A stretch of DNA of 64,000 nucleotides from the IMG/VR virus record IMGVR_UViG_3300000228_000004, positions 46,524 to 110,523 of that record, one strand, 5' to 3'. The DNA is from a virus. Positions within the stretch are counted from its first letter, which is position 1. The number at the start of each line of letters is the position of its first letter. The notes below the pieces were generated by a model, which did not search any database, was not told the origin of the DNA, and worked only from the letters and a program-made list of their open reading frames with translations. Below, piece by piece: positions 1-64,000 of the stretch. The position numbers and the translations under genes were made by a program.

Positions 1-1705
1 ATGTATCTAATTCTAATAATTGAACCACATTTCCACCGAGATCGTTGTGTTCTTGATAAACTTTCTTCGCAGTTGAAAGTCTCTCGTATTTTTTTTCTAC
101 TGCTTTAAGTTGGTTCATTTCTTCATCAGATTTACCAGTCCTGTTTTTAATTCTTACCAGTGCTTCTTCGTAGGAAGTACTTAAAAAAAGTACCACTGGC
201 TTCCTTAGTGTCATATTCTTTAGTGTATCAAAATATGCAGCTATTGTATCTGATGGTATTGAACCCTCTAGATACACGCTAAAATCACTGAACTCTTTCC
301 TGTTTAATACTTCTATGGCATACATGATTTCTTTCTTCTTGAGCGTGTCACATCCCCCAAAATTAGATTCCACTCCATAGTTACCCAAAGAGATGAAGTT
401 ATATTTCGGAAAAACCGTGAAAATGGTTTTCTTAAAATAATTTGAATAAATTTTATACGAAAGAGAATCAGTTGCAAGCATTTGCTTGGGGATAGTTGAT
501 TTTCCGGCACCGTTCCCCCCCTTGACATACATGAAAGTTGGTTCACTTTTTTTAATTATTTCAAAAAAACTTTCATCAAATTTTTCGACTGGTGTATCAA
601 ACCAGTCATCATATAAATTAGGCGCGTAAACTTCTTTCTTAACGATGTCGAGTTCGATGTCCCCAACGAAGTTGAATGTTTCTTCGTACTCGTAAATTTC
701 TACTTCAGTGGGCATCTTTCTATTCAAATTTTCGGCGGAAGTTTTAAGGTCTGGTACTGACCCAACTACCCAAAACAGGGTTTTATCGTTTATCAGTTCT
801 GGGTGATTTTTTAATAGGTATTCGTAAACTTTCGCTTCATATCTATAATGAAATGTTATGTCATCTATTTGAATACCCTTAATGGTTTTAGAATACGGTT
901 GTTTCGTGTCGTGCCAAATGAATTCAAACATCGATGTGTCAGCACCCATTAAAGAAAGCCTTTCAAACATATAGTCACGCTTATCGACCCCCACATTTAT
1001 GAGGTGTATTCTTTTCAATGCCTTTGGCGTATCTTTATCATCACTTAACCCCAATAATATAGAAGTTGCTGAATTCGCTGAGCCGAATGGTATGATTAGA
1101 TCAGTGATAAAGGTTGGTATATTCTTTACCTGATGAGCGCCAACTTTATGGAAATCAGTTACCATCTTAGCTGAATTCACAGAAAGCCTATGATCCAGAG
1201 TGATATCTCTTTCAATGGTAAATGATTTCGGGAACTTTTCCATAACTTCCCCGACCCTCTTTTGTATATTCACATTAAACCCAGAGCCACTTGATATTTC
1301 ATACTTAGTACCAAACATAGTCGCGAATAAAGGAAGTTGGTGTTTATTTATAGCGTCGAAACTTGTCCCACCAGCCACTTGAATACACCGAAGCCCGTAA
1401 TGCTCTGCCATTGCGGCAGCCATAATGGTCTGTGGTGATGAGTTGACATTCGTTGCGTGTATTACTGTATCAGCACCCGTTGGTCTATTTTCAAATAAGT
1501 GAAGGAGTTGTCTACACTTAGACCCGTTCGCGGTGTTTATCCCGAAAAGAGAGAATTTATCTTCTCTCTTATAGTACATACCATCTGATTTCTGTTCCAC
1601 TGGGGTTAGTTCCCACATATAATCTTTCCACCGTTTACCTTCCGGAAGAGGAAAGGGTACAACGGAATCTCGTAAATCTTCATTCAGTGTAATTCTTTCT
1701 GTCAT
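1..1705 (-). CDS. PLP-dependent (fold type II) enzyme fused to P-loop 5-hmdU DNA kinase; 3'-truncated by window edge
   Basis: Absent from the ORF track because there is no stop in the window. Manual translation from ATG at 1705 stays open to base 2: MTERITLNED...YYKREDKF...NGSKCRQ (PLP lysine region)...IPFGSANS...LYDDWFD...MYVKGGNGAGKST (P-loop)...LGNYGVESNFGGCDT...VYLEG...LVRIKNR. Confidence 0.8.
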   Translation of the reverse strand, partial: MTERITLNEDLRDSVVPFPLPEGKRWKDYMWELTPVEQKSDGMYYKREDKFSLFGINTANGSKCRQLLHLFENRPTGADTVIHATNVNSSPQTIMAAAMAEHYGLRCIQVAGGTSFDAINKHQLPLFATMFGTKYEISSGSGFNVNIQKRVGEVMEKFPKSFTIERDITLDHRLSVNSAKMVTDFHKVGAHQVKNIPTFITDLIIPFGSANSATSILLGLSDDKDTPKALKRIHLINVGVDKRDYMFERLSLMGADTSMFEFIWHDTKQPYSKTIKGIQIDDITFHYRYEAKVYEYLLKNHPELINDKTLFWVVGSVPDLKTSAENLNRKMPTEVEIYEYEETFNFVGDIELDIVKKEVYAPNLYDDWFDTPVEKFDESFFEIIKKSEPTFMYVKGGNGAGKSTIPKQMLATDSLSYKIYSNYFKKTIFTVFPKYNFISLGNYGVESNFGGCDTLKKKEIMYAIEVLNRKEFSDFSVYLEGSIPSDTIAAYFDTLKNMTLRKPVVLFLSTSYEEALVRIKNRTGKSDEEMNQLKAVEKKYERLSTAKKVYQEHNDLGGNVVQLLELDT

Positions 1706-2937
1706 AACCACTCACTTATTTGTTTTTCTATGGTTGGGGTGATTTTATTATTGGTTTTCTTCCCATACCATTCTTTTTCTTTTTCTTCGTGATTAATGAA
1801 GAAATTATTTTTAAAAACTGGGTTATAATTTTCCATCATAATAACTTCCCCTGTTTTCTTATACCAATTCTGTTTGACCTTAACCAATCCTGGGTCATTC
1901 GGGTTATCTTCCATCCTAAGTTCAGAAGGAAGATATTTTCTTCTTGCTTCCCAAAAATCTTTGAAATCTATATCAGACCCATCAATTTCTTTCCAATCCC
2001 TTGTTTCTGCTTTTTTTATTCTATCATGGAACATATCATTATAAACATTAGGATATCTTCTATTTTCCCTGTGCCAACTCTTATAGCAACAAAGCGTGGA
2101 CTCAAGGGTGAAGTAGTTCACATCTTCAAAGAACGGTTCTTGTGAAAATCTTTCCTTGGCATCTGATAATAGTACCGCGCCCTCTTTTTCTAGCCAAATC
2201 ATAACTTCTTTGTTATGCCCGTTGACTATTTCTGTTGGTAAATCTTGGTTATCTTTTCTAACATCAAGATCATCCCTACCACTCACTACACAAAGACCGT
2301 TCCGGTGTGATTTTGAACCAGATTTATCATAAATGAAGAGACTACCGCAATCTATGTTTAATCCCATAATTTTAAGATACTCAAGGTATGAAAATGTTGA
2401 AAGCCTTCCATACATAAAAAAATCGTTAAAAACGGTATCCCAAACTTTTTCAAAATTTCCATAAACATCACCAGTATCACAAAGGTCTGAAAAATACCCT
2501 TCTTGCGTTTTACCACCCAATAATTCTAGGTAATTTTGGTACATTTCAATGAAGTGACCCTTTTGGTATCTTCTGTCGATATCATAGTCGAGGTTTTTCC
2601 AATATTCTCTATGCCATTTTTCCATGTCTTCTATAGAAGAAGACCTTAAAGAAGGGAAATGTTTAAATAACACCCAGGAAGTGAGTGGGTTTTGTGTTGC
2701 TCCGTTTATAAACGCGAACCACAATCTTGTCTCAAAATCCCAATCATGTTTCTTAGCCAAGAAAGGCATCACATAATATACTGCCCCTGGATGAGATTTA
2801 TACTTTAAATGGAACCCATAAAAATTAAGGAAAACTTCTCTTCTATATTCAGGCAACCGAAAATCAACGCCCTCTGCTAATTCCCTTTCTTCGACCCCAT
2901 TTATGTGACAAAATCTACCCAATACCATTGATATCAC
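1702..2937 (-). CDS. amino acid:DNA transferase (AADT / aGPT-Pplase2 family), thymidine hypermodification
   Basis: DFRLPEYRREVFLNFYGFHLKYKSHPG, DIDRRYQKG, GRLSTFSYLEY, GSKSHRNGL, LESTLCCYK and RRYPNVY motifs resemble M6/PaMx11-type AADTs. The likely true start is slightly downstream of the track start. Confidence 0.8.
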   Translation of the reverse strand: MISMVLGRFCHINGVEERELAEGVDFRLPEYRREVFLNFYGFHLKYKSHPGAVYYVMPFLAKKHDWDFETRLWFAFINGATQNPLTSWVLFKHFPSLRSSSIEDMEKWHREYWKNLDYDIDRRYQKGHFIEMYQNYLELLGGKTQEGYFSDLCDTGDVYGNFEKVWDTVFNDFFMYGRLSTFSYLEYLKIMGLNIDCGSLFIYDKSGSKSHRNGLCVVSGRDDLDVRKDNQDLPTEIVNGHNKEVMIWLEKEGAVLLSDAKERFSQEPFFEDVNYFTLESTLCCYKSWHRENRRYPNVYNDMFHDRIKKAETRDWKEIDGSDIDFKDFWEARRKYLPSELRMEDNPNDPGLVKVKQNWYKKTGEVIMMENYNPVFKNNFFINHEEKEKEWYGKKTNNKITPTIEKQISEWL

Positions 2938-3460
2938 CTTTTATGAATTCATAAATTTCCACCCATTCAACATAAGGGAATTCGTCACTGGGCGAGTTAA
3001 GGAAACTTTTAATTTGAAAAACTTTAGAATGAGGGGAAACATCCCTACAATATTTCTTATAGTCATCAACGAAATAATCACATCTCACGAATTTCTTATC
3101 AGAAGTGGACACAAACCCCTTAGAGTATGGGAAATTTCTTCTTATGAAATGTCGTTTCGATTCTTCATGCTCTGGGATACAACTTGATACGAATATTATA
3201 CCAATACCGAGTTCGTGGATTTTTTGTAAGTATATTTTAGCATGTTCAAATGCTTCTAATTTATCATATAACTTAGGGTCTCTCCAAAATTTCATTGGGT
3301 CATTATGATTTTTCATCAAGGTTTCTAGGTCATTATTCTCAGATGAAAGTGACCCTAAATCATCCCCAGTCAAATCTTTGTACCAATTTACCCAAGGGGT
3401 AACTGAGTCAACCACTGTTAAATCAACATCGACCGCGATTATTTTATTCATTTCAGACAT
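2915..3460 (-). CDS. HAD-family 5'(3')-deoxyribonucleotidase
   Basis: DVDLTVVD motif I and FVDD motif IV. Confidence 0.8.
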   Translation of the reverse strand: MSEMNKIIAVDVDLTVVDSVTPWVNWYKDLTGDDLGSLSSENNDLETLMKNHNDPMKFWRDPKLYDKLEAFEHAKIYLQKIHELGIGIIFVSSCIPEHEESKRHFIRRNFPYSKGFVSTSDKKFVRCDYFVDDYKKYCRDVSPHSKVFQIKSFLNSPSDEFPYVEWVEIYEFIKGDINGIG

Positions 3461-3583
3461 TTTTCACCTTTTTGTTCATTTTACTAAAGTAACCTTTCAG
3501 AAACCTTAAATCTTTTTAATAAACCACGCTTAGTATGTTTCATAGATTTAAGGTCAGTATAAGTTTCAGTTCCGACTTTAATT

Positions 3584-4225
3584 TTATTTGAATAATTTGG
3601 TGTTATCTTCGTTACCATTTTCATCAAATTTTGCATATGCATCAGCTGATTCAGTATAACCGCCGTCAACTCTTTCGTGGTTCAGTTTATTCTTCCCCAT
3701 ATATAATTGATACATATATTCAGGTGTCATATTCGCGTACCACCCAAGTGAATTTATCAGGTACACGAACGCGGTCAATGATTCTTCCCTTTGGTCTAAA
3801 AGAGAAGATAATGAAAATGAATTGATATCTAACATCAATCCACTAGATAAATTTTCCCCATTTTCATCAAATTCCGCTTTAGAGAACTCCTCGTGGCAAG
3901 AAATATAATCACCTAACAATTGTTCTATATTAGACCCGTAATTCATAATCAATACACTGATCGCAAAGTGGATAATATCAACTGCTTCTACTTGCATGTT
4001 ATTAAAGTCATTCTCTAGGAAAATTTTCCACCACTTCCAACCAGTTCCTGTATCACCAGTCCTAGGGGAACTTTCCAATAGTTCCCCTAACTCAGCCATC
4101 ATTGCTGAAATAAAGTGTGATTTTGGGATAATCTCAGCCCAATCTTCCCCTGAATACTTCTCATTTAATAATACCTGTGCGCTCAAAATTTCACTAAATT
4201 CATTTACTTTCATTATGTTAAACAT
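3584..4225 (-). CDS. dut: dimeric (all-alpha) dUTPase/dNTP pyrophosphatase
   Basis: AELGELLES, WKWWK, EAVDIIHF and KNKLNHER..GGY motifs of Campylobacter-type dUTPase_2. Confidence 0.85.
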   Translation of the reverse strand: MFNIMKVNEFSEILSAQVLLNEKYSGEDWAEIIPKSHFISAMMAELGELLESSPRTGDTGTGWKWWKIFLENDFNNMQVEAVDIIHFAISVLIMNYGSNIEQLLGDYISCHEEFSKAEFDENGENLSSGLMLDINSFSLSSLLDQREESLTAFVYLINSLGWYANMTPEYMYQLYMGKNKLNHERVDGGYTESADAYAKFDENGNEDNTKLFK

Positions 4226-4236
4226 TATTTTTCCTT

Positions 4237-4666
4237 TTATTTATGATTTGAAGTACTCAGTACTTCACCGTCCTTATCAACCCATTTTCTCAGTTTGAAA
4301 TCCAGTATATACATAGTTTTATCTGAATTTTCTTTGGCATCAATCGTGTGTTTTGTGCCCTTAGATTCCCCATCCCAGATAACCAAGAACATACCCGAAT
4401 TATCCCAGATGGTTTTGTTTCTTATAAAACCAGCACTTTCCATATTTTTCCCAATCAGCTGGGTAAATTTCAGTGGGAATATCATTTACTTCAGTATAAT
4501 ATTCAGCCATAGAATCTATCCCTCTTGCGCCACCTGATACTATAGTGTCAAATTGTGTTTTTAAACGCATAGAGTCTAAAATTTTTACCAAAAGGTCAAA
4601 ATCTTCAAACCCACGGGAACCAATGACCGCTAATCTTATCACGGGGGGGAGAACCACTTTTTTCAA
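4237..4666 (-). pseudogene. SLOG/YspA-like (DUF2493) protein, frameshifted
   Basis: N-half (LAVIGSRGF...IVSGGARGID...YPADWEKYGK) and C-half (SAGFIRNKTI...WDGESKGTKHTI) are in different frames, about 2 nt missing near 4438. Confidence 0.7.
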
Positions 4667-4683
4667 TCACTGTCTCATCCTTA

Positions 4684-5865
4684 TCAATGCGTTTTCAACC
4701 ACTCATCGGTTTGTTTTATTTCAGTATCTGAATCATTTGGATTTCGTTTATACCTATTTCTTGGTCTTCCAGTTTTCTGTTTCACAGAGACTATTTTTTG
4801 TAATTCACAGAAACTGTTTTCACACATCATAACATTTAATTTTCGATCTTCCTCTGGTAAATGGTCAAAAAGTTCACTATAATCAATGTGAAGTCCGCGT
4901 TTTTCCCATTCAGTCTCTATATTATCCCTGACCCAGAATAATGCTTCTTCGTGGGTCATACCGTCCCTGTCTTCCATTAAAAGGTCTATCCCTCTATCAC
5001 ATCCTGGCCCAGACACTACGAATTCATTTTCACTGAACTTGAATTCTGGTATATATGTTAAGTCAACAAATACTTGGTACGCCAAAAACCCAGCCAATCC
5101 TGGGATTTCTCTCAAAATATTGAATACTTCCTCTTGAGTATTCGCCCCTTGAACTCGAGTGGATATATCCGTGTTTTTAACCCATTGTATCATGTGTATC
5201 ATCCTAGTTGGCATATTTTTTTCTACACCAACTATTTCATACCCTTCATTTTCTTTAATATACCCCTTTGCTTCTTTCCAGGTCATTTCTTCTGTGTCAA
5301 TATGACCTTCTTTTCTTACCTCAACCACCATACCCGAATTCGTGCATTCGTACTCTAATGTTTTAGGGAAAGCCCAACTTGCTTTGAGCCCACCAGTGTT
5401 AAATGCTGGTGTGAAAAATGCATATTTCGGATTTTCTTTAGCATATTCGATAAATATTTCACGGAACGCGTCTATGTCTAAATTGTCAAAATCTTCTATG
5501 TAACCACCAAATAATTCTGATGTACTAGACTTGTTATATGTTCTGAAGAAGATAGAATTGAGGATCTTTACTTCTAGTGTTAGATTCGGGTTTGTGCTAA
5601 TATTCTTAATCAACCATTTAGACTCTCTATCGAGTTCACGCCTTACATTAGTGAATCTATAATTCTTGAACACTTCATCGTCTGTCCATTCTTGTTGTGG
5701 TAATTTTTCAATTTCTTTTCTTTTGTGTATATTGTGTCTTTCAGACATGAACAAATTATGATATCTTAGCACCTCTTCATTTAAAATCGGTTTCGCGTTT
5801 TTTATCTTTTCGATATCAACACCACAATATCTAATATCGGCTTCCTTTGTTTTCATTAAAACCAT
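4684..5865 (-). CDS. aGPT-Pplase1 / 5-hmdU DNA kinase helical-domain (HhH) protein
   Basis: ERHNIHKRK...WTDDEVFKNYRFTNVRRELDR, FLAYQVFVDLTY, GPGCDRG, ENSFCE. Confidence 0.8.
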   Translation of the reverse strand: MVLMKTKEADIRYCGVDIEKIKNAKPILNEEVLRYHNLFMSERHNIHKRKEIEKLPQQEWTDDEVFKNYRFTNVRRELDRESKWLIKNISTNPNLTLEVKILNSIFFRTYNKSSTSELFGGYIEDFDNLDIDAFREIFIEYAKENPKYAFFTPAFNTGGLKASWAFPKTLEYECTNSGMVVEVRKEGHIDTEEMTWKEAKGYIKENEGYEIVGVEKNMPTRMIHMIQWVKNTDISTRVQGANTQEEVFNILREIPGLAGFLAYQVFVDLTYIPEFKFSENEFVVSGPGCDRGIDLLMEDRDGMTHEEALFWVRDNIETEWEKRGLHIDYSELFDHLPEEDRKLNVMMCENSFCELQKIVSVKQKTGRPRNRYKRNPNDSDTEIKQTDEWLKTH

Positions 5866-7025
5866 TCCTCAAGTTTAAAATTTTGCTTCATATCATAACC
5901 AACTGCTTCTAACATAAGGTTAAGTGGTGATATGAAATAATCTTCCCACATTTTACCCCTATCAACATATTTTTCAAGCCCAGAGTCTGTTATAAAGTCA
6001 GAATCTAGAAACCCGATTATATCATCACCTAAAATGTTGGGTTTCTTTAAAATACAATATTTTATTTTATCACTGTCTGTTATTTTAGGGTATTTGGATA
6101 ACCCAGTTCTTTCTAAAAAAATATTGTAATTCATTGCCGCCCTTACATTCATTGGCGCAGTTAAAATTTTTCCATTTTTCTTAGTGGTGAATTTACCTAT
6201 ACCCCCCTTATAATCCAAAGACCCGATACCAGAAACCCTGCATATGTCACCCAATGGTGCTTTGTAGAATTTCTCTTCTATCTCAGATATAGAAGCAATC
6301 GTTTCTTTTGCATCGTTATCTAGAATTACATTCACCATATCTTTGAGATATTTCCTACAAAAGGGCGGAGTAGAAGATCGTACTATCTCCAACCCAGTGA
6401 CCGCCAATTTAGGGTCATCGACAAGTATAGACCCTTCGTCCCAAACGGCACGCAAAGCATATTTTTTCTTTGCAACAAACATCCCTTTATCGGCAATTTT
6501 TTCAAGTTTTGCCCCGATGGGCTTGGCACTAAATGCGTTGAAATTGTCTGAGAAAGAATCTATGTATTCTTGGACCCATACATCGAGGTATTTATGATCA
6601 AAATTAACAAGTTTATCAAGTATTTCGTGATTATTAGCGGTGTCGAATTTTTTTACTAATTCATTAAGAGTAAAATACACAGAGTCGGTGTCACCATAAA
6701 CTACAAAGTCAATATTGGTATTAAGAACACTTCGTAACTTCCCATTTACATAATTCGCCAATCCTTGTATAAATATCCTACCGTTCCCAGTGATACTTGC
6801 AGCAACATCTCGATTGAATAGTAAAAAGTGTATATTTGCTAGAGCACCATATAATGAGTTCATCGAAATCTTTAGAGCCATCTGATATACATCGAAATAA
6901 GCAATTCTAGTGTCTATATATTTCATATCTGCCGTTAAACCACTAACATCCAAATCGTTGATTTTATCAATCGTCATTGAACCGTCTTCTATACCATCGT
7001 AAATTTCTTCTATTGTCATGTTCAC
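5856..7025 (-). CDS. 43: family B DNA polymerase, C-terminal fragment (fingers-B, palm, thumb; gp43B-like)
   Basis: KISMNSLYG, SITGNG, YGDTDS, KKKYAL, GLEIVRSSTP. Confidence 0.95.
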   Translation of the reverse strand: MNMTIEEIYDGIEDGSMTIDKINDLDVSGLTADMKYIDTRIAYFDVYQMALKISMNSLYGALANIHFLLFNRDVAASITGNGRIFIQGLANYVNGKLRSVLNTNIDFVVYGDTDSVYFTLNELVKKFDTANNHEILDKLVNFDHKYLDVWVQEYIDSFSDNFNAFSAKPIGAKLEKIADKGMFVAKKKYALRAVWDEGSILVDDPKLAVTGLEIVRSSTPPFCRKYLKDMVNVILDNDAKETIASISEIEEKFYKAPLGDICRVSGIGSLDYKGGIGKFTTKKNGKILTAPMNVRAAMNYNIFLERTGLSKYPKITDSDKIKYCILKKPNILGDDIIGFLDSDFITDSGLEKYVDRGKMWEDYFISPLNLMLEAVGYDMKQNFKLEEWF

Positions 7026-7436
7026 CTCTTAATTAAGTTAAATTATAGTAAAAATGACTTAATTAAAACTTAATTAACAATCATTAAAGAACCGTCACTC
7101 GACGGTATTATTCTTTTCTACTTTACCGCAGTAATTTTCCTCAGCTGTCACATTTTATGCTTAACAAAAATACCATCAATCTTGCTCTTCCCAATTACCC
7201 CAATCGTTATTCTGATATGCATTAAACCCTTCTGACCATAATATGGCTAGAACTCGTTTCGAAATGTCCTTGTAAACATTAAATGAGTCAGCTTCAAAAA
7301 GGGTCACAAAGGGCGAGTGTCAATTTTTCTCGAACCCCGACCACTTTCAAGGCATAGATCAGCAACTCTTTCAGCTTCTTCCTGAAGCATTTTTTCAAAT
7401 TGAGTAAATGTATTCACGCCACATCCTCACAATTCA

Positions 7437-7745
7437 TTAAGCTACTTTCTTTTCAGCCATATAAGTTTCTATTTCTTCTTGAGTAAGAACTCCTTCTGAG
7501 TATATAATACCAGAATAACCGTCACTAGCAGCATTATTTTTAGCGTTGTAAATGTTTGTTATAAGTGAACCGATACTTTTAGGGCTTCTGTTGATTTTCT
7601 TGTTACCCTTTTCATGTTCCCAAGACTGCCCTACCTCTAACACATAACTGAAATATTTGATCAACTCTTCTAGAGTACCGATTTCTGAGGGATAATCTCT
7701 TCCTGATTTTCTCTGGTTGATTTTGAATATTTTTACTTTTGCCAT
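7437..7745 (-). CDS. hypothetical early protein
   Basis: ORF directly downstream of an early promoter/RBS cassette. Confidence 0.6.
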   Translation of the reverse strand: MAKVKIFKINQRKSGRDYPSEIGTLEELIKYFSYVLEVGQSWEHEKGNKKINRSPKSIGSLITNIYNAKNNAASDGYSGIIYSEGVLTQEEIETYMAEKKVA

Positions 7746-7777
7746 TTTAGACCCTTTATGTTTAATTATTATATAAT

Positions 7778-7810
7778 ATTATACCGTAAGTTAGCTTAAA
7801 CCTTGCTTAA
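7778..7810 (-). promoter_or_regulatory. early promoter (TTAA-N6-TTTAAGCTAACTTACGGTATAAT)
   Basis: Member of a repeated motif ending in TATAAT; the leader and RBS are nearly identical to the copy at 10548-10616. Confidence 0.8.
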
Positions 7811-8054
7811 TTTTAAAAAATTCCACTTATTTATGCATCGACTTCTTTCAATTTACCCTGAAGTACCTCATATATAAGCATGCGTCTTCTAGGAAGTTTA
7901 ATTCTTTTTGAGATATGCCGAAATCTCAAGAAGTTTCGTTAATCTCTTTTATGGTCATTTCACCATTTTCTATTTTCAGACAAAGTTCATTGAAATCCAT
8001 TTAATAAACCTTACATTATTTTCATCTATTATACCAAAAAATATTAAAGTTTGC

Positions 8055-8294
8055 TTAATACTGGTCTTCACCTGGATACTGATTTCCAAAACCTTGGATG
8101 GTACTGACTCCTTCTGAATTTAGGATTATCCTAATTCTTCTGTAAATTTCGTTTGTCACATCTATCGAATTTACGTCGAATATTGAAATGATCTGAAGAA
8201 CATTTACCTTAGTTTGGCCACAGCCGTCTAAATATACATCGACTACCCTTTCAGCTTCGGCTTGTATCATTTGTTCAAGTTCAGAAATACGCAT
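8055..8294 (-). CDS. hypothetical protein
   Basis: ORF with GAGGGG RBS; a degenerate paralogue (MLQEEAERVAD) lies at about 7300-7420. Confidence 0.5.
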   Translation of the reverse strand: MRISELEQMIQAEAERVVDVYLDGCGQTKVNVLQIISIFDVNSIDVTNEIYRRIRIILNSEGVSTIQGFGNQYPGEDQY

Positions 8295-8380
8295 TTGCCC
8301 CTCGATAAAAATTTATAATATTTACACCGAATATAGTTTATTGAGATTAATAACCATTCGTGATCTCATTTCTTTGTTTT

Positions 8381-8836
8381 TTAAAGTTCTTCCTCTATCG
8401 CGGTTTCTTCTATCTTACATATAAACAGTGCACCCTCTTCTTTACCTTCCTCTCCTGTATAAAAACCACTTGTGATAAAATAATTACAAGTTTCACTGTC
8501 GTATATAACCCACTTCCACTTAGTCACCGTTTTCGGTTTTATGCGATAAGAATACTCAGCATATAGATGCTGAGTGAACATATCCAAATCAGTGAGTGTA
8601 GTTATTTCCCACTCTCCGTGCAGTGTATTGAGCCATTCAATTTGCGTTTTGTCATCTACGAATTGCTTTCGTAGTGATGCATATTCATCGTCTAGTATGT
8701 AGATTAAATCCTTATCCCAGCTTGGTAATGTTGTTACATCCCAAAGTTCATCAGTTGGCATCTTACACCATACTATTGTTCCAACTGGACTATTTGCGAA
8801 TTTAATCATCTCTTCTTTATGTACTCTGCCCATCAT
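8381..8836 (-). CDS. YRIKP-family paralogue 3
   Basis: Shares H..E...WA..P.GT.VW, YI[LV]DD, RKQF and YRIKPKTVTKWKWVI motifs with its neighbours. Confidence 0.7.
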   Translation of the reverse strand: MMGRVHKEEMIKFANSPVGTIVWCKMPTDELWDVTTLPSWDKDLIYILDDEYASLRKQFVDDKTQIEWLNTLHGEWEITTLTDLDMFTQHLYAEYSYRIKPKTVTKWKWVIYDSETCNYFITSGFYTGEEGKEEGALFICKIEETAIEEEL

Positions 8837-8995
8837 TCAACTTCCTTTCTTGTTTCTTCTATCTTACATATAAAAAATGCGTTACCATTACCTTCCTCTC
8901 CTGTATAAAAACCACTTGTGATAAAATAATTACGAGTTTCACTGTCGTATATAACCCACTTCCACTTAGTCACCGTTTTTGGTTTTATGCGGTAA
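8445..8995. repeat. ~100-bp near-identical direct repeat in the 3' ends of two paralogues (8445-8549 and 8891-8995)
   Basis: ccttcctctcctgtataaaaaccacttgtgataaaataattac[a/g]agtttcactgtcgtatataacccacttccacttagtcaccg... with three substitutions seen. Confidence 0.85.
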
Positions 8996-9282
8996 CAGTC
9001 TGATGTATGATTCCACAAGAACCCATCAAATTTTAACAGATTTTCAAAATTGTTTGGAACCCATTTACTTGAACACTCATCATATATCTCAATCTGTGAT
9101 GCATTATCTATGAATTGCTTTCGTATTTCTGAGTGCTCGTCATCTACGATGTAGTGGAAATTATTATACCATCCTGGTTCTACTACCTTAACCCACTCTG
9201 TGTGCCTTTTTTCCCTATACCAAACATTTGTACCATCAGGTCTATCCGCCCATCTATTAATTTCTCTTCTATGGTGTTTCAT
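8833..9282 (-). CDS. YRIKP-family paralogue 2
   Basis: Same motifs as 8381-8836. Confidence 0.7.
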   Translation of the reverse strand: MKHHRREINRWADRPDGTNVWYREKRHTEWVKVVEPGWYNNFHYIVDDEHSEIRKQFIDNASQIEIYDECSSKWVPNNFENLLKFDGFLWNHTSDCYRIKPKTVTKWKWVIYDSETRNYFITSGFYTGEEGNGNAFFICKIEETRKEVE

Positions 9283-9743
9283 ACTTCAAACTCTCTTTCA
9301 GTTTCTTCGATTTTACAAACAAATATATGGAATTTACTTTTTGAACCATCTACATAGTAACCATTTGATATTCTATGTTCATTCGTTAAGATATCTTTTA
9401 TAACCCACTTCCACATAGTTACCGTTTTCGGTTTTACCCGATACCTATGCCCCATATCAAGAAATTTCGTTAGGCTATCTAGCTCCCGTCTATCAGTTGC
9501 TACCCACTTATCATCGATATAGTGGTGCCACTCGACCCTTGTCGGGTCATCAAGGAATTGCTTTCGTATTTTAGCGTGTTTGTCATCTACTATGTATAAG
9601 AGATCTGTATTCCAACTCGGGTGGGCTGTTAGTATCCACTCCAGTTCATTTTGTCTTTTAAACCATACACCAGTTGCTTCTGGTGCGTCAGCCCAGCGTA
9701 TTATTTCACTTCTATGCTTTTTCATCTTTTGAATATCCCCCAT
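9279..9743 (-). CDS. YRIKP-family paralogue 1
   Basis: Same motifs as 8381-8836. Confidence 0.7.
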   Translation of the reverse strand: MGDIQKMKKHRSEIIRWADAPEATGVWFKRQNELEWILTAHPSWNTDLLYIVDDKHAKIRKQFLDDPTRVEWHHYIDDKWVATDRRELDSLTKFLDMGHRYRVKPKTVTMWKWVIKDILTNEHRISNGYYVDGSKSKFHIFVCKIEETEREFEV

Positions 9744-9949
9744 GATTTTAATAGCGTATATTCCAGTTCGGTGATATCACTTATTTCTCCCCGAGACAGT
9801 GAGATTCACTAATCTTATATCCTGCTTCCTGGAGCTTTTTAATCGCTTTTTCTATTTTCATTTTTTATCCTCTGAATCTTTCAGGGCATACTCTGTTCCC
9901 GTTCCGTACCTGTTTGTCTTTTGCTCGATACCTTTGTACATCAGGTATA

Positions 9950-10213
9950 TCAGTCCAATTTTAATTCAAATTTGGTACAACCATTGCAGTATTCAAGTAT
10001 CATTGAACAATCACCGTCTATAATGCTGCAATATTCGATAGACATGAACCCTTCACAGTTTTTGCAGTTTATGCTTTTATCAAACCCATCATAGTTTTCT
10101 ATTGTGAAATCTACCACATCATGTAACATCAAACTCATAACCCTTGGTTGGTCAACCAATATAAATTTATTTTTTATTTCATCTACTGTCATCTTATATC
10201 TCCAAAAGTTCAC
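9950..10213 (-). CDS. hypothetical Cys-rich protein
   Basis: CKNC...C...C...CNGC pattern. Confidence 0.5.
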   Translation of the reverse strand: MNFWRYKMTVDEIKNKFILVDQPRVMSLMLHDVVDFTIENYDGFDKSINCKNCEGFMSIEYCSIIDGDCSMILEYCNGCTKFELKLD

Positions 10214-10583
10214 TATATAAATTTAATCACTTTTTATAGTGATACCTCTGCTTTTTCGTGTATACCTGCCTCTTTAAGCCTTTTAACCACTAACTTCTTT
10301 CACCGTTTTTATATCTATCGTGTTAGATATATCAGGGTATATAGCGAACACGCCATACCATACCCAAAGTACTGTTTGGATAAATGGTATTCAGGCAAAT
10401 TCACGATTTCAATAATTTCATATTAAACGCCGAATTTTGCCCTAAAATCATTTAACATTTCAAGTAAGTCTTCTACTTGAAATTGATTCAACCATTCTCT
10501 AGTCAATCCGAACTCATTTGCTAATGTATTCACTACTTGTGATTTTGCCATTTTAGACCCTTTATGTTTAATTGTTATAATAT

Positions 10584-10616
10584 ATTATACCGCAAGTTAG
10601 CTTAAAGTAAGGTTAA
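10584..10616 (-). promoter_or_regulatory. early promoter; distal TTAA overlaps the stop codon of the middle polymerase fragment
   Basis: Minus strand TTAACCTTACTTTAAGCTAACTTGCGGTATAAT. Confidence 0.8.
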
Positions 10617-11878
10617 ACAGTCTTCAATTTAGCTTGTAATGCTTTATACATTAACATTTTTCTCTTTACTTCTTTCCTAGTAGAATAAATGTTCCCTACT
10701 ATTTCGGGTATTATACCCTCATTGTCACGCCTAAAGAAAGCATTCATGCCAAAAGCAACATCATATTTATGCGTAACTTCTCTAATTTCAGCAAGGCTAT
10801 CAGGATTAAGGTACACTTCTTCATGCTCGTGTGTGTGATACTTAGCTCGTAAATTTTTCAATTCTTGAGGCAACTCATATTCATTTATATATGTTTCTGG
10901 TGACATATTAAAAGCGCGCATACCAAGTAACGGGTACATTGAGTTGACGTCGACTGAAACCAACCAATTATGTTTACCCTTTTGTGGTTGTCGAACATAA
11001 CCACCAATAATTGTTTTATCTAGGCGGCTATGTCTGTCGAACGGCATTACAAGTCCCTCTTTCATAGCAAGGTTAGTCAGATATTGCCCCCAAGGTTTAA
11101 CAGTGCCGAAGGAGTCATCCATATTAATACCCATCATTGAAGATAAAATTTTCATAAGCTCTATTAACTTCAGTTTATCCTCTAGTTTTTTCAGGAGCAA
11201 AACATCTTGTATAGAATATTCTATGAATAAGTCTTTATCCCCGTGATAGAAATCTACTATATCATCAAACTTCCCATAGTCAACCTTACCCTCACCAACA
11301 CCAAGTTCCACTTTAACGATGTTGTCCAATGCGTATGACACTTGTGGCTTAGTTACGAACTTTTTGTATGCTTTCATCATATCGATTAGATAAATTCCTT
11401 CCCAGTCATAGTTCATCCCTTCCATCGTTTTTATCTCTTTAACTTTATTAATTGGGGATAATCTTCTATAATTCACCCCGTCCAATTTCATTGCTCTGTT
11501 AGTGATATATGGGAAGTCGAATGAATCACCATTCCAAGCAGTTATAACCGTCGGTTTTAAATTTTCAAGTAATTTAATAAAATCTTTAAAAAGTTCTTTT
11601 TCATCATAGTAGTGTTTGAATATCAAATTATCATATTTCTTAAATTTGGTTTCGTCGACCATTTTGTCTAAACTTAGAATTATTATCTTGTTGCTATAAC
11701 TGTCGTATATCTGTATTTGTGAAACTGTCTTTTCAGCAAGCTGAGGATCTGGGAATGACTTATCTGCGTAATAACATGAATTTTTAAATAAAACCCATTC
11801 ATTCAATTCTTCATCGAATACTTCATAGTCAGTATAATCTTCAGCAAGAATCTCCGACATTTTCATTATTTTTTCCAT
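10613..11878 (-). CDS. 43: family B DNA polymerase, middle fragment (Exo II/III, palm motif A, fingers-A)
   Basis: FPDP, AWNGDSFDFPY, YSIQDV, GGYVRQP, SVDVNSMYP, GIIPEIV..IYSTRK. Confidence 0.95.
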   Translation of the reverse strand: MEKIMKMSEILAEDYTDYEVFDEELNEWVLFKNSCYYADKSFPDPQLAEKTVSQIQIYDSYSNKIIILSLDKMVDETKFKKYDNLIFKHYYDEKELFKDFIKLLENLKPTVITAWNGDSFDFPYITNRAMKLDGVNYRRLSPINKVKEIKTMEGMNYDWEGIYLIDMMKAYKKFVTKPQVSYALDNIVKVELGVGEGKVDYGKFDDIVDFYHGDKDLFIEYSIQDVLLLKKLEDKLKLIELMKILSSMMGINMDDSFGTVKPWGQYLTNLAMKEGLVMPFDRHSRLDKTIIGGYVRQPQKGKHNWLVSVDVNSMYPLLGMRAFNMSPETYINEYELPQELKNLRAKYHTHEHEEVYLNPDSLAEIREVTHKYDVAFGMNAFFRRDNEGIIPEIVGNIYSTRKEVKRKMLMYKALQAKLKTV

Positions 11879-12535
11879 CTTTCATTTCCTCCATTAATTT
11901 TCTTTCAGAATGTTTCTTTTTTACTGCTTCAGATATTCTTTTCCTTTGTTCAGGGGTTCCTTTTCTTATCAGAATTACTTTCGACAATATTTTTATACCT
12001 TTTGTCTCTTTCTTCCTTTTGGGCGTCCGTGAGGTTTTCCGTATATACATATACTGAATCTGATCGTCGCCTAATCGTTTCCTCTGAAGCCTTCGTACCT
12101 CTTCTTTTCTCAATCATTTTTTCTACGCGTTCTTCTAATTGCTCTTTAGAAAGGGATTCGATATATTTTTTCTGTGCTTTTGAATTTACACTTCTTCGCC
12201 AACTACTCTTATTCATCTCCGAAAGAAATTTCCCTTGTTCTTTAGCCCAAGTTTCTCTTATCAACGCAAAATCTCTATTATTAGTAACATACCTATTCTG
12301 ATTTTCACTTTGCATTAACACACAATTCAATAAGTATTCCTCTTTCATTCGTGTAAATTTTCACTAATGACTTATGAGCTATAAAATGTTCTCTAGCAGT
12401 TAAGTAAACTAAGTTTGAATTTTCGTTATCACCGCCCATACAAGATGGAACAATATGATGAACTTCACCATACCCTTCAAAACAAATTTCTCTTCTCTTT
12501 TTAACCAATTCTTGGTAAATTTTCAAATAATCCAT
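11841..12535 (-). pseudogene. MobE-like HNH homing endonuclease, broken into three frames
   Basis: YLKIYQEL...EVHHIVPSCMGG...NLVYLTAREHFIAH...KIY, continuing in ORFs 11950-12348 and 11841-12113 with basic NUMOD-like repeats. Confidence 0.8.
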
Positions 12536-12575
12536 AAATACTCCTTTTAAGTAATTAATGCTCGATATCTAAAAA

Positions 12576-12989
12576 CTAACTTTTCACCCTAACTCGTATT
12601 TCATAGTCTCTTCCGTACTTATTTTCTTCAACAGTTTCTATATCGAAAAACCATATTCGCATATCGTTGTTTTTTCCATTATTGAAAAAATTATCTCTTA
12701 TGTGTTTGTACTCTGGTCTCTGTCCGCCGTATAGTTCTTTACCGAGTGAATCCATCAACCCCTTAAACTCTTTTTCTTCTTTTGAAGAAGTAAATTCCCT
12801 TTTAGACAATTTCACGGATGGGTCTAGTATATATGAAAATTCACCATTTTTATTTTTTTCAAAGTATTCGTATTTTGGTGATATTTCTTCTATTCTTACT
12901 TGGTTCGTGTCAGTGTTCCTTGTTCTGCAAAAGTATTTAAAATCACTTTTCCATACTTTTTCATATTGTTCATTTTCGTAATCTCTCAT
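12576..12989 (-). CDS. 43: family B DNA polymerase, N-terminal fragment ending just after Exo I
   Basis: gp43-like N-domain ending MRIWFFDIET plus an 18-aa tail. Confidence 0.85.
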   Translation of the reverse strand: MRDYENEQYEKVWKSDFKYFCRTRNTDTNQVRIEEISPKYEYFEKNKNGEFSYILDPSVKLSKREFTSSKEEKEFKGLMDSLGKELYGGQRPEYKHIRDNFFNNGKNNDMRIWFFDIETVEENKYGRDYEIRVRVKS

Positions 12990-13258
12990 TATATACCACC
13001 GAATAGTTTTCTTAATATGATCTGATAATTCCTTCCCTTTCTAGTACTATAATCTATCGCAGTGACGACCACCATAGAATAAGGGACTGAAAGGTTTGGA
13101 TGTGATATCCAAGAGCTATATAATTCACCCAAACCAAATTTTATAGAAGCATCTTTTATTTGTGAAAGATAAAAATTTATTTTTCTAAAATTAAACATAA
13201 CAAATAACCAGCCCATCCTAGAAGAAATTTTCCTAAAAAACATTATTTTCTCTTTCAT
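12989..13258 (-). CDS. hypothetical protein
   Basis: ORF packed between the helicase and polymerase genes. Confidence 0.45.
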   Translation of the reverse strand: MKEKIMFFRKISSRMGWLFVMFNFRKINFYLSQIKDASIKFGLGELYSSWISHPNLSVPYSMVVVTAIDYSTRKGRNYQIILRKLFGGI

Positions 13259-13265
13259 ACTAATC

Positions 13266-14624
13266 CTAATTGAAATTTATTACTGAAGTATCCATATCTC
13301 GTTCAGTCGCTTTTTGTAAAACATGTGTATTCGCTTTCGCCACTTGTTGCTCGACACCATCTTCATCAAGGTCACTGAACCTGACAGTAGAAAAATCCGT
13401 TTCAACTAAATGCGATGAAAGCATACCTGTGTTCCTATTCTTTAAGAACTTAATTAGGCTTTGATTCATTTCCCTTAATTGTGGGTTAGAAAGTAACGCG
13501 ATTACATTGTCAGCGGTCTGTATAACACCAAGTGAGTCAGCGATAGAGTCCAACCCTGACTCTAAGTTATCAAAACTCCCTCTGTTTAACTGGGCAGCAG
13601 TTAGTGCGATTATATCCTCTTTCTTGCTAAAACCATGTAATTCTTCCGCGATAGACTTGTAATAGGCATACCCACCAGCCGTACCTAAAGAAACCCTTGT
13701 TGACGCCATTAAGCCTATGTAATCAATACATATTAAGTCTGGCGTGAAACCATCCTTTGACTTCAATTCATTTAAAAGTGCTTTTAATGTCAATGTACTG
13801 AAAGTACCAGATGGAAAATCCTTAATGACCAAATTCCCAGCTATTTCTGAAATGGATTTCATCCTACTTTCAAATTCTTTTCTATCTAATTTACCCAAAT
13901 CGTTAGCAGGGTGGTTCAAAAGATTAGCGTCTATCCTTCTAGCGATTTCCATATCAGTCATTTCCAGTGAAATGAATAAAACATTCTTCCCAGATAAGTA
14001 AGCCGAACTTGCCGCCGACATAAGGATCGCACTTTTACCGCCGTGTGAAGGTGCTACGATTAAATTCAATGTTTTAGACCTCAACCCACTACCAAGTGCC
14101 AAATCTACCGACGGGAGCCCGATACTAAGCCCAGATATTCTTTGAGTATAGTAATCATATCTTTCTAGTGTGGCTTTTTCTTCCTTGTATTTCATCCCTA
14201 TATCATAGTCAAATGAAATACTCAGTGCTTTCTCTATCATACCAATAATAGGTTCGAATGGCTGGTCATTTTCTATTAAATCGGCTGATTTAAAAATTGC
14301 TTCAGATAATTCTTCTTTTTGGATATATTTTTCAGTTTGGTCAATTAAAAATTCTTTATTTTCAACAGATGGTTCAAGAATAACTTCTTTGAATTGCCCA
14401 ATAACTTTAAGTTTGATATTCTCACTCACCTCACCTGAATTTTTAATAAAAATACCAAGTTCTTTAGGGTTTGGGGTAGCATCGTATTCTTTGTTATATT
14501 GTACTAGAGCCTTAAATATCTCAGAATTTTCTAAGTTCGAAAAATGTGAACTCTTTAAGTGCGGGAAAACCTTTGCGAAATATTCTGGGTCAACTATCAA
14601 ATTTTTCAGTATTACACTTTCCAC
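13266..14624 (-). CDS. 41: replicative DnaB-like helicase (gp41)
   Basis: APSHGGKS Walker A, FISLEM, ICIDYIGL, AAQLNR, LKNR. Confidence 0.93.
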   Translation of the reverse strand: MESVILKNLIVDPEYFAKVFPHLKSSHFSNLENSEIFKALVQYNKEYDATPNPKELGIFIKNSGEVSENIKLKVIGQFKEVILEPSVENKEFLIDQTEKYIQKEELSEAIFKSADLIENDQPFEPIIGMIEKALSISFDYDIGMKYKEEKATLERYDYYTQRISGLSIGLPSVDLALGSGLRSKTLNLIVAPSHGGKSAILMSAASSAYLSGKNVLFISLEMTDMEIARRIDANLLNHPANDLGKLDRKEFESRMKSISEIAGNLVIKDFPSGTFSTLTLKALLNELKSKDGFTPDLICIDYIGLMASTRVSLGTAGGYAYYKSIAEELHGFSKKEDIIALTAAQLNRGSFDNLESGLDSIADSLGVIQTADNVIALLSNPQLREMNQSLIKFLKNRNTGMLSSHLVETDFSTVRFSDLDEDGVEQQVAKANTHVLQKATERDMDTSVINFN

Positions 14625-14739
14625 ATCAATCCTTTTATTACAACGCGATGTATATTATTTTCACATGCGCGTTACCACCCATAACGGGGGTGTTTGTTTT
14701 GGTTATTATACCACATTAATATAAAATCAAACTTAATCA

Positions 14740-15557
14740 ACCTTTGCTAAAACCACTCAGAAACTAACTCTAAATTTTCACTGAAAAATAAACATTCCAA
14801 ATTTCCATTTTTTTGTTTGTTGGTTGAAGGAGCAGTTGAATTCATTTCCCTTATTTTTTCGAATTTTAAATCACCATTTATATTGTTCAGTATATCTGTA
14901 TAAACATAATCAAAATCCCCTTTTTTTAAAAAGTCAATGAATTCGCGTAAATCGTTTTCAGAAAACCCACTATAAGATGAAGCTTGTGAAAAATAAGGGG
15001 ATCTAAAAAATACAGCGCATCGGTGTTCCCCATCAGGGTTTTATATGATAGATTAGTAATCTTTGTCTTTCTTAATACATCTTTCACTGAATTGAAATCC
15101 GTTTCATTTAAAGTGTAAAATCTACCCCCGAAGCTTTGATTCATACCGTTTGGTCCAAATCTTAAAAATGAATTAATACAAGAATTTGTTAAAAAATGTA
15201 GATATACCCCTTCCTCTTCTACCCCAGTCTTCCAGAAATTTTGATTGAACCAATCCCTGAAAGCATAATAAGAATTTTTGTCTTCTTTTATATATCCCCA
15301 AATTTCTCTAGTACGAACCGTTGTTCTTGGGTATATTCTTTGAAATTTATTATTTTAAATGTTTCGTACATTCTATATATATTTTCGTCTAAATCATTTA
15401 CCGAATATTCATCAAATGATTTATCCAAATTAAACAAAACCGCACCTGAACCGACGAAAGGTTCTATATAAATTTCCTTTTTCGTATTATTGATGTATTC
15501 ATTTATGATACCGACAAACTTAGATTTACTGCCGGAATACCTAAAAAATTTTAACAT
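14740..15557 (-). pseudogene. dam: Dam-like N6-adenine DNA methyltransferase, frameshifted
   Basis: FRYSGSK, EPFVGSGAV, NDLD, RFGPNG.NQSFG; the FLDPPY motif is broken by a missing C in a C-run near 14997, with another shift near 15290. The reconstructed end is ...LVSEWF*. Confidence 0.8.
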
Positions 15558-15572
15558 TTTTTGTCCTTGTTA

Positions 15573-16553
15573 TTAAAACGGGGTGTTTATGTGGTCTTCA
15601 ATAATTTCAATGATCCCCTCTATTATACCCAAGTGGTCATCCCTCAACATATTATCATCAATAGTAATACCGAAAGCATGATCATGTCCACCACTTGATA
15701 TTACCATCGGGTTTTGTCTCACATACCACAGGATAGTATCTTTCAATTGCTTAGCGTCGGTGTTATCTACCCTATGTGAAAATCGTATAGAAATATTCTT
15801 ACCTTTTGTCTCATAAGGTAAAACATAATAATCGAAATCTGGGTAGTCATTTTGCCAAAATGACTTATGTTTATCACAAAAAGCAAGTAAAATAGAATTT
15901 TCTTCGTCAAACACCGCTATATTGTTTTCTATAAGTGATTTGAAATACCTATCTTTATCTTCCAAAATTTTAACATATATATCTTTGAACATTTTAGGTA
16001 TTTTATATTGGTTTCTTATGATGTTTGATTTGAATGCCGAAAGCTTCAATTCCCAGAATACTGAATTTAAAAACCAACCTATTTTGAAATTAGTTGGGTC
16101 TTCAAACTCTTTGTATATATCAAATGCATTAATAAACCCAACCAACTTTCCTAAATCTTCATTTACTGAGTGCGTAAATTCATAAGTCAATAGGGTAGCT
16201 GACTTCCCTATCTCGTGCTTACAGTAAACATTAGGGAAACTCGCCAATTCATTAAATGTTTCTAATACATCACCCTCATATGGGTGATGGTCTATGAATA
16301 TAATTTTAATATGTGGGTGCCCTTCCGCTACTCTCATCAATTCTAGAAAAGCATCTTTATCGAAACTTAAATCAGTCACGAATAGGGTTTTAGTTAAATG
16401 ATTGATGTCCAAGTCTATTGATTTCAGTGTATCTGTTACTGACCCATACGATACATGAAAGGTATCCATATCCCCGAATTTTTCTCTTAGTACTATGTTC
16501 GACCCAGCGCCATCAAGATCATTATGCGTCAAGTTAATTCTTTCTTTCATCAA
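15573..16553 (-). CDS. DHH-family phosphoesterase/exonuclease
   Basis: THNDLDG, VTDLS, IDHH and GGH motifs. Confidence 0.85.
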   Translation of the reverse strand: MMKERINLTHNDLDGAGSNIVLREKFGDMDTFHVSYGSVTDTLKSIDLDINHLTKTLFVTDLSFDKDAFLELMRVAEGHPHIKIIFIDHHPYEGDVLETFNELASFPNVYCKHEIGKSATLLTYEFTHSVNEDLGKLVGFINAFDIYKEFEDPTNFKIGWFLNSVFWELKLSAFKSNIIRNQYKIPKMFKDIYVKILEDKDRYFKSLIENNIAVFDEENSILLAFCDKHKSFWQNDYPDFDYYVLPYETKGKNISIRFSHRVDNTDAKQLKDTILWYVRQNPMVISSGGHDHAFGITIDDNMLRDDHLGIIEGIIEIIEDHINTPF

Positions 16554-16987
16554 ACTTTACCCTTTGAATATTTTTTGTTAATTCTTTCTATTTCGATTTC
16601 AGGCATCATTTCTATATATTCTAACGCAGTACTTTCATTACACCTATAATATCTCATTACATTATCGATGGAACCGCTTTCGAATTTTTTCTTCCCTTTT
16701 TCAAACGGTATAAAACTTTTCGAGACCATGTTTCGTATTATATCCCATTGCTTATCAACTGGTATAGTTTTAGTCGTGAACATCAAAGCAAAATCTAAAG
16801 TATTCTCGAATCTAGCCAATAATTTATGAAACATAAATTCACTTATTTTCTCTTTTTCTTTTTGGGGGGGTTTTATTTTTTTATCAATACTAGCATTCAT
16901 TACGCTCCACATAGAAGTTTCTTTTGGCGGCATATACTCTGGTATACTGGTTTCAGTATGGGTTATACCCCATTCATCAGCCAACAT
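16550..16987 (-). CDS. 62: clamp loader small subunit (gp62-like)
   Basis: Size, position near gp44 and the VMRYYRCNESTALEY helix motif. Confidence 0.7.
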   Translation of the reverse strand: MLADEWGITHTETSIPEYMPPKETSMWSVMNASIDKKIKPPQKEKEKISEFMFHKLLARFENTLDFALMFTTKTIPVDKQWDIIRNMVSKSFIPFEKGKKKFESGSIDNVMRYYRCNESTALEYIEMMPEIEIERINKKYSKGKV

Positions 16988-17372
16988 CCGATACCTCAGA
17001 TGTTCGTTTTGAATTAGCGGAAACTGGGGCTACTGGGTCAGGCGTTTCCTGACCTTTACCCTCACGCGGAATTCCTTTCTTTTTCATTAGGTCGTGAACA
17101 CCTAGATTGGCTTCTTCACCAAATATGTCATAGTAATAAGAAATCGCGTCATTGATATTAGAGCTATGAAATTTATAAGACTCTTGTGCTTTTTCAACGA
17201 TACTCTTGAGGTTTTCATCTTCTGGGGTTTTATCCAGGACACCAGCCATATGTGAGTGAACAGACATTGCTTGTGACGCAAGGTGTGAATTTGACAAGGT
17301 ACTGAAAACTAAATCTAACCTCACTGTAATTTCTTCTAATTTTTTTCTTAACTCTTTCATTTCATTTTCCAT
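16977..17372 (-). CDS. hypothetical protein
   Basis: ORF with RBS. Confidence 0.55.
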   Translation of the reverse strand: MENEMKELRKKLEEITVRLDLVFSTLSNSHLASQAMSVHSHMAGVLDKTPEDENLKSIVEKAQESYKFHSSNINDAISYYYDIFGEEANLGVHDLMKKKGIPREGKGQETPDPVAPVSANSKRTSEVSDVG

Positions 17373-17482
17373 TTCATTCCCTTAAAATTGTTGATATTAT
17401 TACAACATAAGACCATATGTAGCTACATATGGTCGATCTCTCCCAATCCTCTGCATATGACTCCAAAGTACATTGTATGAAT

Positions 17483-17830
17483 TTACCATATATTCATAGA
17501 CTCACTTGAACCAGATATCGTTTTCGGTTTGATGCGGTATTTTATCCCTCTTTTAATATTCGAATCAAACCTGTTTAAGGTATCTGTAACTGTATCACGC
17601 CACTCATTGGTGTATTTATCACGCACTTGAATTTCCCTTCGGTCATCTATGAACTGTTTCCTAAGTTCCGCATATACATCATCTACTATGTAGTGATTGT
17701 ATATACACCAATTTGGTTCTTCTAGAAGTTCCCATCTTTTTCCTGGTTGTCTACTTCTGAACCACACCTTAATACCTGATGGGCTATTAGAGAATTTGTC
17801 CATCTCATCTTTATGTCCAGGTTTACACAT
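17483..17830 (-). CDS. YRIKP-family paralogue 4 (dispersed copy)
   Basis: HKDEM..F.NSP.G..VW, YIVDD, RKQFIDD, YRIKPKT. Confidence 0.7.
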   Translation of the reverse strand: MCKPGHKDEMDKFSNSPSGIKVWFRSRQPGKRWELLEEPNWCIYNHYIVDDVYAELRKQFIDDRREIQVRDKYTNEWRDTVTDTLNRFDSNIKRGIKYRIKPKTISGSSESMNIW

Positions 17831-17839
17831 TTCATTCCC

Positions 17840-18397
17840 TTAAAATTCAAAATCTTCATCATCTATTTCGCTATGCATAAAAGTATATTTTTCCTCAAAC
17901 CTCAACGCTACTGCTGGGTCTGATAATATTGGCTTCAAAAATTCCTTCCAATTATTCCATATTTCCTTTTCTCGCCATTTTTTGTCACCTTCTACACTAG
18001 CGCGTGAATAATACCCCATAGTCGGTTTTGTCACGAAACCGAATTCCAATAAATCATCTAAGATTCCATATGCTGGGTGTATCCCTCCGTCATATTTTAT
18101 GAGGTATCTAAGCTTCGTCAGTTCTTTACAGAACCTAGACTTTTTTGTCTGGGCTAATATTAATGCGCCAGTTATTTCCGTACTTGAATCAGTATCTTTC
18201 GCTTTTGCTTTTGAAGATCCAAGTACAATCGAGCTTGAAGCGAAGTATAACCCTCTACCACCGCCAATCGCAAGTGGATCGAACTGGTTCATGGAATTAT
18301 GTGAAATCAGCCCATTTCCTAATATATAATTATGACAAGGCGTTTCAATGTCATATACAGTTTCATGACCTTTTATGTTTACGCTTTTAACTTTCAT
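17840..18397 (-). CDS. uvsX: UvsX/RecA C-terminal half preceded by a 34-aa C-intein
   Basis: MKVKSV...VYDIETPCHNYILGNGLISHN|S (blocks F/G) then MNQFDPLAIGGGRGLYFASS...KKSRF; own AGGAGA RBS. Confidence 0.92.
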   Translation of the reverse strand: MKVKSVNIKGHETVYDIETPCHNYILGNGLISHNSMNQFDPLAIGGGRGLYFASSSIVLGSSKAKAKDTDSSTEITGALILAQTKKSRFCKELTKLRYLIKYDGGIHPAYGILDDLLEFGFVTKPTMGYYSRASVEGDKKWREKEIWNNWKEFLKPILSDPAVALRFEEKYTFMHSEIDDEDFEF

Positions 18398-18791
18398 CTA
18401 TTTCTCCTAATTTAATTTTCCACCCATAGAATTTACTTCTTTTGGAATATGGTTCTCTTTTCACACCCCGATTAAATTTGAATTACCATCATCCAATGTC
18501 AGTATATAACCTCTGGTCGTCATATAATTGGATATCATCATCAGTGACTAATTCACTCACTGGTACCCAAATTTGTTTTCCATCTCGCTCAACTAAAAAC
18601 TTATGGTTTTCCGTGAATTCCAATATTTCACCATTTTCCATCTCTATTGAATACACTGGGGCATCATCGTATTGGAAAATATCTTGGACTTCTTGATAAC
18701 CTTCCGTCGTTAATACTTCTTCACCTATCTTAATGTCAGCTAAAGACTTCCTTCCTTCTTTAGTCTTAACGGTCATTTTATTTGTCCCGCA
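18296..18791 (-). mobile_element. naturally split intein in UvsX (IntN 18492-18791, 100 aa; IntC 18296-18397, 34 aa)
   Basis: Cys1 after INQVYD, block B FTENHKF, C-terminal HN followed by Ser+1. Confidence 0.9.
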
Positions 18792-19379
18792 GTCATATAC
18801 CTGATTGATAACAAACACTGTCATCCCCAAACCAGTAAGGAGTTTCGCGAAAGTATTTTTCTTTTTTGATACGGTAAAGTCGGCTGCATCATTACCAGTA
18901 ATCGCGTCATTCACCGATTTAGAAGTGACTAAACCACCCCAAGAATCTATTACAAGTAAAACATTCCCTCTTTCTTCTTTACTCAATTCTTTAGTGATCG
19001 CCATGACCTGTTGTTGAACATCTTCTATTTGGTTACTTTGAATAACGAGGAGTCTCCCGAGGTCAATCCCGACAGAATTAGCAAAATCGAAGTCGAATGC
19101 CATTTCAGAATCGATGTAAATGACAATGAACTCATCATTTATTTTTTGTGAATTTTTAGATACTTTCAACCCAACAAAACTTTTTCCTAAACTGCTTGGC
19201 GCCGCGATTTGTGATATTTTTCCGACTGGTATACCGCCATTCAATCTTCCGCTAAAGAGGATATTCAGTACCAAAGAACCAGTACTGATGAACTTTTGCT
19301 CTCTTTCTATATTTTGGTACAGGTTTTCCTTTATCACTTTGTTTTTTGATAACTTCCCTATCATACTATTTTCTTTCAT
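18489..19379 (-). CDS. uvsX: UvsX/RecA N-terminal half followed by N-intein
   Basis: ISTGS..LN...SG, APSSLGKS, YIDSE, VIDSWG, INQVYD|CGTNK. Confidence 0.92.
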   Translation of the reverse strand: MKENSMIGKLSKNKVIKENLYQNIEREQKFISTGSLVLNILFSGRLNGGIPVGKISQIAAPSSLGKSFVGLKVSKNSQKINDEFIVIYIDSEMAFDFDFANSVGIDLGRLLVIQSNQIEDVQQQVMAITKELSKEERGNVLLVIDSWGGLVTSKSVNDAITGNDAADFTVSKKKNTFAKLLTGLGMTVFVINQVYDCGTNKMTVKTKEGRKSLADIKIGEEVLTTEGYQEVQDIFQYDDAPVYSIEMENGEILEFTENHKFLVERDGKQIWVPVSELVTDDDIQLYDDQRLYTDIG

Positions 19380-19801
19380 TCTTCCCCCGATTTATTGATT
19401 TGTTCTGATTTTTCTTTTAAATACTCTTCATACCTATTTGCTTGGAGATCACTGAGATTATCCAACATCGCTTCTACATCATTGATATCCCTTTCAGGAG
19501 AAGAATACCTGAATTCATCTTCGACACCATTCAATTCTTCCATTAGGAAGAAAAATTCTTCCATGAATATTTCCATACTTAGGTCATCTTCAAATAAAAT
19601 CCCATAAGAGTCATTTATTACTATCGAAGACTCTTTTTCATTTATAGAAACCGAATAAGGGTTTTCTAGAGCGCCATCTAAAACAAACAAGAGCGTTTCG
19701 ACTTCAGTGAATGTTCTATCTTCATGCACGGAATATAATTTCCTTATGTAACCGTTTACTCTCTTCACCATGAAATATGTTACATTATTTAGAAAATTCA
19801 C
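19376..19801 (-). CDS. hypothetical acidic protein
   Basis: ORF with RBS in the replication cluster. Confidence 0.55.
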   Translation of the reverse strand: MNFLNNVTYFMVKRVNGYIRKLYSVHEDRTFTEVETLLFVLDGALENPYSVSINEKESSIVINDSYGILFEDDLSMEIFMEEFFFLMEELNGVEDEFRYSSPERDINDVEAMLDNLSDLQANRYEEYLKEKSEQINKSGEE

Positions 19802-19843
19802 GCTCCCCCCTTTCCTTTAATTATACCGCGTCATACTTTACAT

Positions 19844-20794
19844 TTACTTAAACTTTATCGTGGTATCACTTATAATCTTCACCGCGAACGCGAGTAATGG
19901 GATATGTTTGTTCTTTGCCCTTTGTGAATAGTCTTGGTAATCAGCTAACTCTAGAATAACCATGGGTTGGGCTTCTGGTTTGAAAATATTGTCAAGATTT
20001 TTATATACATAAGTGTAAAAATTATCTGGTATTAAAATTTCATTAACTACATCTTTCACTATCTTGAATTTCCTGTGTAACATCGCATCAATTAAAGAAG
20101 CGAAAATATCATCAGTTTTTGCAATATTTTCGAACTCTAATTTACCGGAACTAGAATGTTTTTGTATGAACATCAACATATTCCTAGTTGATGGGTACAT
20201 AGTAGTCACCACTTTCATTATATCCTGTTTATCGTAGGTAATATCTTCATTTTCAAGTACAGAACACAACCGCTTGAAAATTTGAGTACCGAGTTCTTTC
20301 TTGTTCTGGCTATAAATATCATCCAAATTGAATATTTGTAATCTATCCAATAACGGGGGCATAAGTTTATCTATATAGTTCCCAGTAAACATAAATCTGT
20401 TATTTTTAGCGTACTGTTCTAGGTCAGAACGAAGCGTTGACTGAGCAGCAGTCGTCAGGTAATCTGACTCATCTATACAAGTAATTTTATGTTTACCTAG
20501 AACCGACTTCCCTCTTGAGAACTGACCAATATCATTCCTCATCACATCAATCCCGTTGTCCTTAGAACCGTTAATCCACAAAGTTTCAACACCAAGTTGT
20601 TTAGTAATGACATTCATTATAGTACTTTTACCAGTTCCAGGTGAAAGCCCGAAAATCCCAATATTTGGTATTTCTCCAGAGTTCAACCAAGTTCTTATAA
20701 TAGCCTTCTCTTTTCCTGGGAAAATTAAGTCATCTATGTTCTCAGGTCTATATTTTTCAGCCCATATATATTGTTCGTCGTTAGTTACCATCAT
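19844..20794 (-). CDS. 44: clamp loader large subunit (gp44, RFC-like)
   Basis: WAEKYRP, SPGTGKS, IDESD, AQSTLR. Confidence 0.93.
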   Translation of the reverse strand: MMVTNDEQYIWAEKYRPENIDDLIFPGKEKAIIRTWLNSGEIPNIGIFGLSPGTGKSTIMNVITKQLGVETLWINGSKDNGIDVMRNDIGQFSRGKSVLGKHKITCIDESDYLTTAAQSTLRSDLEQYAKNNRFMFTGNYIDKLMPPLLDRLQIFNLDDIYSQNKKELGTQIFKRLCSVLENEDITYDKQDIMKVVTTMYPSTRNMLMFIQKHSSSGKLEFENIAKTDDIFASLIDAMLHRKFKIVKDVVNEILIPDNFYTYVYKNLDNIFKPEAQPMVILELADYQDYSQRAKNKHIPLLAFAVKIISDTTIKFK

Positions 20795-20799
20795 TTTTC

Positions 20800-21357
20800 C
20801 TATAATTCAATTTGTGTTAAAAGGGAATTGATCCTAATTATTGATTCTCCTTTAAATGTCAAGAAAAGCATCATGAATTTAAGCTTCCTCAATACATGCC
20901 CAAAAGTTCTCCCTAGATCGGCTTGGTCGTTATCGTATTTCCTAAAGAACCACGCGGTGTAAAATTTAATATTTCCGTCCATAAATTCCTTTAAAACTAT
21001 TTGTTGCGTTATGTTACTTCCGTATTTTTCCCTAAAAAATTTTACATCTGCGCCGATAAATTCTTGATAATTGAGAATTATGTGTTTAAACATAGTTATT
21101 TCTTTTAGTTCCAACTCCCTTAGTTCAGCCAACATACCCCTGAAAGAAGAAGGTGTCTTAGAAAACATTATATAAACGCAAGCCAAGACAAAGGTTTCTT
21201 TGGTCTTTCCCTCCCATTTTTGGTAAGGGAAGTATGACTTTGAATTTTCTTTAGTGTTAAATTTATGATTTGAATGTAGTAACCTATAATCTAATTGACT
21301 ATCATAAGTAACAAATATCCCTTGGGCTATATCATATTGTTGGCCAAATTGTAGCAT
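20800..21357 (-). CDS. possible helicase loader (gp59-like)
   Basis: Size, all-helical basic composition and position next to the gp33-like gene; weak motif support. Confidence 0.4.
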   Translation of the reverse strand: MLQFGQQYDIAQGIFVTYDSQLDYRLLHSNHKFNTKENSKSYFPYQKWEGKTKETFVLACVYIMFSKTPSSFRGMLAELRELELKEITMFKHIILNYQEFIGADVKFFREKYGSNITQQIVLKEFMDGNIKFYTAWFFRKYDNDQADLGRTFGHVLRKLKFMMLFLTFKGESIIRINSLLTQIEL

Positions 21358-21536
21358 TACTTTAACCTAAATTCTTTTATAGTAACTACTAATCCGTGTT
21401 CAGTTAAATCATCAGATGCAATATATGCATCTTCTATATCCTTGAATATTTCTATGATATTTCTATCTATAATTATAGCGTAAACCATTCCATTTTCCTT
21501 TATTCCTTATTATACCATACTTCTATAAATTAGAAC

Positions 21537-21785
21537 TTAAACCCACTCTTCTATGTTTAAAAAAGATCTTTTGGTCGTTTGAAACTTAGCTTCGTTGTGA
21601 AACTTTAGGTCTTCTTCAAATGTAGTCCTGAAAGATTTGTCTTTCTTTAACATTTCACCTACTGTGTCTATATCTTTATCCAATTCTTCGCAATAAGTTG
21701 TTATCACTTCCAAGATTGAAATACCAGATAACTTTCTCTGTTTCTTGAACAGTAGAATATCTTGGTAAATACTAGAAAATTCCAT
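21537..21785 (-). CDS. 33: late transcription coactivator (gp33-like)
   Basis: ISILEVITTYCEELDKDIDTVGEML pattern, small size, acidic-aromatic C-terminus. Confidence 0.7.
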   Translation of the reverse strand: MEFSSIYQDILLFKKQRKLSGISILEVITTYCEELDKDIDTVGEMLKKDKSFRTTFEEDLKFHNEAKFQTTKRSFLNIEEWV

Positions 21786-21794
21786 CTTCCCCCC

Positions 21795-23528
21795 TTAAAT
21801 TTCATCGGTTTCAAATGAACTGAAACCATCAATTTGTTTTACTTTTATGATTCTGCTTAAAAGTTCCAATTTATTTTTTATATCTGGGTTATGTGAAATT
21901 AAAACAACATCTTTGCTTTTACTAAAGACCTCATCGATAATAACCATAACCTCATCTATGCCGCTTACATCAAGTGAACTATCCAAATATTCATCTAATA
22001 TTAACAAGTTGGTGCTGATACCATTCTTTTCTTCTATCAACTTCAAGAAAGCAAATAAAATACTTAAAGTTATCCTTTGTTTTTGACCATTCGAAAGAGA
22101 GTTAAAATCATTATCAGAATTTCTTGAAATAATCTTTTCGTTAAATTCATTGTCTATAACAAAGTTGAACTTAGAACCAAACAGTTCAAGGAACTCATTG
22201 ATGTATTTGTTCAAAAATGGGAGTTGTTGATTTAAAATAACGCCCTTTAAATTTTTATCTGAAACCATTTCTTCTAATTCATCCAAATCAGATAGAGAAT
22301 TCTTTATGCTAACGAACCTATTTTTAGTATTGTCAAATTCTACCTCTTGTAAGTTTAGTTCAGCGTAATTTACTTCAATTTGTTTCCACTCATTTATCTT
22401 ATCAAATTTTTCCTTGATTTTTGCTAATGAAATTTTTGACTGTTTTTCATTCTCGGCTATTCTATTCCTATTATTGGTCTTCTGTAATATTTCATTTTGA
22501 ATTTTAATGGTATCTTCTACGACTGACAAAGTTTCAGTTTTTTCTACTAGAACGCAATTCAATTCATCTTTCATTGCCTGAGCAGAATATGGCAAATGTT
22601 CTTTTATTTCAAATTCACAAGACGGGCAAATGACCTTATTTTGTTCATTCGCGATAAGCTTCCTTACCTTAGCTTTTATATCCTGTTCTTTTTCGAGTAT
22701 AGTTTCCAATGATGAATTCATTTCTTTCAGTTTTTCACCATTTTCGAGCCACTCTGAGTGTAATTTATCTAATGCTGATAAAAGAACTGGGTATTTGTCT
22801 AATTTACACATAATTTCAAACTCTTCATCTTTCAAGTGTGAAATAATCGAGTCCCTGTTTTCATTCATTTCTTCATTTTGTTTTTCAAGTGACGCAATAC
22901 TAATTTTCATTGAATCTAAGTTGTGTTTCTGGACTTCAATTTTATATGAATATTCTGTCAACATAGTTTTTTGGGTAGTTTTTTCTTCTTTAACCCTTTC
23001 CTTTATTTTCGTAAAAATAGCGGTATCAGTGATAACCTGAAGCACTTCTTCTTTTTCGTTCTTATTGAGCTCCATAAAATTTCTAGATGTACTCAAATTA
23101 GCCCCAAGAGCAATCAATTGCCTGAATACATTTTCCCCAAATTGGAGAATATTCTCTTCAAGCAAGATTTGGTAGTCTCTGTTCGTACTAGGTTTCTCTA
23201 TTTGCGAGAAACCACTTTCGTCTTCTTTGTAAATTTCAAAAATATCTGGTTTGATGCCACGCACCACTTTAAACCTATTCCCATTAATACTGAAGATGGT
23301 TTCTGTGTGTAAAGCCTTGTTGTTTTTGTTATTGACCAATTTTCCGATATTTATCTTTCTAAATGGTTTCCCGAATAAACAATATGTAAGAGCGTCGACA
23401 AAAGAAGATTTACCCATCCCATTAGACCCCATCACTAAGTCTATACCATTCTTGAAATTGAATTCAGTTATTGTGTTACCGTAACTTAGTATGTTTTTAA
23501 ACTTTAAATTTTCAAAATCTATTTTCAT
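21795..23528 (-). CDS. 46: recombination endonuclease ATPase subunit (gp46/Rad50/SbcC)
   Basis: GSNGMGKS, CPSC hook, LSNGQ signature, LILDE, ISH. Confidence 0.95.
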   Translation of the reverse strand: MKIDFENLKFKNILSYGNTITEFNFKNGIDLVMGSNGMGKSSFVDALTYCLFGKPFRKINIGKLVNNKNNKALHTETIFSINGNRFKVVRGIKPDIFEIYKEDESGFSQIEKPSTNRDYQILLEENILQFGENVFRQLIALGANLSTSRNFMELNKNEKEEVLQVITDTAIFTKIKERVKEEKTTQKTMLTEYSYKIEVQKHNLDSMKISIASLEKQNEEMNENRDSIISHLKDEEFEIMCKLDKYPVLLSALDKLHSEWLENGEKLKEMNSSLETILEKEQDIKAKVRKLIANEQNKVICPSCEFEIKEHLPYSAQAMKDELNCVLVEKTETLSVVEDTIKIQNEILQKTNNRNRIAENEKQSKISLAKIKEKFDKINEWKQIEVNYAELNLQEVEFDNTKNRFVSIKNSLSDLDELEEMVSDKNLKGVILNQQLPFLNKYINEFLELFGSKFNFVIDNEFNEKIISRNSDNDFNSLSNGQKQRITLSILFAFLKLIEEKNGISTNLLILDEYLDSSLDVSGIDEVMVIIDEVFSKSKDVVLISHNPDIKNKLELLSRIIKVKQIDGFSSFETDEI

Positions 23529-24604
23529 TAAGCTCCCTCTAGCCCAGACATTATTTTATCTAGAAGTGGTACTAAGTGCGGTTTCTTTTCATTCACTGTC
23601 TTAAAAAGAAGCTCAGTACCACCTATATTGTCAATGTCACCTTTGAAATCAGTCCCTATAAGGTCTGATATTTCTACATTGTTTATGAAATCAAATGTTA
23701 CCCCAGAATGGTGTAAATCAAATGCAATGGTTTCATATTCTTTGTCTTTTGATTGGTTCACGAAGAATTTAACTTTATGTGTTCTTATATCTGGTAGTTC
23801 TAGAACCGAGTTGAAAAATAGCGGTTCTTCATAGAACCCAGATAATTCTAATTTATTTTCGTTCGAGTCATCATACTTTATTTTAAGGTGTTTGGGTGTC
23901 ACTGTATTTTCTATGAATTCATATTCATGTCCTTGGAATACAAAAAACCCCCTTGGTGTATCGTAATCACCCCAATTAATCTGATACGGTGTACCGACAT
24001 ACATAACAAAGCCGTCAGTGGATTGAATATGATAGTGTCCCGACACGACCCTTTTTAAACTTTTGATCTTCTTAAAGAAGCTAGAGCTTAACTCAGATTT
24101 TTCATCTAAGTGCCCTTTGATGATTTCAAAGTTCTTAATTTCAAAATGCCCAAGTACTACATCAACGCCTTTTATGTCCCTTTCAGATATCTTATCACCA
24201 ATTATCCAAGGAAATAACTTATACTTAGTACCCCCGATATCAAGAACTGTTGGTTCAGTGTAAATAGAAACAGAGCCCGGAAATAAGTCACCGAAATACT
24301 TCACTAGATTAATATTGAGCGTGGTTGAATAGTAAATATCATGGTTCCCGAGAAAACTAATAAACTTAAACCCGAGCTCTTTCATAGGAGTAAAAAATTC
24401 TTTTACTATTGTATCGAATGTTTTTATATTCATCATTTTACGATTATCTAGAAAATCACCCAATTGTACGATAGTGTTGATGTTGTTTTCTTTCATATAA
24501 GGGAAAAGTTGTTCTCTAAAAAAATTGAGTTGTTGCTCTAGGAAATCGTCGCTGAATCCTTTAATCCCGAAGTGTAGGTCACCGATTATTATAATTTTTT
24601 CCAT
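23528..24604 (-). CDS. 47: recombination endonuclease nuclease subunit (gp47/Mre11/SbcD)
   Basis: GDLHFG, LGDFLD, GNHD, SGHYH. Confidence 0.95.
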   Translation of the reverse strand: MEKIIIIGDLHFGIKGFSDDFLEQQLNFFREQLFPYMKENNINTIVQLGDFLDNRKMMNIKTFDTIVKEFFTPMKELGFKFISFLGNHDIYYSTTLNINLVKYFGDLFPGSVSIYTEPTVLDIGGTKYKLFPWIIGDKISERDIKGVDVVLGHFEIKNFEIIKGHLDEKSELSSSFFKKIKSLKRVVSGHYHIQSTDGFVMYVGTPYQINWGDYDTPRGFFVFQGHEYEFIENTVTPKHLKIKYDDSNENKLELSGFYEEPLFFNSVLELPDIRTHKVKFFVNQSKDKEYETIAFDLHHSGVTFDFINNVEISDLIGTDFKGDIDNIGGTELLFKTVNEKKPHLVPLLDKIMSGLEGA

Positions 24605-24605
24605 T

Positions 24606-24875
24606 CTAGAATCCGTTCTTTTTTACTTCGACCCACTTCCCACATTTACCACTTTTTTCAACGCACACCCTCAACACATTATCCATATCATATGCCTCAT
24701 ATACATTACTCTTGAGGTTCGTTAGTTTCGCGAAATATCTAGCTGAACTCCATTCTGTCCCTGTATCTAATATATTCCCATTAGAAAGAATATCATCCAT
24801 ATAGGTACATACAACTAATTTATAATTTTTAGATGGTTTACTGTAATAGCAATCAACGCACTTTTTTTCTGTCAT
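24606..24875 (-). CDS. hypothetical Cys-containing protein
   Basis: CVDC...C...CG pattern, RBS. Confidence 0.5.
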   Translation of the reverse strand: MTEKKCVDCYYSKPSKNYKLVVCTYMDDILSNGNILDTGTEWSSARYFAKLTNLKSNVYEAYDMDNVLRVCVEKSGKCGKWVEVKKNGF

Positions 24876-24919
24876 ATAAGCTCCTTTTAAAGGTAAAGTA
24901 TATTAAAAATAACTTAGTT

Positions 24920-25470
24920 TTAACTTAAAAGTAAATTTAAAAGTGTATGTATTTCTATGGGGGTATAATCAATCGCTTCAACTGAAACATTGTAATGATC
25001 TTCAAGTCCGACATTTTTATTATGTGTGTGCCCGTGTATTACATATTCGATATTATTTTTCTTTGCTATTTCTGAAAGAGATAATATATTTTTTACTTCT
25101 TTGGTAGATTGATATTCATTTGTTTTCAATGGGTAATGCGTAAGAAGAACATTTTCCATAATGATGTAATTATATACTCCCGAAAACCCCAGATTTTTAA
25201 TATACCAATCATCTGGTTTATGGTCGTGATTTCCCCGTATAAGGTATTTCTCACCGTTCAAATTAGAGAATATATCAATAAGAGTTTCTTCTTTTCCCTT
25301 TATCCCTGCTGCGATGTCACCTAAGTGGAAAACTATATCATTATTAGAAACAGTGGCGTTCCAATTCTTAATGGTTATTTCTTCAAAATTTTCTGGTCTA
25401 GAACAGTACTTAATGATGTTTTTATGTAAAAAATGAATTAAGTGTCCCCTATGAGATAAATTTTTTGTTT
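24920..25470 (-). pseudogene. calcineurin-like metallophosphoesterase with disrupted 5' end
   Basis: IYLIGDT-[TAATT insertion]-HFLHKNII...HLGD...RGNHD...THYP...HGHTH...NVSVE. Confidence 0.7.
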
Positions 25471-25530
25471 TATCTCTTCGGGGACATCCTCCTTATTCTG
25501 TATTGTGCTCATATCATTATTTCCTTTTTA

Positions 25531-26232
25531 TTAAAGTGAGTTTATATTTTCGCGAATGAAGCTAGATTGCCATAGTGAATCAAATTCCATATTGGGGATT
25601 AAGTTCTCTTTGAACTTAATCCTTTTCTGGGCGTATGGGCTCAATTCTTTTTCTTCGATAATCGACAAAGCAAATTTATAAAATTCGCCCTTTTCAAGTA
25701 ATGTTGTATCAAAATCATAATTAGCTTTTTCCTGGGAAGTGATTAACCTTATGAATTCTTTTTCAGTTTTGGTTCTACTCAATTTTCCCAAAAGGGAAAT
25801 TCTATCAGTGAATGGCATTTTTAAAAAATTATATTTATCATCTTTCAGTATGTGGTTTTCTTCGTCTGGAGCAAGATTTGAATTCACGGTGCGTTTAGCC
25901 AACTTAGATAATTTATCCGCTTCTTTATTCAGTTCTCTTGGATCCCAAGTTGTTTTGAAATCAATACCGCGCATATATATATCGATAAGAGGACTTTTTT
26001 CTTTAGAAACACCCAAGTTGTCGGTAAAAAATAAAACCCCAGTGCACCCTAATCCCTTAGCATATTTCAATGCTTCAAAGTAAGCAACTCTTTCACTTTT
26101 GTCTGAATTGTTCCCAGAATAAAAATCTACAATTTTAGAAATTCTAGTTTTATTCGTCATGTCATATATACCAACACCAACGCATTTTGTATTATGATCT
26201 ATGCTTGCATCGAACGCGACTTTTATCCTCAT
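25531..26232 (-). CDS. RNase HI-like nuclease
   Basis: FDAS..GVG, SERVA, FTDN and RELNKEADKL acidic motifs. Confidence 0.75.
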   Translation of the reverse strand: MRIKVAFDASIDHNTKCVGVGIYDMTNKTRISKIVDFYSGNNSDKSERVAYFEALKYAKGLGCTGVLFFTDNLGVSKEKSPLIDIYMRGIDFKTTWDPRELNKEADKLSKLAKRTVNSNLAPDEENHILKDDKYNFLKMPFTDRISLLGKLSRTKTEKEFIRLITSQEKANYDFDTTLLEKGEFYKFALSIIEEKELSPYAQKRIKFKENLIPNMEFDSLWQSSFIRENINSL

Positions 26233-26260
26233 TTTTAAACCCTTTACTTTGATATGTAAT

Positions 26261-26293
26261 ATTATACCGTAAGTTAGCTTAAAGAGAGGTTAA
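26261..26293 (-). promoter_or_regulatory. early promoter
   Basis: TTAACCTCTCTTTAAGCTAACTTACGGTATAAT; TTAA overlaps the upstream stop codon. Confidence 0.8.
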
Positions 26294-26790
26294 ACTGCGA
26301 GGCGTGAATTGTTTAGAAGTGAAATTATTTCTTTATCGGTTTCTGTGAAACCACGAAATTCTGAGAACTGATCTATTTTAGATTGTGTTTCAAGGTCGGT
26401 TATATTTTTTTCAGGTATCTTTTCAAACCCATTTTCACAATCCCTGATAACACCTAACCTCAAAAGCTCTGCCGTCACATATATCTCAGGACGAAGTACT
26501 ATAGATATACTTGTCGTTATCCTATTCAGTGAGTCATCTTCTTTAAATTTAGCCCAAGGGGAGTCATTAAATTTTGATAAAAACACCCAAGTTATATTTT
26601 CAAGAGAGATTGAATTACCGCCATTAAGTGCAATGTGGGTTTTATGGTTTTCAGCCCAATCATATAAAAGAGCATATTCATCAGAGTCTTTGTTCCTATA
26701 CTTCAAGAATAACTCAACAGTTGCGTGCCCTGACTGAACCCCTTGGGCAATTGTACTGAGCATACTATGCGTGAATGTGTATAACCTCAC
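26290..26790 (-). CDS. Pth2-like peptidyl-tRNA hydrolase family protein
   Basis: LSTIAQGVQSGHA...W...KT.I.LNGG...F.ED...T pattern. Confidence 0.6.
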   Translation of the reverse strand: MRLYTFTHSMLSTIAQGVQSGHATVELFLKYRNKDSDEYALLYDWAENHKTHIALNGGNSISLENITWVFLSKFNDSPWAKFKEDDSLNRITTSISIVLRPEIYVTAELLRLGVIRDCENGFEKIPEKNITDLETQSKIDQFSEFRGFTETDKEIISLLNNSRLAV

Positions 26791-27227
26791 TTCTTCGCCT
26801 TAATTTTATCTTTCAATGCGCCCTTTAAACCTTCAACTATTCGTTTTTCAGATAGTTTTTCGATATTAGAAACAAAGTGTTCTTTTTCATCAGTTTTATC
26901 ATACACTAGGAATTTAAGCCCAGTCTGCGTCTTTATAGTCCTGATGAATTCTCCTGGCAACATATTTTCTACAAACCCCAGCCACAGAGATAGTTTCATT
27001 TCTTGACCCATAAATAACTGGTTCACCTCAATTTCTTTGGCGTTAGTGATCCCTTCCACGAACTCACCACCAGTATTATCTAAGTTACTCGGTTGAGACA
27101 TAACCGTGATAAGGTCGTTTATTTCAACGCTGAAATTGGTCTTAATAAACTTATCAGTAACCTTTGCTAGAGTGATACCGTCCACTCGGAACTCTTCAAC
27201 CATTTTATTGAAATCCAATTTTTTCAT
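26787..27227 (-). CDS. hypothetical protein
   Basis: ORF overlapping its neighbours by 4 nt. Confidence 0.55.
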   Translation of the reverse strand: MKKLDFNKMVEEFRVDGITLAKVTDKFIKTNFSVEINDLITVMSQPSNLDNTGGEFVEGITNAKEIEVNQLFMGQEMKLSLWLGFVENMLPGEFIRTIKTQTGLKFLVYDKTDEKEHFVSNIEKLSEKRIVEGLKGALKDKIKAKK

Positions 27228-27517
27228 TGTTTCCCCTTATTTTTAAAGTAGTTAGCTATGATCATGAATTCATTCAAATCATGCCTATCACATTTTTCTC
27301 TTGTCGATTGTTTGTAATCATTGTGGAAATGTGAATGACATTCACCGCACAAAGTTATACCATTATCTATAATGAATTTTTGTTCTGGAAAATATGTAGC
27401 ATGGTTTATATGGTGCGCATGCCTGTCCTGGAGGCTGCCACAACATTGACAGGTACTGTCTCTTCTTATAACCCCTACTCTCCAAATTCTGTATTCTTTC
27501 GTGTTTCTCCAATCCAT
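27224..27517 (-). CDS. small HNH endonuclease
   Basis: RDSTCQCCG...HAHHI...NGITLCGECH..FH. Confidence 0.85.
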   Translation of the reverse strand: MDWRNTKEYRIWRVGVIRRDSTCQCCGSLQDRHAHHINHATYFPEQKFIIDNGITLCGECHSHFHNDYKQSTREKCDRHDLNEFMIIANYFKNKGKQ

Positions 27518-27544
27518 ATTGCCATTCTCCGGTGATTATAATGT

Positions 27545-28402
27545 TTATTTTAATTTTTTATAGATATATGCTATACATTTAGATAAACTATCAATAAACA
27601 GCACATAATAATTTTTTATTATAGTCTTAACCGTATCTAAAATGCTTGGTTTTGTTGGTTTTGATACACCTATTTCTACCGCAGTCCAAACATCCCAAAC
27701 ATCTTCAGTCAACAAATCATAGTTTAAAAGAAATAATCCATTATCCCCCCAGTTGTCGCCCCACGAATTTTCAACAATGAAACCATTTAAAGAGTCGTCC
27801 CAACCGACAATGCTCATCGCGTGTGAGCCAATACTCGGGTTTTCATTAGAAACTTTTACATATTTTTGGTCTTTTAGAGGTCCTGAAACTTTATAAAACG
27901 CGTTACCGAGTTCCATCGAAAATATAACAGCGTTCTTCCCATATACGGCATCTTTTATACTATTTATGGTTCTTAATAATCTCTCATACCGCATAACTTT
28001 GAAATGTGATTTACTATATATTTCATCTGAAGGCTCGTTATTTACATTTTTGATTATATAGGGGTAATCTTCTTCTGAACAAATGCCGTACCTGTTAGCA
28101 TATTTAAAAGCATCTCTAGTATAAGACCCTTTATCTCTACCATTTAGTTCTAAATAATCTTTCCTTAAATTAAAATATAAGAATAACCTACTCAGATTTA
28201 TTTTTTCAGCGCTCATCATTTCTAGTGACGAGCAAGCAGCATTCGCTACACAAGAACTTAGGTTATATTGGTTTTCTATTTCCCTTATATTACTATTAAT
28301 AAATTTCTCTGGGAATATGCGCGTTTCTTTCGACGGGGTATATTTAAAATCGCGTGGGTCTTCTTCATCTTTCAATACATTCGATAACAAATTTGTTAGC
28401 AT
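27545..28402 (-). CDS. papain-like C1 cysteine peptidase
   Basis: QYNLSSCVANA, HAMSIVGW, ENSWG catalytic motifs. Confidence 0.9.
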   Translation of the reverse strand: MLTNLLSNVLKDEEDPRDFKYTPSKETRIFPEKFINSNIREIENQYNLSSCVANAACSSLEMMSAEKINLSRLFLYFNLRKDYLELNGRDKGSYTRDAFKYANRYGICSEEDYPYIIKNVNNEPSDEIYSKSHFKVMRYERLLRTINSIKDAVYGKNAVIFSMELGNAFYKVSGPLKDQKYVKVSNENPSIGSHAMSIVGWDDSLNGFIVENSWGDNWGDNGLFLLNYDLLTEDVWDVWTAVEIGVSKPTKPSILDTVKTIIKNYYVLFIDSLSKCIAYIYKKLK

Positions 28403-28612
28403 ATCTTAATCCTTAAATGTTGGGTTGTTCTCGTTCACCGAGATTCTAAATGTTTGGTATTTTAACTCATTTAGATTTTTTACCGTTTATTCTCGGCTCC
28501 ATTAAATCTTTTTAGCTTCTCTTTATTTAAAGTTGGTGATTTATCTTCTTTTAACAAAACCACTCCTTTAATTTTAATAAATTTTAATTATTTAACTCTT
28601 ATTGTAATCAAA

Positions 28613-28928
28613 TGGTGGGCATGGCGGGTAACGATCCCGCGTCCAAGAATTTTTTCTGTTTTGAAATTAACCTTACGGTTGGCGATTGCCTACAAGTTTT
28701 TGATTTAATTTTTTACAAAAATTATAAAAATATGAAACGCATTGAAATGTTAATCTTGTTCGGTTAGTTCGTTTGGCAATGAAGTGAACTACTCTTCAAA
28801 GGATTAAGCTACTTGAACCATCCCTGTATAATTTATATTGTTTTCATCTATTTTTGTTTTGAGGTTTAACTTCTCCAAGTACTTGTTTCTACACATAATA
28901 AAACTCCTGTCGATACCATTTCACGCCC
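28613..28928 (-). ncRNA. ssrA: tmRNA; predicted tag (X)ENNINYTGMVQVA*
   Basis: 5' GGGCGTGAAATGGTATCGAC, 3' GGACGCGGGATCGTTACCCGCCATGCCCACCA, resume context AAAAATAGAT GAA...GTA GCT TAA. Confidence 0.88.
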
Positions 28929-28989
28929 ATATCGTATAAATATCTAGACCAGCATCGTTGAGAGGCAATCCCTACTTAACTTCGGGTGA

Positions 28990-29345
28990 TATCTAGACCT
29001 ATTGAGTTATACTCAGTAAAGGTTATTTTTCTGAGTGGGAGAAGTTTAACTCCCGATGTGAATTTTTATTACCGAGGTTCAATTCCTCTAGTGACTTTTT
29101 ATTCCCAACTGATCTACATTCGAAAGTTTTTAACCTTTCTCATTTAAGACCCAGAGAGGACTTCGGTTCATCTTAGGTTTTGTCTGATTTAATTTTTTAT
29201 TGTGGCAGTTCACCCTTTCGGACCTAATACCCGTTCTGCCAATTCCCCTTGTTTCATCAGATAGGACTTCTGCGGTTCCTCGATCTTTTATTTTGATTGG
29301 CGTCTAAGTTTCCAACTTTTTACTGAGCTAACAAACGACACATTA
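28990..29345 (-). ncRNA. candidate ~350-nt structured ncRNA upstream of tmRNA
   Basis: No ORF, GC-richer than its flanks, closing helix CTCAGTAAA/TTTACTGAG, nested helices TCTGAT/ATCAGA and GGCAG/CTGCC, promoter-like motif at about 29380-29412. Confidence 0.5.
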
Positions 29346-29425
29346 ACAGCGGTTCTGAAGCGTGAAAATATATAATTTTTATTGTACCAGTTTAATATTA
29401 AAATTAACTTAATCGACTTGGGTTT

Positions 29426-30010
29426 TTATAATCTCATGAAAATTACTACATTTTCATTATCTGGTTCTACTTCACCTTGGTCATTGACAAAATAAGAAAC
29501 CCCATTTCTTATAGAATACGCTTCCCCGTCTTCACCAGAGTTCATATTAGAATCAACTTTAAACCCATTTCTTGAATAAAGTGTGAAAAGAGGTCCGCTT
29601 ATTTTACCGTTCTTGTCTTGTTGAGCAAAACAATCTAATCTCTTTGCGCCATGTAACTTCGCATTTTGTACGATAGCATCCCCACTTGAACCTTGTGAGC
29701 TGAAAACTGAAACAAGTTCATCCTTATGTGCTATCGCATATCCACTTGAATTATTTGTGCCGACATAACACAACATATTCTCATATTCTTTGGGTGAATA
29801 TACTGATAAAGTTTCAAGTCCTCTTGGGATCTTCCTAGAAATATCATTTTGTTTGATTTTCGATACGATCTTTCCAAATACCCTTCCACTAACTTGAGTG
29901 AATACTGAATCATCTCCCTTCGGTAGTTTCTGACCCTTTTCTAGTTCGACCCCGTGCATCCTTCCCAAATCCCTAAAAACTTCATCAACCACATCTTTAA
30001 ATATCCCCAT
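29426..30010 (-). CDS. hypothetical protein, possible GNAT-like fold
   Basis: ELVSVFS...G..IV..A...GA.RLDCF...L...YSRNGF. Confidence 0.5.
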   Translation of the reverse strand: MGIFKDVVDEVFRDLGRMHGVELEKGQKLPKGDDSVFTQVSGRVFGKIVSKIKQNDISRKIPRGLETLSVYSPKEYENMLCYVGTNNSSGYAIAHKDELVSVFSSQGSSGDAIVQNAKLHGAKRLDCFAQQDKNGKISGPLFTLYSRNGFKVDSNMNSGEDGEAYSIRNGVSYFVNDQGEVEPDNENVVIFMRL

Positions 30011-30725
30011 AATAGCCCCTCTCGTATTTATCTATAACGCATAAAACCAACTGTATTAGACTATTTACTTTTAAGAAATTATCATTATCCTTTTCCCTTG
30101 AGTTCCCTCGGTTTTTTAGATATGTTCTTTTATTGAGCTCTATCATTATACTCTTGACCCTTTTGTCACCAGAAAACTCTTCTGGTAAAATTGAGCCAGA
30201 ATAAGGTTCATTAACGCCGACTGAGTAACCATTTGAAATAATCAACTCACTTATTTCAGAAACGAGTTCTTTCGGTGTATTGTACTCAGTAACCCCTATA
30301 CAAAAATCTATGGGGGACTCTTCAGAATAAAAACTATGGCAATCTACTATACAAACAACGTCGAAATAACACAATGACATGTGTATAGAAGAAAGTAGTG
30401 ATTGATGGTGTGGAATATAAATATCCGAAATTATTCTTGACTTCGTAGCTAAGAATTCACTCACTTTATCATCTCTTACAGTGTTTCCAAATATATCTTG
30501 GGTATAGACTATCCCCATACCCTTTTTATACATATCCTCTTTTTCATCATAGTATCTTTCGACATCACAATAAAACCTTGAAAATTCGAATTGATGTCTC
30601 GTTGAATGCTCATGGGTAAAAAGTTCATCAGTGTACCAGTCAGTTTGAATAGTCATCGCTAGTTCATCAACTAATAATTTCGTGTCAGGGATTGTGTGGG
30701 ATGAATGTGGTATATGCAAAATCAT
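29997..30725 (-). CDS. N-formylglutamate amidohydrolase
   Basis: LHIPH, TDWYTDELF, SRFYCDVER, DCHSF, NEPYSG, MIELNKRTY. Confidence 0.85.
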   Translation of the reverse strand: MILHIPHSSHTIPDTKLLVDELAMTIQTDWYTDELFTHEHSTRHQFEFSRFYCDVERYYDEKEDMYKKGMGIVYTQDIFGNTVRDDKVSEFLATKSRIISDIYIPHHQSLLSSIHMSLCYFDVVCIVDCHSFYSEESPIDFCIGVTEYNTPKELVSEISELIISNGYSVGVNEPYSGSILPEEFSGDKRVKSIMIELNKRTYLKNRGNSREKDNDNFLKVNSLIQLVLCVIDKYERGYYGDI

Positions 30726-30767
30726 ATTATACCTTTCAATTTTATATTTCGGTATTTGAAAACTTAT

Positions 30768-30791
30768 CTGAGTACTCCGAAGAGTACTCAG
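30768..30791. terminator. hairpin, probable terminator
   Basis: ctgagtactc-cgaa-gagtactcag perfect 10-bp stem (TTCG loop on the minus strand) after the porin gene. Confidence 0.6.
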
Positions 30792-30797
30792 TAAATC

Positions 30798-31358
30798 TTA
30801 AAACTTATAGTTCAAACCAAGCGTAACCGTATCGGCTTGAAATTCATCATTTCTAGTATAGTCAACGAATACTTCAGTACCGAAAGCGAACGGAGTACTT
30901 ACACCAGCGCCATAAACAAGACCAGCATTATCACCAAAATCTACATTATCAGTCATAACATCACCGTAACCAACTAGACCATAAACAGATGCGCCATCTA
31001 GATCATATGCAGGTTTTACGAAACCTGTTAATGTAGCAACGTCACCAAAATCATTAGCATCAGTCGAATACCTAACTTCAAGTGCAGTACTAAATCTCTC
31101 ATTTCTGTATGCTACCCATCCAGCTTGCACCCCAATTGTAGTTCTATCAAACCATTTAATGTTATCAAACTCTGTACCAGACGCTAGTGCTGTGTTAAGA
31201 CCGATATAAAAGTCTTGTTCCTGTACAACCACTTCTGATACCTGAATTGTTTCAACTGGCGCGATGTCTCCACCAGCTACTGCGTTTCCCGTGAATAAAA
31301 CAAAAACAGCACCAATTGCTACCAACATTCTTTTAACTTGTGTCATAATGACCCCCAT
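30798..31358 (-). CDS. outer-membrane beta-barrel (porin-family) protein, host-derived
   Basis: Signal peptide, AGGDIAPVE mature N-terminus, amphipathic strands, C-terminal YKF. Confidence 0.85.
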   Translation of the reverse strand: MGVIMTQVKRMLVAIGAVFVLFTGNAVAGGDIAPVETIQVSEVVVQEQDFYIGLNTALASGTEFDNIKWFDRTTIGVQAGWVAYRNERFSTALEVRYSTDANDFGDVATLTGFVKPAYDLDGASVYGLVGYGDVMTDNVDFGDNAGLVYGAGVSTPFAFGTEVFVDYTRNDEFQADTVTLGLNYKF

Positions 31359-31538
31359 TTTTATATTTTTTTACGGGAAACCCAACCTTCCGAGGAGAGG
31401 AACTCTATTCATTAATACATTAATATAAAGTATATGAAGTTATAACTTCATTTACTTAAAATAAACTTAATGACTCGTAACCTTACTTTCTTAAAATAAA
31501 AAACTTAACTCACCGCGTGGGTTACACCACTTATGGCT

Positions 31539-31796
31539 CTATATTACGGGAAGTAGTGTTAATTTTCTTGTTTTAAACGGTAACTTTCTAGTAAGTACCT
31601 TCACTTTCTCTTTCGCCATTGATAAAGAAACTCCTACTCTTCCGGACATATCGAGGTCTTCAGGGTAAATACTGTGCGCTTCACCCGTAACTTGGACACC
31701 ATTTTTTAAAGTTAGTACGCAAATAGTTAATGTATCACCGACGCTGAAATATTTTTCTGATATAATCACTTGCTCAACCATTTCATTAGTCACCAT
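31539..31796 (-). CDS. Gp49/Sf6-66 family (Tad1-like) protein with frameshifted C-terminus
   Basis: TLTICVLTLKNG..VTGE; removing a TACT duplication near 31591-31598 restores ...EKVKVLESYRLKQEN*. Confidence 0.65.
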   Translation of the reverse strand: MVTNEMVEQVIISEKYFSVGDTLTICVLTLKNGVQVTGEAHSIYPEDLDMSGRVGVSLSMAKEKVKVLTRKLPFKTRKLTLLPVI

Positions 31797-31800
31797 GGTA

Positions 31801-33297
31801 TCACTCCCCTAAAGAAATAGCTTCTATTTCTTTTATAAGTGCATTTTTATCTTCCCATATTTTAGGGATTACTGATAACATATTTTCTGAAAACCCAGCA
31901 ACTTCTAAAACATCATGAGAAAGCTTCATTGGGGTCGCGCCACCATACCCCTGAAGGTTCCAAAATAGGAATTTTGTGTTCGGGCTTAATTTTTTGTAAT
32001 CAGTAACCATATCTCTAAAAGGTTTTCCGTGCCCGACTTGATTTTCTTGCATATCGGTGAATATCACAATCTTATCAACTTTGGTTTTTGTTTTTATCAA
32101 ATCAGTCATAGCCCCACCAAGGTCTGTACCGCCACCTTTGGTAATAGTCATTCTGATGAACTCCATAGGTGAACCATCTATTGAAATTTGTCTCGAATTG
32201 TCCGCCCAAAGATAAGCCAATGTTTTCTCTTTATCTAACCCACATAACATAGAAGCCATTAAAGTTTTACCAATCATAAACGGTGAAACTTTTTTGTATT
32301 CACATCCCATTGAACCAGATTCATCTAATAGGATGGCTACAGATTCACCTTCTTCGACAATTGGTATATTTTTTGAAGAGTATATGAACCCTTGTTCTAT
32401 AGCCTTCAAAAGTTTTTTATGTCTAAACATATCAATAGAATTTATGATTCTAACCTCATTATATGCGTACACGAATCTAAAAGGGAGTAATTTAGAATTT
32501 AACACGGCTTTTTCAGATGACAATAATTCACATAACATACCGAATGCTTCATCATCTATACCAGATTCAACCATATTCTTGATGTTCTTCAATGCAGCCA
32601 TATACCCCAATTTTCTTTCTGAAAGCATTGACTTGTAGAGAATAGCTCTTTCTTCACCAGTTGAACTAGCATTAACAGTTTGCGCAGTATTGATATTAGG
32701 GAGTTTGTTCTCTAACGCCATTTTAAACATCAATCGTTGTTCATCGTCTTTAGGTGTTGGGTGGGATATATTCACTAAATTGGAAACTTTCACAGAACCA
32801 TTACCAAAATACTTTTTCAGCTGATACGAGCCCCACTTTGTTTCCAAGGAAATCTTCACTGCTTTTCTTAGAGAGTTCGGGATCATCATATCTGGGTTTC
32901 TTGAATTCCATAACGCGACCATCTCAATCGCGTCATCTGGTCTAAGCATCGTTTTGTCTAACGCGTGCTTCATAAATGTTTCGCCTTTTACATTTTCCGC
33001 TAAAATGGTTCCAATAAAATGAGAAATAGAACGCAAATTACCAACTGTTCTAGCATAAACCATAGATTTGGCTAGAAATTCTGCGTGTTCTGGGTTATTA
33101 GTGATATACCCTTCAATTTTATCTAATCTTTCTTTTTCAGTTTCGTAAAACGAATCAGTTCCATTTAACATAGAATTGAGTATCACGGAAACAACTTCAC
33201 CTTTGAAATTATCCCTAGAGAATCCTGACATACCTGAATAATTCACATCATCACGGTTTTTTGGGTTTGTTTTGATTTTTAAATTGAATTTTGACAT
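31801..33297 (-). CDS. rsr: Ro60/TROVE-domain RNA-binding protein with vWA domain
   Basis: FYE, YAR..GNLRS, RPDD, YQLKKY, HPTP, LGYMAALKN, SKLLPFRF..AY, DESGSM MIDAS, GGTD, IFTDMQ. Confidence 0.93.
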   Translation of the reverse strand: MSKFNLKIKTNPKNRDDVNYSGMSGFSRDNFKGEVVSVILNSMLNGTDSFYETEKERLDKIEGYITNNPEHAEFLAKSMVYARTVGNLRSISHFIGTILAENVKGETFMKHALDKTMLRPDDAIEMVALWNSRNPDMMIPNSLRKAVKISLETKWGSYQLKKYFGNGSVKVSNLVNISHPTPKDDEQRLMFKMALENKLPNINTAQTVNASSTGEERAILYKSMLSERKLGYMAALKNIKNMVESGIDDEAFGMLCELLSSEKAVLNSKLLPFRFVYAYNEVRIINSIDMFRHKKLLKAIEQGFIYSSKNIPIVEEGESVAILLDESGSMGCEYKKVSPFMIGKTLMASMLCGLDKEKTLAYLWADNSRQISIDGSPMEFIRMTITKGGGTDLGGAMTDLIKTKTKVDKIVIFTDMQENQVGHGKPFRDMVTDYKKLSPNTKFLFWNLQGYGGATPMKLSHDVLEVAGFSENMLSVIPKIWEDKNALIKEIEAISLGE

Positions 33298-33358
33298 TAT
33301 TTTACCTTAGTTCTAATTGAGTATTAGACGATTGAAATCGCACCGCATTGTCGGACGA

Positions 33359-33539
33359 ATGAGTTTTTTAATTATTGTTAATATGGATGAAATTGAAAAA
33401 GAGTATTTTTTGCGTCCTACCATTAGACGACCTCACTTCTCGAAGATAGCGAGGGAAGGATTCGAACCAACATTTCATGCTCCCAATGCGATGTAATCTT
33501 TCCCTGTAATCCCATATTAACAATAATTAAAAAACTCAT
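33359..33539 (-). ncRNA. yrlA: Y RNA-like element 1 (YrlA-like, permuted tRNA domain)
   Basis: 28-bp perfect terminal stem; inside, T-arm GGTTCGAATCC, closed acceptor-like stem, then D-arm GTCTAATGGTAGGAC. Confidence 0.8.
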
Positions 33540-33659
33540 CTTTAAATAGATGAAATCGACTAAGAAGGTTAGAGCGGTGGTCAACACGGTGAATATAACT
33601 CTTATTATTTTCAAGTAATGATGTATTCTTAGTCTGTAATTCTATTTAAAGATGAGTTT
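33532..33659 (-). ncRNA. Y RNA-like element 2
   Basis: 19-bp perfect terminal stem and the shared ATTACAG..AGAATACATC / GTCGATTTCATC motif. Confidence 0.7.
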
Positions 33660-33661
33660 GG

Positions 33662-33903
33662 TATCAAAAGTTGAGATGAAAGCATTAAAGAGTTGACTCC
33701 TGGAAGCCTTTTAACCGAGTGAATTACCAATTCGGCGATTCTCTTTTACCCAAGAGAACAGGGGTATCTACCCATTTATCCGCCAATCTGTCCGCTTCAA
33801 CCTATTTCAAATGAAGAGCGATTTAGCAACGCTAACAGATACAGCCCAACGCGTTTCTCTTAATTAATGATGTAATCTTTAACTGTAATTCTCACTTTTG
33901 ATA
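33662..33903 (-). ncRNA. Y RNA-like element 3 (large multi-hairpin domain with degenerate T/AS/D module)
   Basis: Shared stem motif; GGGTAGATACCC, TTCTCTT..AAGAGAA, GCCGAATTGGTA. Confidence 0.7.
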
Positions 33904-33926
33904 TTTAAAGAACATAGAGCATATGC

Positions 33927-34010
33927 TCAAAAAAGAAAGATAAAATCGACAGAGAGCAGTTTAATTCAATATTGTGATGTAATCTCTGGCTGTAATTCTT
34001 TCTTTTTTGA
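33927..34010 (-). ncRNA. Y RNA-like element 4 (minimal)
   Basis: 14-bp perfect terminal stem, shared motif, about 20-nt loop. Confidence 0.7.
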
Positions 34011-34022
34011 ACTTATGTAATA

Positions 34023-34054
34023 ATTATATAGTTTTAAACTTAAAATTAACTTAA
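34023..34054 (-). promoter_or_regulatory. promoter of the Y-RNA/Ro60 operon
   Basis: TTAAGTTAATTTTAAGTTTAAAACTATATAAT, about 12 nt upstream of element 4. Confidence 0.6.
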
Positions 34055-34220
34055 TTAATTGTGGTCGGGTGGTATTGAACCGACTGGTCTATATGCGCGA
34101 AATGAAAACCTTCAAAGCACCTACACAATTCCAACATTCAATAAATACCGTATTTGATTAATTATTTAATCACCTTATTATGTATACAAGTAGTATACCT
34201 AACTTTCACTTAAAAACACC

Positions 34221-34427
34221 TTAAATCCAAACCTTTTTAAAAATGTTCTTCATTTTTTTAAACAAATCTGGGGTATTGAAGTCTGTTCGATATTCAACCC
34301 CTATTTTATTCTCGCTCAAACCAACTTCAAAGTCAGATTTTTTCATAGAACTTTCGTTTATTATTTTTTCAGTATCGAATATTTCTGATAATTGAGAACC
34401 TTTTATATTCAGGGTATGTTTTTTCAT
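34221..34427 (-). CDS. hypothetical protein
   Basis: Overlaps the groEL stop codon. Confidence 0.45.
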   Translation of the reverse strand: MKKHTLNIKGSQLSEIFDTEKIINESSMKKSDFEVGLSENKIGVEYRTDFNTPDLFKKMKNIFKKVWI

Positions 34428-36031
34428 GCCTTATCCTCAAATATAGCAACTTCTGTTGTTAATAACATACCAGCAATAGAACTAGCATTAATAAGGGCAA
34501 TTCTTTCGACCTTCAATGGGTCAATGACCCCTGAGTCAAAAAAGTTTTCAATTTTCCCAGTAGAAGCATTAAAACCGTACTCCCACTGATTTTCGCCCCC
34601 GTAATCCATAACATCTGAAGATATATCCAATATTTCATCATAAGAATATCCAGCATTATCTAAAATCGTTTTGAAAGGGGATAATATAGATTCAAATATG
34701 ACTTGTTTCCCTCTTTCTTCATCTGAAAGTTCTCTTTCTAATGACCCTAAACCATCCATTAGGGACAATGAAGCATGGAAGAACGCGCTACCTCCCCCAA
34801 CTACTATCCCCTCTGAAATTGCCGATTTAGTGGCTTCAACGGCATCATCAAATCTATCTTTTTTCTCTGACATTTCAAATTCTGTTTGCGCGCCAACTTT
34901 TATGGTCGCAGCCCCTCCAGATAATCTAGAAATCCTTGTTTTTATTTGGTTTTTGAGTTCCCCATCATCCATATTCTGAACTTGAAGTTTGAGACCATCA
35001 ATCGTCAAATTTATGATTTCTTTATCTCCGCCACCATTCACTATAACGGTGCTCTGTGAATTTATGATAACCTTCTTAGCCTGCCCTAGATCATTTAAAT
35101 CAACTGATGCTAGAACTTTACCAGAACTATCGGAAACCAACGAAGCCCCTGTGGTTAAACAAATATCTTTCAAGAGTTCTTCTTTCATAGAACCAAAACC
35201 AGGAGCTTTCACGGGGTACACTTCGAGTATCCCCCTCATTTTATTGACTACGATAGATGAAAGAGCTTCGCCCTCTATCTCGTCAGCTATGATAAGCAAA
35301 GGTCTTTGGGTTTTCTGAACCTTTTCTAGTATAGGGAGAATATTTATCAATTGTGAAATCTTTCCGTCGGTCACTAAAATGAACGGGTCTTCAAGTTCGG
35401 CTCTGTTTCTTTCTTGGTTAGTGATGAAATGTGGGGAAAGAAACCCTCTTCTAAATTCCATTCCTTCCGTTATTACGAGCTCATCTTTAACCCCAGTGTT
35501 TTCTTCAACTGTTATAATACCATCTTTCCCGACTGCTAGGATGGCGTCAGAAATTATTTTTCCTATTTCAATATCACCATTCGCGGATATAGTAGCAACA
35601 TTGATAATATCCCCATCTTTTATTTCTCTTGATTTTTCTATTATGAAATTTATGACATCTTTAACCGCTTGATCCATCCCTCTTTTCAATGAATTTGGGT
35701 CTACTCCTTCATCAACCGCACTTAAACCATTTTTGAAAATTTCATTGACGAGCACAGTAGATGTAGTTGTCCCATCACCAGCTTCGAACGCGGTATTTGA
35801 GGAAACCTCTTTCACGATTTGGGCACCCATGTCTTGTAGTTTATCTTTTAAAAAAACTTGTTGGGCGACACTGACCCCATCTTTCGTGAGGTATGGTCTT
35901 TTCCCTTCTTCGTGGATGAGTACATTTCTCCCTTTCGGACCCATAGTTACTTTAACCGCGTCACAAAGGCTTTCTATACCCTGAGCTATTTTATTCCTAG
36001 CACTTTCCCCGAAAACTATTTCTTTAGACAT
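34424..36031 (-). CDS. groEL: chaperonin GroEL
   Basis: VKVTMGPKGRNV, TKDGVSVA, AGDGTTT, KAPGFG, GVIDPLKV; no GGM tail. Confidence 0.97.
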   Translation of the reverse strand: MSKEIVFGESARNKIAQGIESLCDAVKVTMGPKGRNVLIHEEGKRPYLTKDGVSVAQQVFLKDKLQDMGAQIVKEVSSNTAFEAGDGTTTSTVLVNEIFKNGLSAVDEGVDPNSLKRGMDQAVKDVINFIIEKSREIKDGDIINVATISANGDIEIGKIISDAILAVGKDGIITVEENTGVKDELVITEGMEFRRGFLSPHFITNQERNRAELEDPFILVTDGKISQLINILPILEKVQKTQRPLLIIADEIEGEALSSIVVNKMRGILEVYPVKAPGFGSMKEELLKDICLTTGASLVSDSSGKVLASVDLNDLGQAKKVIINSQSTVIVNGGGDKEIINLTIDGLKLQVQNMDDGELKNQIKTRISRLSGGAATIKVGAQTEFEMSEKKDRFDDAVEATKSAISEGIVVGGGSAFFHASLSLMDGLGSLERELSDEERGKQVIFESILSPFKTILDNAGYSYDEILDISSDVMDYGGENQWEYGFNASTGKIENFFDSGVIDPLKVERIALINASSIAGMLLTTEVAIFEDKA

Positions 36032-36305
36032 TCTCTAACACCCCTAATATATTAATTTCTTGAAGAATAACGATCTCTTCACCTTCTACCGTGATCTTAT
36101 GCCCACCGTGCGTTTCATAATAAATCTCATCACCGACTTTCACTTTAGTGACTTCGTCCCCGATTGATAAAATAGTTGCTTTTGTGGTTTTTTCAGTACC
36201 TGAATTAGAGCTTTCTGTTTGAAGAACAATACCAGATTCAGTGATACTTTCTTTTTCGAAAGTCTGTGCTTTAATAATTACTCTGTTACCAATTGGTTTT
36301 ATCAT
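36024..36305 (-). CDS. groES: co-chaperonin GroES
   Basis: IKPIGNRVII, TESGIVL, VKVGD. Confidence 0.93.
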   Translation of the reverse strand: MIKPIGNRVIIKAQTFEKESITESGIVLQTESSNSGTEKTTKATILSIGDEVTKVKVGDEIYYETHGGHKITVEGEEIVILQEINILGVLENV

Positions 36306-36556
36306 ATAAACTCCTCGTTGTGTGAGTTTATTATACCATTAATACCTTAATTGTAACTTAACAATACGAGAACGATAAATGGGGGATTAAAATGCGGGAA
36401 TATATTTATTCATCAATTGTGAAATAAACTCTATATAAATCTTTTTGAAGATCTCTAAGAATCAATTAGGTGAAAGTTCCTTAAGTGAACCACCTGGACC
36501 AATATCGTGATATTGTTTCTCTTTAAACAAATCCATAGAATTCATCCCTTTTATTC

Positions 36557-36644
36557 TGGTGCACCCACTCGGACTCGAACCGAGACTCTCTTTCGAGAAG
36601 TGGATTTTAAGTCCACTGCGGCTACCTGATTACGCCATGAGTGC
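36557..36644 (-). tRNA. tRNA-Leu(TAA)
   Basis: Cloverleaf with long variable arm, GTGGA-CTTAAAA-TCCAC, CCA end. Confidence 0.92.
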
Positions 36645-36976
36645 ATAGTAACTTTCACATTGATTGGTATTCTTTTCTATGCCCAAATACCTTGTAAAAT
36701 GTAAGTATGTTCTATGGGCAACTTACAAGTTTTTGAAAATTATACTTTACTAACCTACTTATCAGTATTTGCAACTACTTCAAAGCGTAACCACACAGGA
36801 GTCCAGGACAGGTTTATTTTTTCAGTGTCTATTCAAACACTCTGCTCTTGATATTACAGGTATAATTTTTATTTTAAGAGTTTTATCTCTTGAGTCTGAT
36901 AGTGTTTGGGTATAAACCCCTCTCGCATAACTCATAAAAATCTTCAATGGAAACTTTTATGAATTATTTTTAATTT

Positions 36977-37051
36977 TGGTTGCTCGTTGTGGATTTGAAC
37001 CACATTATAAGAGCTTATGAGACTCCCCCAGATACCTACCTGCCACCAGCT
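36977..37051 (-). tRNA. tRNA-Met(CAT), initiator-like or degenerate
   Basis: CTCATAA loop, GGTTCAAATCC T-arm, CCA; 1:72 mismatch plus one internal acceptor mismatch. Confidence 0.65.
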
Positions 37052-37297
37052 ATAATATAATCTAACTTTAGTTTCCTGTTACACTCAGTATTTAGACCAA
37101 GTTCAGTGGTATTTCAACCATTGTTAGATGTTGTTCTCAATTTTCTCGAGTATTCGCGTTACCTACATGATACGAAATAAATCACGATTGTTTTTGATTT
37201 ACAACAAACCTTTAACACTTGAAACACCTATGTGATAGAAATATTCTGTAGTATAATAGGCGTTTCAAGTACTAAATTGTTTGAACTTCATATTTTT

Positions 37298-37372
37298 TGG
37301 TTGGTCGTATAGGATTCGAACCTACAACCATTCCGTTATGAGCGGAATGCTCTACCATTGAGCTAACGACCA
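37298..37372 (-). tRNA. tRNA-Met/Ile2(CAT)
   Basis: Clean cloverleaf, TTCCG-CTCATAA-CGGAA, CCA. Confidence 0.92.
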
Positions 37373-37410
37373 ATAAACACCAAGGTTCTTTTATATAGCG
37401 TCGTCTTGGT

Positions 37411-37713
37411 TTACCAACGCTGTTTATTTTTATAATTTTTTTCTGCTATTTCTAATTTACCGTAAAACTCTTCATTATCTTTTTCTAGATTTATATTAAT
37501 GATATGGTATCGTAAATTACCAATATATTCTAATACTTTTTCCTTACTTTGATTAATAAGCACTTGCTCTAATTCTAGTAACTTGTTTTGTTTATCTTTT
37601 TCATATCTTTTCTTTTCAAGAAGAAAAAATAATATGAATAGTGAAGAAGAAGCCACTAATATACCAGAAAAGTATAATAAAAATAAGTTTCCTGTTTGTA
37701 CTAAAATTCCCAT
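37411..37713 (-). CDS. hypothetical membrane-anchored protein
   Basis: N-terminal hydrophobic helix. Confidence 0.45.
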   Translation of the reverse strand: MGILVQTGNLFLLYFSGILVASSSLFILFFLLEKKRYEKDKQNKLLELEQVLINQSKEKVLEYIGNLRYHIININLEKDNEEFYGKLEIAEKNYKNKQRW

Positions 37714-37854
37714 ACATTTTCTTTCGTAATCAGATTTTTAAGTTTGTTAGTATTTTCTATGGTCAACTAACATTTTTTAAAAGACAAGTATATTCTATGC
37801 CCACCTTGTTTTCTGGGCAATAATTAAACTCTACATTCCGCACCAATTCAATCA

Positions 37855-37950
37855 TTAACTCCAAAAAAGCCTACAATACTCCAATCCTAAGATGCCTTGC
37901 GCAAGGTCTACGCAGGTTTGCCGGAGTGACTATAAGCTTTTTGGAATTAA
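37855..37950 (-). ncRNA. candidate hairpin-closed small RNA
   Basis: About 15-bp terminal inverted repeat around a GC-rich core; promoter at 37995-38027. Confidence 0.5.
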
Positions 37951-37994
37951 CAATGGGTGGTAAAATAACATAAGGTTTAATCCTTATATGTTAT

Positions 37995-38027
37995 ATTATA
38001 CCGTAAGTAAGCTTAAAACTCACTTAA
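37995..38027 (-). promoter_or_regulatory. early promoter
   Basis: TTAAGTGAGTTTTAAGCTTACTTACGGTATAAT. Confidence 0.8.
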
Positions 38028-38038
38028 ACTCGGTAATT

Positions 38039-38169
38039 AACAACTAAGTTTCATTAAGTTCTTTTTCCTTCCGAACGCTCACGGTTGCCCACACGGACAC
38101 ATACCTCTCTTGGGCATTACCTCGGTCTTACTTCTCAAGAGTATAAGAACTTAATGAAACTTAGTTGTT
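38039..38169 (-). ncRNA. candidate small RNA closed by a 25-bp perfect stem
   Basis: AACAACTAAGTTTCATTAAGTTCTT and its reverse complement; starts about 10 nt below a TATAAT. Confidence 0.6.
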
Positions 38170-38179
38170 TATTACTTAT

Positions 38180-38212
38180 ATTATACCCTAAGTAATCTTA
38201 AAGCTCACTTAA
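38180..38212 (-). promoter_or_regulatory. early promoter
   Basis: TTAAGTGAGCTTTAAGATTACTTAGGGTATAAT. Confidence 0.8.
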
Positions 38213-38236
38213 AATATTGTATATATTTCATAAAAA

Positions 38237-38314
38237 TAACTCTAAAAAATTATCTTGCCACGGTCATTATAGAGGCTTCGGAGGTTTTAACCTCTAGATA
38301 TTTTTTTAGAGTTA
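38237..38314 (-). ncRNA. candidate hairpin-closed small RNA
   Basis: TAACTCTAAAAAA.TATCT stem around a GC-richer core, immediately 3' of the tRNA-like RNA. Confidence 0.45.
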
Positions 38315-38315
38315 A

Positions 38316-38402
38316 TGGTGAGTCTGGGTGGAGTTGAACCACCATCTCCTTTTGGGAGCACACGCATTAAGATATCCTTTTACAGACACCCATTCTAGAC
38401 TC
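38316..38402 (-). ncRNA. tRNA-like RNA without a canonical anticodon arm
   Basis: Acceptor GAGTCT/AGACTC-ACCA, T-arm GGTGG-TTCAACT-CCACC, hairpin CTCC-CAAAA-GGAG; no 5-bp/7-nt anticodon arm. Confidence 0.6.
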
Positions 38403-38448
38403 ATAATTTACAGAACTTAAAGGTCTAATGCCACCATTTATATGTTAT

Positions 38449-38481
38449 ATTATACCGTAAGTAAGCTTAAAGCTCGCTTAA
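38449..38481 (-). promoter_or_regulatory. early promoter
   Basis: TTAAGCGAGCTTTAAGCTTACTTACGGTATAAT. Confidence 0.8.
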
Positions 38482-38513
38482 ATTTCAATAATATTGAATT
38501 TTCATGTAATAAT

Positions 38514-39293
38514 TTAATTTATATCGATTTTTTCAATTTCAGTTGAAGTAACATACCCTGAAAATTTGAATCCCAATTTTTCTATTTCATTCACGAAGGG
38601 GGTATAGTCCATTGAATCATCGTCTTGACCGGAAATTTTAACTATCTTAACTTCTCGCACTTTCACCTCGTGTAATAAAAATTCATCACTACTCCAAACT
38701 TTACTGGTCTTTTTTGAGATTGACGCCCTTATTTTTTCTATGAGTTCCTTCGTGATAATTTTTTTAGATTCATCCATATACCACTTCATAAATTGAGCCT
38801 TTCCCGTACCGTCGAGTTTTTTTGAGGCTGACCCAATACTAAATCGGTCTTCCACACCGAAATATTCCATCATCTTTTTATTCATGGGTACAGTGAACTC
38901 ATTATTTATCACATAATCCTTTTCAGTCATAATTGGATTAAGCCATTTATAACCGCTCCTTGATAATTGAGAATTGAAATCGGTACCAGCATCAAACGAA
39001 GATACACCAGAAACAGATACTAAGAACCGAGCTTGTCTTCTGGCGCCAGTAGAAATACCCTCGCCACCACGCTTGAAAACTGAAATAGTTTTCTTTTGAC
39101 CAATTAAGCCCTTTAAAGTTATCAATCCTTCTATATCGGTCACATGGTACGCTAATTCGACTGGTTTATTGAAATCTCTCATTATAGTCTGAGTTAGTGG
39201 TAAAAAGCCATGAGACGCCATTTCCCATTCTTTCATCGCTGATTTATTGTCTATATATCTTTCAAATACGGTATTTATGGCTTGTCTGAACAT
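38514..39293 (-). CDS. hypothetical protein, possible ADP-ribosyltransferase fold
   Basis: AYHVT...ISVF...DEFLL spacing; N-terminal MFRQAINTVFE motif. Confidence 0.45.
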   Translation of the reverse strand: MFRQAINTVFERYIDNKSAMKEWEMASHGFLPLTQTIMRDFNKPVELAYHVTDIEGLITLKGLIGQKKTISVFKRGGEGISTGARRQARFLVSVSGVSSFDAGTDFNSQLSRSGYKWLNPIMTEKDYVINNEFTVPMNKKMMEYFGVEDRFSIGSASKKLDGTGKAQFMKWYMDESKKIITKELIEKIRASISKKTSKVWSSDEFLLHEVKVREVKIVKISGQDDDSMDYTPFVNEIEKLGFKFSGYVTSTEIEKIDIN

Positions 39294-39819
39294 ATAGTCC
39301 CCTCTTAATGATTTTCAAAAATTACAAAGTAGTATTCTCTGAAAATGATTAAAGAATTGTGACCCTCAAGGATCTTTTTTTACATATAATCGCATAAAAT
39401 TTTCCTCTGAAGAGAAATAGGGTCTTGTTTCAACCCTCGAAATTTTAATTGACCATATTTGTTGTCCACTTGCAAGGTTTCGACTACTCATCGTGACTCC
39501 TTTAGTTCTGGAAATGTGTAGCATGCTACGGAAATATTTAATTTGTTTTTTCAGAGATAATGTAAATTATGAGATTATCGAATATACTAAATGTATCTAT
39601 TATATACGCAGTAGATAGGATCGTAATTTGAGAGTTTTTCTTGGGTAGTTGGTACTGTTCCTCTTCGGTGTATTCAAAGATAGTTTTACCATTTAGGGAA
39701 AATTTTAAAGTATACAAAGTATCATACCTCTTTTTTAGAGGTATTTAACGCACGGTAAGATTCCGTGAACATGTACGCAATAAGCCCACCGCCATAGGTT
39801 TCCGTGAACATATTTCGTT

Positions 39820-40299
39820 TCAAACCTTCAACAAACGGTCTGCGACATGCGATGCTGCCCAAGCTTCTGGTTTTACTTTCGGGGTAATCCCATTTACACC
39901 CTTAATGTACCCGATAGCCTGATGTAACGCGACTGAAGAGCCATGCATTATATTCGGATTAATATCCAAATGAACTTCAAAATACCTACCTTTCAACACA
40001 TCGGATAACTGGGTCACGATAGATGAAACTTTAAAAACTTCATTCATCATTCTTAACGATGGGCGACCAGGATCTTTATCAAAATCTCTTTCAAATGAGA
40101 CTTCCCCGAAAATTTTATTGTTGTCTTTTTCATAAACAACTATCGCCGTAACAAATCTCGCATGCCAATGACCACCCTTCCTGAATTTTTGGCTGTCGCA
40201 CCCAAGATATATTTTCGCAGATGGGTTGTCTTTTATATAATCAATAACTTCTTTTAAGTTTATTTTAAATTCTTTTGAGTTTATTTTTCTAGTTTTCAA
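39820..40299 (-). CDS. RNase H-like YkuK (DUF458) family protein
   Basis: IYLGCDSQ, RMMNEV, EVHLDIN, KPEAWAASHVAD. Confidence 0.85.
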   Translation of the reverse strand: MKTRKINSKEFKINLKEVIDYIKDNPSAKIYLGCDSQKFRKGGHWHARFVTAIVVYEKDNNKIFGEVSFERDFDKDPGRPSLRMMNEVFKVSSIVTQLSDVLKGRYFEVHLDINPNIMHGSSVALHQAIGYIKGVNGITPKVKPEAWAASHVADRLLKV

Positions 40300-40302
40300 T
40301 TT

Positions 40303-41089
40303 TCATTCCTCTATTGTCAATTCACTTAGTCCCCTAGAAGGAAATATTCCAGCGTATTTGATATCATTTTTTTCACAGAAAGACCGTATTTTACCATTGT
40401 CTGAATTCAAAGAATATACACTATCGATTTTGAATTTAGTTAAAATGACCTCATTGTATTTCATTTCTGCCGCATTATCCAAGAATTTTTGAAGTTCTTT
40501 GTAACCTCCGCCATCAATCCATTTTTCTATTTTTTTGAAATACGACTTTTGAAATTCTAATTGTTGCTTGACAGGAAGATTTTTTATTTTTTGTAAAACC
40601 AATTCTTCTGTTTGATCCTGTGGTGAAAAATCAACCCCAAATTCTTTAAAAATAGAAGTTATGACACCATCAATGGAAAATGTGAGTTTGAACTTACTAG
40701 CTCTTTCAGGTGAATCGTGGTTTATCCACCTTACACCATTTTCATCGACAGTAGTCCAAATATCACTTTTCCCCGTATTACTTCTGTTCCAGTAAGAACG
40801 GTTAGGCAGTTTGGTTGGGACGGTAATCGAGCCAACTCAGGACCTCCAACGGTGAAAGTAGATATTTGCGCATTTGTTTTAGAAATATTTTTGAGAGTTT
40901 CGAGGTGAACCTCATTCGTAAGATGAAAACTCTTGACTCCTTCTTGAGAATACCCTAATCTTTTCATCATCGGTAAAAAAGAGGAATTGCTCTATTAGAA
41001 ATCAAAGTATTATAGCCCCTTTTCATACCAGCGATTTTACTTAACTCTTCTTTTAAATATTGAATACTCTTTATAGCTTCTTTAATCAA
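40303..41089 (-). pseudogene. paralogue of 38514-39293, two single-base homopolymer frameshifts
   Basis: TTG-IKEAIKSIQ...AIPL(fs)PMMKRLG...SFHLT...QISTF...(fs)SDIWT...RWIN...YNEVIL. Confidence 0.65.
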
Positions 41090-41170
41090 TGAGTAACCTT
41101 TCTGCGTTGTTTCTTTTGGGTATTTAACGATTTGAGAATCCATGGGGATAAGTTATATTACATTCAATTG

Positions 41171-41327
41171 CTATCGATTTTTCTGAAGATATATCGCACC
41201 ATCAGGCGGTATAGTATTAAACCCTTATGGATATCCTGGATCGTTCTATGCCGCGTCATCTGTATCTTTGGTATATTCTAGATAACTTCAGAACCCGTCT
41301 TTGATATATCTTCAGAAAAATTGATAG
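41171..41327 (-). ncRNA. candidate late small RNA closed by a ~25-bp stem
   Basis: CTATC[A/G]ATTTTTCTGAAGATATATC inverted repeat; TATAAATA at 41333-41340 just upstream. Confidence 0.55.
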
Positions 41328-41433
41328 TTTACTATTTATAACAAACGCTCAAACTTTTTCCATAGGGTAATCGTGGCTTTCGTACCCAATTATTTGGAAC
41401 TATTTACGGTGAACGAAAATACACTTTTACTTA

Positions 41434-41510
41434 CGGTACTCCATGAGGGACTCGAACCCCCAATCCAACAGGTCGAAACCGATTGCTCTATACATTTGAG
41501 CCAATGAAGT
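41434..41510 (-). tRNA. tRNA-Arg(TCG), weak anticodon stem
   Basis: Acceptor ACTTCAT/ATGGAGT, loop TTTCGAC, T-arm GGTTCGAGTCC; ends CCG. Confidence 0.65.
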
Positions 41511-41517
41511 ATATATT

Positions 41518-41593
41518 CGGGGTAGATAATGGGAATTGAACCCAGATAACTCGTGCCACAGACAAGGATACTTACCATTGTACTATATCCACC
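41518..41593 (-). tRNA. tRNA-His(GTG)
   Basis: G-1, CTTGT-CTGTGGC-ACGAG, GGGTTCAATTCCC. Confidence 0.85.
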
Positions 41594-41602
41594 ATACATC
41601 GT

Positions 41603-41803
41603 TTATCTTTTTAAGGTAAACCCTTTATTCTTATCTTTAATTTTTATTTCTACTCTATCGTTGAAATGAACTACTCTGAAATCAATATTTTCTTTCAGAC
41701 CTTTATTTTTCAAAACTGTTATGAGTTGCTTTTGCTTAAATGTCATAATTGTCCCCCGTCTTATCATCATTTTCCTTATATTATTTTTGAGCGAGTGTAA
41801 CAC
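41603..41803 (-). CDS. hypothetical protein
   Basis: Short ORF; start uncertain. Confidence 0.35.
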   Translation of the reverse strand: MLHSLKNNIRKMMIRRGTIMTFKQKQLITVLKNKGLKENIDFRVVHFNDRVEIKIKDKNKGFTLKR

Positions 41804-41810
41804 GGATGAG

Positions 41811-42053
41811 CTACGCGCGCAAGTTTTGCATGAAGTTCAATACTTCTATTGTCAATTTATTCCCGTCACCATAAGGAAAGTTTATCTTACCTACTTTAGT
41901 GTGACTAGGTTTATATTCGAAATCATAAGAAAACTCATAAATATCGTAAGAACACATTTCACCATTACTTGGAATTCCGGATGGTTTCGTACGGTGAACG
42001 CCGATCTTTGTGAATGGTAAATTATCATTTACCCTTATTTCTATGAACATCAT
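41811..42053 (-). CDS. hypothetical protein
   Basis: ORF with AAGG RBS inside the tRNA island. Confidence 0.5.
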   Translation of the reverse strand: MMFIEIRVNDNLPFTKIGVHRTKPSGIPSNGEMCSYDIYEFSYDFEYKPSHTKVGKINFPYGDGNKLTIEVLNFMQNLRA

Positions 42054-42187
42054 TTTAAACCTTTTTATACTTTTATACGAGATAGAGGGTAAAACCCCTC
42101 CTCTTCAAATACTTGATTGTTATGATTTCAGTTTCCTTGTTGAACAAGTACTCACACCATTTACCACGGGAAGGTAATCAATACAAA

Positions 42188-42263
42188 TGGCAGCCCATAG
42201 AGGGATTTGAACCCCCGACCGCTTCATTACAAGTGAAGTGCTCTACCACTGAGCTATGTGGGC
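42188..42263 (-). tRNA. tRNA-Thr(TGT)
   Basis: CTTCA-CTTGTAA-TGAAG, canonical D and T arms. Confidence 0.9.
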
Positions 42264-42311
42264 ATTTGTGCGGTGTTATACATCTACGCAAAGAAGTAAC
42301 CCAATTTATTT

Positions 42312-42386
42312 TGGTTGACGCAGAAGGATTCGAACCTCCAACCTCTTGGTTCAAAACCAAGCATTCTGCCGTTGAATTATACGTCA
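42312..42386 (-). tRNA. tRNA-Gln(TTG)
   Basis: CTTGG-TTTTGAA-CCAAG, U1-A72, CCA. Confidence 0.88.
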
Positions 42387-42389
42387 ATA

Positions 42390-42476
42390 TGGAGGAAGAT
42401 GTGGGTAACGACCCCACTCAGGTTTTACCCAGACTCCGTTTAGCAAACGGGCACATTACCTTTCTGTCAATCTTCC
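42390..42476 (-). tRNA. tRNA-Ser(GCT)
   Basis: CCGTT-TGCTA-AACGG region with GCT anticodon, long variable arm, atypical T-loop GTCGTTA. Confidence 0.82.
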
Positions 42477-42486
42477 ATTTTTGAAC

Positions 42487-42563
42487 TGGAGCCTGATATC
42501 CGATTTGAACGGATAATCTTTCGCTTTGCAGGCGAGTGCTTTGCCAACATAAACTATAGGGGA
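42487..42563 (-). pseudogene. tRNA-Cys(GCA) with unpaired acceptor stem
   Basis: CTGCAAA loop, T-arm and U73-CCA intact, but the 5' strand does not pair with ATCAGGC. Confidence 0.6.
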
Positions 42564-42574
42564 ATAAACTTTTT

Positions 42575-42648
42575 TGGTCCTCGGTGAAAGTATCGATCTT
42601 TCGTCTAACGCTTATCGGGCGATCGTTCTGCCTTTGAACTAACCGAGG
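42575..42648 (-). tRNA. tRNA-Ile(GAT), non-canonical
   Basis: Acceptor CCTCGGT/ACCGAGG-ACCA, loop CCGATAA (C33), T-loop ATCGATA. Confidence 0.75.
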
Positions 42649-42649
42649 A

Positions 42650-42741
42650 TGGAGGAAGATAAGGGATTCGAACCCTTGGAGCGTTTAACGACCCTCTGGT
42701 TTTCAAGACCAGCGCACTCGACCAGACTATGCGAATCTTCC
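42650..42741 (-). tRNA. tRNA-Ser(TGA)
   Basis: CTGGT-CTTGAAA-ACCAG, long variable arm, CCA. Confidence 0.92.
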
Positions 42742-43144
42742 GTTTAAAAAATATCTTTGTACCTGAGCAGGTACTTATAAAAAATGTTTTGAGTTATATT
42801 TTTTGAACCTAAGAAAGATTCAAGGAGAAATAAAGAACTCATAAGAGCTCTTTATTTAGAAGAGTTCTTATGAAGTCTAGATATTCCCAGATCTTTGATA
42901 ATCGTGATTATCAATCAACTTGGTGGATTTCGGGGCACTAATAGATTCATTAGTAATGAAATTCGTATTAAAAATATTTTTCGTGTAATATTTCATACAG
43001 TGCTCCTTTTATTTGAAGTTATTTAATGTTTAAGTTTAATAACCTTTTAACTTCTATTATTATAGCTGACATTTACTTAAAGTTAGCTTAAATTTTGAAG
43101 TTATTTCAATCTTTTGTTACCAACTACCTAGATTTTTGATGAAT

Positions 43145-43480
43145 TTATTCATACTCACCATAAATATCACCGACTTCTATGATGGCGTTATAATCATCGC
43201 TAGAATTTTCTTGCGAAAGTGAATATTGGAACTCACTCCCTATATTTGTTTCGAGAGATTTTTTTATAAAATTAAAATCTCCCTTATTTTCCATACCTAC
43301 AGTGATCACCCAAGCATTATTCCAATAAGCAGGAGATACATCAATAACTTCTACGCCTTTCACCCCTTTCAGGGATCGTTTGATCCGTTTCACCATTACA
43401 TTGATACTGGATTTCGCACCCATTTCGACGAAATGGGATGATTTTAATTTTTCTACTATTTCTTTCAACATCGTTTTCAC
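43145..43480 (-). CDS. hypothetical protein with N-terminal MLKEIVE motif
   Basis: ORF with GAGG RBS. Confidence 0.55.
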   Translation of the reverse strand: MKTMLKEIVEKLKSSHFVEMGAKSSINVMVKRIKRSLKGVKGVEVIDVSPAYWNNAWVITVGMENKGDFNFIKKSLETNIGSEFQYSLSQENSSDDYNAIIEVGDIYGEYE

Positions 43481-43567
43481 CTCAACTATTTTATAGTATT
43501 CTGAACAATATCAGATTGTTATTGGACACCAAATACTGACGGCGATAATTTCAAATTCGACTAACTT

Positions 43568-44095
43568 TCAATTTTCGCGTGTAGTCTGTTTACTATTTAA
43601 TATTTCCAAATAATAGTCTTTAATTCTCTGGTGCGTGACGAACTCATAATCATTGACATCCAAATTTACATTAAAGTACCGTTTATCATCCAAAACTTCT
43701 TTATGTAAATGCCCGTGTATGCAACCAGCCCTATCCCTTATTTCTTGTGGGTGTATTGGGCAGTGCGTGAGCCAAGTATTTTTGTAAGAAAAGAGCGGTA
43801 ACTGAATTTCAATGAAATCTTCTTTATACAGTTTCATTGAATCATGGTTCCCCATAACTAATTTGATCCTACATTTAACCTTTCTCAATCTTTCAATATA
43901 CGCTTCATAGTGACTACCATCAAAAAGGAAATCACCCAAAACAAAAAGAATATCTCTCTTCCCTAACGCTTCAATTTTTTTGAATACATATTCATCATGC
44001 TCTTCAGCATTCAAAAACACATCTCTATATTTATAAATTTCCATGTGACCTAAGTGGAGGTCGCTCGTAAAATAATTCACATTTTCCCCTTCCAT
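43568..44095 (-). CDS. calcineurin-like metallophosphoesterase
   Basis: SDLHLGH, LGD, GNHD, THCP, HGHLH. Confidence 0.88.
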   Translation of the reverse strand: MEGENVNYFTSDLHLGHMEIYKYRDVFLNAEEHDEYVFKKIEALGKRDILFVLGDFLFDGSHYEAYIERLRKVKCRIKLVMGNHDSMKLYKEDFIEIQLPLFSYKNTWLTHCPIHPQEIRDRAGCIHGHLHKEVLDDKRYFNVNLDVNDYEFVTHQRIKDYYLEILNSKQTTREN

Positions 44096-44245
44096 GAAAT
44101 ACTCATGATAATATTAAAGTGACTTTTGTTCCTGGGAATTTAACACCCTTTCGTGAACCACCCTGCCATAAATGACGAGGGTTTACGAAACTGATGCCAA
44201 TTGTTCTATATTATCAATCATCGTAATCCTTTTACTGTGAAGTAT

Positions 44246-44278
44246 ATTATACCGTAACTCAGCTTAATTGTCGCTTAA
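44246..44278 (-). promoter_or_regulatory. early promoter
   Basis: TTAAGCGACAATTAAGCTGAGTTACGGTATAAT; TTAA is the stop of the upstream gene. Confidence 0.75.
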
Positions 44279-44754
44279 TTACCAAAATCAGCCTTGATAT
44301 GCTCCACAGTTTCATTTTCAAAACATATAGTGAAATCAACCATTGGTAAATTAGAAATATCAATATCTCCAGCATTATAAGATAATGTAAAATGTGGTTT
44401 GTATTCACTGAAGTCACTCACGAACCCATATTTTTCAACAAGTTCTGAATTCCTGTGAAAAAGTTCTTGTGAATGTATTTCAACAACAAGTGCTTCACCA
44501 TCTTTTCCGAATTTTGAATAATTAGTCGGGATTGCTTCTATTGAATATTCCTTAGACTCTATTTCACCGAAAAAAGGTTTTTTAGAGTATATAAGGGTAC
44601 AGTGTTGATCATAATTGAATTCAATGCCGTTAAGGTACTTGTTTGTAAATTCTTCAAGTTTGTCTATTGAAGTTTGTTTCATTTTTAATGCGATATATAC
44701 GCCTCGCGTATATAGTAAATCAGAAGAAAGTTTTTCGATAATTTCTCTAATCAT
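44275..44754 (-). CDS. 2H phosphoesterase, T4 gp57B/Acb1-like
   Basis: G.YIA, HCTLIYS and YKPHFTLSY twin HxT motifs. Confidence 0.8.
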   Translation of the reverse strand: MIREIIEKLSSDLLYTRGVYIALKMKQTSIDKLEEFTNKYLNGIEFNYDQHCTLIYSKKPFFGEIESKEYSIEAIPTNYSKFGKDGEALVVEIHSQELFHRNSELVEKYGFVSDFSEYKPHFTLSYNAGDIDISNLPMVDFTICFENETVEHIKADFGN

Positions 44755-45311
44755 AGTTGCCCCTCATATATTTGTAATACTTCAACCCCATTATCAGCTA
44801 GGTAAACTAATGCGGAAGAGTCACCGTATTCTTTACAGAATACAACTCTCTTCACTCCACTCGTAATAATAGCATTACAACATTCTATGCAAGGGGAGTG
44901 GGTGATGTACATTTCACACCCATCTATTCGGATACCATTTTTGGCGGAAAAATATATAGCATTCCGTTCAGCGTGAAGAACATTAGACTTTGTTCTTGTT
45001 TTCTTTATTACATGTACTACCCCAGATGCGCCACATGCCGTACATCGGTTTTTTGAAATATCTTCGCTATAAAGAAGTTTATTCTGGACTGAACAACCGC
45101 AAACAGAACATACATTTTCGAACCAATCTTCTTCACAACAGTTTTCCATTCCAGGGGGAGTACCATTATACCCAGTAGCTAAGGGTCTCCCGTCTTTTGC
45201 GATAACCGCGCCGACTTTCAACCTTTCGCAATTAGACATCTTTGAAAAAACGAAAGCTGTTTCTAATAGGACTTTATCAAATTTCTTTATCATTTCGTGT
45301 TGATTACTCAT
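44751..45311 (-). CDS. cd: dCMP deaminase with Zn-ribbon insertion
   Basis: KVGAVI, GYNGTP, HAERNA, SPCIEC. Confidence 0.93.
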   Translation of the reverse strand: MSNQHEMIKKFDKVLLETAFVFSKMSNCERLKVGAVIAKDGRPLATGYNGTPPGMENCCEEDWFENVCSVCGCSVQNKLLYSEDISKNRCTACGASGVVHVIKKTRTKSNVLHAERNAIYFSAKNGIRIDGCEMYITHSPCIECCNAIITSGVKRVVFCKEYGDSSALVYLADNGVEVLQIYEGQL

Positions 45312-45494
45312 TTTATCTCAATTCATTTTAATTTTAATAGAATTTCCAATTCTTCCTGTAGTGAGCCTTTTTCGCTGGGATCATCAGAGAGCTTTATCGA
45401 AAGCTTCAAAAATTCTATTTCTGTGTTTAATTCTGTTATATCTTCTTCAGTCATTGATTCCCCTTAACTTTGTAAATATTTAAGGGGAATTGAT

Positions 45495-47240
45495 TTATCC
45501 TTCACATGCGACGCAAGTAGAACGGTCTATTTTAACTTTCGTTTTTCCATTCAGGGTTCTTATATAATATAAAGACTCTATATCAGGGTCTCTGAATGCC
45601 GCATCGTGAACTTCTGAAATTTCCTCTTCTAACGCATCGTGCGGGAAGTAAAGGTTCGTTGATTGACCTTGACCCCCACCAGATTTATTCATATTTCTTT
45701 GTCTGTCTCCGGACATCTTCAATATAGAATAAGGACTAATCTCAAACGCGGTTCTAAAAATGTCTTTTTCATGCTGTGTTAGCCAACTTTCACCTTGAAC
45801 TGAACCCTTGTCTTCCGCTATGCGCTCAATTACTTCAGGTGAATTCATACCTCTCTTTTTCATCAACTCTAGGAAAGGGGGATTAATCCTGAAAACTGTT
45901 CCGCCTGCAGTGTCTTGTTCATAAACATTAGCGAATACTGGTTCTATTCCTTGTGAAATCCCGCCCATAATTATAGAAGTTGACATCGTCGGAGGAAATG
46001 CTAATCTATGGCTGAATCTTTCGCCATAACCAACCATCCACTCTGGTTCACCGACTTCTCTTGCTAGCCACTGCGAAACTTCTAATGTTCTGTCATCTAA
46101 TTGTTTGACCAAAAGTTGATTAAACATAATTGAAGACAAATCACCAAATACCCAACCCTCTTGTTGATAATATGTGGCTTCACCGAGAATACCTAACCCA
46201 ATTGCTCTTGATTTTTCAGTGAAATTAACTACCCTTTCAAACCCCTTCTCCCCTTTAGCCTTTATTAACATATCGGAAATAATAGCATCTAAAAACACCG
46301 TTGCTATTTCTACTGCTTTAGTATCTTTCCACTCATTATATTTTGATACATTCATTGAAGCCAAAACACAAGTAAACGAATGATCTTCATCACTCATCAA
46401 TTGAATCTCACAGCATAGGTTACTACCCTTAATCAAGAACCCTTTATCTTTATACATTCTTGGTCGGCTTCTATTTGCTTTATCTATGAAAAAGAAATAT
46501 CCTTTACCTTTGATGAGCTTTATTCTCAACATTTTCTTCCAAATTCTATCAGCGCTTTCTGGGTCAGTGTTGAACAAGTCTTCAAATTCATCAGTTATAT
46601 TCCAACCAATATTCCAACCAGCATCATCTGAAAGTATTTGGTCAGCGACTTCATCAAAATCTGGGTGAAGTGGGTCTATGTACAAACCAGCTGCACCCCT
46701 CCGACTTGATCCCTGAGACACATCTTTCATATCTTGAACAATACCTGCCGCAGGTTGCATGACCCCGTTAGCAGTCCCACCAGTAGATATTGGTGAACCG
46801 CGATGCCTAGCATCACCTATAACAGTAGAAGTACCGTACCCCCTCTGGGTAAGTTGTGACATTTCTAATCTTGCTTCATACCAACTCCTAATAGAGTCAC
46901 CTAGATGCGTACCACTACAGGATACTGGGTGACCCCTATCATTACCAAAGTTGATTAATGTCGGTGAAGCTGGTGACACCCAACCTTTCCAAATAACTTG
47001 GAAAAACGCGTCTTCCCAATTTTCAAAACCCCAATCATCTGGGATTGGTACTGTCGTTAATTCTGCTGCTCTTTTAGCTTGTCTCCTGTACATACCAAGA
47101 GGAGTTTCGTCTGGTGCTAAGTATCTTTGTTCTGTTGCCAATTGAAACCCAGCGGTGGTGTACCATTCTGGAGCCTCTCCTTGTTCTTGTAAAGTTTTTC
47201 TCAGGTTTGAAAGTTTTTCATATTTTGTTTCTATTGACAT
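45495..47240 (-). CDS. nrdA: class I ribonucleotide reductase alpha subunit
   Basis: PVSC, SNLCCEI, PPTMSTS, SLYYIR, C-terminal CVACEG. Confidence 0.93.
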   Translation of the reverse strand: MSIETKYEKLSNLRKTLQEQGEAPEWYTTAGFQLATEQRYLAPDETPLGMYRRQAKRAAELTTVPIPDDWGFENWEDAFFQVIWKGWVSPASPTLINFGNDRGHPVSCSGTHLGDSIRSWYEARLEMSQLTQRGYGTSTVIGDARHRGSPISTGGTANGVMQPAAGIVQDMKDVSQGSSRRGAAGLYIDPLHPDFDEVADQILSDDAGWNIGWNITDEFEDLFNTDPESADRIWKKMLRIKLIKGKGYFFFIDKANRSRPRMYKDKGFLIKGSNLCCEIQLMSDEDHSFTCVLASMNVSKYNEWKDTKAVEIATVFLDAIISDMLIKAKGEKGFERVVNFTEKSRAIGLGILGEATYYQQEGWVFGDLSSIMFNQLLVKQLDDRTLEVSQWLAREVGEPEWMVGYGERFSHRLAFPPTMSTSIIMGGISQGIEPVFANVYEQDTAGGTVFRINPPFLELMKKRGMNSPEVIERIAEDKGSVQGESWLTQHEKDIFRTAFEISPYSILKMSGDRQRNMNKSGGGQGQSTNLYFPHDALEEEISEVHDAAFRDPDIESLYYIRTLNGKTKVKIDRSTCVACEG

Positions 47241-47255
47241 ATATTATCCTTATTT

Positions 47256-48308
47256 TTAGTTATACGAAAGTTCTGTTTTAGGCTTTGATAAAAATGGTAA
47301 CCTAGAAAGATTATTTGTTTTCCAAGATCGTCTATAGCTTGATGTACCAGAAACAAAGAAATCATGCATCTTTATTGAGTTTGCCCCTTTATAAAACCAT
47401 TTTGAAATAGGGTTGTCAACTACATCATATATCGTTTTAAACCCACATTCAGTGAGCGTCGAGTCTGCTCTAGAGCGTATGAAAGATTTCAAATGAGAAG
47501 GCGTTATATCATTGATAGAAGCTTCACCTCTGAAGACATAATCTATTACGGCATCTTCGTGAGAAATAATCTCGCGCACAAGGGTATTAACATTTTCTTC
47601 ATGCTCTTTGAACGGAAAACTTTCCCCGAACTCTTCTATATAGGTGTTATGTAAATAAGAAGCAAATATTCCGTGAAGAGTCTCATCTTGAACAACAAAA
47701 TCAACACCAGTAACTGTATTGGTGATAAGGTTATGTCCGTTTGCTTGAAATGATTTCAACATTGCAAAGTTACTAAATAATAAAACTTGTTCTATCATAG
47801 AAACGGTCACGAGTGAAAGTGCCTTATTTTTATCTAAATTCTTCGTGATTTCATTCAAGAAAGTCAATTTACTTTTTAACACAGATATGGTTTGTTGATT
47901 TCTAGCAGTCATTTCTGGTTCAATATTCATTTCATCAGACATTTTTTGATAAAAGAACGCGTGAACTGATTTCTCCATAGAAGAAATCGCGGAACAAGCA
48001 CCCTCTATTTCAGAGTGGGGGAACCAACTCGCTATTGTTTCCCAAACCATACCAACCTTTTGTTCTATTTCAACAAAAAGATCTAGTGTCACGCTGGTCA
48101 AATTAAACTGCGCTTTAGACATGTTATGCCTATAATCGTGGATGTCTTTTTCAATTGGAATTTCTTGTTCAGTCCAAAATACATCTTGTTGTTTTTTTCT
48201 TATTTCGTTCGCTAATGGGTAAAGGTAGTCACCGAATAAACTCGGTGTTTCGATTTGAAGTTTTTTATCTCTTCCTACAGTATAGTCACTGTTTTTGTCT
48301 ATAATCAT
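47256..48308 (-). CDS. nrdB: class I ribonucleotide reductase beta subunit
   Basis: FWTEQEI, EKSVHAFFY, EQVLLFSNF, DETLH, DFF. Confidence 0.93.
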   Translation of the reverse strand: MIIDKNSDYTVGRDKKLQIETPSLFGDYLYPLANEIRKKQQDVFWTEQEIPIEKDIHDYRHNMSKAQFNLTSVTLDLFVEIEQKVGMVWETIASWFPHSEIEGACSAISSMEKSVHAFFYQKMSDEMNIEPEMTARNQQTISVLKSKLTFLNEITKNLDKNKALSLVTVSMIEQVLLFSNFAMLKSFQANGHNLITNTVTGVDFVVQDETLHGIFASYLHNTYIEEFGESFPFKEHEENVNTLVREIISHEDAVIDYVFRGEASINDITPSHLKSFIRSRADSTLTECGFKTIYDVVDNPISKWFYKGANSIKMHDFFVSGTSSYRRSWKTNNLSRLPFLSKPKTELSYN

Positions 48309-48455
48309 TTATAATTCTCCTAAGTTGATTGTGTGATATTTAAGTGATAACCACATACACAAACTACCCCAATTATAAACCTTTTTTCTTAAAATGCGCT
48401 TAACTTTTGGTCGTGGTCGTGGTTGAAGCCCGAATTTCATGCGGATTTTTAAATA

Positions 48456-49193
48456 TTAAATTTTAAGTTGTTTTATGATATCGTAAACTTGGTTCGCGTA
48501 AGTTTTATCTGGGATCCCGTTAGCATTCCTAATCACCCCATAGTATCTCAACAAAGCAGACTCTTCTTTCGTCTCGGTGAATTTCAACTTCTTCTTTTCG
48601 TGCGTATATACACCCAGAATAAAAGCAGATGCTTTGATGTTTGTCTCTAAGTTAGATAATGAGTTTTTGGACTTGATGCCTATATCACAAAGCTCGTATT
48701 TCCAAATCTCATAAATAACGCCACCCATACCTTGGGCATTAACTTTCGCGGTCTTGACTTTTGTCCAATTTTTCTTTATCGGTATTTTCACGAAAACAGT
48801 TGAATGTTTAGCATTTTTATCCATACTAGACTCTTTCGCCAAAAGCGCAGTAAGAGTAACTGGGTCAATTTGATATTCTTTAGCATATCTCAAAATAGCC
48901 GATACGATAATTCCTTTATCTTTTGATGTATTCGGGTAAACCCCAACAAGTCTCTGTACCGCAATTAAATCTTCTAGTTCAGTCTGGGTCAGGGAAGAAC
49001 CTTTATCCGTTACTTTTTCTGGTACTTTAGTTGGTTCTTCAACTCTAGTTATTTCGTTTCCACCGCGAGCCTTATTTTCAATACTGTGTTCGCTTTGAAT
49101 TTTAGAAGTCACTATAATCGTACTGAAAACACCTATAGAAGCGGATAAAACAATTAACGATGTTATCACCAATGTATATCTGTATTTTACCAC
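48456..49193 (-). CDS. SLT-family lytic transglycosylase with N-terminal membrane anchor
   Basis: IDP..LTALLAKESS, NIKASA.IL, ALLRYYG, YANQV. Confidence 0.75.
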   Translation of the reverse strand: MVKYRYTLVITSLIVLSASIGVFSTIIVTSKIQSEHSIENKARGGNEITRVEEPTKVPEKVTDKGSSLTQTELEDLIAVQRLVGVYPNTSKDKGIIVSAILRYAKEYQIDPVTLTALLAKESSMDKNAKHSTVFVKIPIKKNWTKVKTAKVNAQGMGGVIYEIWKYELCDIGIKSKNSLSNLETNIKASAFILGVYTHEKKKLKFTETKEESALLRYYGVIRNANGIPDKTYANQVYDIIKQLKI

Positions 49194-49516
49194 TGAGTCC
49201 CTTTCTCTACGCTTTCAATGATTTGATAAGTTATCGTTCCATGCTTTCACATAAATCAAAATGTGCACCCAAAGATTTCAATGATAAATCACCCTTGTGT
49301 GTAAAATCGCCGTCACTTCTCAGGTTAATTATACCAACACCCAGATCCTACCTATTGAAATCCTCTTACCGACACGACACAGTTTTTCAAGTATACTTCC
49401 TCTAGAAAACCCAAATAAATGTCCGCTTTTGGGATAACCTCGTATGGGGTACTCGGCATAAATATTTCTCTCGATTTCGTAGCCATTTTTAACCCTTTCT
49501 TTATGTTACATAATAT

Positions 49517-49549
49517 ATTATACCGTAAGTTAGCTTAAAGAGAGGTTAA
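49517..49549 (-). promoter_or_regulatory. early promoter
   Basis: TTAACCTCTCTTTAAGCTAACTTACGGTATAAT. Confidence 0.8.
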
Positions 49550-49709
49550 AACGCGACGCGGTTAGATGAAAATTCACGAAACTTCTTTGGGGACATCACC
49601 ACCCCTTCTTAAAAGAAGTTCTACCATTTCAGTATTTCTTTTTTCATACGCTATGATTAACGGGAAGCCACCGTTGTTTTGAATATCAGCTTCGGCATCC
49701 AATAGCACT

Positions 49710-50267
49710 TCAACCACCGTCAAATATCCCATCTTCACGGCAACATTCAGAGGATATAAGTTTGATATATTTTGGGTTTGCGCCCCAGCGCAATAGAATT
49801 TTAACGGATTCAGTACAACCGAAATATGAAGATTTTTTCAGACACTCATCTTTTTTGAAATCAAGTAAAAGAGAATGCCTTAAAATAAAAGCCATCATTG
49901 AACAATTCCCTGATTCGAATATCTTTTCTATTACAAGACCCCCTCTTGCATTGATATCAGCACCAGATATTAAAAGAAATTCAAATATTTCAGGTTTGCC
50001 GAGCAAGACCGCCCGTAACAAAGGTTCATTTTCACTAGAGGACACACTTGTACCAAAGTTTAAAACCAACTTCACTAAATCAAGGTCACGAGTGTCGACC
50101 GCCTTTACGAGAAATAATCCGTCTCTGTAATTAACATCCATATTTTTACTATCAATTATTCCTTTAGCTTTCCAGAAATCTTTTTCTTCGATGAATTTCA
50201 ATAATTTTTCTTCATTATTGAAAAATAGCAATTTCTTAATATTCTTGAAAGTAATTTTCATTTTCAC
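49710..50267 (-). CDS. ankyrin-repeat protein (repeats appear to continue in another frame to about 49600)
   Basis: PLLRAVLLGK.EI..FLL..GADIN; VKILLRWGANP. Confidence 0.75.
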   Translation of the reverse strand: MKMKITFKNIKKLLFFNNEEKLLKFIEEKDFWKAKGIIDSKNMDVNYRDGLFLVKAVDTRDLDLVKLVLNFGTSVSSSENEPLLRAVLLGKPEIFEFLLISGADINARGGLVIEKIFESGNCSMMAFILRHSLLLDFKKDECLKKSSYFGCTESVKILLRWGANPKYIKLISSECCREDGIFDGG

Positions 50268-50298
50268 TCCTAATGTTTTTGTTTGCAGTAAAGCAGCT

Positions 50299-51324
50299 TC
50301 AACTATTATACAATTTAAGAAATTGAAGCTCTAAGGTATCCATCAATGATCTATTTGAAGTTTCCGGTAATCCTGAAGTTTCGAGAAGCCCTTTCACTTC
50401 ATCTAATTTCGAGTTCACGAAATCCATCACTAAATCTAAACCTAACTTTCCACCTTTAACTGTTTTCACGAAATCTTTTTCTCTCAACGGGAATGTAACA
50501 AAGTTTGTTTTGAGTAGTTCTTCAACTTCAAATAATACCCTAACAGAATGAGAAAGTGATTTCCAATCAACTCCTTCTGAACTTGCTTTAGTCCTGTTAC
50601 CGAAACCTTGCATTGATTCAGCCATTCTATCAAAGAAATAATTAAAAGTTACATCTTTAGAGAATTTCTTACCTAGAACTTCAATATATTCTATCATATT
50701 TTCACCATCACCAGTTTTCGGTCCAGGTGATTTTACGACTTTAAGATATTTGAAACCTTGTTCTTCGAAGAATTCTTTAAATTCATCAAGATAATTTTCA
50801 AGTTTGTACTTAACCGTGGTATTAAATTGTTTACCAAGATATTCATAAAATTCTTGTACTTCTTTATATCTTGTCCCCTTGACTCCATATTTTTGTGATT
50901 GCCCAACCGCGTACCCAGTAAATGAATGCAACCCTCTATTCAAGAAATGTAAGTAATTAACTTTCATCTCTGAAGTAAAATCCCTGTTTTCATACACAAC
51001 TGATTCAGACCACATACTAAATAATAAATCTAATGCTCCAGTTTCACCCTTTCTCAGTAATTCAAAGAATTTGTTAACTGAAAATAACTGTAAATCCGTG
51101 TCAGTTGTGGAGTTTTTTATATTGGTATTATTTGTGTTCGAAGTCCAATGGTCTAAGTCTTTTTTTAATAAAACTAAATCGGAGTTTTGAACGAATACAC
51201 CTTTATAGTCAGTATCAGAATTTTCATTTTCTGTTCCATACAACTTAGAGCCATACTTGGTTACAAACAAAACAGTTGCTTGATTTTCTTTTTCAAATTG
51301 TTTTAATTTCTCTGTCATTTTCAA
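50299..51324 (-). CDS. Pol-beta superfamily nucleotidyltransferase (YcgL/RlaP, T4 NrdC.11-like)
   Basis: GSKLYG...SDTDYKGVF, DWKSLSHSVR, FPL. Confidence 0.85.
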   Translation of the reverse strand: MKMTEKLKQFEKENQATVLFVTKYGSKLYGTENENSDTDYKGVFVQNSDLVLLKKDLDHWTSNTNNTNIKNSTTDTDLQLFSVNKFFELLRKGETGALDLLFSMWSESVVYENRDFTSEMKVNYLHFLNRGLHSFTGYAVGQSQKYGVKGTRYKEVQEFYEYLGKQFNTTVKYKLENYLDEFKEFFEEQGFKYLKVVKSPGPKTGDGENMIEYIEVLGKKFSKDVTFNYFFDRMAESMQGFGNRTKASSEGVDWKSLSHSVRVLFEVEELLKTNFVTFPLREKDFVKTVKGGKLGLDLVMDFVNSKLDEVKGLLETSGLPETSNRSLMDTLELQFLKLYNS

Positions 51325-51607
51325 TCCTTCGTTTATTTTGAATCATAAGACAATAATATTATGGGTATCTTTATAGTATAATTAATCACTTGCCTTCAAA
51401 ATACACGCAAATATTGTCGCTATCATAACCATCAATGGATGAGATTTTAATAACTTTATTCAGTGCAACCATTTCTTTATAAGCCAATTCTTTAAATTCT
51501 GCCCATTCATTGGCTGAACCTCGTACATAAAAATCTGAAATTTTTTCATTGCAGTATCAAATTCTTTTTTTTTTGTCATCGTAAATCATTTAATTGTTAT
51601 ATAATAT

Positions 51608-51640
51608 ATTATACCGTAAGTCAAGTTAAAGAAAGTTTAA
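51608..51640 (-). promoter_or_regulatory. early promoter
   Basis: TTAAACTTTCTTTAACTTGACTTACGGTATAAT. Confidence 0.75.
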
Positions 51641-51825
51641 TCGTTCTTCCATTTCCGTTCATTTGGGTTTCTCAGAATAAGATACAATGCTTGCTCAATT
51701 TTTCTGAGTTCATTATATTCTTCATTCGCCCCTACATCGTATCTCGAAGCATCATCTATGAACTCTCTTCTGGTTCTTAACATTACCAGCACCTCAGCCA
51801 ACATTTCTTTTATCTCATCGAGCAT
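51637..51825 (-). CDS. hypothetical protein
   Basis: Short ORF with RBS. Confidence 0.45.
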   Translation of the reverse strand: MLDEIKEMLAEVLVMLRTRREFIDDASRYDVGANEEYNELRKIEQALYLILRNPNERKWKND

Positions 51826-51826
51826 A

Positions 51827-52060
51827 TTAATCCTTTATTGTTCTTATGTTATTTGAAAATTCTCTTGTTACATCCATAGCTTCTGGATAACAAACACAGC
51901 TTATTTGAGCCTTATCTGTATATTTTAAAATTTTGTTTTTGTGATATCGTGATTGCGTATTTATAAAAAGGAGCGAGTATTTCTTAACTTGCTTCAAAGT
52001 TCGTAAACAATCATTTGAATAAGAAACGCTCACCATCAACGCCAAGACCAATGATTTCAT
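51827..52060 (-). CDS. hypothetical secreted protein
   Basis: Short signal-peptide-like N-terminus, early promoter upstream. Confidence 0.5.
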   Translation of the reverse strand: MKSLVLALMVSVSYSNDCLRTLKQVKKYSLLFINTQSRYHKNKILKYTDKAQISCVCYPEAMDVTREFSNNIRTIKD

Positions 52061-52091
52061 TTTTAAACCTTTTCTTTATGATATATGATAT

Positions 52092-52124
52092 ATTATACCG
52101 TAACTTAGCTTAAAGTAAGGTTAA
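52092..52124 (-). promoter_or_regulatory. early promoter
   Basis: TTAACCTTACTTTAAGCTAAGTTACGGTATAAT. Confidence 0.8.
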
Positions 52125-52225
52125 AAATGAAATTTTTAAAAATTTAAATAATAGGGGGATATAATTCGTGAGTCACTACCCTGCTTTGGGTGGGTTTTTA
52201 GTAGATTTGAGCAAGCGGTGACATA

Positions 52226-52759
52226 TCAGAATTGAATGAAAAAGCTGTGAATCGTTATTAATGAACTTTTTAAATGTTCAAACGCTAAATCAACCGCCCT
52301 TCGAAGATGAATTTTCAATTGTTTGTCTTGATAACCGAGTTCATTGATAGTATTCTCCAACCCTTCAATTTCGCCACGATATTTACCCAATTCACTTCCC
52401 AATATACTAATTTCGATTTTATGTATACCTTGAATGGCACTAATTTTTTTCGTGAGAGCATTAATACTCTCGTTCATTTCGATATTATCTGGTTTCAAAT
52501 ATATTGAAGTAGAAGCCAACAACATCTTAACCCCATTAGAGGCCTCTTTTATGTGAACATCATATAAAATTTTATCAGTCAATGCCTCTGATAGAATCTT
52601 CTTTATCATTCCTTTTGGCGCGTTGTACGGCAGCCAACTCGAAATAGTTTGTCTTTTTAATTCTATAGCATCAAAAGATTGTGAAAAGATTCCATCTGTG
52701 TCAGTATATTCAGTCGTTTCAATTTTCGAAGCTGGTGAATAGTCTAGTTCTATGCTCAC
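52226..52759 (-). CDS. hypothetical coiled-coil protein
   Basis: ORF overlapping the upstream stop. Confidence 0.5.
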   Translation of the reverse strand: MSIELDYSPASKIETTEYTDTDGIFSQSFDAIELKRQTISSWLPYNAPKGMIKKILSEALTDKILYDVHIKEASNGVKMLLASTSIYLKPDNIEMNESINALTKKISAIQGIHKIEISILGSELGKYRGEIEGLENTINELGYQDKQLKIHLRRAVDLAFEHLKSSLITIHSFFIQF

Positions 52760-53508
52760 AATAATTCCTTTGGGGGTGTATTATAATGACACTCGAAAAA
52801 GTCTTCAGAACCGTCTTGAAGAATTTCTTTATGTATTAAATCTACATGCATATGCCCAAAATGCCATTCCTTGAAGGTCACGCGTTCATATAAAACCTCA
52901 AGGAATTCTGAGGTGGTATCTTTTATTTTACCGACATTATATTTGGTTATATGAATAAATTTTTCAACTAAAGAAGTCGGGCAAGTATGAGTCAATACAT
53001 AATCGAGATCATATCCTTTTGAGTCAAGTTCATTGAAACAGTCCTCAGTTTCTTTATACGATATATCTTCTTGTACCCACCAAGATACATCTTTTGTTCT
53101 ATTTGATTTGTCTATACTGTGCGCGCCACCGACTGTTAAAATCTTCCTTCCGTTTATAGTGTAAATACCGCCACGCTTAAAGAAATAAATTCTATCACCA
53201 GCACTTGACTCCCAAAATTGAACTTCGTTGCCCCACATTTCACACCAAGGCAAGGTTTCAATTTCATTATAATTCTCGTGGTTTCCTAGCACTACAGCTG
53301 TAGTGAATTTTTTCCTAGCAACCCATTCTAACCAATAGGTCTGTTCTTTATTCATACCCAATGGATACCAAATACCACCGAAATCGCCAAGTTGTATTAA
53401 AACATCATTTTTACTTAATGTCTTTTGTTCTGGGAAATTTCTTGTATTGATTTTTTGTATATCGTGGGACATGTGCGTGTCACCGCACACAAATAATCTA
53501 TTTTTCAT
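52756..53508 (-). CDS. metallophosphoesterase
   Basis: GDTH, LGDFG, GNHE, GGAHSID, THTCP, FGHMH. Confidence 0.9.
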   Translation of the reverse strand: MKNRLFVCGDTHMSHDIQKINTRNFPEQKTLSKNDVLIQLGDFGGIWYPLGMNKEQTYWLEWVARKKFTTAVVLGNHENYNEIETLPWCEMWGNEVQFWESSAGDRIYFFKRGGIYTINGRKILTVGGAHSIDKSNRTKDVSWWVQEDISYKETEDCFNELDSKGYDLDYVLTHTCPTSLVEKFIHITKYNVGKIKDTTSEFLEVLYERVTFKEWHFGHMHVDLIHKEILQDGSEDFFECHYNTPPKELL

Positions 53509-53781
53509 TTACTTCCCTTTCTTAGGAATAATTTTTATTTCAAAAAGCAGAACTACCTGACTTTTTCTTGCGTACCTAGCTGATACGCGGCTTTCATCAA
53601 CTCTTCTACCGCATACATTTCTTCCAAGTTTATATTAGAAATTATTTCCAATAAATCTTCTATATCAGCATCACCGAACTGTTCATCGATTGTTCTCAAA
53701 CATAATTCTATTTCGTTCATAAAGTACCCCTGTTACATTTTCAACTATTTAAGCCCAATAACATGGTGTGTCCTGTTATCG

Positions 53782-54129
53782 TTAGATATATTTCTCAATG
53801 TCCAAATTTTCAAACCCGAATATATCACCGTCACTATTATTAGAAAAAACGATTTTTTGAATTTCACCCTTTAAAACATCATTCAAGATTCCTTCAATTA
53901 TATCAGCTATTCTTTTTTTATCCTTGATAAATGAACCCTTATATTTTGTTTTAAATATTGCTTGAGTCAACCACTTTGGTATATTTTCAGATGATCTATA
54001 AACTGAAGGGTTGTCAATCATATCCTGTATTTCAGCGGATTCATAAGTGAAAGTTCTATTCTTTCTTGACCCAGTGACCTGTAAAATTATCTCATTATTC
54101 TCTATTGATTCTACTATTTCTCTTAACAT
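53782..54129 (-). CDS. hypothetical protein with N-terminal MLREIVE motif
   Basis: ORF with AGGA RBS. Confidence 0.55.
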   Translation of the reverse strand: MLREIVESIENNEIILQVTGSRKNRTFTYESAEIQDMIDNPSVYRSSENIPKWLTQAIFKTKYKGSFIKDKKRIADIIEGILNDVLKGEIQKIVFSNNSDGDIFGFENLDIEKYI

Positions 54130-54439
54130 ACGCTTTCCTTAATTTTATATTCGTGATTCAAATATATAAAAATGGCACTGAAAAAGTATGTTTTTTACAC
54201 GCCTTTAGTACTCATTTTAAGTATTTAATACTGAATTTCTAGTCTAGTTCACGACCCAGTGCCGATGTGTTCATAATGTGTCTCTGGTTGAGCCCATTAT
54301 TTCATCTGCTCTTTTCAATATATGTTTAGGTGGATTTTTGAAGTCACTTGGTTCAACTTCATTATTAAATTTTGTGCCCTAGTTCCCTTGTATATTTTCA
54401 TCAAATCTACCATGAGCTAATGTGCTTCTACTTTTAAAT

Positions 54440-55855
54440 TCACTCCAACCCCTTAGCTGAATTTTCTATGGCTATCGCACTTTCAAGTGTGTCACCGTGT
54501 TCTTTATCATCTCTTATTAGTTTAAATACTGGGTGGAGGCAAGACCAATTACCATCGGAGTCTCTACTTAACCCAGAACATTTTATCTCAACAAGTTTTC
54601 CGTTAAGTGAATCCATATTTTCGGTTATGAATAACATGTCTTTTTCAGTTATGCCTCCAGGGGAAGTTCTTAAATTTCCACATTCTGAGGTAACATTTAA
54701 ACTAGATATGACATTTTCGTTTTTTGTTCCAGGAGTACCGTAATTAAAACTTTCAATCCTTAAATCTAGATCGATTGAAATCTTCATTTTAATCTGGTGG
54801 GAAGGCTTTCCGTCTGCCCACTCGCCATTAGATCCTTTTAGTATAGTCCCTTCTTCACCCCTGTGTAACATGTCTTGGAAATGCTCTACTGCTTCAGCCT
54901 TATTTCTAACCACTCTGTACTCAATTATCTCAAATGATGAAGTCTCTTTTATCGCATCTTCTAATAACATCAGTCGTTGACTTCTAGAAGTTTCTGAACA
55001 TTTCTTACGGTAATCAGATAAAGGGATGTAATCCCAAGCAACTAATGTGAGTGAGTCATTCACATTAGCTAAAGTGACTCCATTACTGTCCCTGAATTTT
55101 CTGGCTTCTTTAGATATATCCTTCCCATCAAATTGTTTTTGTGCGATAGAAATATAACTAGATATGATACCATTTGCTTTATACCTATCTTTTTCACCCC
55201 TAAGCATTAACTCACCATTGATAACAATATCAAACCCAAAATAATCCCTCAACTTCTTAGCTTCTATTTCAAGAGCACCCATTAATGGGTTCGGGTTTCC
55301 ACCCCTTGACTCAAAAAATACCCCAGTTGAAGTTGAAATGATATTCAAATATCTCCCGTCCATCTTTACTTCTGAAAATGCATATGGGTGTTTTTCAAAT
55401 AATGATTTTATTTTCTTTTCATCGTATGATACAGCACCCATATACGGTACTTCGTATATTTGGAATGGTTTCATTTCATCGTTAATTAACGAAATTCCGA
55501 AACCAGCCTTGAAATCTTTTGAAATAATCCATTTTATTACTTGAGCATCTTTTTCGGAAGTAGCCCCTAAAATTTCTTTCAAAAACGCAATGCCGTCAGT
55601 CCCAGTACTCTCCCTATGGACTAATTTACTTAGGGCTTCAATTGCCTCTTTTAAAGATAAATCTGGTGCGTGATATTCATACTCTGGTATTTTTTTGATA
55701 CCGAATGTCACCCTTGGGTCAAGTGCATTAGTGAGGACAAGTTGAAATAATTCATTTTCTTTATTATCTCTTAGAATTTCTCTTTTTGAATTTATACTTG
55801 AAGTTGTTCTTAGTTGTTCTATTATATCATAAGGGGTCATTATAGTTCCATTCAA
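54440..55855 (-). CDS. 30: ATP-dependent DNA ligase (gp30)
   Basis: EVKMDGRY, INGEL, AWD, EEGTILK, IKMK, HPVF...RDDK. Confidence 0.95.
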   Translation of the reverse strand: MNGTIMTPYDIIEQLRTTSSINSKREILRDNKENELFQLVLTNALDPRVTFGIKKIPEYEYHAPDLSLKEAIEALSKLVHRESTGTDGIAFLKEILGATSEKDAQVIKWIISKDFKAGFGISLINDEMKPFQIYEVPYMGAVSYDEKKIKSLFEKHPYAFSEVKMDGRYLNIISTSTGVFFESRGGNPNPLMGALEIEAKKLRDYFGFDIVINGELMLRGEKDRYKANGIISSYISIAQKQFDGKDISKEARKFRDSNGVTLANVNDSLTLVAWDYIPLSDYRKKCSETSRSQRLMLLEDAIKETSSFEIIEYRVVRNKAEAVEHFQDMLHRGEEGTILKGSNGEWADGKPSHQIKMKISIDLDLRIESFNYGTPGTKNENVISSLNVTSECGNLRTSPGGITEKDMLFITENMDSLNGKLVEIKCSGLSRDSDGNWSCLHPVFKLIRDDKEHGDTLESAIAIENSAKGLE

Positions 55856-56106
55856 TTTAATTGTTTCTGGCGCGCATCATCTAATTCTTCGAACACAATT
55901 TTTTTATCATCTAGACTTAGTTCAAATATAAATACAGCATTTTCGTCCATATACATCGCGTGTTCACTTAACACGATGAAATTCATAATATCGACTCCAG
56001 GGAATTCATTAACAAATTCCTCCCATATACCCATTGCTTCTAAGTTCAACGCGTCAACTAAAGTCTCACCATTCTCAAAAACAACACTAAATTTAGCATC
56101 TTTCAT
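55852..56106 (-). CDS. hypothetical protein
   Basis: ORF below an early promoter. Confidence 0.55.
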   Translation of the reverse strand: MKDAKFSVVFENGETLVDALNLEAMGIWEEFVNEFPGVDIMNFIVLSEHAMYMDENAVFIFELSLDDKKIVFEELDDARQKQLN

Positions 56107-56133
56107 TTTAACCCTTTATTTTCGTTATGTAAT

Positions 56134-56166
56134 ATTATACTGTAAGTTAGCTTAAAGTAAGGTTAA
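56134..56166 (-). promoter_or_regulatory. early promoter
   Basis: TTAACCTTACTTTAAGCTAACTTACAGTATAAT. Confidence 0.8.
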
Positions 56167-56168
56167 TA

Positions 56169-56582
56169 TCATTCCATTGACAATTTATATGACAATGTGT
56201 CTATATCGCCTTGTATATCTTCCAATACCCCGTTTAAAGAAAGTAAATCACCGCTAGAAGTTTTGTCAAGCATAAATGAGACCTTTGTTCTAAGACCAGA
56301 CAATTGTTTTATGAGTTCTTCTTTTTTATACCCAATTTTAAAATTGACATTCACTTCACCAGAAGATATCGTGAAACCCATACCCAAATAGGTTTCTATT
56401 AAGGTATCTACATCACCTTGTATGTCTTCATAAAATTCACCTAGAGCAACATGCTCTGAGTATGAACTTGTAAATAAATGGTATAAGTGTGTTTGTTCAA
56501 CGAACCATAACATTTCTAATGCCAAATTTTCAAATTCACCCTCAGTACTTTTATCAAACCCCTCTAAAATCTCTTTTAACAT
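56169..56582 (-). CDS. Dps/ferritin-like protein (DUF5856-like)
   Basis: HLYHL.T.SYSEHVALGEFYE......D.LIE.Y.G, C-terminal YKL. Confidence 0.75.
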   Translation of the reverse strand: MLKEILEGFDKSTEGEFENLALEMLWFVEQTHLYHLFTSSYSEHVALGEFYEDIQGDVDTLIETYLGMGFTISSGEVNVNFKIGYKKEELIKQLSGLRTKVSFMLDKTSSGDLLSLNGVLEDIQGDIDTLSYKLSME

Positions 56583-56594
56583 AGTTAATACCTT

Positions 56595-56837
56595 TTAATA
56601 ATTTTTAAACACTATATTTTTGTTAATCCAGCGTTTATCAGTTTCATATACCCCAGCGTTTCCACCCACCACGAAATTCATTTTAATGATGTTACCCAAT
56701 ATCCTGTAATCAGAAAGAACAACATTATCACCGAACTTGTGTTTCAAGAATGCTACTATCTCTTCAGATGTGACATCAGCCACGGAATCATCATCTATTC
56801 CGATTACCCTTTCTAATATTTCTCGTATCAACTTCAT
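56595..56837 (-). CDS. hypothetical protein with LIREILE motif
   Basis: Tightly packed ORF. Confidence 0.5.
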   Translation of the reverse strand: MKLIREILERVIGIDDDSVADVTSEEIVAFLKHKFGDNVVLSDYRILGNIIKMNFVVGGNAGVYETDKRWINKNIVFKNY

Positions 56838-57230
56838 TTACCCCAGAACTAACATTTTTTCACCATTTTTGATTTTATAATCATTGGGTGTTTTCTTATT
56901 GAGTTGCATGATAGTCACGAAGGTCATAGTCTTAAACTCATTGTTGACGGACACTAAGCAATTTTGATACCCGTTAGCGTCTTGGTAAATTAAATGGTAT
57001 TTTCCATCTTGTATTTCAATCGGACGCTTCTTAAGAAACAACTTCACTATTCCGATAAATTCTTTACAGAAAAACCCGTCATCTCTTTCTTTTTCAGAAG
57101 GAGGTCTTGGGTCGTCTAAGTGTGATGTTCTACCTATAATCCAAGTACCCAATTTAAACATAGCACCGTTTCCAGTAGAGCAATCTGGAGAAACCCTTTC
57201 TAGAACTTTTAAAACAGCTTCTCTTATCAT
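56838..57230 (-). CDS. hypothetical protein with MIREAV motif
   Basis: ORF with strong GGAGG RBS. Confidence 0.55.
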   Translation of the reverse strand: MIREAVLKVLERVSPDCSTGNGAMFKLGTWIIGRTSHLDDPRPPSEKERDDGFFCKEFIGIVKLFLKKRPIEIQDGKYHLIYQDANGYQNCLVSVNNEFKTMTFVTIMQLNKKTPNDYKIKNGEKMLVLG

Positions 57231-57537
57231 ACTCCCTCCTCAATTTTTCATATATTATATACCATTACATTTGTTTAGAATACCAGTCTAAAGTTTTCTT
57301 AGAAATTTTTGCGCCGAGTTTCTTCAATTCTTTGTTAAGCTCATCAAACCCCATTGTTTGCGCTATAAAATAATCATCATCAGCTCTTCCGATATCAAAT
57401 TCACCAAATTCCCCGTAACCAACATATTAATTTTCACCATCATTGCCTTTGAATGGGAGGGTATCCCATTCAAGTTCTCTCTTAATTTCAATTTCCTCGT
57501 TAATACTCTTTACTATTTCTCTCAACATGTTTTATCC

Positions 57538-58086
57538 TTAATTTTTATAAATTATCACGGATTCAACATTTTCGTCTTTCCCGTACTTAACAGTATTTAA
57601 TTTTGAAACTTCCACGGTTCTTATGACTTTGTCATCTGGTACCAATCTTTGTTCACCGCCAGCATGCCTTTCTTTATTGCGTTTTAAAGCAGTTTCAGGT
57701 TCCACATCAACAAGTAGTACCACAACTTTCATTCCGGCATCTTTAGCCCACTTGAACTTGTTAGAAGATGATTCTATATTGTTACCAGTCCCCATCTGAA
57801 CTATTGTCTGTTTGTTTTTAAATGCGTCCAATAATTCTTTTTTAGACCTTGCGGTTGCTCTCGAAACTTGTTTCCTCGGGTCAGTGTTAAATTCCTTTCC
57901 AAATTCAGCAGTGTATTCGTCTATATCTATAAGCTTCAACCCTTTTAGGTATTTGTTGAAAACGAAATTTTTACCAGCACCAGCTCCGCCGACCATGAAA
58001 ATGAAAGTAGGTTCTTTTTCAGCGAGTTCTTTCAAATCACTTATTTGAACTTTGGATATAGCTTCCCTTATATATACGCGTCTCAT
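57538..58086 (-). CDS. P-loop kinase (AAA_33/zeta-toxin/PNK-like)
   Basis: GGAGAGKN, IDID, ALKRNKER. Confidence 0.75.
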   Translation of the reverse strand: MRRVYIREAISKVQISDLKELAEKEPTFIFMVGGAGAGKNFVFNKYLKGLKLIDIDEYTAEFGKEFNTDPRKQVSRATARSKKELLDAFKNKQTIVQMGTGNNIESSSNKFKWAKDAGMKVVVLLVDVEPETALKRNKERHAGGEQRLVPDDKVIRTVEVSKLNTVKYGKDENVESVIIYKN

Positions 58087-58110
58087 TATTTTCCATATAG
58101 AAGTATATGG

Positions 58111-59016
58111 TTATCGTGGAACCCATCTATTTCTGAAGACAAAATAGTAAACTGAGTTTTTTTCATTTTTTCTAATCTTATCGGTTTCCCATTTTTTAAT
58201 ACCATATATCACTTCACCAATTTCAATGTTCTTTATCTTCGATGTAAATTCATCATATAAACCGCTATTTTTTAAAAGTTCAATGTCTTCATCACTATAA
58301 AAATTCTCAATTAATGTAGTCCTAACTAACGCTTCTCTAAAGATTGATTTCTTAATAGAAGAAACCGAAATAATTTTAAATCTGTCATTTAGAGCCTTTA
58401 TCGTAGAAAACGCCAAATGTATTACTGTCCCACCGACCCAAGGAAATGACAAACCTACGAAAACACCAGAAGCGAGTAATGACAACATTTTTAAACCCTT
58501 GTCACCGCCAAAAATATTCTCAAGTGAGAAGTCACCTAATAAAGCGCCAATAATATCTGAAAAATCGAAATCATATTCTATATCACCAGTGAATGACATA
58601 TTCAACCAGATGAAAACTAGAATACCCCCTACTGCGAACCCACCCAATCTCTTCATTTTGGGATTCGCTTGTAACCAAGTATCAAGTTCTTTTAATTTTT
58701 CAGTAGTCCACTTAGTGACTTTATTTTTAGAGGCAAATTTAAAAATTTCATTTAAAAGTGTTTTGTATGCTCTATACCCTTCTTTCACTGCTTTGAATAA
58801 AATATTGAAAGACCATTTTATTGAATTAAAAAATTTTAATACAAGCTTCTCTTTGAATAACTTTAGTAAATCCTTAAATCCAACATTTAATTTAGACGCA
58901 AGGTCAGTTATGAAGTCGATTTGATTCTTAAATTTATCAAATAACCCTTCATTGGCTTGTCCCAATAACATAGATTCTATGAATGATTCAAATTCTACGA
59001 TATTTACTTGGGTCAT
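58111..59016 (-). CDS. hypothetical membrane protein
   Basis: Two to three hydrophobic segments. Confidence 0.55.
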   Translation of the reverse strand: MTQVNIVEFESFIESMLLGQANEGLFDKFKNQIDFITDLASKLNVGFKDLLKLFKEKLVLKFFNSIKWSFNILFKAVKEGYRAYKTLLNEIFKFASKNKVTKWTTEKLKELDTWLQANPKMKRLGGFAVGGILVFIWLNMSFTGDIEYDFDFSDIIGALLGDFSLENIFGGDKGLKMLSLLASGVFVGLSFPWVGGTVIHLAFSTIKALNDRFKIISVSSIKKSIFREALVRTTLIENFYSDEDIELLKNSGLYDEFTSKIKNIEIGEVIYGIKKWETDKIRKNEKNSVYYFVFRNRWVPR

Positions 59017-60617
59017 TTTTGACCACCTATTAATTCAACAACTTTTCTTAACATATATACACTATTTCTTCTGAATGACTCGCCCTGAGTATAAGTTTTA
59101 ATAAGTTCATCGTAGAACGGGTAAACTTCTTTGGGCGTGTTTAATTTAAAATAATTCACATCACTGAGGTTTCTAATAACCTTAGTAGCCGACTCATCAT
59201 CATCAGACCTTTTCACTTCTTCAACTTGAACATCCAAATTTCTTTCTAGTTGTTTTCTATATTCAACTACTCTATCTGACCCAGCTAATACCGTATTGAT
59301 ATTATTTGAAGTTTTATTTATGATTGTAATAAGATTTCCTGTTTGCGCTTGAATAACTTCAACTTCCGGAAAAACCGCTTTTATCATATTTGTTCTTAAA
59401 GCCAGAGTTGCTTTAGTCTCTTTGTTTGTGACTAAAGAAACCGTGAGGGTATCACTCTTAGATAATGCTTGTTCGAACATTTTCTTATGCCCATTAGTGA
59501 ACACCCTAAACTTCCCTATCACCAACGCCCCATTGTTTCCAGGAAGCATCCTCATAATCATCGACTTTGAAGTGAGTTGTATGTCATCTCTGATATTTAG
59601 TTCAGTTTTCTTTTTATGGGAAAAATCTAAATGTAAATCTTTGTAAACCACTTGAGACAAGTCTTTAAGTACATTCGGGAATTTTTGCGTTAGATTTAAG
59701 TTTTTGATAATTTCAGATGCGCTCTCTCTGACCTTTAACCAATATTGGTCTTCATCATTGATTTCCATTTTGTATTTCATTTTAATACTAAACCTAAGTT
59801 CTTTATCATATTGGTCATCTTGTACTATCTTTATGATATCAGAATTCCCTATTGCTGAAGATAAATGTATTACAACCCCTTCTTCTTTAATTGAACCATA
59901 TAGGGATGGGAGTTGCATAAAGAAGTTTTTGGCTAGTTCCCAAAACCCGTATGGCGGTAATCCCTTAAATGAGTTTTCGAAATCTTTGAAATATTCTTTT
60001 GCTCTTTGATTAAGCCCCTTCGGCATATCAATGAGTTTTCCTGAAAAAATAAGTTCTGGTAAATTCAACCCTAGAAGTTTCGCCCATTTTTCCCTATCAG
60101 ACATATCTAAACCGTTCGTCTTGATATCAATTTTACCGTTATTAATAGATACATTCGTAACTTTACCATGCCCAATGAGAACTAATTGCCTAAGTTTTGT
60201 ATATTGGCGAGTCAAAGTTGGCTTGTTCATTAGAAATTCAACAAAGAATTCTGTATTCTTCGGGACTGATTTCCAAGACTTGAAATTGCCAGCCACATGG
60301 TCTATAACTGATTTGTATTGAGACACACCAACAGTTGTATCAAAATCACCTTGGGCGTGAGCGTACTCTGTGCCATATATAATATTCCCTTTATATGAAA
60401 CAATAAACATCTTCCACCATTGAGTGTCATCCCAATCTGAGCCAGTTCTAAGTAAGCTTAGTTTCGTACCATCATATTTACCATAAATGTCAACTGATTG
60501 GTTGATAAGCTGAGTTGCTGTTTTTTCATCGGTCACTACCTTATCAACATTCTTAATGCTGATATCTAAGTACGATGCCTCATTCTCTAAAATAGTATTT
60601 ATACTTTCTCGTATCAC
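59013..60617 (-). CDS. RNA-ligase-like covalent nucleotidyltransferase fused to HxGH-type cytidylyl/adenylyltransferase
   Basis: KYDG, FVEF, EEGVV and IIKIV motifs; then GKFRVFTNGH...AGSDR...SATK. The likely start is GTG 60617 after a GGAGG RBS (MIRESINTILE). Confidence 0.7.
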   Translation of the reverse strand: MIRESINTILENEASYLDISIKNVDKVVTDEKTATQLINQSVDIYGKYDGTKLSLLRTGSDWDDTQWWKMFIVSYKGNIIYGTEYAHAQGDFDTTVGVSQYKSVIDHVAGNFKSWKSVPKNTEFFVEFLMNKPTLTRQYTKLRQLVLIGHGKVTNVSINNGKIDIKTNGLDMSDREKWAKLLGLNLPELIFSGKLIDMPKGLNQRAKEYFKDFENSFKGLPPYGFWELAKNFFMQLPSLYGSIKEEGVVIHLSSAIGNSDIIKIVQDDQYDKELRFSIKMKYKMEINDEDQYWLKVRESASEIIKNLNLTQKFPNVLKDLSQVVYKDLHLDFSHKKKTELNIRDDIQLTSKSMIMRMLPGNNGALVIGKFRVFTNGHKKMFEQALSKSDTLTVSLVTNKETKATLALRTNMIKAVFPEVEVIQAQTGNLITIINKTSNNINTVLAGSDRVVEYRKQLERNLDVQVEEVKRSDDDESATKVIRNLSDVNYFKLNTPKEVYPFYDELIKTYTQGESFRRNSVYMLRKVVELIGGQK

Positions 60618-60706
60618 TAATAACCCCTCCTGAACCGAACCCAGATTCATTTTTTCTTTTTATTATTTAAGTTATACTTTTTATCAGATTCACGGCTATC
60701 TGGGTG

Positions 60707-62011
60707 TTAGCGGATTATAATATAGTCTGATGAAGTGTTTGTTAGGTTCTTACTGTACCTATATAACCACTCAAAGAATTTTTCCTGACCATGATCTTTT
60801 AAAGGGGCAATTAAAAACCCGTGTAAATACTTAACCAAATTAAATGCTTTGGCTTTATCTTCATCACCCAACTCATTGTAACTTTCTAGTGCGTACTCAA
60901 AATTGACTGGTTTTTTAGCCATATTAAAATTGTATTTATTGAAACAAGATTTTAGGAGCTTCTCGAACTCTCTATCGTTCTTTTTCTTATCAATGTCTAT
61001 ATCTGCACCAAAAGATTTTAGTTTCGAAACTAAAGATTGCTTTCCTATCGCGCCTAAGCTATAATTTGAGCCGACTTCTTTTCCCTCTGCGTATATGTTC
61101 AAATTATCCGCTTTATACCCAACTCTTGCACCAAACCCACTTTCAGTCCATGCTATAAAATTTTTATATGACTTCAAGTTTATATCGATCCAAGTCACTC
61201 TGAAATTTTTATTAATTTCTATACCTGAAGAAATAGTTTCGACTTTTGCTTCAGTACCTGAAACTTGCTTCAATGAAATAGGGAGAACATTTTTTTCCTT
61301 CATAGAGTTCGCTAAGAAAGCATTCAAAATTTGTATATCATCTGCTTCTTTGTTGAAGTTTTTTATAAATCCTCTAAACTCCCCCAAGAAGCTTTCTTTT
61401 ATAAGCCAAACATCCCCAGGATTCCAGTTATCTTTATTCAAGCCTGTTAATTTTCTAGCTAATTCATAACACCCTATTGTTTCGACACCTCTCTGTGGTT
61501 CACCATAATACCCAGAAGTGGGGTTTATACCGAACTTTATCAAAGCCCGTAATTGCGTAACTGCACTCGTATAATACAATGTCTTATAAAAAAGTTTCTC
61601 TTTCTCTGATAAAACATTAATTACTTCTTCTTCAGAGACTTCCCCATTTAAAAAGATAAATAAAGATATTTTTTCCTTTAAATCAGTAAGAAATGAAGTG
61701 TTTCCTTTCCCTTTCTCACTGTTGTGGTTAAACAACGAGTTCATTACTGTTCTAGAACCATTTAGGCGTATGACTCTTCCGCTGACATCTTTCAAAAAAA
61801 TAGAAGATATATCTTTAGTACCCCCAATTTCATAAATGTGTTTAGTGTCTTCTTCGACCCACTTAATAAAAGTGTCGCCCCCTTTATAATCACTTAAAAA
61901 TTTTATATTCTTTTGTAAGTTCGGTTTTATATATATCTCAGAACCAGTGCCGTATTTTTCTTTCCAGATATTGGCTTCATCAATCGCGGATAAAATAGCT
62001 TCCCTAATCAC
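60707..62011 (-). CDS. PD-(D/E)xK nuclease-like protein
   Basis: DNWNPGDVW...PISLKQ motif; N-terminal MIREAIL. Confidence 0.55.
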   Translation of the reverse strand: MIREAILSAIDEANIWKEKYGTGSEIYIKPNLQKNIKFLSDYKGGDTFIKWVEEDTKHIYEIGGTKDISSIFLKDVSGRVIRLNGSRTVMNSLFNHNSEKGKGNTSFLTDLKEKISLFIFLNGEVSEEEVINVLSEKEKLFYKTLYYTSAVTQLRALIKFGINPTSGYYGEPQRGVETIGCYELARKLTGLNKDNWNPGDVWLIKESFLGEFRGFIKNFNKEADDIQILNAFLANSMKEKNVLPISLKQVSGTEAKVETISSGIEINKNFRVTWIDINLKSYKNFIAWTESGFGARVGYKADNLNIYAEGKEVGSNYSLGAIGKQSLVSKLKSFGADIDIDKKKNDREFEKLLKSCFNKYNFNMAKKPVNFEYALESYNELGDEDKAKAFNLVKYLHGFLIAPLKDHGQEKFFEWLYRYSKNLTNTSSDYIIIR

Positions 62012-63204
62012 AATATTCTCCTTAATGCTTCGGTAAAGATTGAGTCTTTATCTCTGTCCGGGAAATTACTATAGTACGCGTCGATAATTTTTTGGTTTTG
62101 TTTCACACCAAAGGATTTACAATAATACGCGTAACCAGCGATTTTCACTTCAAAATCGCCTTTTGGGTCACCCCTTTCAATCACCTGAGCAAACTTATCA
62201 AAAAGTTTCTCTTCATATCTTAAAGTAGTGTGTTGTATTTGAGTTTTATCTAGGTAAGAATGCATAAGCTCTATTATACCAACGAATGAACCGAATTTTT
62301 CTACATCTGTTGGGCTATCTTCTAGTCTCCCAAAAGCAAGTTTATATATTTCTTTCACTATTGTGACATAAACATCGGTCTTTGAATCTCTGGCTTTATA
62401 TACTTGTTTACCATCTAAGAATATTGGTTCACCGTTCTCGTTATACATTGGGTCATAAGCAGTTCTTATACCCCTTCCGACAGAAAACTTCAACATTCTT
62501 GGTAATGTATCAGTCTTGTTGCCTGAAATTTTTATTTTGTCTGGTGTTGAAGAAGGTGTTGCTATAACTATATCATCTCTTATAGAAGCCCCACCAATAA
62601 TAGACTGAATAAGGTATTTATGGTGAAGAGCTTTGATACCAGCTTTTGCGTCATCAAAACTTGAACTATGTGAAAACTTTGCCCACTGTGATGGTGTACC
62701 TATGTCATCTTCCATTTCAAGAAATTCCCAGTCTACTTGCGCAGCAACTATCAAACCGCCACCAAAATCAACTCTAAACACTGAATTAATTTGTTCGCCT
62801 ATTGAAGAAACGGTCTCTTTGTTTGAACCGATATATTCGACCCCTTTAAGTATAGTTTCCCCTTCTAACTTATCCAATAAGCGCCAAACATTTCCTTTCG
62901 TGTCATCAGGAACAATGATATCTAAGTCACCAGCATGTGTTTTATATTTGACAATTTCTTCGTCAGGTATATCACCATTAAAGATAAAAGAAGTCGAACC
63001 ATTGAATTGAAGCCCATTTTCTATGTTTTTCTCATTCACCCACAGTGGTTTGCCGTAAGCTTTCTTATACAAAACATTAATCTCTTTAAAAATAGAAATA
63101 AACTTCTTGGTAAAATTACTTCTCCCAATATCTTTTATTGGGATTTTTTCTGCTCTTAATTGTTCACCTGACCGCTTATTTATACCAGTTACATTTCCAC
63201 CCAT
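62008..63204 (-). CDS. Pol-beta superfamily nucleotidyltransferase
   Basis: MGGN, NGST, GDLDIIV, QVDWE, KALHH. Confidence 0.75.
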   Translation of the reverse strand: MGGNVTGINKRSGEQLRAEKIPIKDIGRSNFTKKFISIFKEINVLYKKAYGKPLWVNEKNIENGLQFNGSTSFIFNGDIPDEEIVKYKTHAGDLDIIVPDDTKGNVWRLLDKLEGETILKGVEYIGSNKETVSSIGEQINSVFRVDFGGGLIVAAQVDWEFLEMEDDIGTPSQWAKFSHSSSFDDAKAGIKALHHKYLIQSIIGGASIRDDIVIATPSSTPDKIKISGNKTDTLPRMLKFSVGRGIRTAYDPMYNENGEPIFLDGKQVYKARDSKTDVYVTIVKEIYKLAFGRLEDSPTDVEKFGSFVGIIELMHSYLDKTQIQHTTLRYEEKLFDKFAQVIERGDPKGDFEVKIAGYAYYCKSFGVKQNQKIIDAYYSNFPDRDKDSIFTEALRRIL

Positions 63205-63491
63205 CAGTAACCCCTCATATTTCTATATTCTGATCTTTCTCTGCCCAAGAAAACTTTTGGTGAAGTTCTATTGAACTCCCTTAATGCATTAAATGCGTCT
63301 TTGAATATTTTATTTGCGGAGATATATTCTCGTGAAGTTCTTATTTCTTCAGGCACCAATCCGCCTTTATTTTTACCAGCAAGCGTGAGCAACTTTGATT
63401 CAGCATCTTCTACACCCTGTTCCAACTTTTCTTTTTCAGTTTTCCAGTTGTTGTACGGGATATCAACATTTTCAATTATTTCTCTGAGCAT
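63204..63491 (-). CDS. hypothetical protein with MLREIIE motif
   Basis: Tightly packed ORF. Confidence 0.55.
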   Translation of the reverse strand: MLREIIENVDIPYNNWKTEKEKLEQGVEDAESKLLTLAGKNKGGLVPEEIRTSREYISANKIFKDAFNALREFNRTSPKVFLGRERSEYRNMRGY

Positions 63492-63492
63492 T

Positions 63493-63735
63493 TTATTTCA
63501 CATCTTTCAGATTGAATTTATTCTGTATTTTTTCTATTTCAACATTAAATGGTGAATTTAGTTTTTTCTCTATATACATAAACTTCTTGTCTGAAGTCAC
63601 GATTACATCAGTTAGCTTCCCAAGTTCAAATACCGCTTCTTTATGGTACGGTAATGTACATACCTCACCATCCCAATTATAAATGGTCTTATCAATCATT
63701 TCATCACTGAGTTTTCTTATTGCTTCTCTTAACAT
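63493..63735 (-). CDS. hypothetical protein with MLREAI motif
   Basis: ORF below an early promoter. Confidence 0.55.
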   Translation of the reverse strand: MLREAIRKLSDEMIDKTIYNWDGEVCTLPYHKEAVFELGKLTDVIVTSDKKFMYIEKKLNSPFNVEIEKIQNKFNLKDVK

Positions 63736-63758
63736 CTGTCAATCCTATTTTGTTGTTT

Positions 63759-63791
63759 ATTATACCGTAACTAAGCTTAAAACCACCTTAA
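63759..63791 (-). promoter_or_regulatory. early promoter
   Basis: TTAAGGTGGTTTTAAGCTTAGTTACGGTATAAT; TTAA overlaps the upstream stop. Confidence 0.8.
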
Positions 63792-64000
63792 CCAGCATTT
63801 GCTTCATCATCGAGTTCTTTTAAAGTTTTGAATTCTTCTCTTTTAAGGTTCAATCTTTGTCTCATTGCTTGTTGTTCAGCATCGTACCATCTCTTTGAAT
63901 ATAATACATTAGAATCTTTAACATCAGTTATTCTTACTTTATATGAACCGTCTTGATTTTTATCCAGAACTTCACCTCTAGCATTATTCCACATATATTT
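63788..64000 (-). CDS. hypothetical protein, 5' end probably outside the window
   Basis: Open frame to the window edge. Confidence 0.4.
   Translation of the reverse strand, partial: KYMWNNARGEVLDKNQDGSYKVRITDVKDSNVLYSKRWYDAEQQAMRQRLNLKREEFKTLKELDDEANAG

What the first reader, a model, noticed from the sequence alone, without database searches (positions are those of the whole stretch)
31539..34054. Phage Ro60 operon led by a tandem array of four Y-RNA-like modules with a common stem and different payloads
Seen: between a promoter (34023-34054) and the Ro60 gene lie four consecutive elements. Each is closed by its own long stem (28, 19, ~14 and 14 bp). Each carries the same internal motif, 5'-ATTACAG-helix-GA(T/A)TACATC ... 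helix'-(GA/AA/GC)TTT(C/T)ATC-3'. The helix between the conserved loops covaries (GGGAAAGA/TCTTTTTC, GACTAAGAA/TTCTTAGTC, GTTAAAGA/TCTTTAAT, CAGAGA/TCTCTG). The distal domains differ: a permuted tRNA (T, acceptor, D order), a ~55-nt loop, a ~170-nt multi-hairpin with a second degenerate T/AS/D unit, and a ~20-nt loop. Known: bacterial YrlA has this permuted tRNA domain, and Y RNAs tether Ro60 to effectors such as PNPase. Inference: the phage makes a set of interchangeable RNA adaptors that programme one Ro60 for several partners, or tRNA decoys for host anticodon nucleases. A Tad1-like gene follows in the same operon, hinting at an anti-defence role.
Basis: partly seen in the sequence, partly recalled or inferred. 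Interest (0 to 1): 0.9.

Follow-up and report, generated by a model that had tools for sequence, protein, structure and literature searches.

The report
Phage Ro60 gene with four Y-RNAs
An uncultured phage carries four small structured RNA genes in a row, in front of its gene for the ring-shaped RNA-binding protein Ro60; all four share one conserved "handle" and each carries a different insert, which makes them a diverged, multi-copy version of the known Ro60 partner RNAs (Y RNAs) that the standard RNA catalogue misses.

Summary
Four back-to-back RNA modules lie on the minus strand (33358-34017), between a phage-specific promoter motif (34023-34054) and a Ro60/TROVE gene (33297-31801).

- **Shared core:** each module has a long closing stem, an irregular conserved helix (5' GAAUUAYA opposite 3' GMUUUYAUC), a covarying 8-bp helix and UUACAUCG. 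A variable insert follows.
- **Specificity:** a covariance model built here finds exactly these four in the 110-kb phage record. In related loci it finds 61 more, all on the Ro60 strand, 1-6 per locus.
- **Covariation:** it is strong. 92-93% of cells pair, against 57-59% when shuffled, and all 19 pairs show compensatory changes.
- **Module 1:** it carries a permuted tRNA-like domain (T arm, acceptor-like stem, D arm).
- **Relation to YrlA:** Rfam YrlA does not hit the window. It gives sub-threshold full-length hits (33-42 bits; cut-off 69) on sister modules, and the aligned architecture is the same. The canonical GNCGAA motif is absent.
- **Downstream ORF:** it belongs to the Acb4 family (PF13876), not Tad1.

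Verdict: a new variant of a known kind, a diverged YrlA/YrlB-type Y-RNA array. Ro60 binding, processing and partner choice are inferred, not shown. This scan has reported similar Ro60 plus "handle RNA" arrays on other phage DNA before.

The parts
34023..34054 (-). Phage promoter-like motif (TTAAGNNANNTTTAAGNTTA-N-TATAAT) directly upstream of the array
   Evidence: Four copies in the window, all on the minus strand, 0 expected. The other three (37995-38481) precede ORF-free structured units. The generic sigma-70 scan does not list it.
33920..34017 (-). Module 4 (first transcribed): closing stem of 14 uninterrupted bp (19 with one mismatch), conserved handle, 20-nt insert (short-loop, YrlB-like class)
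   Evidence: CM R1 76.6 bits, E 5e-13, core 33929-34008; fold; stem count. This module was in the training alignment.
33662..33903 (-). Module 3: closing stem of about 13 bp with a bulge, handle, 177-nt multi-hairpin insert with no relatives in the sample
   Evidence: CM R1 48.7 bits, E 3e-7, core 33665-33900, not in the training set; fold; no similar insert among 62 modules.
33532..33659 (-). Module 2: 18-19-bp closing stem, handle (AUACAUC variant), 54-nt insert
   Evidence: CM R1 74.7 bits, E 1e-12; fold z = -8.6. This module was in the training alignment.
33358..33540 (-). Module 1: closing stem of up to 29 bp, handle, 87-nt insert that is a permuted tRNA-like domain (YrlA type)
   Evidence: CM R1 58 bits, E 3e-9, core 33376-33522, not in the training set; fold z = -5.7; alignment with 11 sister tRNA-like modules.
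33413..33471 (-). tRNA-like domain of module 1: T arm (loop UUCGAAU), 7-bp acceptor-like stem closed by a small hairpin, D arm (loop with GG)
   Evidence: In alignment A4 the T stem is 91% paired and the acceptor-like stem 98.6% paired, with compensatory changes at all 7 pairs.
31801..33297 (-). Ro60/TROVE protein gene (498 aa): HEAT-repeat ring plus vWA domain with a MIDAS motif
   Evidence: Pfam TROVE 41.5 bits, cut-off 23. Family profile against PDB: phiLo Ro60 E 1e-20, Xenopus Ro60 2e-8, Deinococcus Rsr 2e-5. AlphaFold model pLDDT 85; the top 13 listed Foldseek matches are all Ro60/TROVE entries, TM 0.57-0.70. D325, S327, S329, T391 and D415 are invariant.
31539..31796 (-). 85-aa ORF of Pfam family PF13876 (Acb4-type nucleotide-signal sponge family); it starts 4 nt after the Ro60 stop codon
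   Evidence: PF13876 43.3 bits, cut-off 27; phrog_322, unknown function. The family is named Acb4 in bioRxiv 10.1101/2024.12.30.630793. It is found near Ro60 only in L010 and L011.

Best explanation
The four modules are Y RNAs: the non-coding partner RNAs of the phage's own Ro60 protein. They belong to a diverged branch of the bacterial and phage YrlA/YrlB family.

Shown:
- A conserved handle is kept across dozens of phage loci. It consists of the closing stem, an irregular helix (G-C, A-U, bulged A, U-A, U.Y, A-U, Y.U, A-U, then a GM bulge), an 8-bp helix and UUACAUCG.
- The modules always lie on the Ro60 strand and nearly always within 2 kb of the gene.
- The architecture aligns part for part with YrlA.

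Inferred:
- The array is transcribed from the promoter motif at 34023-34054 as one precursor, probably continuing into the Ro60 and Acb4-like genes. Neighbouring modules are only 0-16 nt apart and leave no room for promoters of their own.
- Host nucleases, most plausibly RNase III acting on the roughly 19-bp stems, release four RNAs of about 98, 242, 128 and 183 nt. The phage record encodes no RNase III.
- Each RNA docks its handle on the outer face of the Ro60 ring, at the position where YrlA and vertebrate Y RNAs carry their Ro-binding motif, and displays its insert.
- The tRNA-like insert of module 1 recruits a host tRNA-binding or 3'-exonuclease partner (PNPase in Deinococcus, Salmonella and Thermus phage phiLo). 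This would retarget decay or quality control of structured RNA during infection.
- The other inserts gate the ring or tether it to other partners.
For: - **Motif and fold:** four copies against 0 expected; array z = -7.6.
- **Covariation:** in a MAFFT alignment of 21 short modules, 92.5% of cells pair against 59% when shuffled and about 50% when slid. All 19 pairs show compensatory changes, including the closing stem, which was never used to select modules. The same holds on 54 distinct model hits.
- **Selection control:** 45% of 5' anchors have a perfect 8/8 partner, against 2.7% with swapped helices.
- **Specificity of model R1:** it finds exactly 4 hits in the window and in the whole 110-kb record; modules 1 and 3 were not in the training set.
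- **Linkage to Ro60:** there are 61 hits in 73 Ro60 loci, all on the Ro60 strand, 1-6 per locus. An RNA-first scan of IMG/VR listed 80 loci with the 5' motif. Only 4 hold real modules: 3 are next to Ro60 and the fourth sits at a contig end. A contig binned to a Sulfuricurvum MAG has a 55%-identical Ro60 with 2 modules upstream.
- **Relation to YrlA:** the YrlA model aligns full length (33-42 bits, E down to 3e-6) to sister tRNA-like modules. It maps outer stem, GAAU loop, helix, YUAY and T/AS/D onto the parts seen here.
- **The handle is structured:** the cross-loop pair is U-A in 43 sequences, C-G in 10 and U-G in 1.
- **The protein is a Ro60:**
- **Precedent:** Y RNAs lie upstream of rsr and are processed from one precursor in M. 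smegmatis (PMC4201824). Two Yrl RNAs upstream of phage phiLo Ro60 bind it and host PNPase (PMC12135203).
Against: - There are no expression, processing or binding data.
- The canonical Rsr motif GNCGAA(N)G is absent from all four modules.
- Rfam YrlA does not reach its cut-off anywhere, and does not hit the window at all.
- Twelve of 36 loci with a Ro60 at least 37% identical show no module within the DNA held, also with model filters off. Several of these have short flanks.
- In L016, L035 and L045 the modules lie 0.1-2 kb downstream of Ro60.
- The arrays sit in tRNA/ncRNA-rich regions, so part of the linkage could be regional.
- Modules 3 and 4 folded alone are only weakly better than shuffles (z about -1.8 and -1.9).
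Confidence: 0.75

Rival explanations
1. The modules are cis-acting parts of the Ro60 mRNA leader. They would be stabilising or processing stems, or autoregulatory Ro60 binding sites that set how much Ro60 is made, rather than free trans-acting RNAs.
For: They are always on the Ro60 strand and mostly 40-2000 nt upstream. No terminator-like site lies between module 1 and the Ro60 start. There is no room for internal promoters.
Against: In L016, L035 and L045 the modules lie downstream of Ro60, behind other ORFs. Copy number ranges from 1 to 6. Inserts include full tRNA mimics with 7-bp acceptor-like stems, which a leader does not need. Known Y RNAs are also co-transcribed with rsr and then processed (PMC4201824).
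Confidence: 0.1
2. The modules are Ro60-independent RNAs. They would be tRNA mimics or decoys, or partners of another protein such as a host tRNA enzyme or a defence nuclease, that merely sit in the phage's tRNA/ncRNA region next to Ro60.
For: The arrays lie beside tRNA clusters in several loci. The same phage has other promoter-driven ncRNA cassettes with long stems. An Acb4-family anti-defence ORF follows Ro60.
Against: The conserved part is the handle, not the tRNA-like insert. Three of the four window modules lack a tRNA-like domain. The handle occupies the YrlA position where Rsr binding was mapped (PMC4201824). Model hits occur only beside Ro60 genes of this clade, and nowhere else in the 110-kb record.
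Confidence: 0.1
3. The modules are a repeat without RNA function: inverted-repeat DNA sites, terminator-like hairpins or remnants of a mobile element.
For: The stems are long and AT-rich, and the copies are tandem.
Against: The stems differ in sequence but keep pairing through compensatory changes. Strand bias is strict: 67 of 67 anchors and 61 of 61 model hits lie on the Ro60 strand. The single-stranded motifs are conserved. The tRNA-like domains covary.
Confidence: 0.03

Closest known systems
YrlA / YrlB Y RNAs of bacteria and mycobacteriophages (Rfam RF02553; Chen et al. 2014, PMC4201824)
   Same: They are encoded next to and on the same strand as Ro60, often several per locus and co-transcribed. 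The 5' and 3' ends form a long stem. An internal loop or irregular helix is followed by a 7-8-bp helix, then YUAY (here UUAC), then V, T arm, acceptor-like stem and D arm in permuted order. Companion RNAs have short loops (YrlB-like). The YrlA model aligns full length to sister modules.
   Different: GNCGAA(N)G is replaced by GAAUUAYA; only GAAU is shared. UUACAUCG and GMUUUYAUC are conserved in addition. Scores stay far below the Rfam cut-off, and the window's module 1 is not hit at all. Arrays reach 4-6 modules, sometimes with 2-3 tRNA-like members. Closing stems are long, with a median of 19 bp.
Thermus phage phiLo Ro60 with Yrl1/Yrl2 (PMC12135203; PDB 9KOP, 9L5Y)
   Same: It is the closest solved relative of the protein (profile E 1e-20, TM 0.62-0.70). 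It is a phage Ro60 with Y-like RNAs upstream of the gene, and the phage has no PNPase of its own (for this phage).
   Different: phiLo has two RNAs, found through CGAA motifs. Here there are four RNAs without that motif, and the proteins are only about 18% identical. Binding and the PNPase complex were shown for phiLo, not here.
Vertebrate and Deinococcus Y RNAs (Ro60-Y RNA complex, PDB 1YVP)
   Same: Several Y RNAs serve one Ro60. The Ro site is a conserved, bulged helix in the stem formed by the RNA's two ends, and the loop domain is variable.
   Different: The sequence motif differs (GGUCCGA in vertebrates). The vertebrate RNAs have separate genes and no tRNA-like insert.
Dictyostelid Class I RNAs (Rfam RF01414; PMC7919456)
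   Same: Both have a short terminal stem followed by a conserved motif and then a variable remainder. From my own memory, not printed in the text I read, the Class I motif contains UUACAG.
   Different: The Rfam model finds nothing in this phage record at E<=10. There is no second helix, no 3' motif and no Ro60 link. I treat the likeness as superficial.

Membership tests
YrlA (Rfam RF02553) | Score at or above the Rfam gathering cut-off (69 bits) | tested here: not met
   There is no hit in the window at gathering level, or at E<=10 on 33250-34250. The search of the phage's own genome hits only tRNA genes. Sister modules score 33-42 bits, and none of 40 loci reaches the cut-off.
YrlA (Chen et al. 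2014) | GNCGAA(N0-1)G motif near the 5' end | tested here: not met
   A regular-expression search finds none in any of the four modules. The aligned position holds GAAUUAYA, which shares only GAAU.
YrlA (Chen et al. 2014) | tRNA-like domain in the order V, T arm, acceptor-like stem, D arm, preceded by YUAY | tested here: met
   Module 1 and 11 sister modules align. The T stem is 91% paired and the acceptor-like stem 98.6% paired, with compensatory changes. UUAC is nearly invariant. Modules 2-4 lack the domain and are YrlB-like at best.
YrlA (Chen et al. 2014) | Encoded within 4 kb of a Ro60 gene on the same strand | tested here: met
   The modules lie 61-720 nt upstream of the Ro60 start codon, on the same strand. 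All 61 hits in related loci are on the Ro60 strand.
Y RNA (functional class) | Bound and stabilised by Ro60 in vivo | not testable with these tools
   No RNA run holds the stretch. This needs a pull-down or gel shift.
Ro60 / TROVE protein | TROVE HEAT-repeat ring plus C-terminal vWA domain with a MIDAS motif | tested here: met
   Pfam TROVE scores above its cut-off. The top 13 listed Foldseek matches are all Ro60/TROVE entries. DxSxS, T and D are invariant in 30 homologues. vWA_Ro60 scores 22 bits, just under its 27.7 cut-off.
Acb4 (PF13876) | Match to Pfam PF13876 above its cut-off | tested here: met
   43.3 bits against a cut-off of 27. The family is equated with Acb4 in bioRxiv 10.1101/2024.12.30.630793. 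Ligand-binding residues and sponge activity were not tested.
Tad1 | Sequence or fold similarity to Tad1 | tested here: inconclusive
   A Pfam scan to E 10 lists only PF13876 and two noise hits. There is no PDB sequence match at E<=1. I did not fold the ORF, and I do not know whether the library holds a Tad1 model. Nothing supports the label.
Dictyostelid Class I RNA (RF01414) | Match to the Rfam model | tested here: not met
   No match at E<=10 in the whole phage record.

The most novel reading that the evidence does not exclude
One phage Ro60 ring is programmed by a co-transcribed library of modular Y RNAs. A fixed handle docks on Ro60, while interchangeable payloads (full tRNA mimics, T-arm-only units, hairpins and unique large domains) aim the particle at different host partners or act as decoys for tRNA-directed defence nucleases. 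This would make the array a phage counter-defence or RNA-decay retargeting device. The handle would be a second, independently readable Ro60 recognition code that co-evolved with this Ro60 clade.
Probability: 0.25. Interest if true: 0.8.

Novelty: new variant of a known kind. Interest (0 to 1): 0.58.

Why it matters
Y RNAs are the least understood half of the Ro60 particle, and bacterial ones are known mainly through a single Rfam model. This locus belongs to a large, well-covarying family that the model misses. It has a different sequence at the presumed Ro60 docking site, and arrays of up to six RNAs whose payloads fall into recurring classes.

That gives a natural mutagenesis series for two questions: what Ro60 reads in a Y RNA, and what the variable domains do. 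Because cultured Vibrio phages (pv27, Va1, phiKT1024) carry a one-module version, the questions can be tested at the bench. It also shows that phage annotation pipelines call spurious small ORFs inside these RNAs.

Tried and rejected
- **Rfam:** searches at gathering level and at E<=10 gave no family for the region, only noise such as plant microRNA models.
- **Single-protein scan of IMG/VR:** it found nothing. An alignment was needed.
- **Pattern-only scan of IMG/VR with the 5' motif:** matches were mostly chance; 76 of the 80 listed loci have no real module.
- **Model R1 with filters off:** on 10 close Ro60 loci without modules it found nothing convincing.
- **Sequencing runs:** no RNA holder is listed. 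DNA contigs from four other runs are identical over the parts they cover, so they give no population-level compensatory changes.
- **Generic sigma-70 and terminator scan:** counts are no better than shuffles, and no terminator was found.
- **Dictyostelid Class I RNA, a lead from earlier notes:** no match.
- **RNase III, RtcB and RNase PH/PNPase families:** absent from the 71%-complete record.
- **'Tad1-like' label:** replaced by Acb4 family.
- **Review PMC10870794:** not held.
Full report
**1. What is there**

Read on the minus strand, the stretch 34054 to 31539 holds the following, in order:
- a promoter-like motif;
- four structured, ORF-free modules;
- a 498-aa gene;
- an 85-aa ORF that starts 4 nt after the 498-aa gene's stop codon.

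The motif ATTACAG-N7-[TA]TACATC occurs exactly four times in the 64-kb window. All copies are on the minus strand, with none expected by chance. The 691-nt array folds far better than shuffles (z = -7.6). In the minimum-free-energy fold of the whole array, modules 4, 2 and 1 appear as separate stem-enclosed units. Folded alone, module 2 gives z = -8.6, module 1 gives -5.7, and modules 3 and 4 give about -1.8 and -1.9.

**2. The protein is a Ro60**

- Pfam TROVE scores 41.5 bits against a cut-off of 23.
- A profile of 30 homologues matches Thermus phage phiLo Ro60 over its full length (E 1e-20). It also matches Xenopus Ro60 and Deinococcus Rsr.
- An AlphaFold model has mean pLDDT 85. Its top 13 listed Foldseek matches in the PDB are all Ro60/TROVE entries, with TM 0.57-0.70.
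- The vWA MIDAS residues are invariant in the family.

**3. The module family**

I collected homologous loci from several sources:
- Vibrio phages of about 190 kb;
- IMG/VR;
- 66 metagenome contigs;
- one contig binned to a Sulfuricurvum MAG from a sulfidic cave.

The 5' motif recurs in 67 places in these loci, all on the Ro60 strand and none on the other. Using only the two conserved single-stranded motifs as anchors, 45% of anchors have a perfectly complementary 8-nt partner in front of a downstream 3' motif. With helices swapped between modules the figure is 2.7%.

A MAFFT alignment of 21 short modules gives this core:
- closing stem;
- 5' GAAUUAYA;
- 8-bp helix;
- UUACAUCG;
- insert;
- 3' strand of the helix;
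- GMUUUYAUC;
- closing stem.

On that alignment 92.5% of cells pair, against 59% after shuffling and about 50% after sliding. All 19 pairs show compensatory changes. This includes the 11 closing-stem pairs, which played no part in choosing the sequences.

**4. A covariance model**

Model R1 finds exactly the four modules in the window. It recovers modules 1 and 3, which it was not trained on, at E 3e-9 and 3e-7. It finds nothing else in the whole 110.5-kb phage record.

In 73 Ro60 loci it finds 61 hits, all on the Ro60 strand. There are 1-6 per locus, mostly 40-2000 nt upstream and in three loci downstream. Pair statistics hold on the 54 distinct hits: 93% paired against 57%.

Modules accompany Ro60 genes that are at least 37% identical to the window's. 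Loci with 24-30% identity have none, apart from one weak hit in L045. Twelve of 36 closer loci show none in the DNA held, several of them with short flanks.

Starting from the RNA side gives the same picture. Of 80 listed IMG/VR loci with the bare 5' motif, only 4 contain real modules. Three of these are next to Ro60 and the fourth sits at a contig end.

**5. Fine structure of the handle**

The two "loops" are not loose. Position 4 of the 5' motif and position 7 of the 3' motif covary. The pair is U-A in 43 sequences, C-G in 10 and U-G in 1 (no permutation of 2000 reached the observed value). Both pair types occur within single arrays.

Read with the invariant letters, the element is an irregular helix:
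- G-C;
- A-U;
- a bulged A;
- U-A;
- U.Y;
- A-U;
- Y.U;
- A-U;
- a two-base GM bulge;
- the 8-bp helix.

A conserved bulged helix in the stem is what Ro60 reads in vertebrate Y RNAs, according to the texts cited in PMC4201824 and PMC12135203.

Closing stems have a median of 19 bp, with a main mode at 18-24 bp. Neighbouring modules are often only 0-17 nt apart, which argues for one precursor that is cut. In the window, the 29-bp stem of module 1 shares 9 nt with the stem of module 2.

**6. Payloads**

Inserts fall into classes:
- Full tRNA-like inserts of 84-100 nt. The window's module 1 belongs here.
- A conserved class of about 64 nt with a T arm.
- Short loops of 15-29 nt. Module 4 belongs here.
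- A class of about 40 nt.
- Unique larger inserts. Modules 2 (54 nt) and 3 (177 nt) belong here.

In 12 aligned tRNA-like modules the T stem is 91% paired. The 7-bp acceptor-like stem is 98.6% paired, with compensatory changes at every pair. The D arm carries the usual AGYUNGGUAGAGC-type sequence. The D-stem columns are misaligned by gaps and score only 65%.

The T stem of module 1 has two U.U mismatches. Module 3 has a hairpin, a 7-bp hairpin and a D-like arm in the right order, but no canonical T loop and no model hit.

**7. Relation to the known family**

Rfam YrlA does not hit the window and reaches its cut-off in none of 40 loci. It does give significant full-length sub-threshold hits on sister tRNA-like modules (33-42 bits, E 3e-6 to 7e-4).

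The printed alignment maps the YrlA parts onto the parts seen here as follows:

| YrlA part | Part seen here |
|---|---|
| outer stem | closing stem |
| loop of the GNCGAAUG motif | GAAUUAYA |
| 7-bp helix | 8-bp helix |
| CUAC | UUAC |
| T arm, acceptor-like stem, D arm | T arm, acceptor-like stem, D arm |
| 3' loop | GAUUUYAUC |

The family is therefore a diverged homologue of YrlA/YrlB, with an altered sequence at the presumed Ro60 site. GNCGAA(N)G is absent from all four window modules.

Multiple Y RNAs per Ro60, co-transcription upstream of rsr, and phage Ro60 with two upstream Y-like RNAs that bind host PNPase are all published (PMC4201824, PMC12135203). Four to six modules with this handle were not described in the papers I could search. 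The scan's own earlier notes report comparable arrays in other phages. The Dictyostelium Class I lead from those notes fails here.

**8. Surroundings**

The promoter motif at 34023-34054 is one of four copies in the window. The other three drive ORF-free structured units at 37.9-38.5 kb.

The 85-aa ORF is PF13876, the Acb4 anti-CBASS sponge family. It is not Tad1, and it travels with Ro60 in only two sister loci. An anti-defence link is therefore a hint at most.

The record, which is 71% complete, has no RNase III, RtcB or PNPase and has one RNA ligase outside the window. Any processing enzyme or exonuclease partner would therefore be the host's.

No RNA run holds the stretch. DNA contigs from other biofilm and soil runs are identical.

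**9. Verdict**

Binding, processing and the "several partners" idea remain inferences. It is a new variant of a known kind. It is interesting to RNA and phage biologists and testable in cultured Vibrio phages, but it is not a new category.

Noticed in passing
window 28613-28928 (-): A phage-encoded tmRNA, only just above the Rfam cut-off (50.1 bits against 47).
   Followed up: no
window 37995-38481 (-): Three further copies of the promoter motif TTAAGNNANNTTTAAGNTTA-N-TATAAT. Each precedes an ORF-free structured unit, including a 25-bp perfect stem and a tRNA-like piece. None carries the Y-RNA handle: model R1 has no hit there.
   Followed up: partly
window 36557-37372 and 41435-42741 (-): Clusters of tRNA genes (8 by ARAGORN, 9 by Rfam) on the same strand as the array. 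Sister arrays also sit beside tRNA clusters (L005, L010, L014, L018, L035).
   Followed up: no
L001:3196-3345 (Vibrio phage pv27, CDS0151): An annotated 'hypothetical protein' lies wholly inside the single Y-RNA module (L001:3094-3318) upstream of the phage's Ro60 gene. It is probably a spurious ORF call.
   Followed up: partly
L018:500-655, L010:1497-1654, L010:2273-2423: In three sister tRNA-like modules the acceptor-like 3' strand is followed directly by NCCA (CCCA, ACCA, ACCA). This recalls M. smegmatis YrlA, which is cut by RNase P and carries CCA. The window's module 1 has no such CCA.
   Followed up: no
L010:2133-2255, L016:5266-5391, L021:2212-2334, L035:6012-6135, L108:13528-13652: A recurrent payload of about 64 nt, with a canonical T arm followed by a conserved UAUNGAAGC..UGCC block (75% mean column identity). 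It is absent from the window's array.
   Followed up: partly
L074:1905-2108, L056:2375-2438, L044:2227-2432: Beside distant Ro60 genes (24-30% identity), partial tRNA-model hits that lack the acceptor ends (model positions about 4-67) lie immediately upstream of Ro60. They may be another kind of tRNA-like partner RNA.
   Followed up: no
window 33532-33540: Nine bases belong both to the 3' strand of module 2's stem and to the 5' strand of module 1's 29-bp stem. The two stems compete, or one is trimmed after cleavage.
   Followed up: partly
window 34424-36031 (-) and L004:74-1615: A GroEL-type chaperonin gene lies just upstream of the array, and is also present upstream in the sister contig L004 (62% identity).
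   Followed up: no
L197 (contig of a Sulfuricurvum MAG from a sulfidic cave): A 7.4-kb contig binned with a Sulfuricurvum genome carries a 55%-identical Ro60 with two modules upstream. The runs that hold the window are biofilm, soil and cave metagenomes. This hints at a Campylobacterota host.
   Followed up: partly
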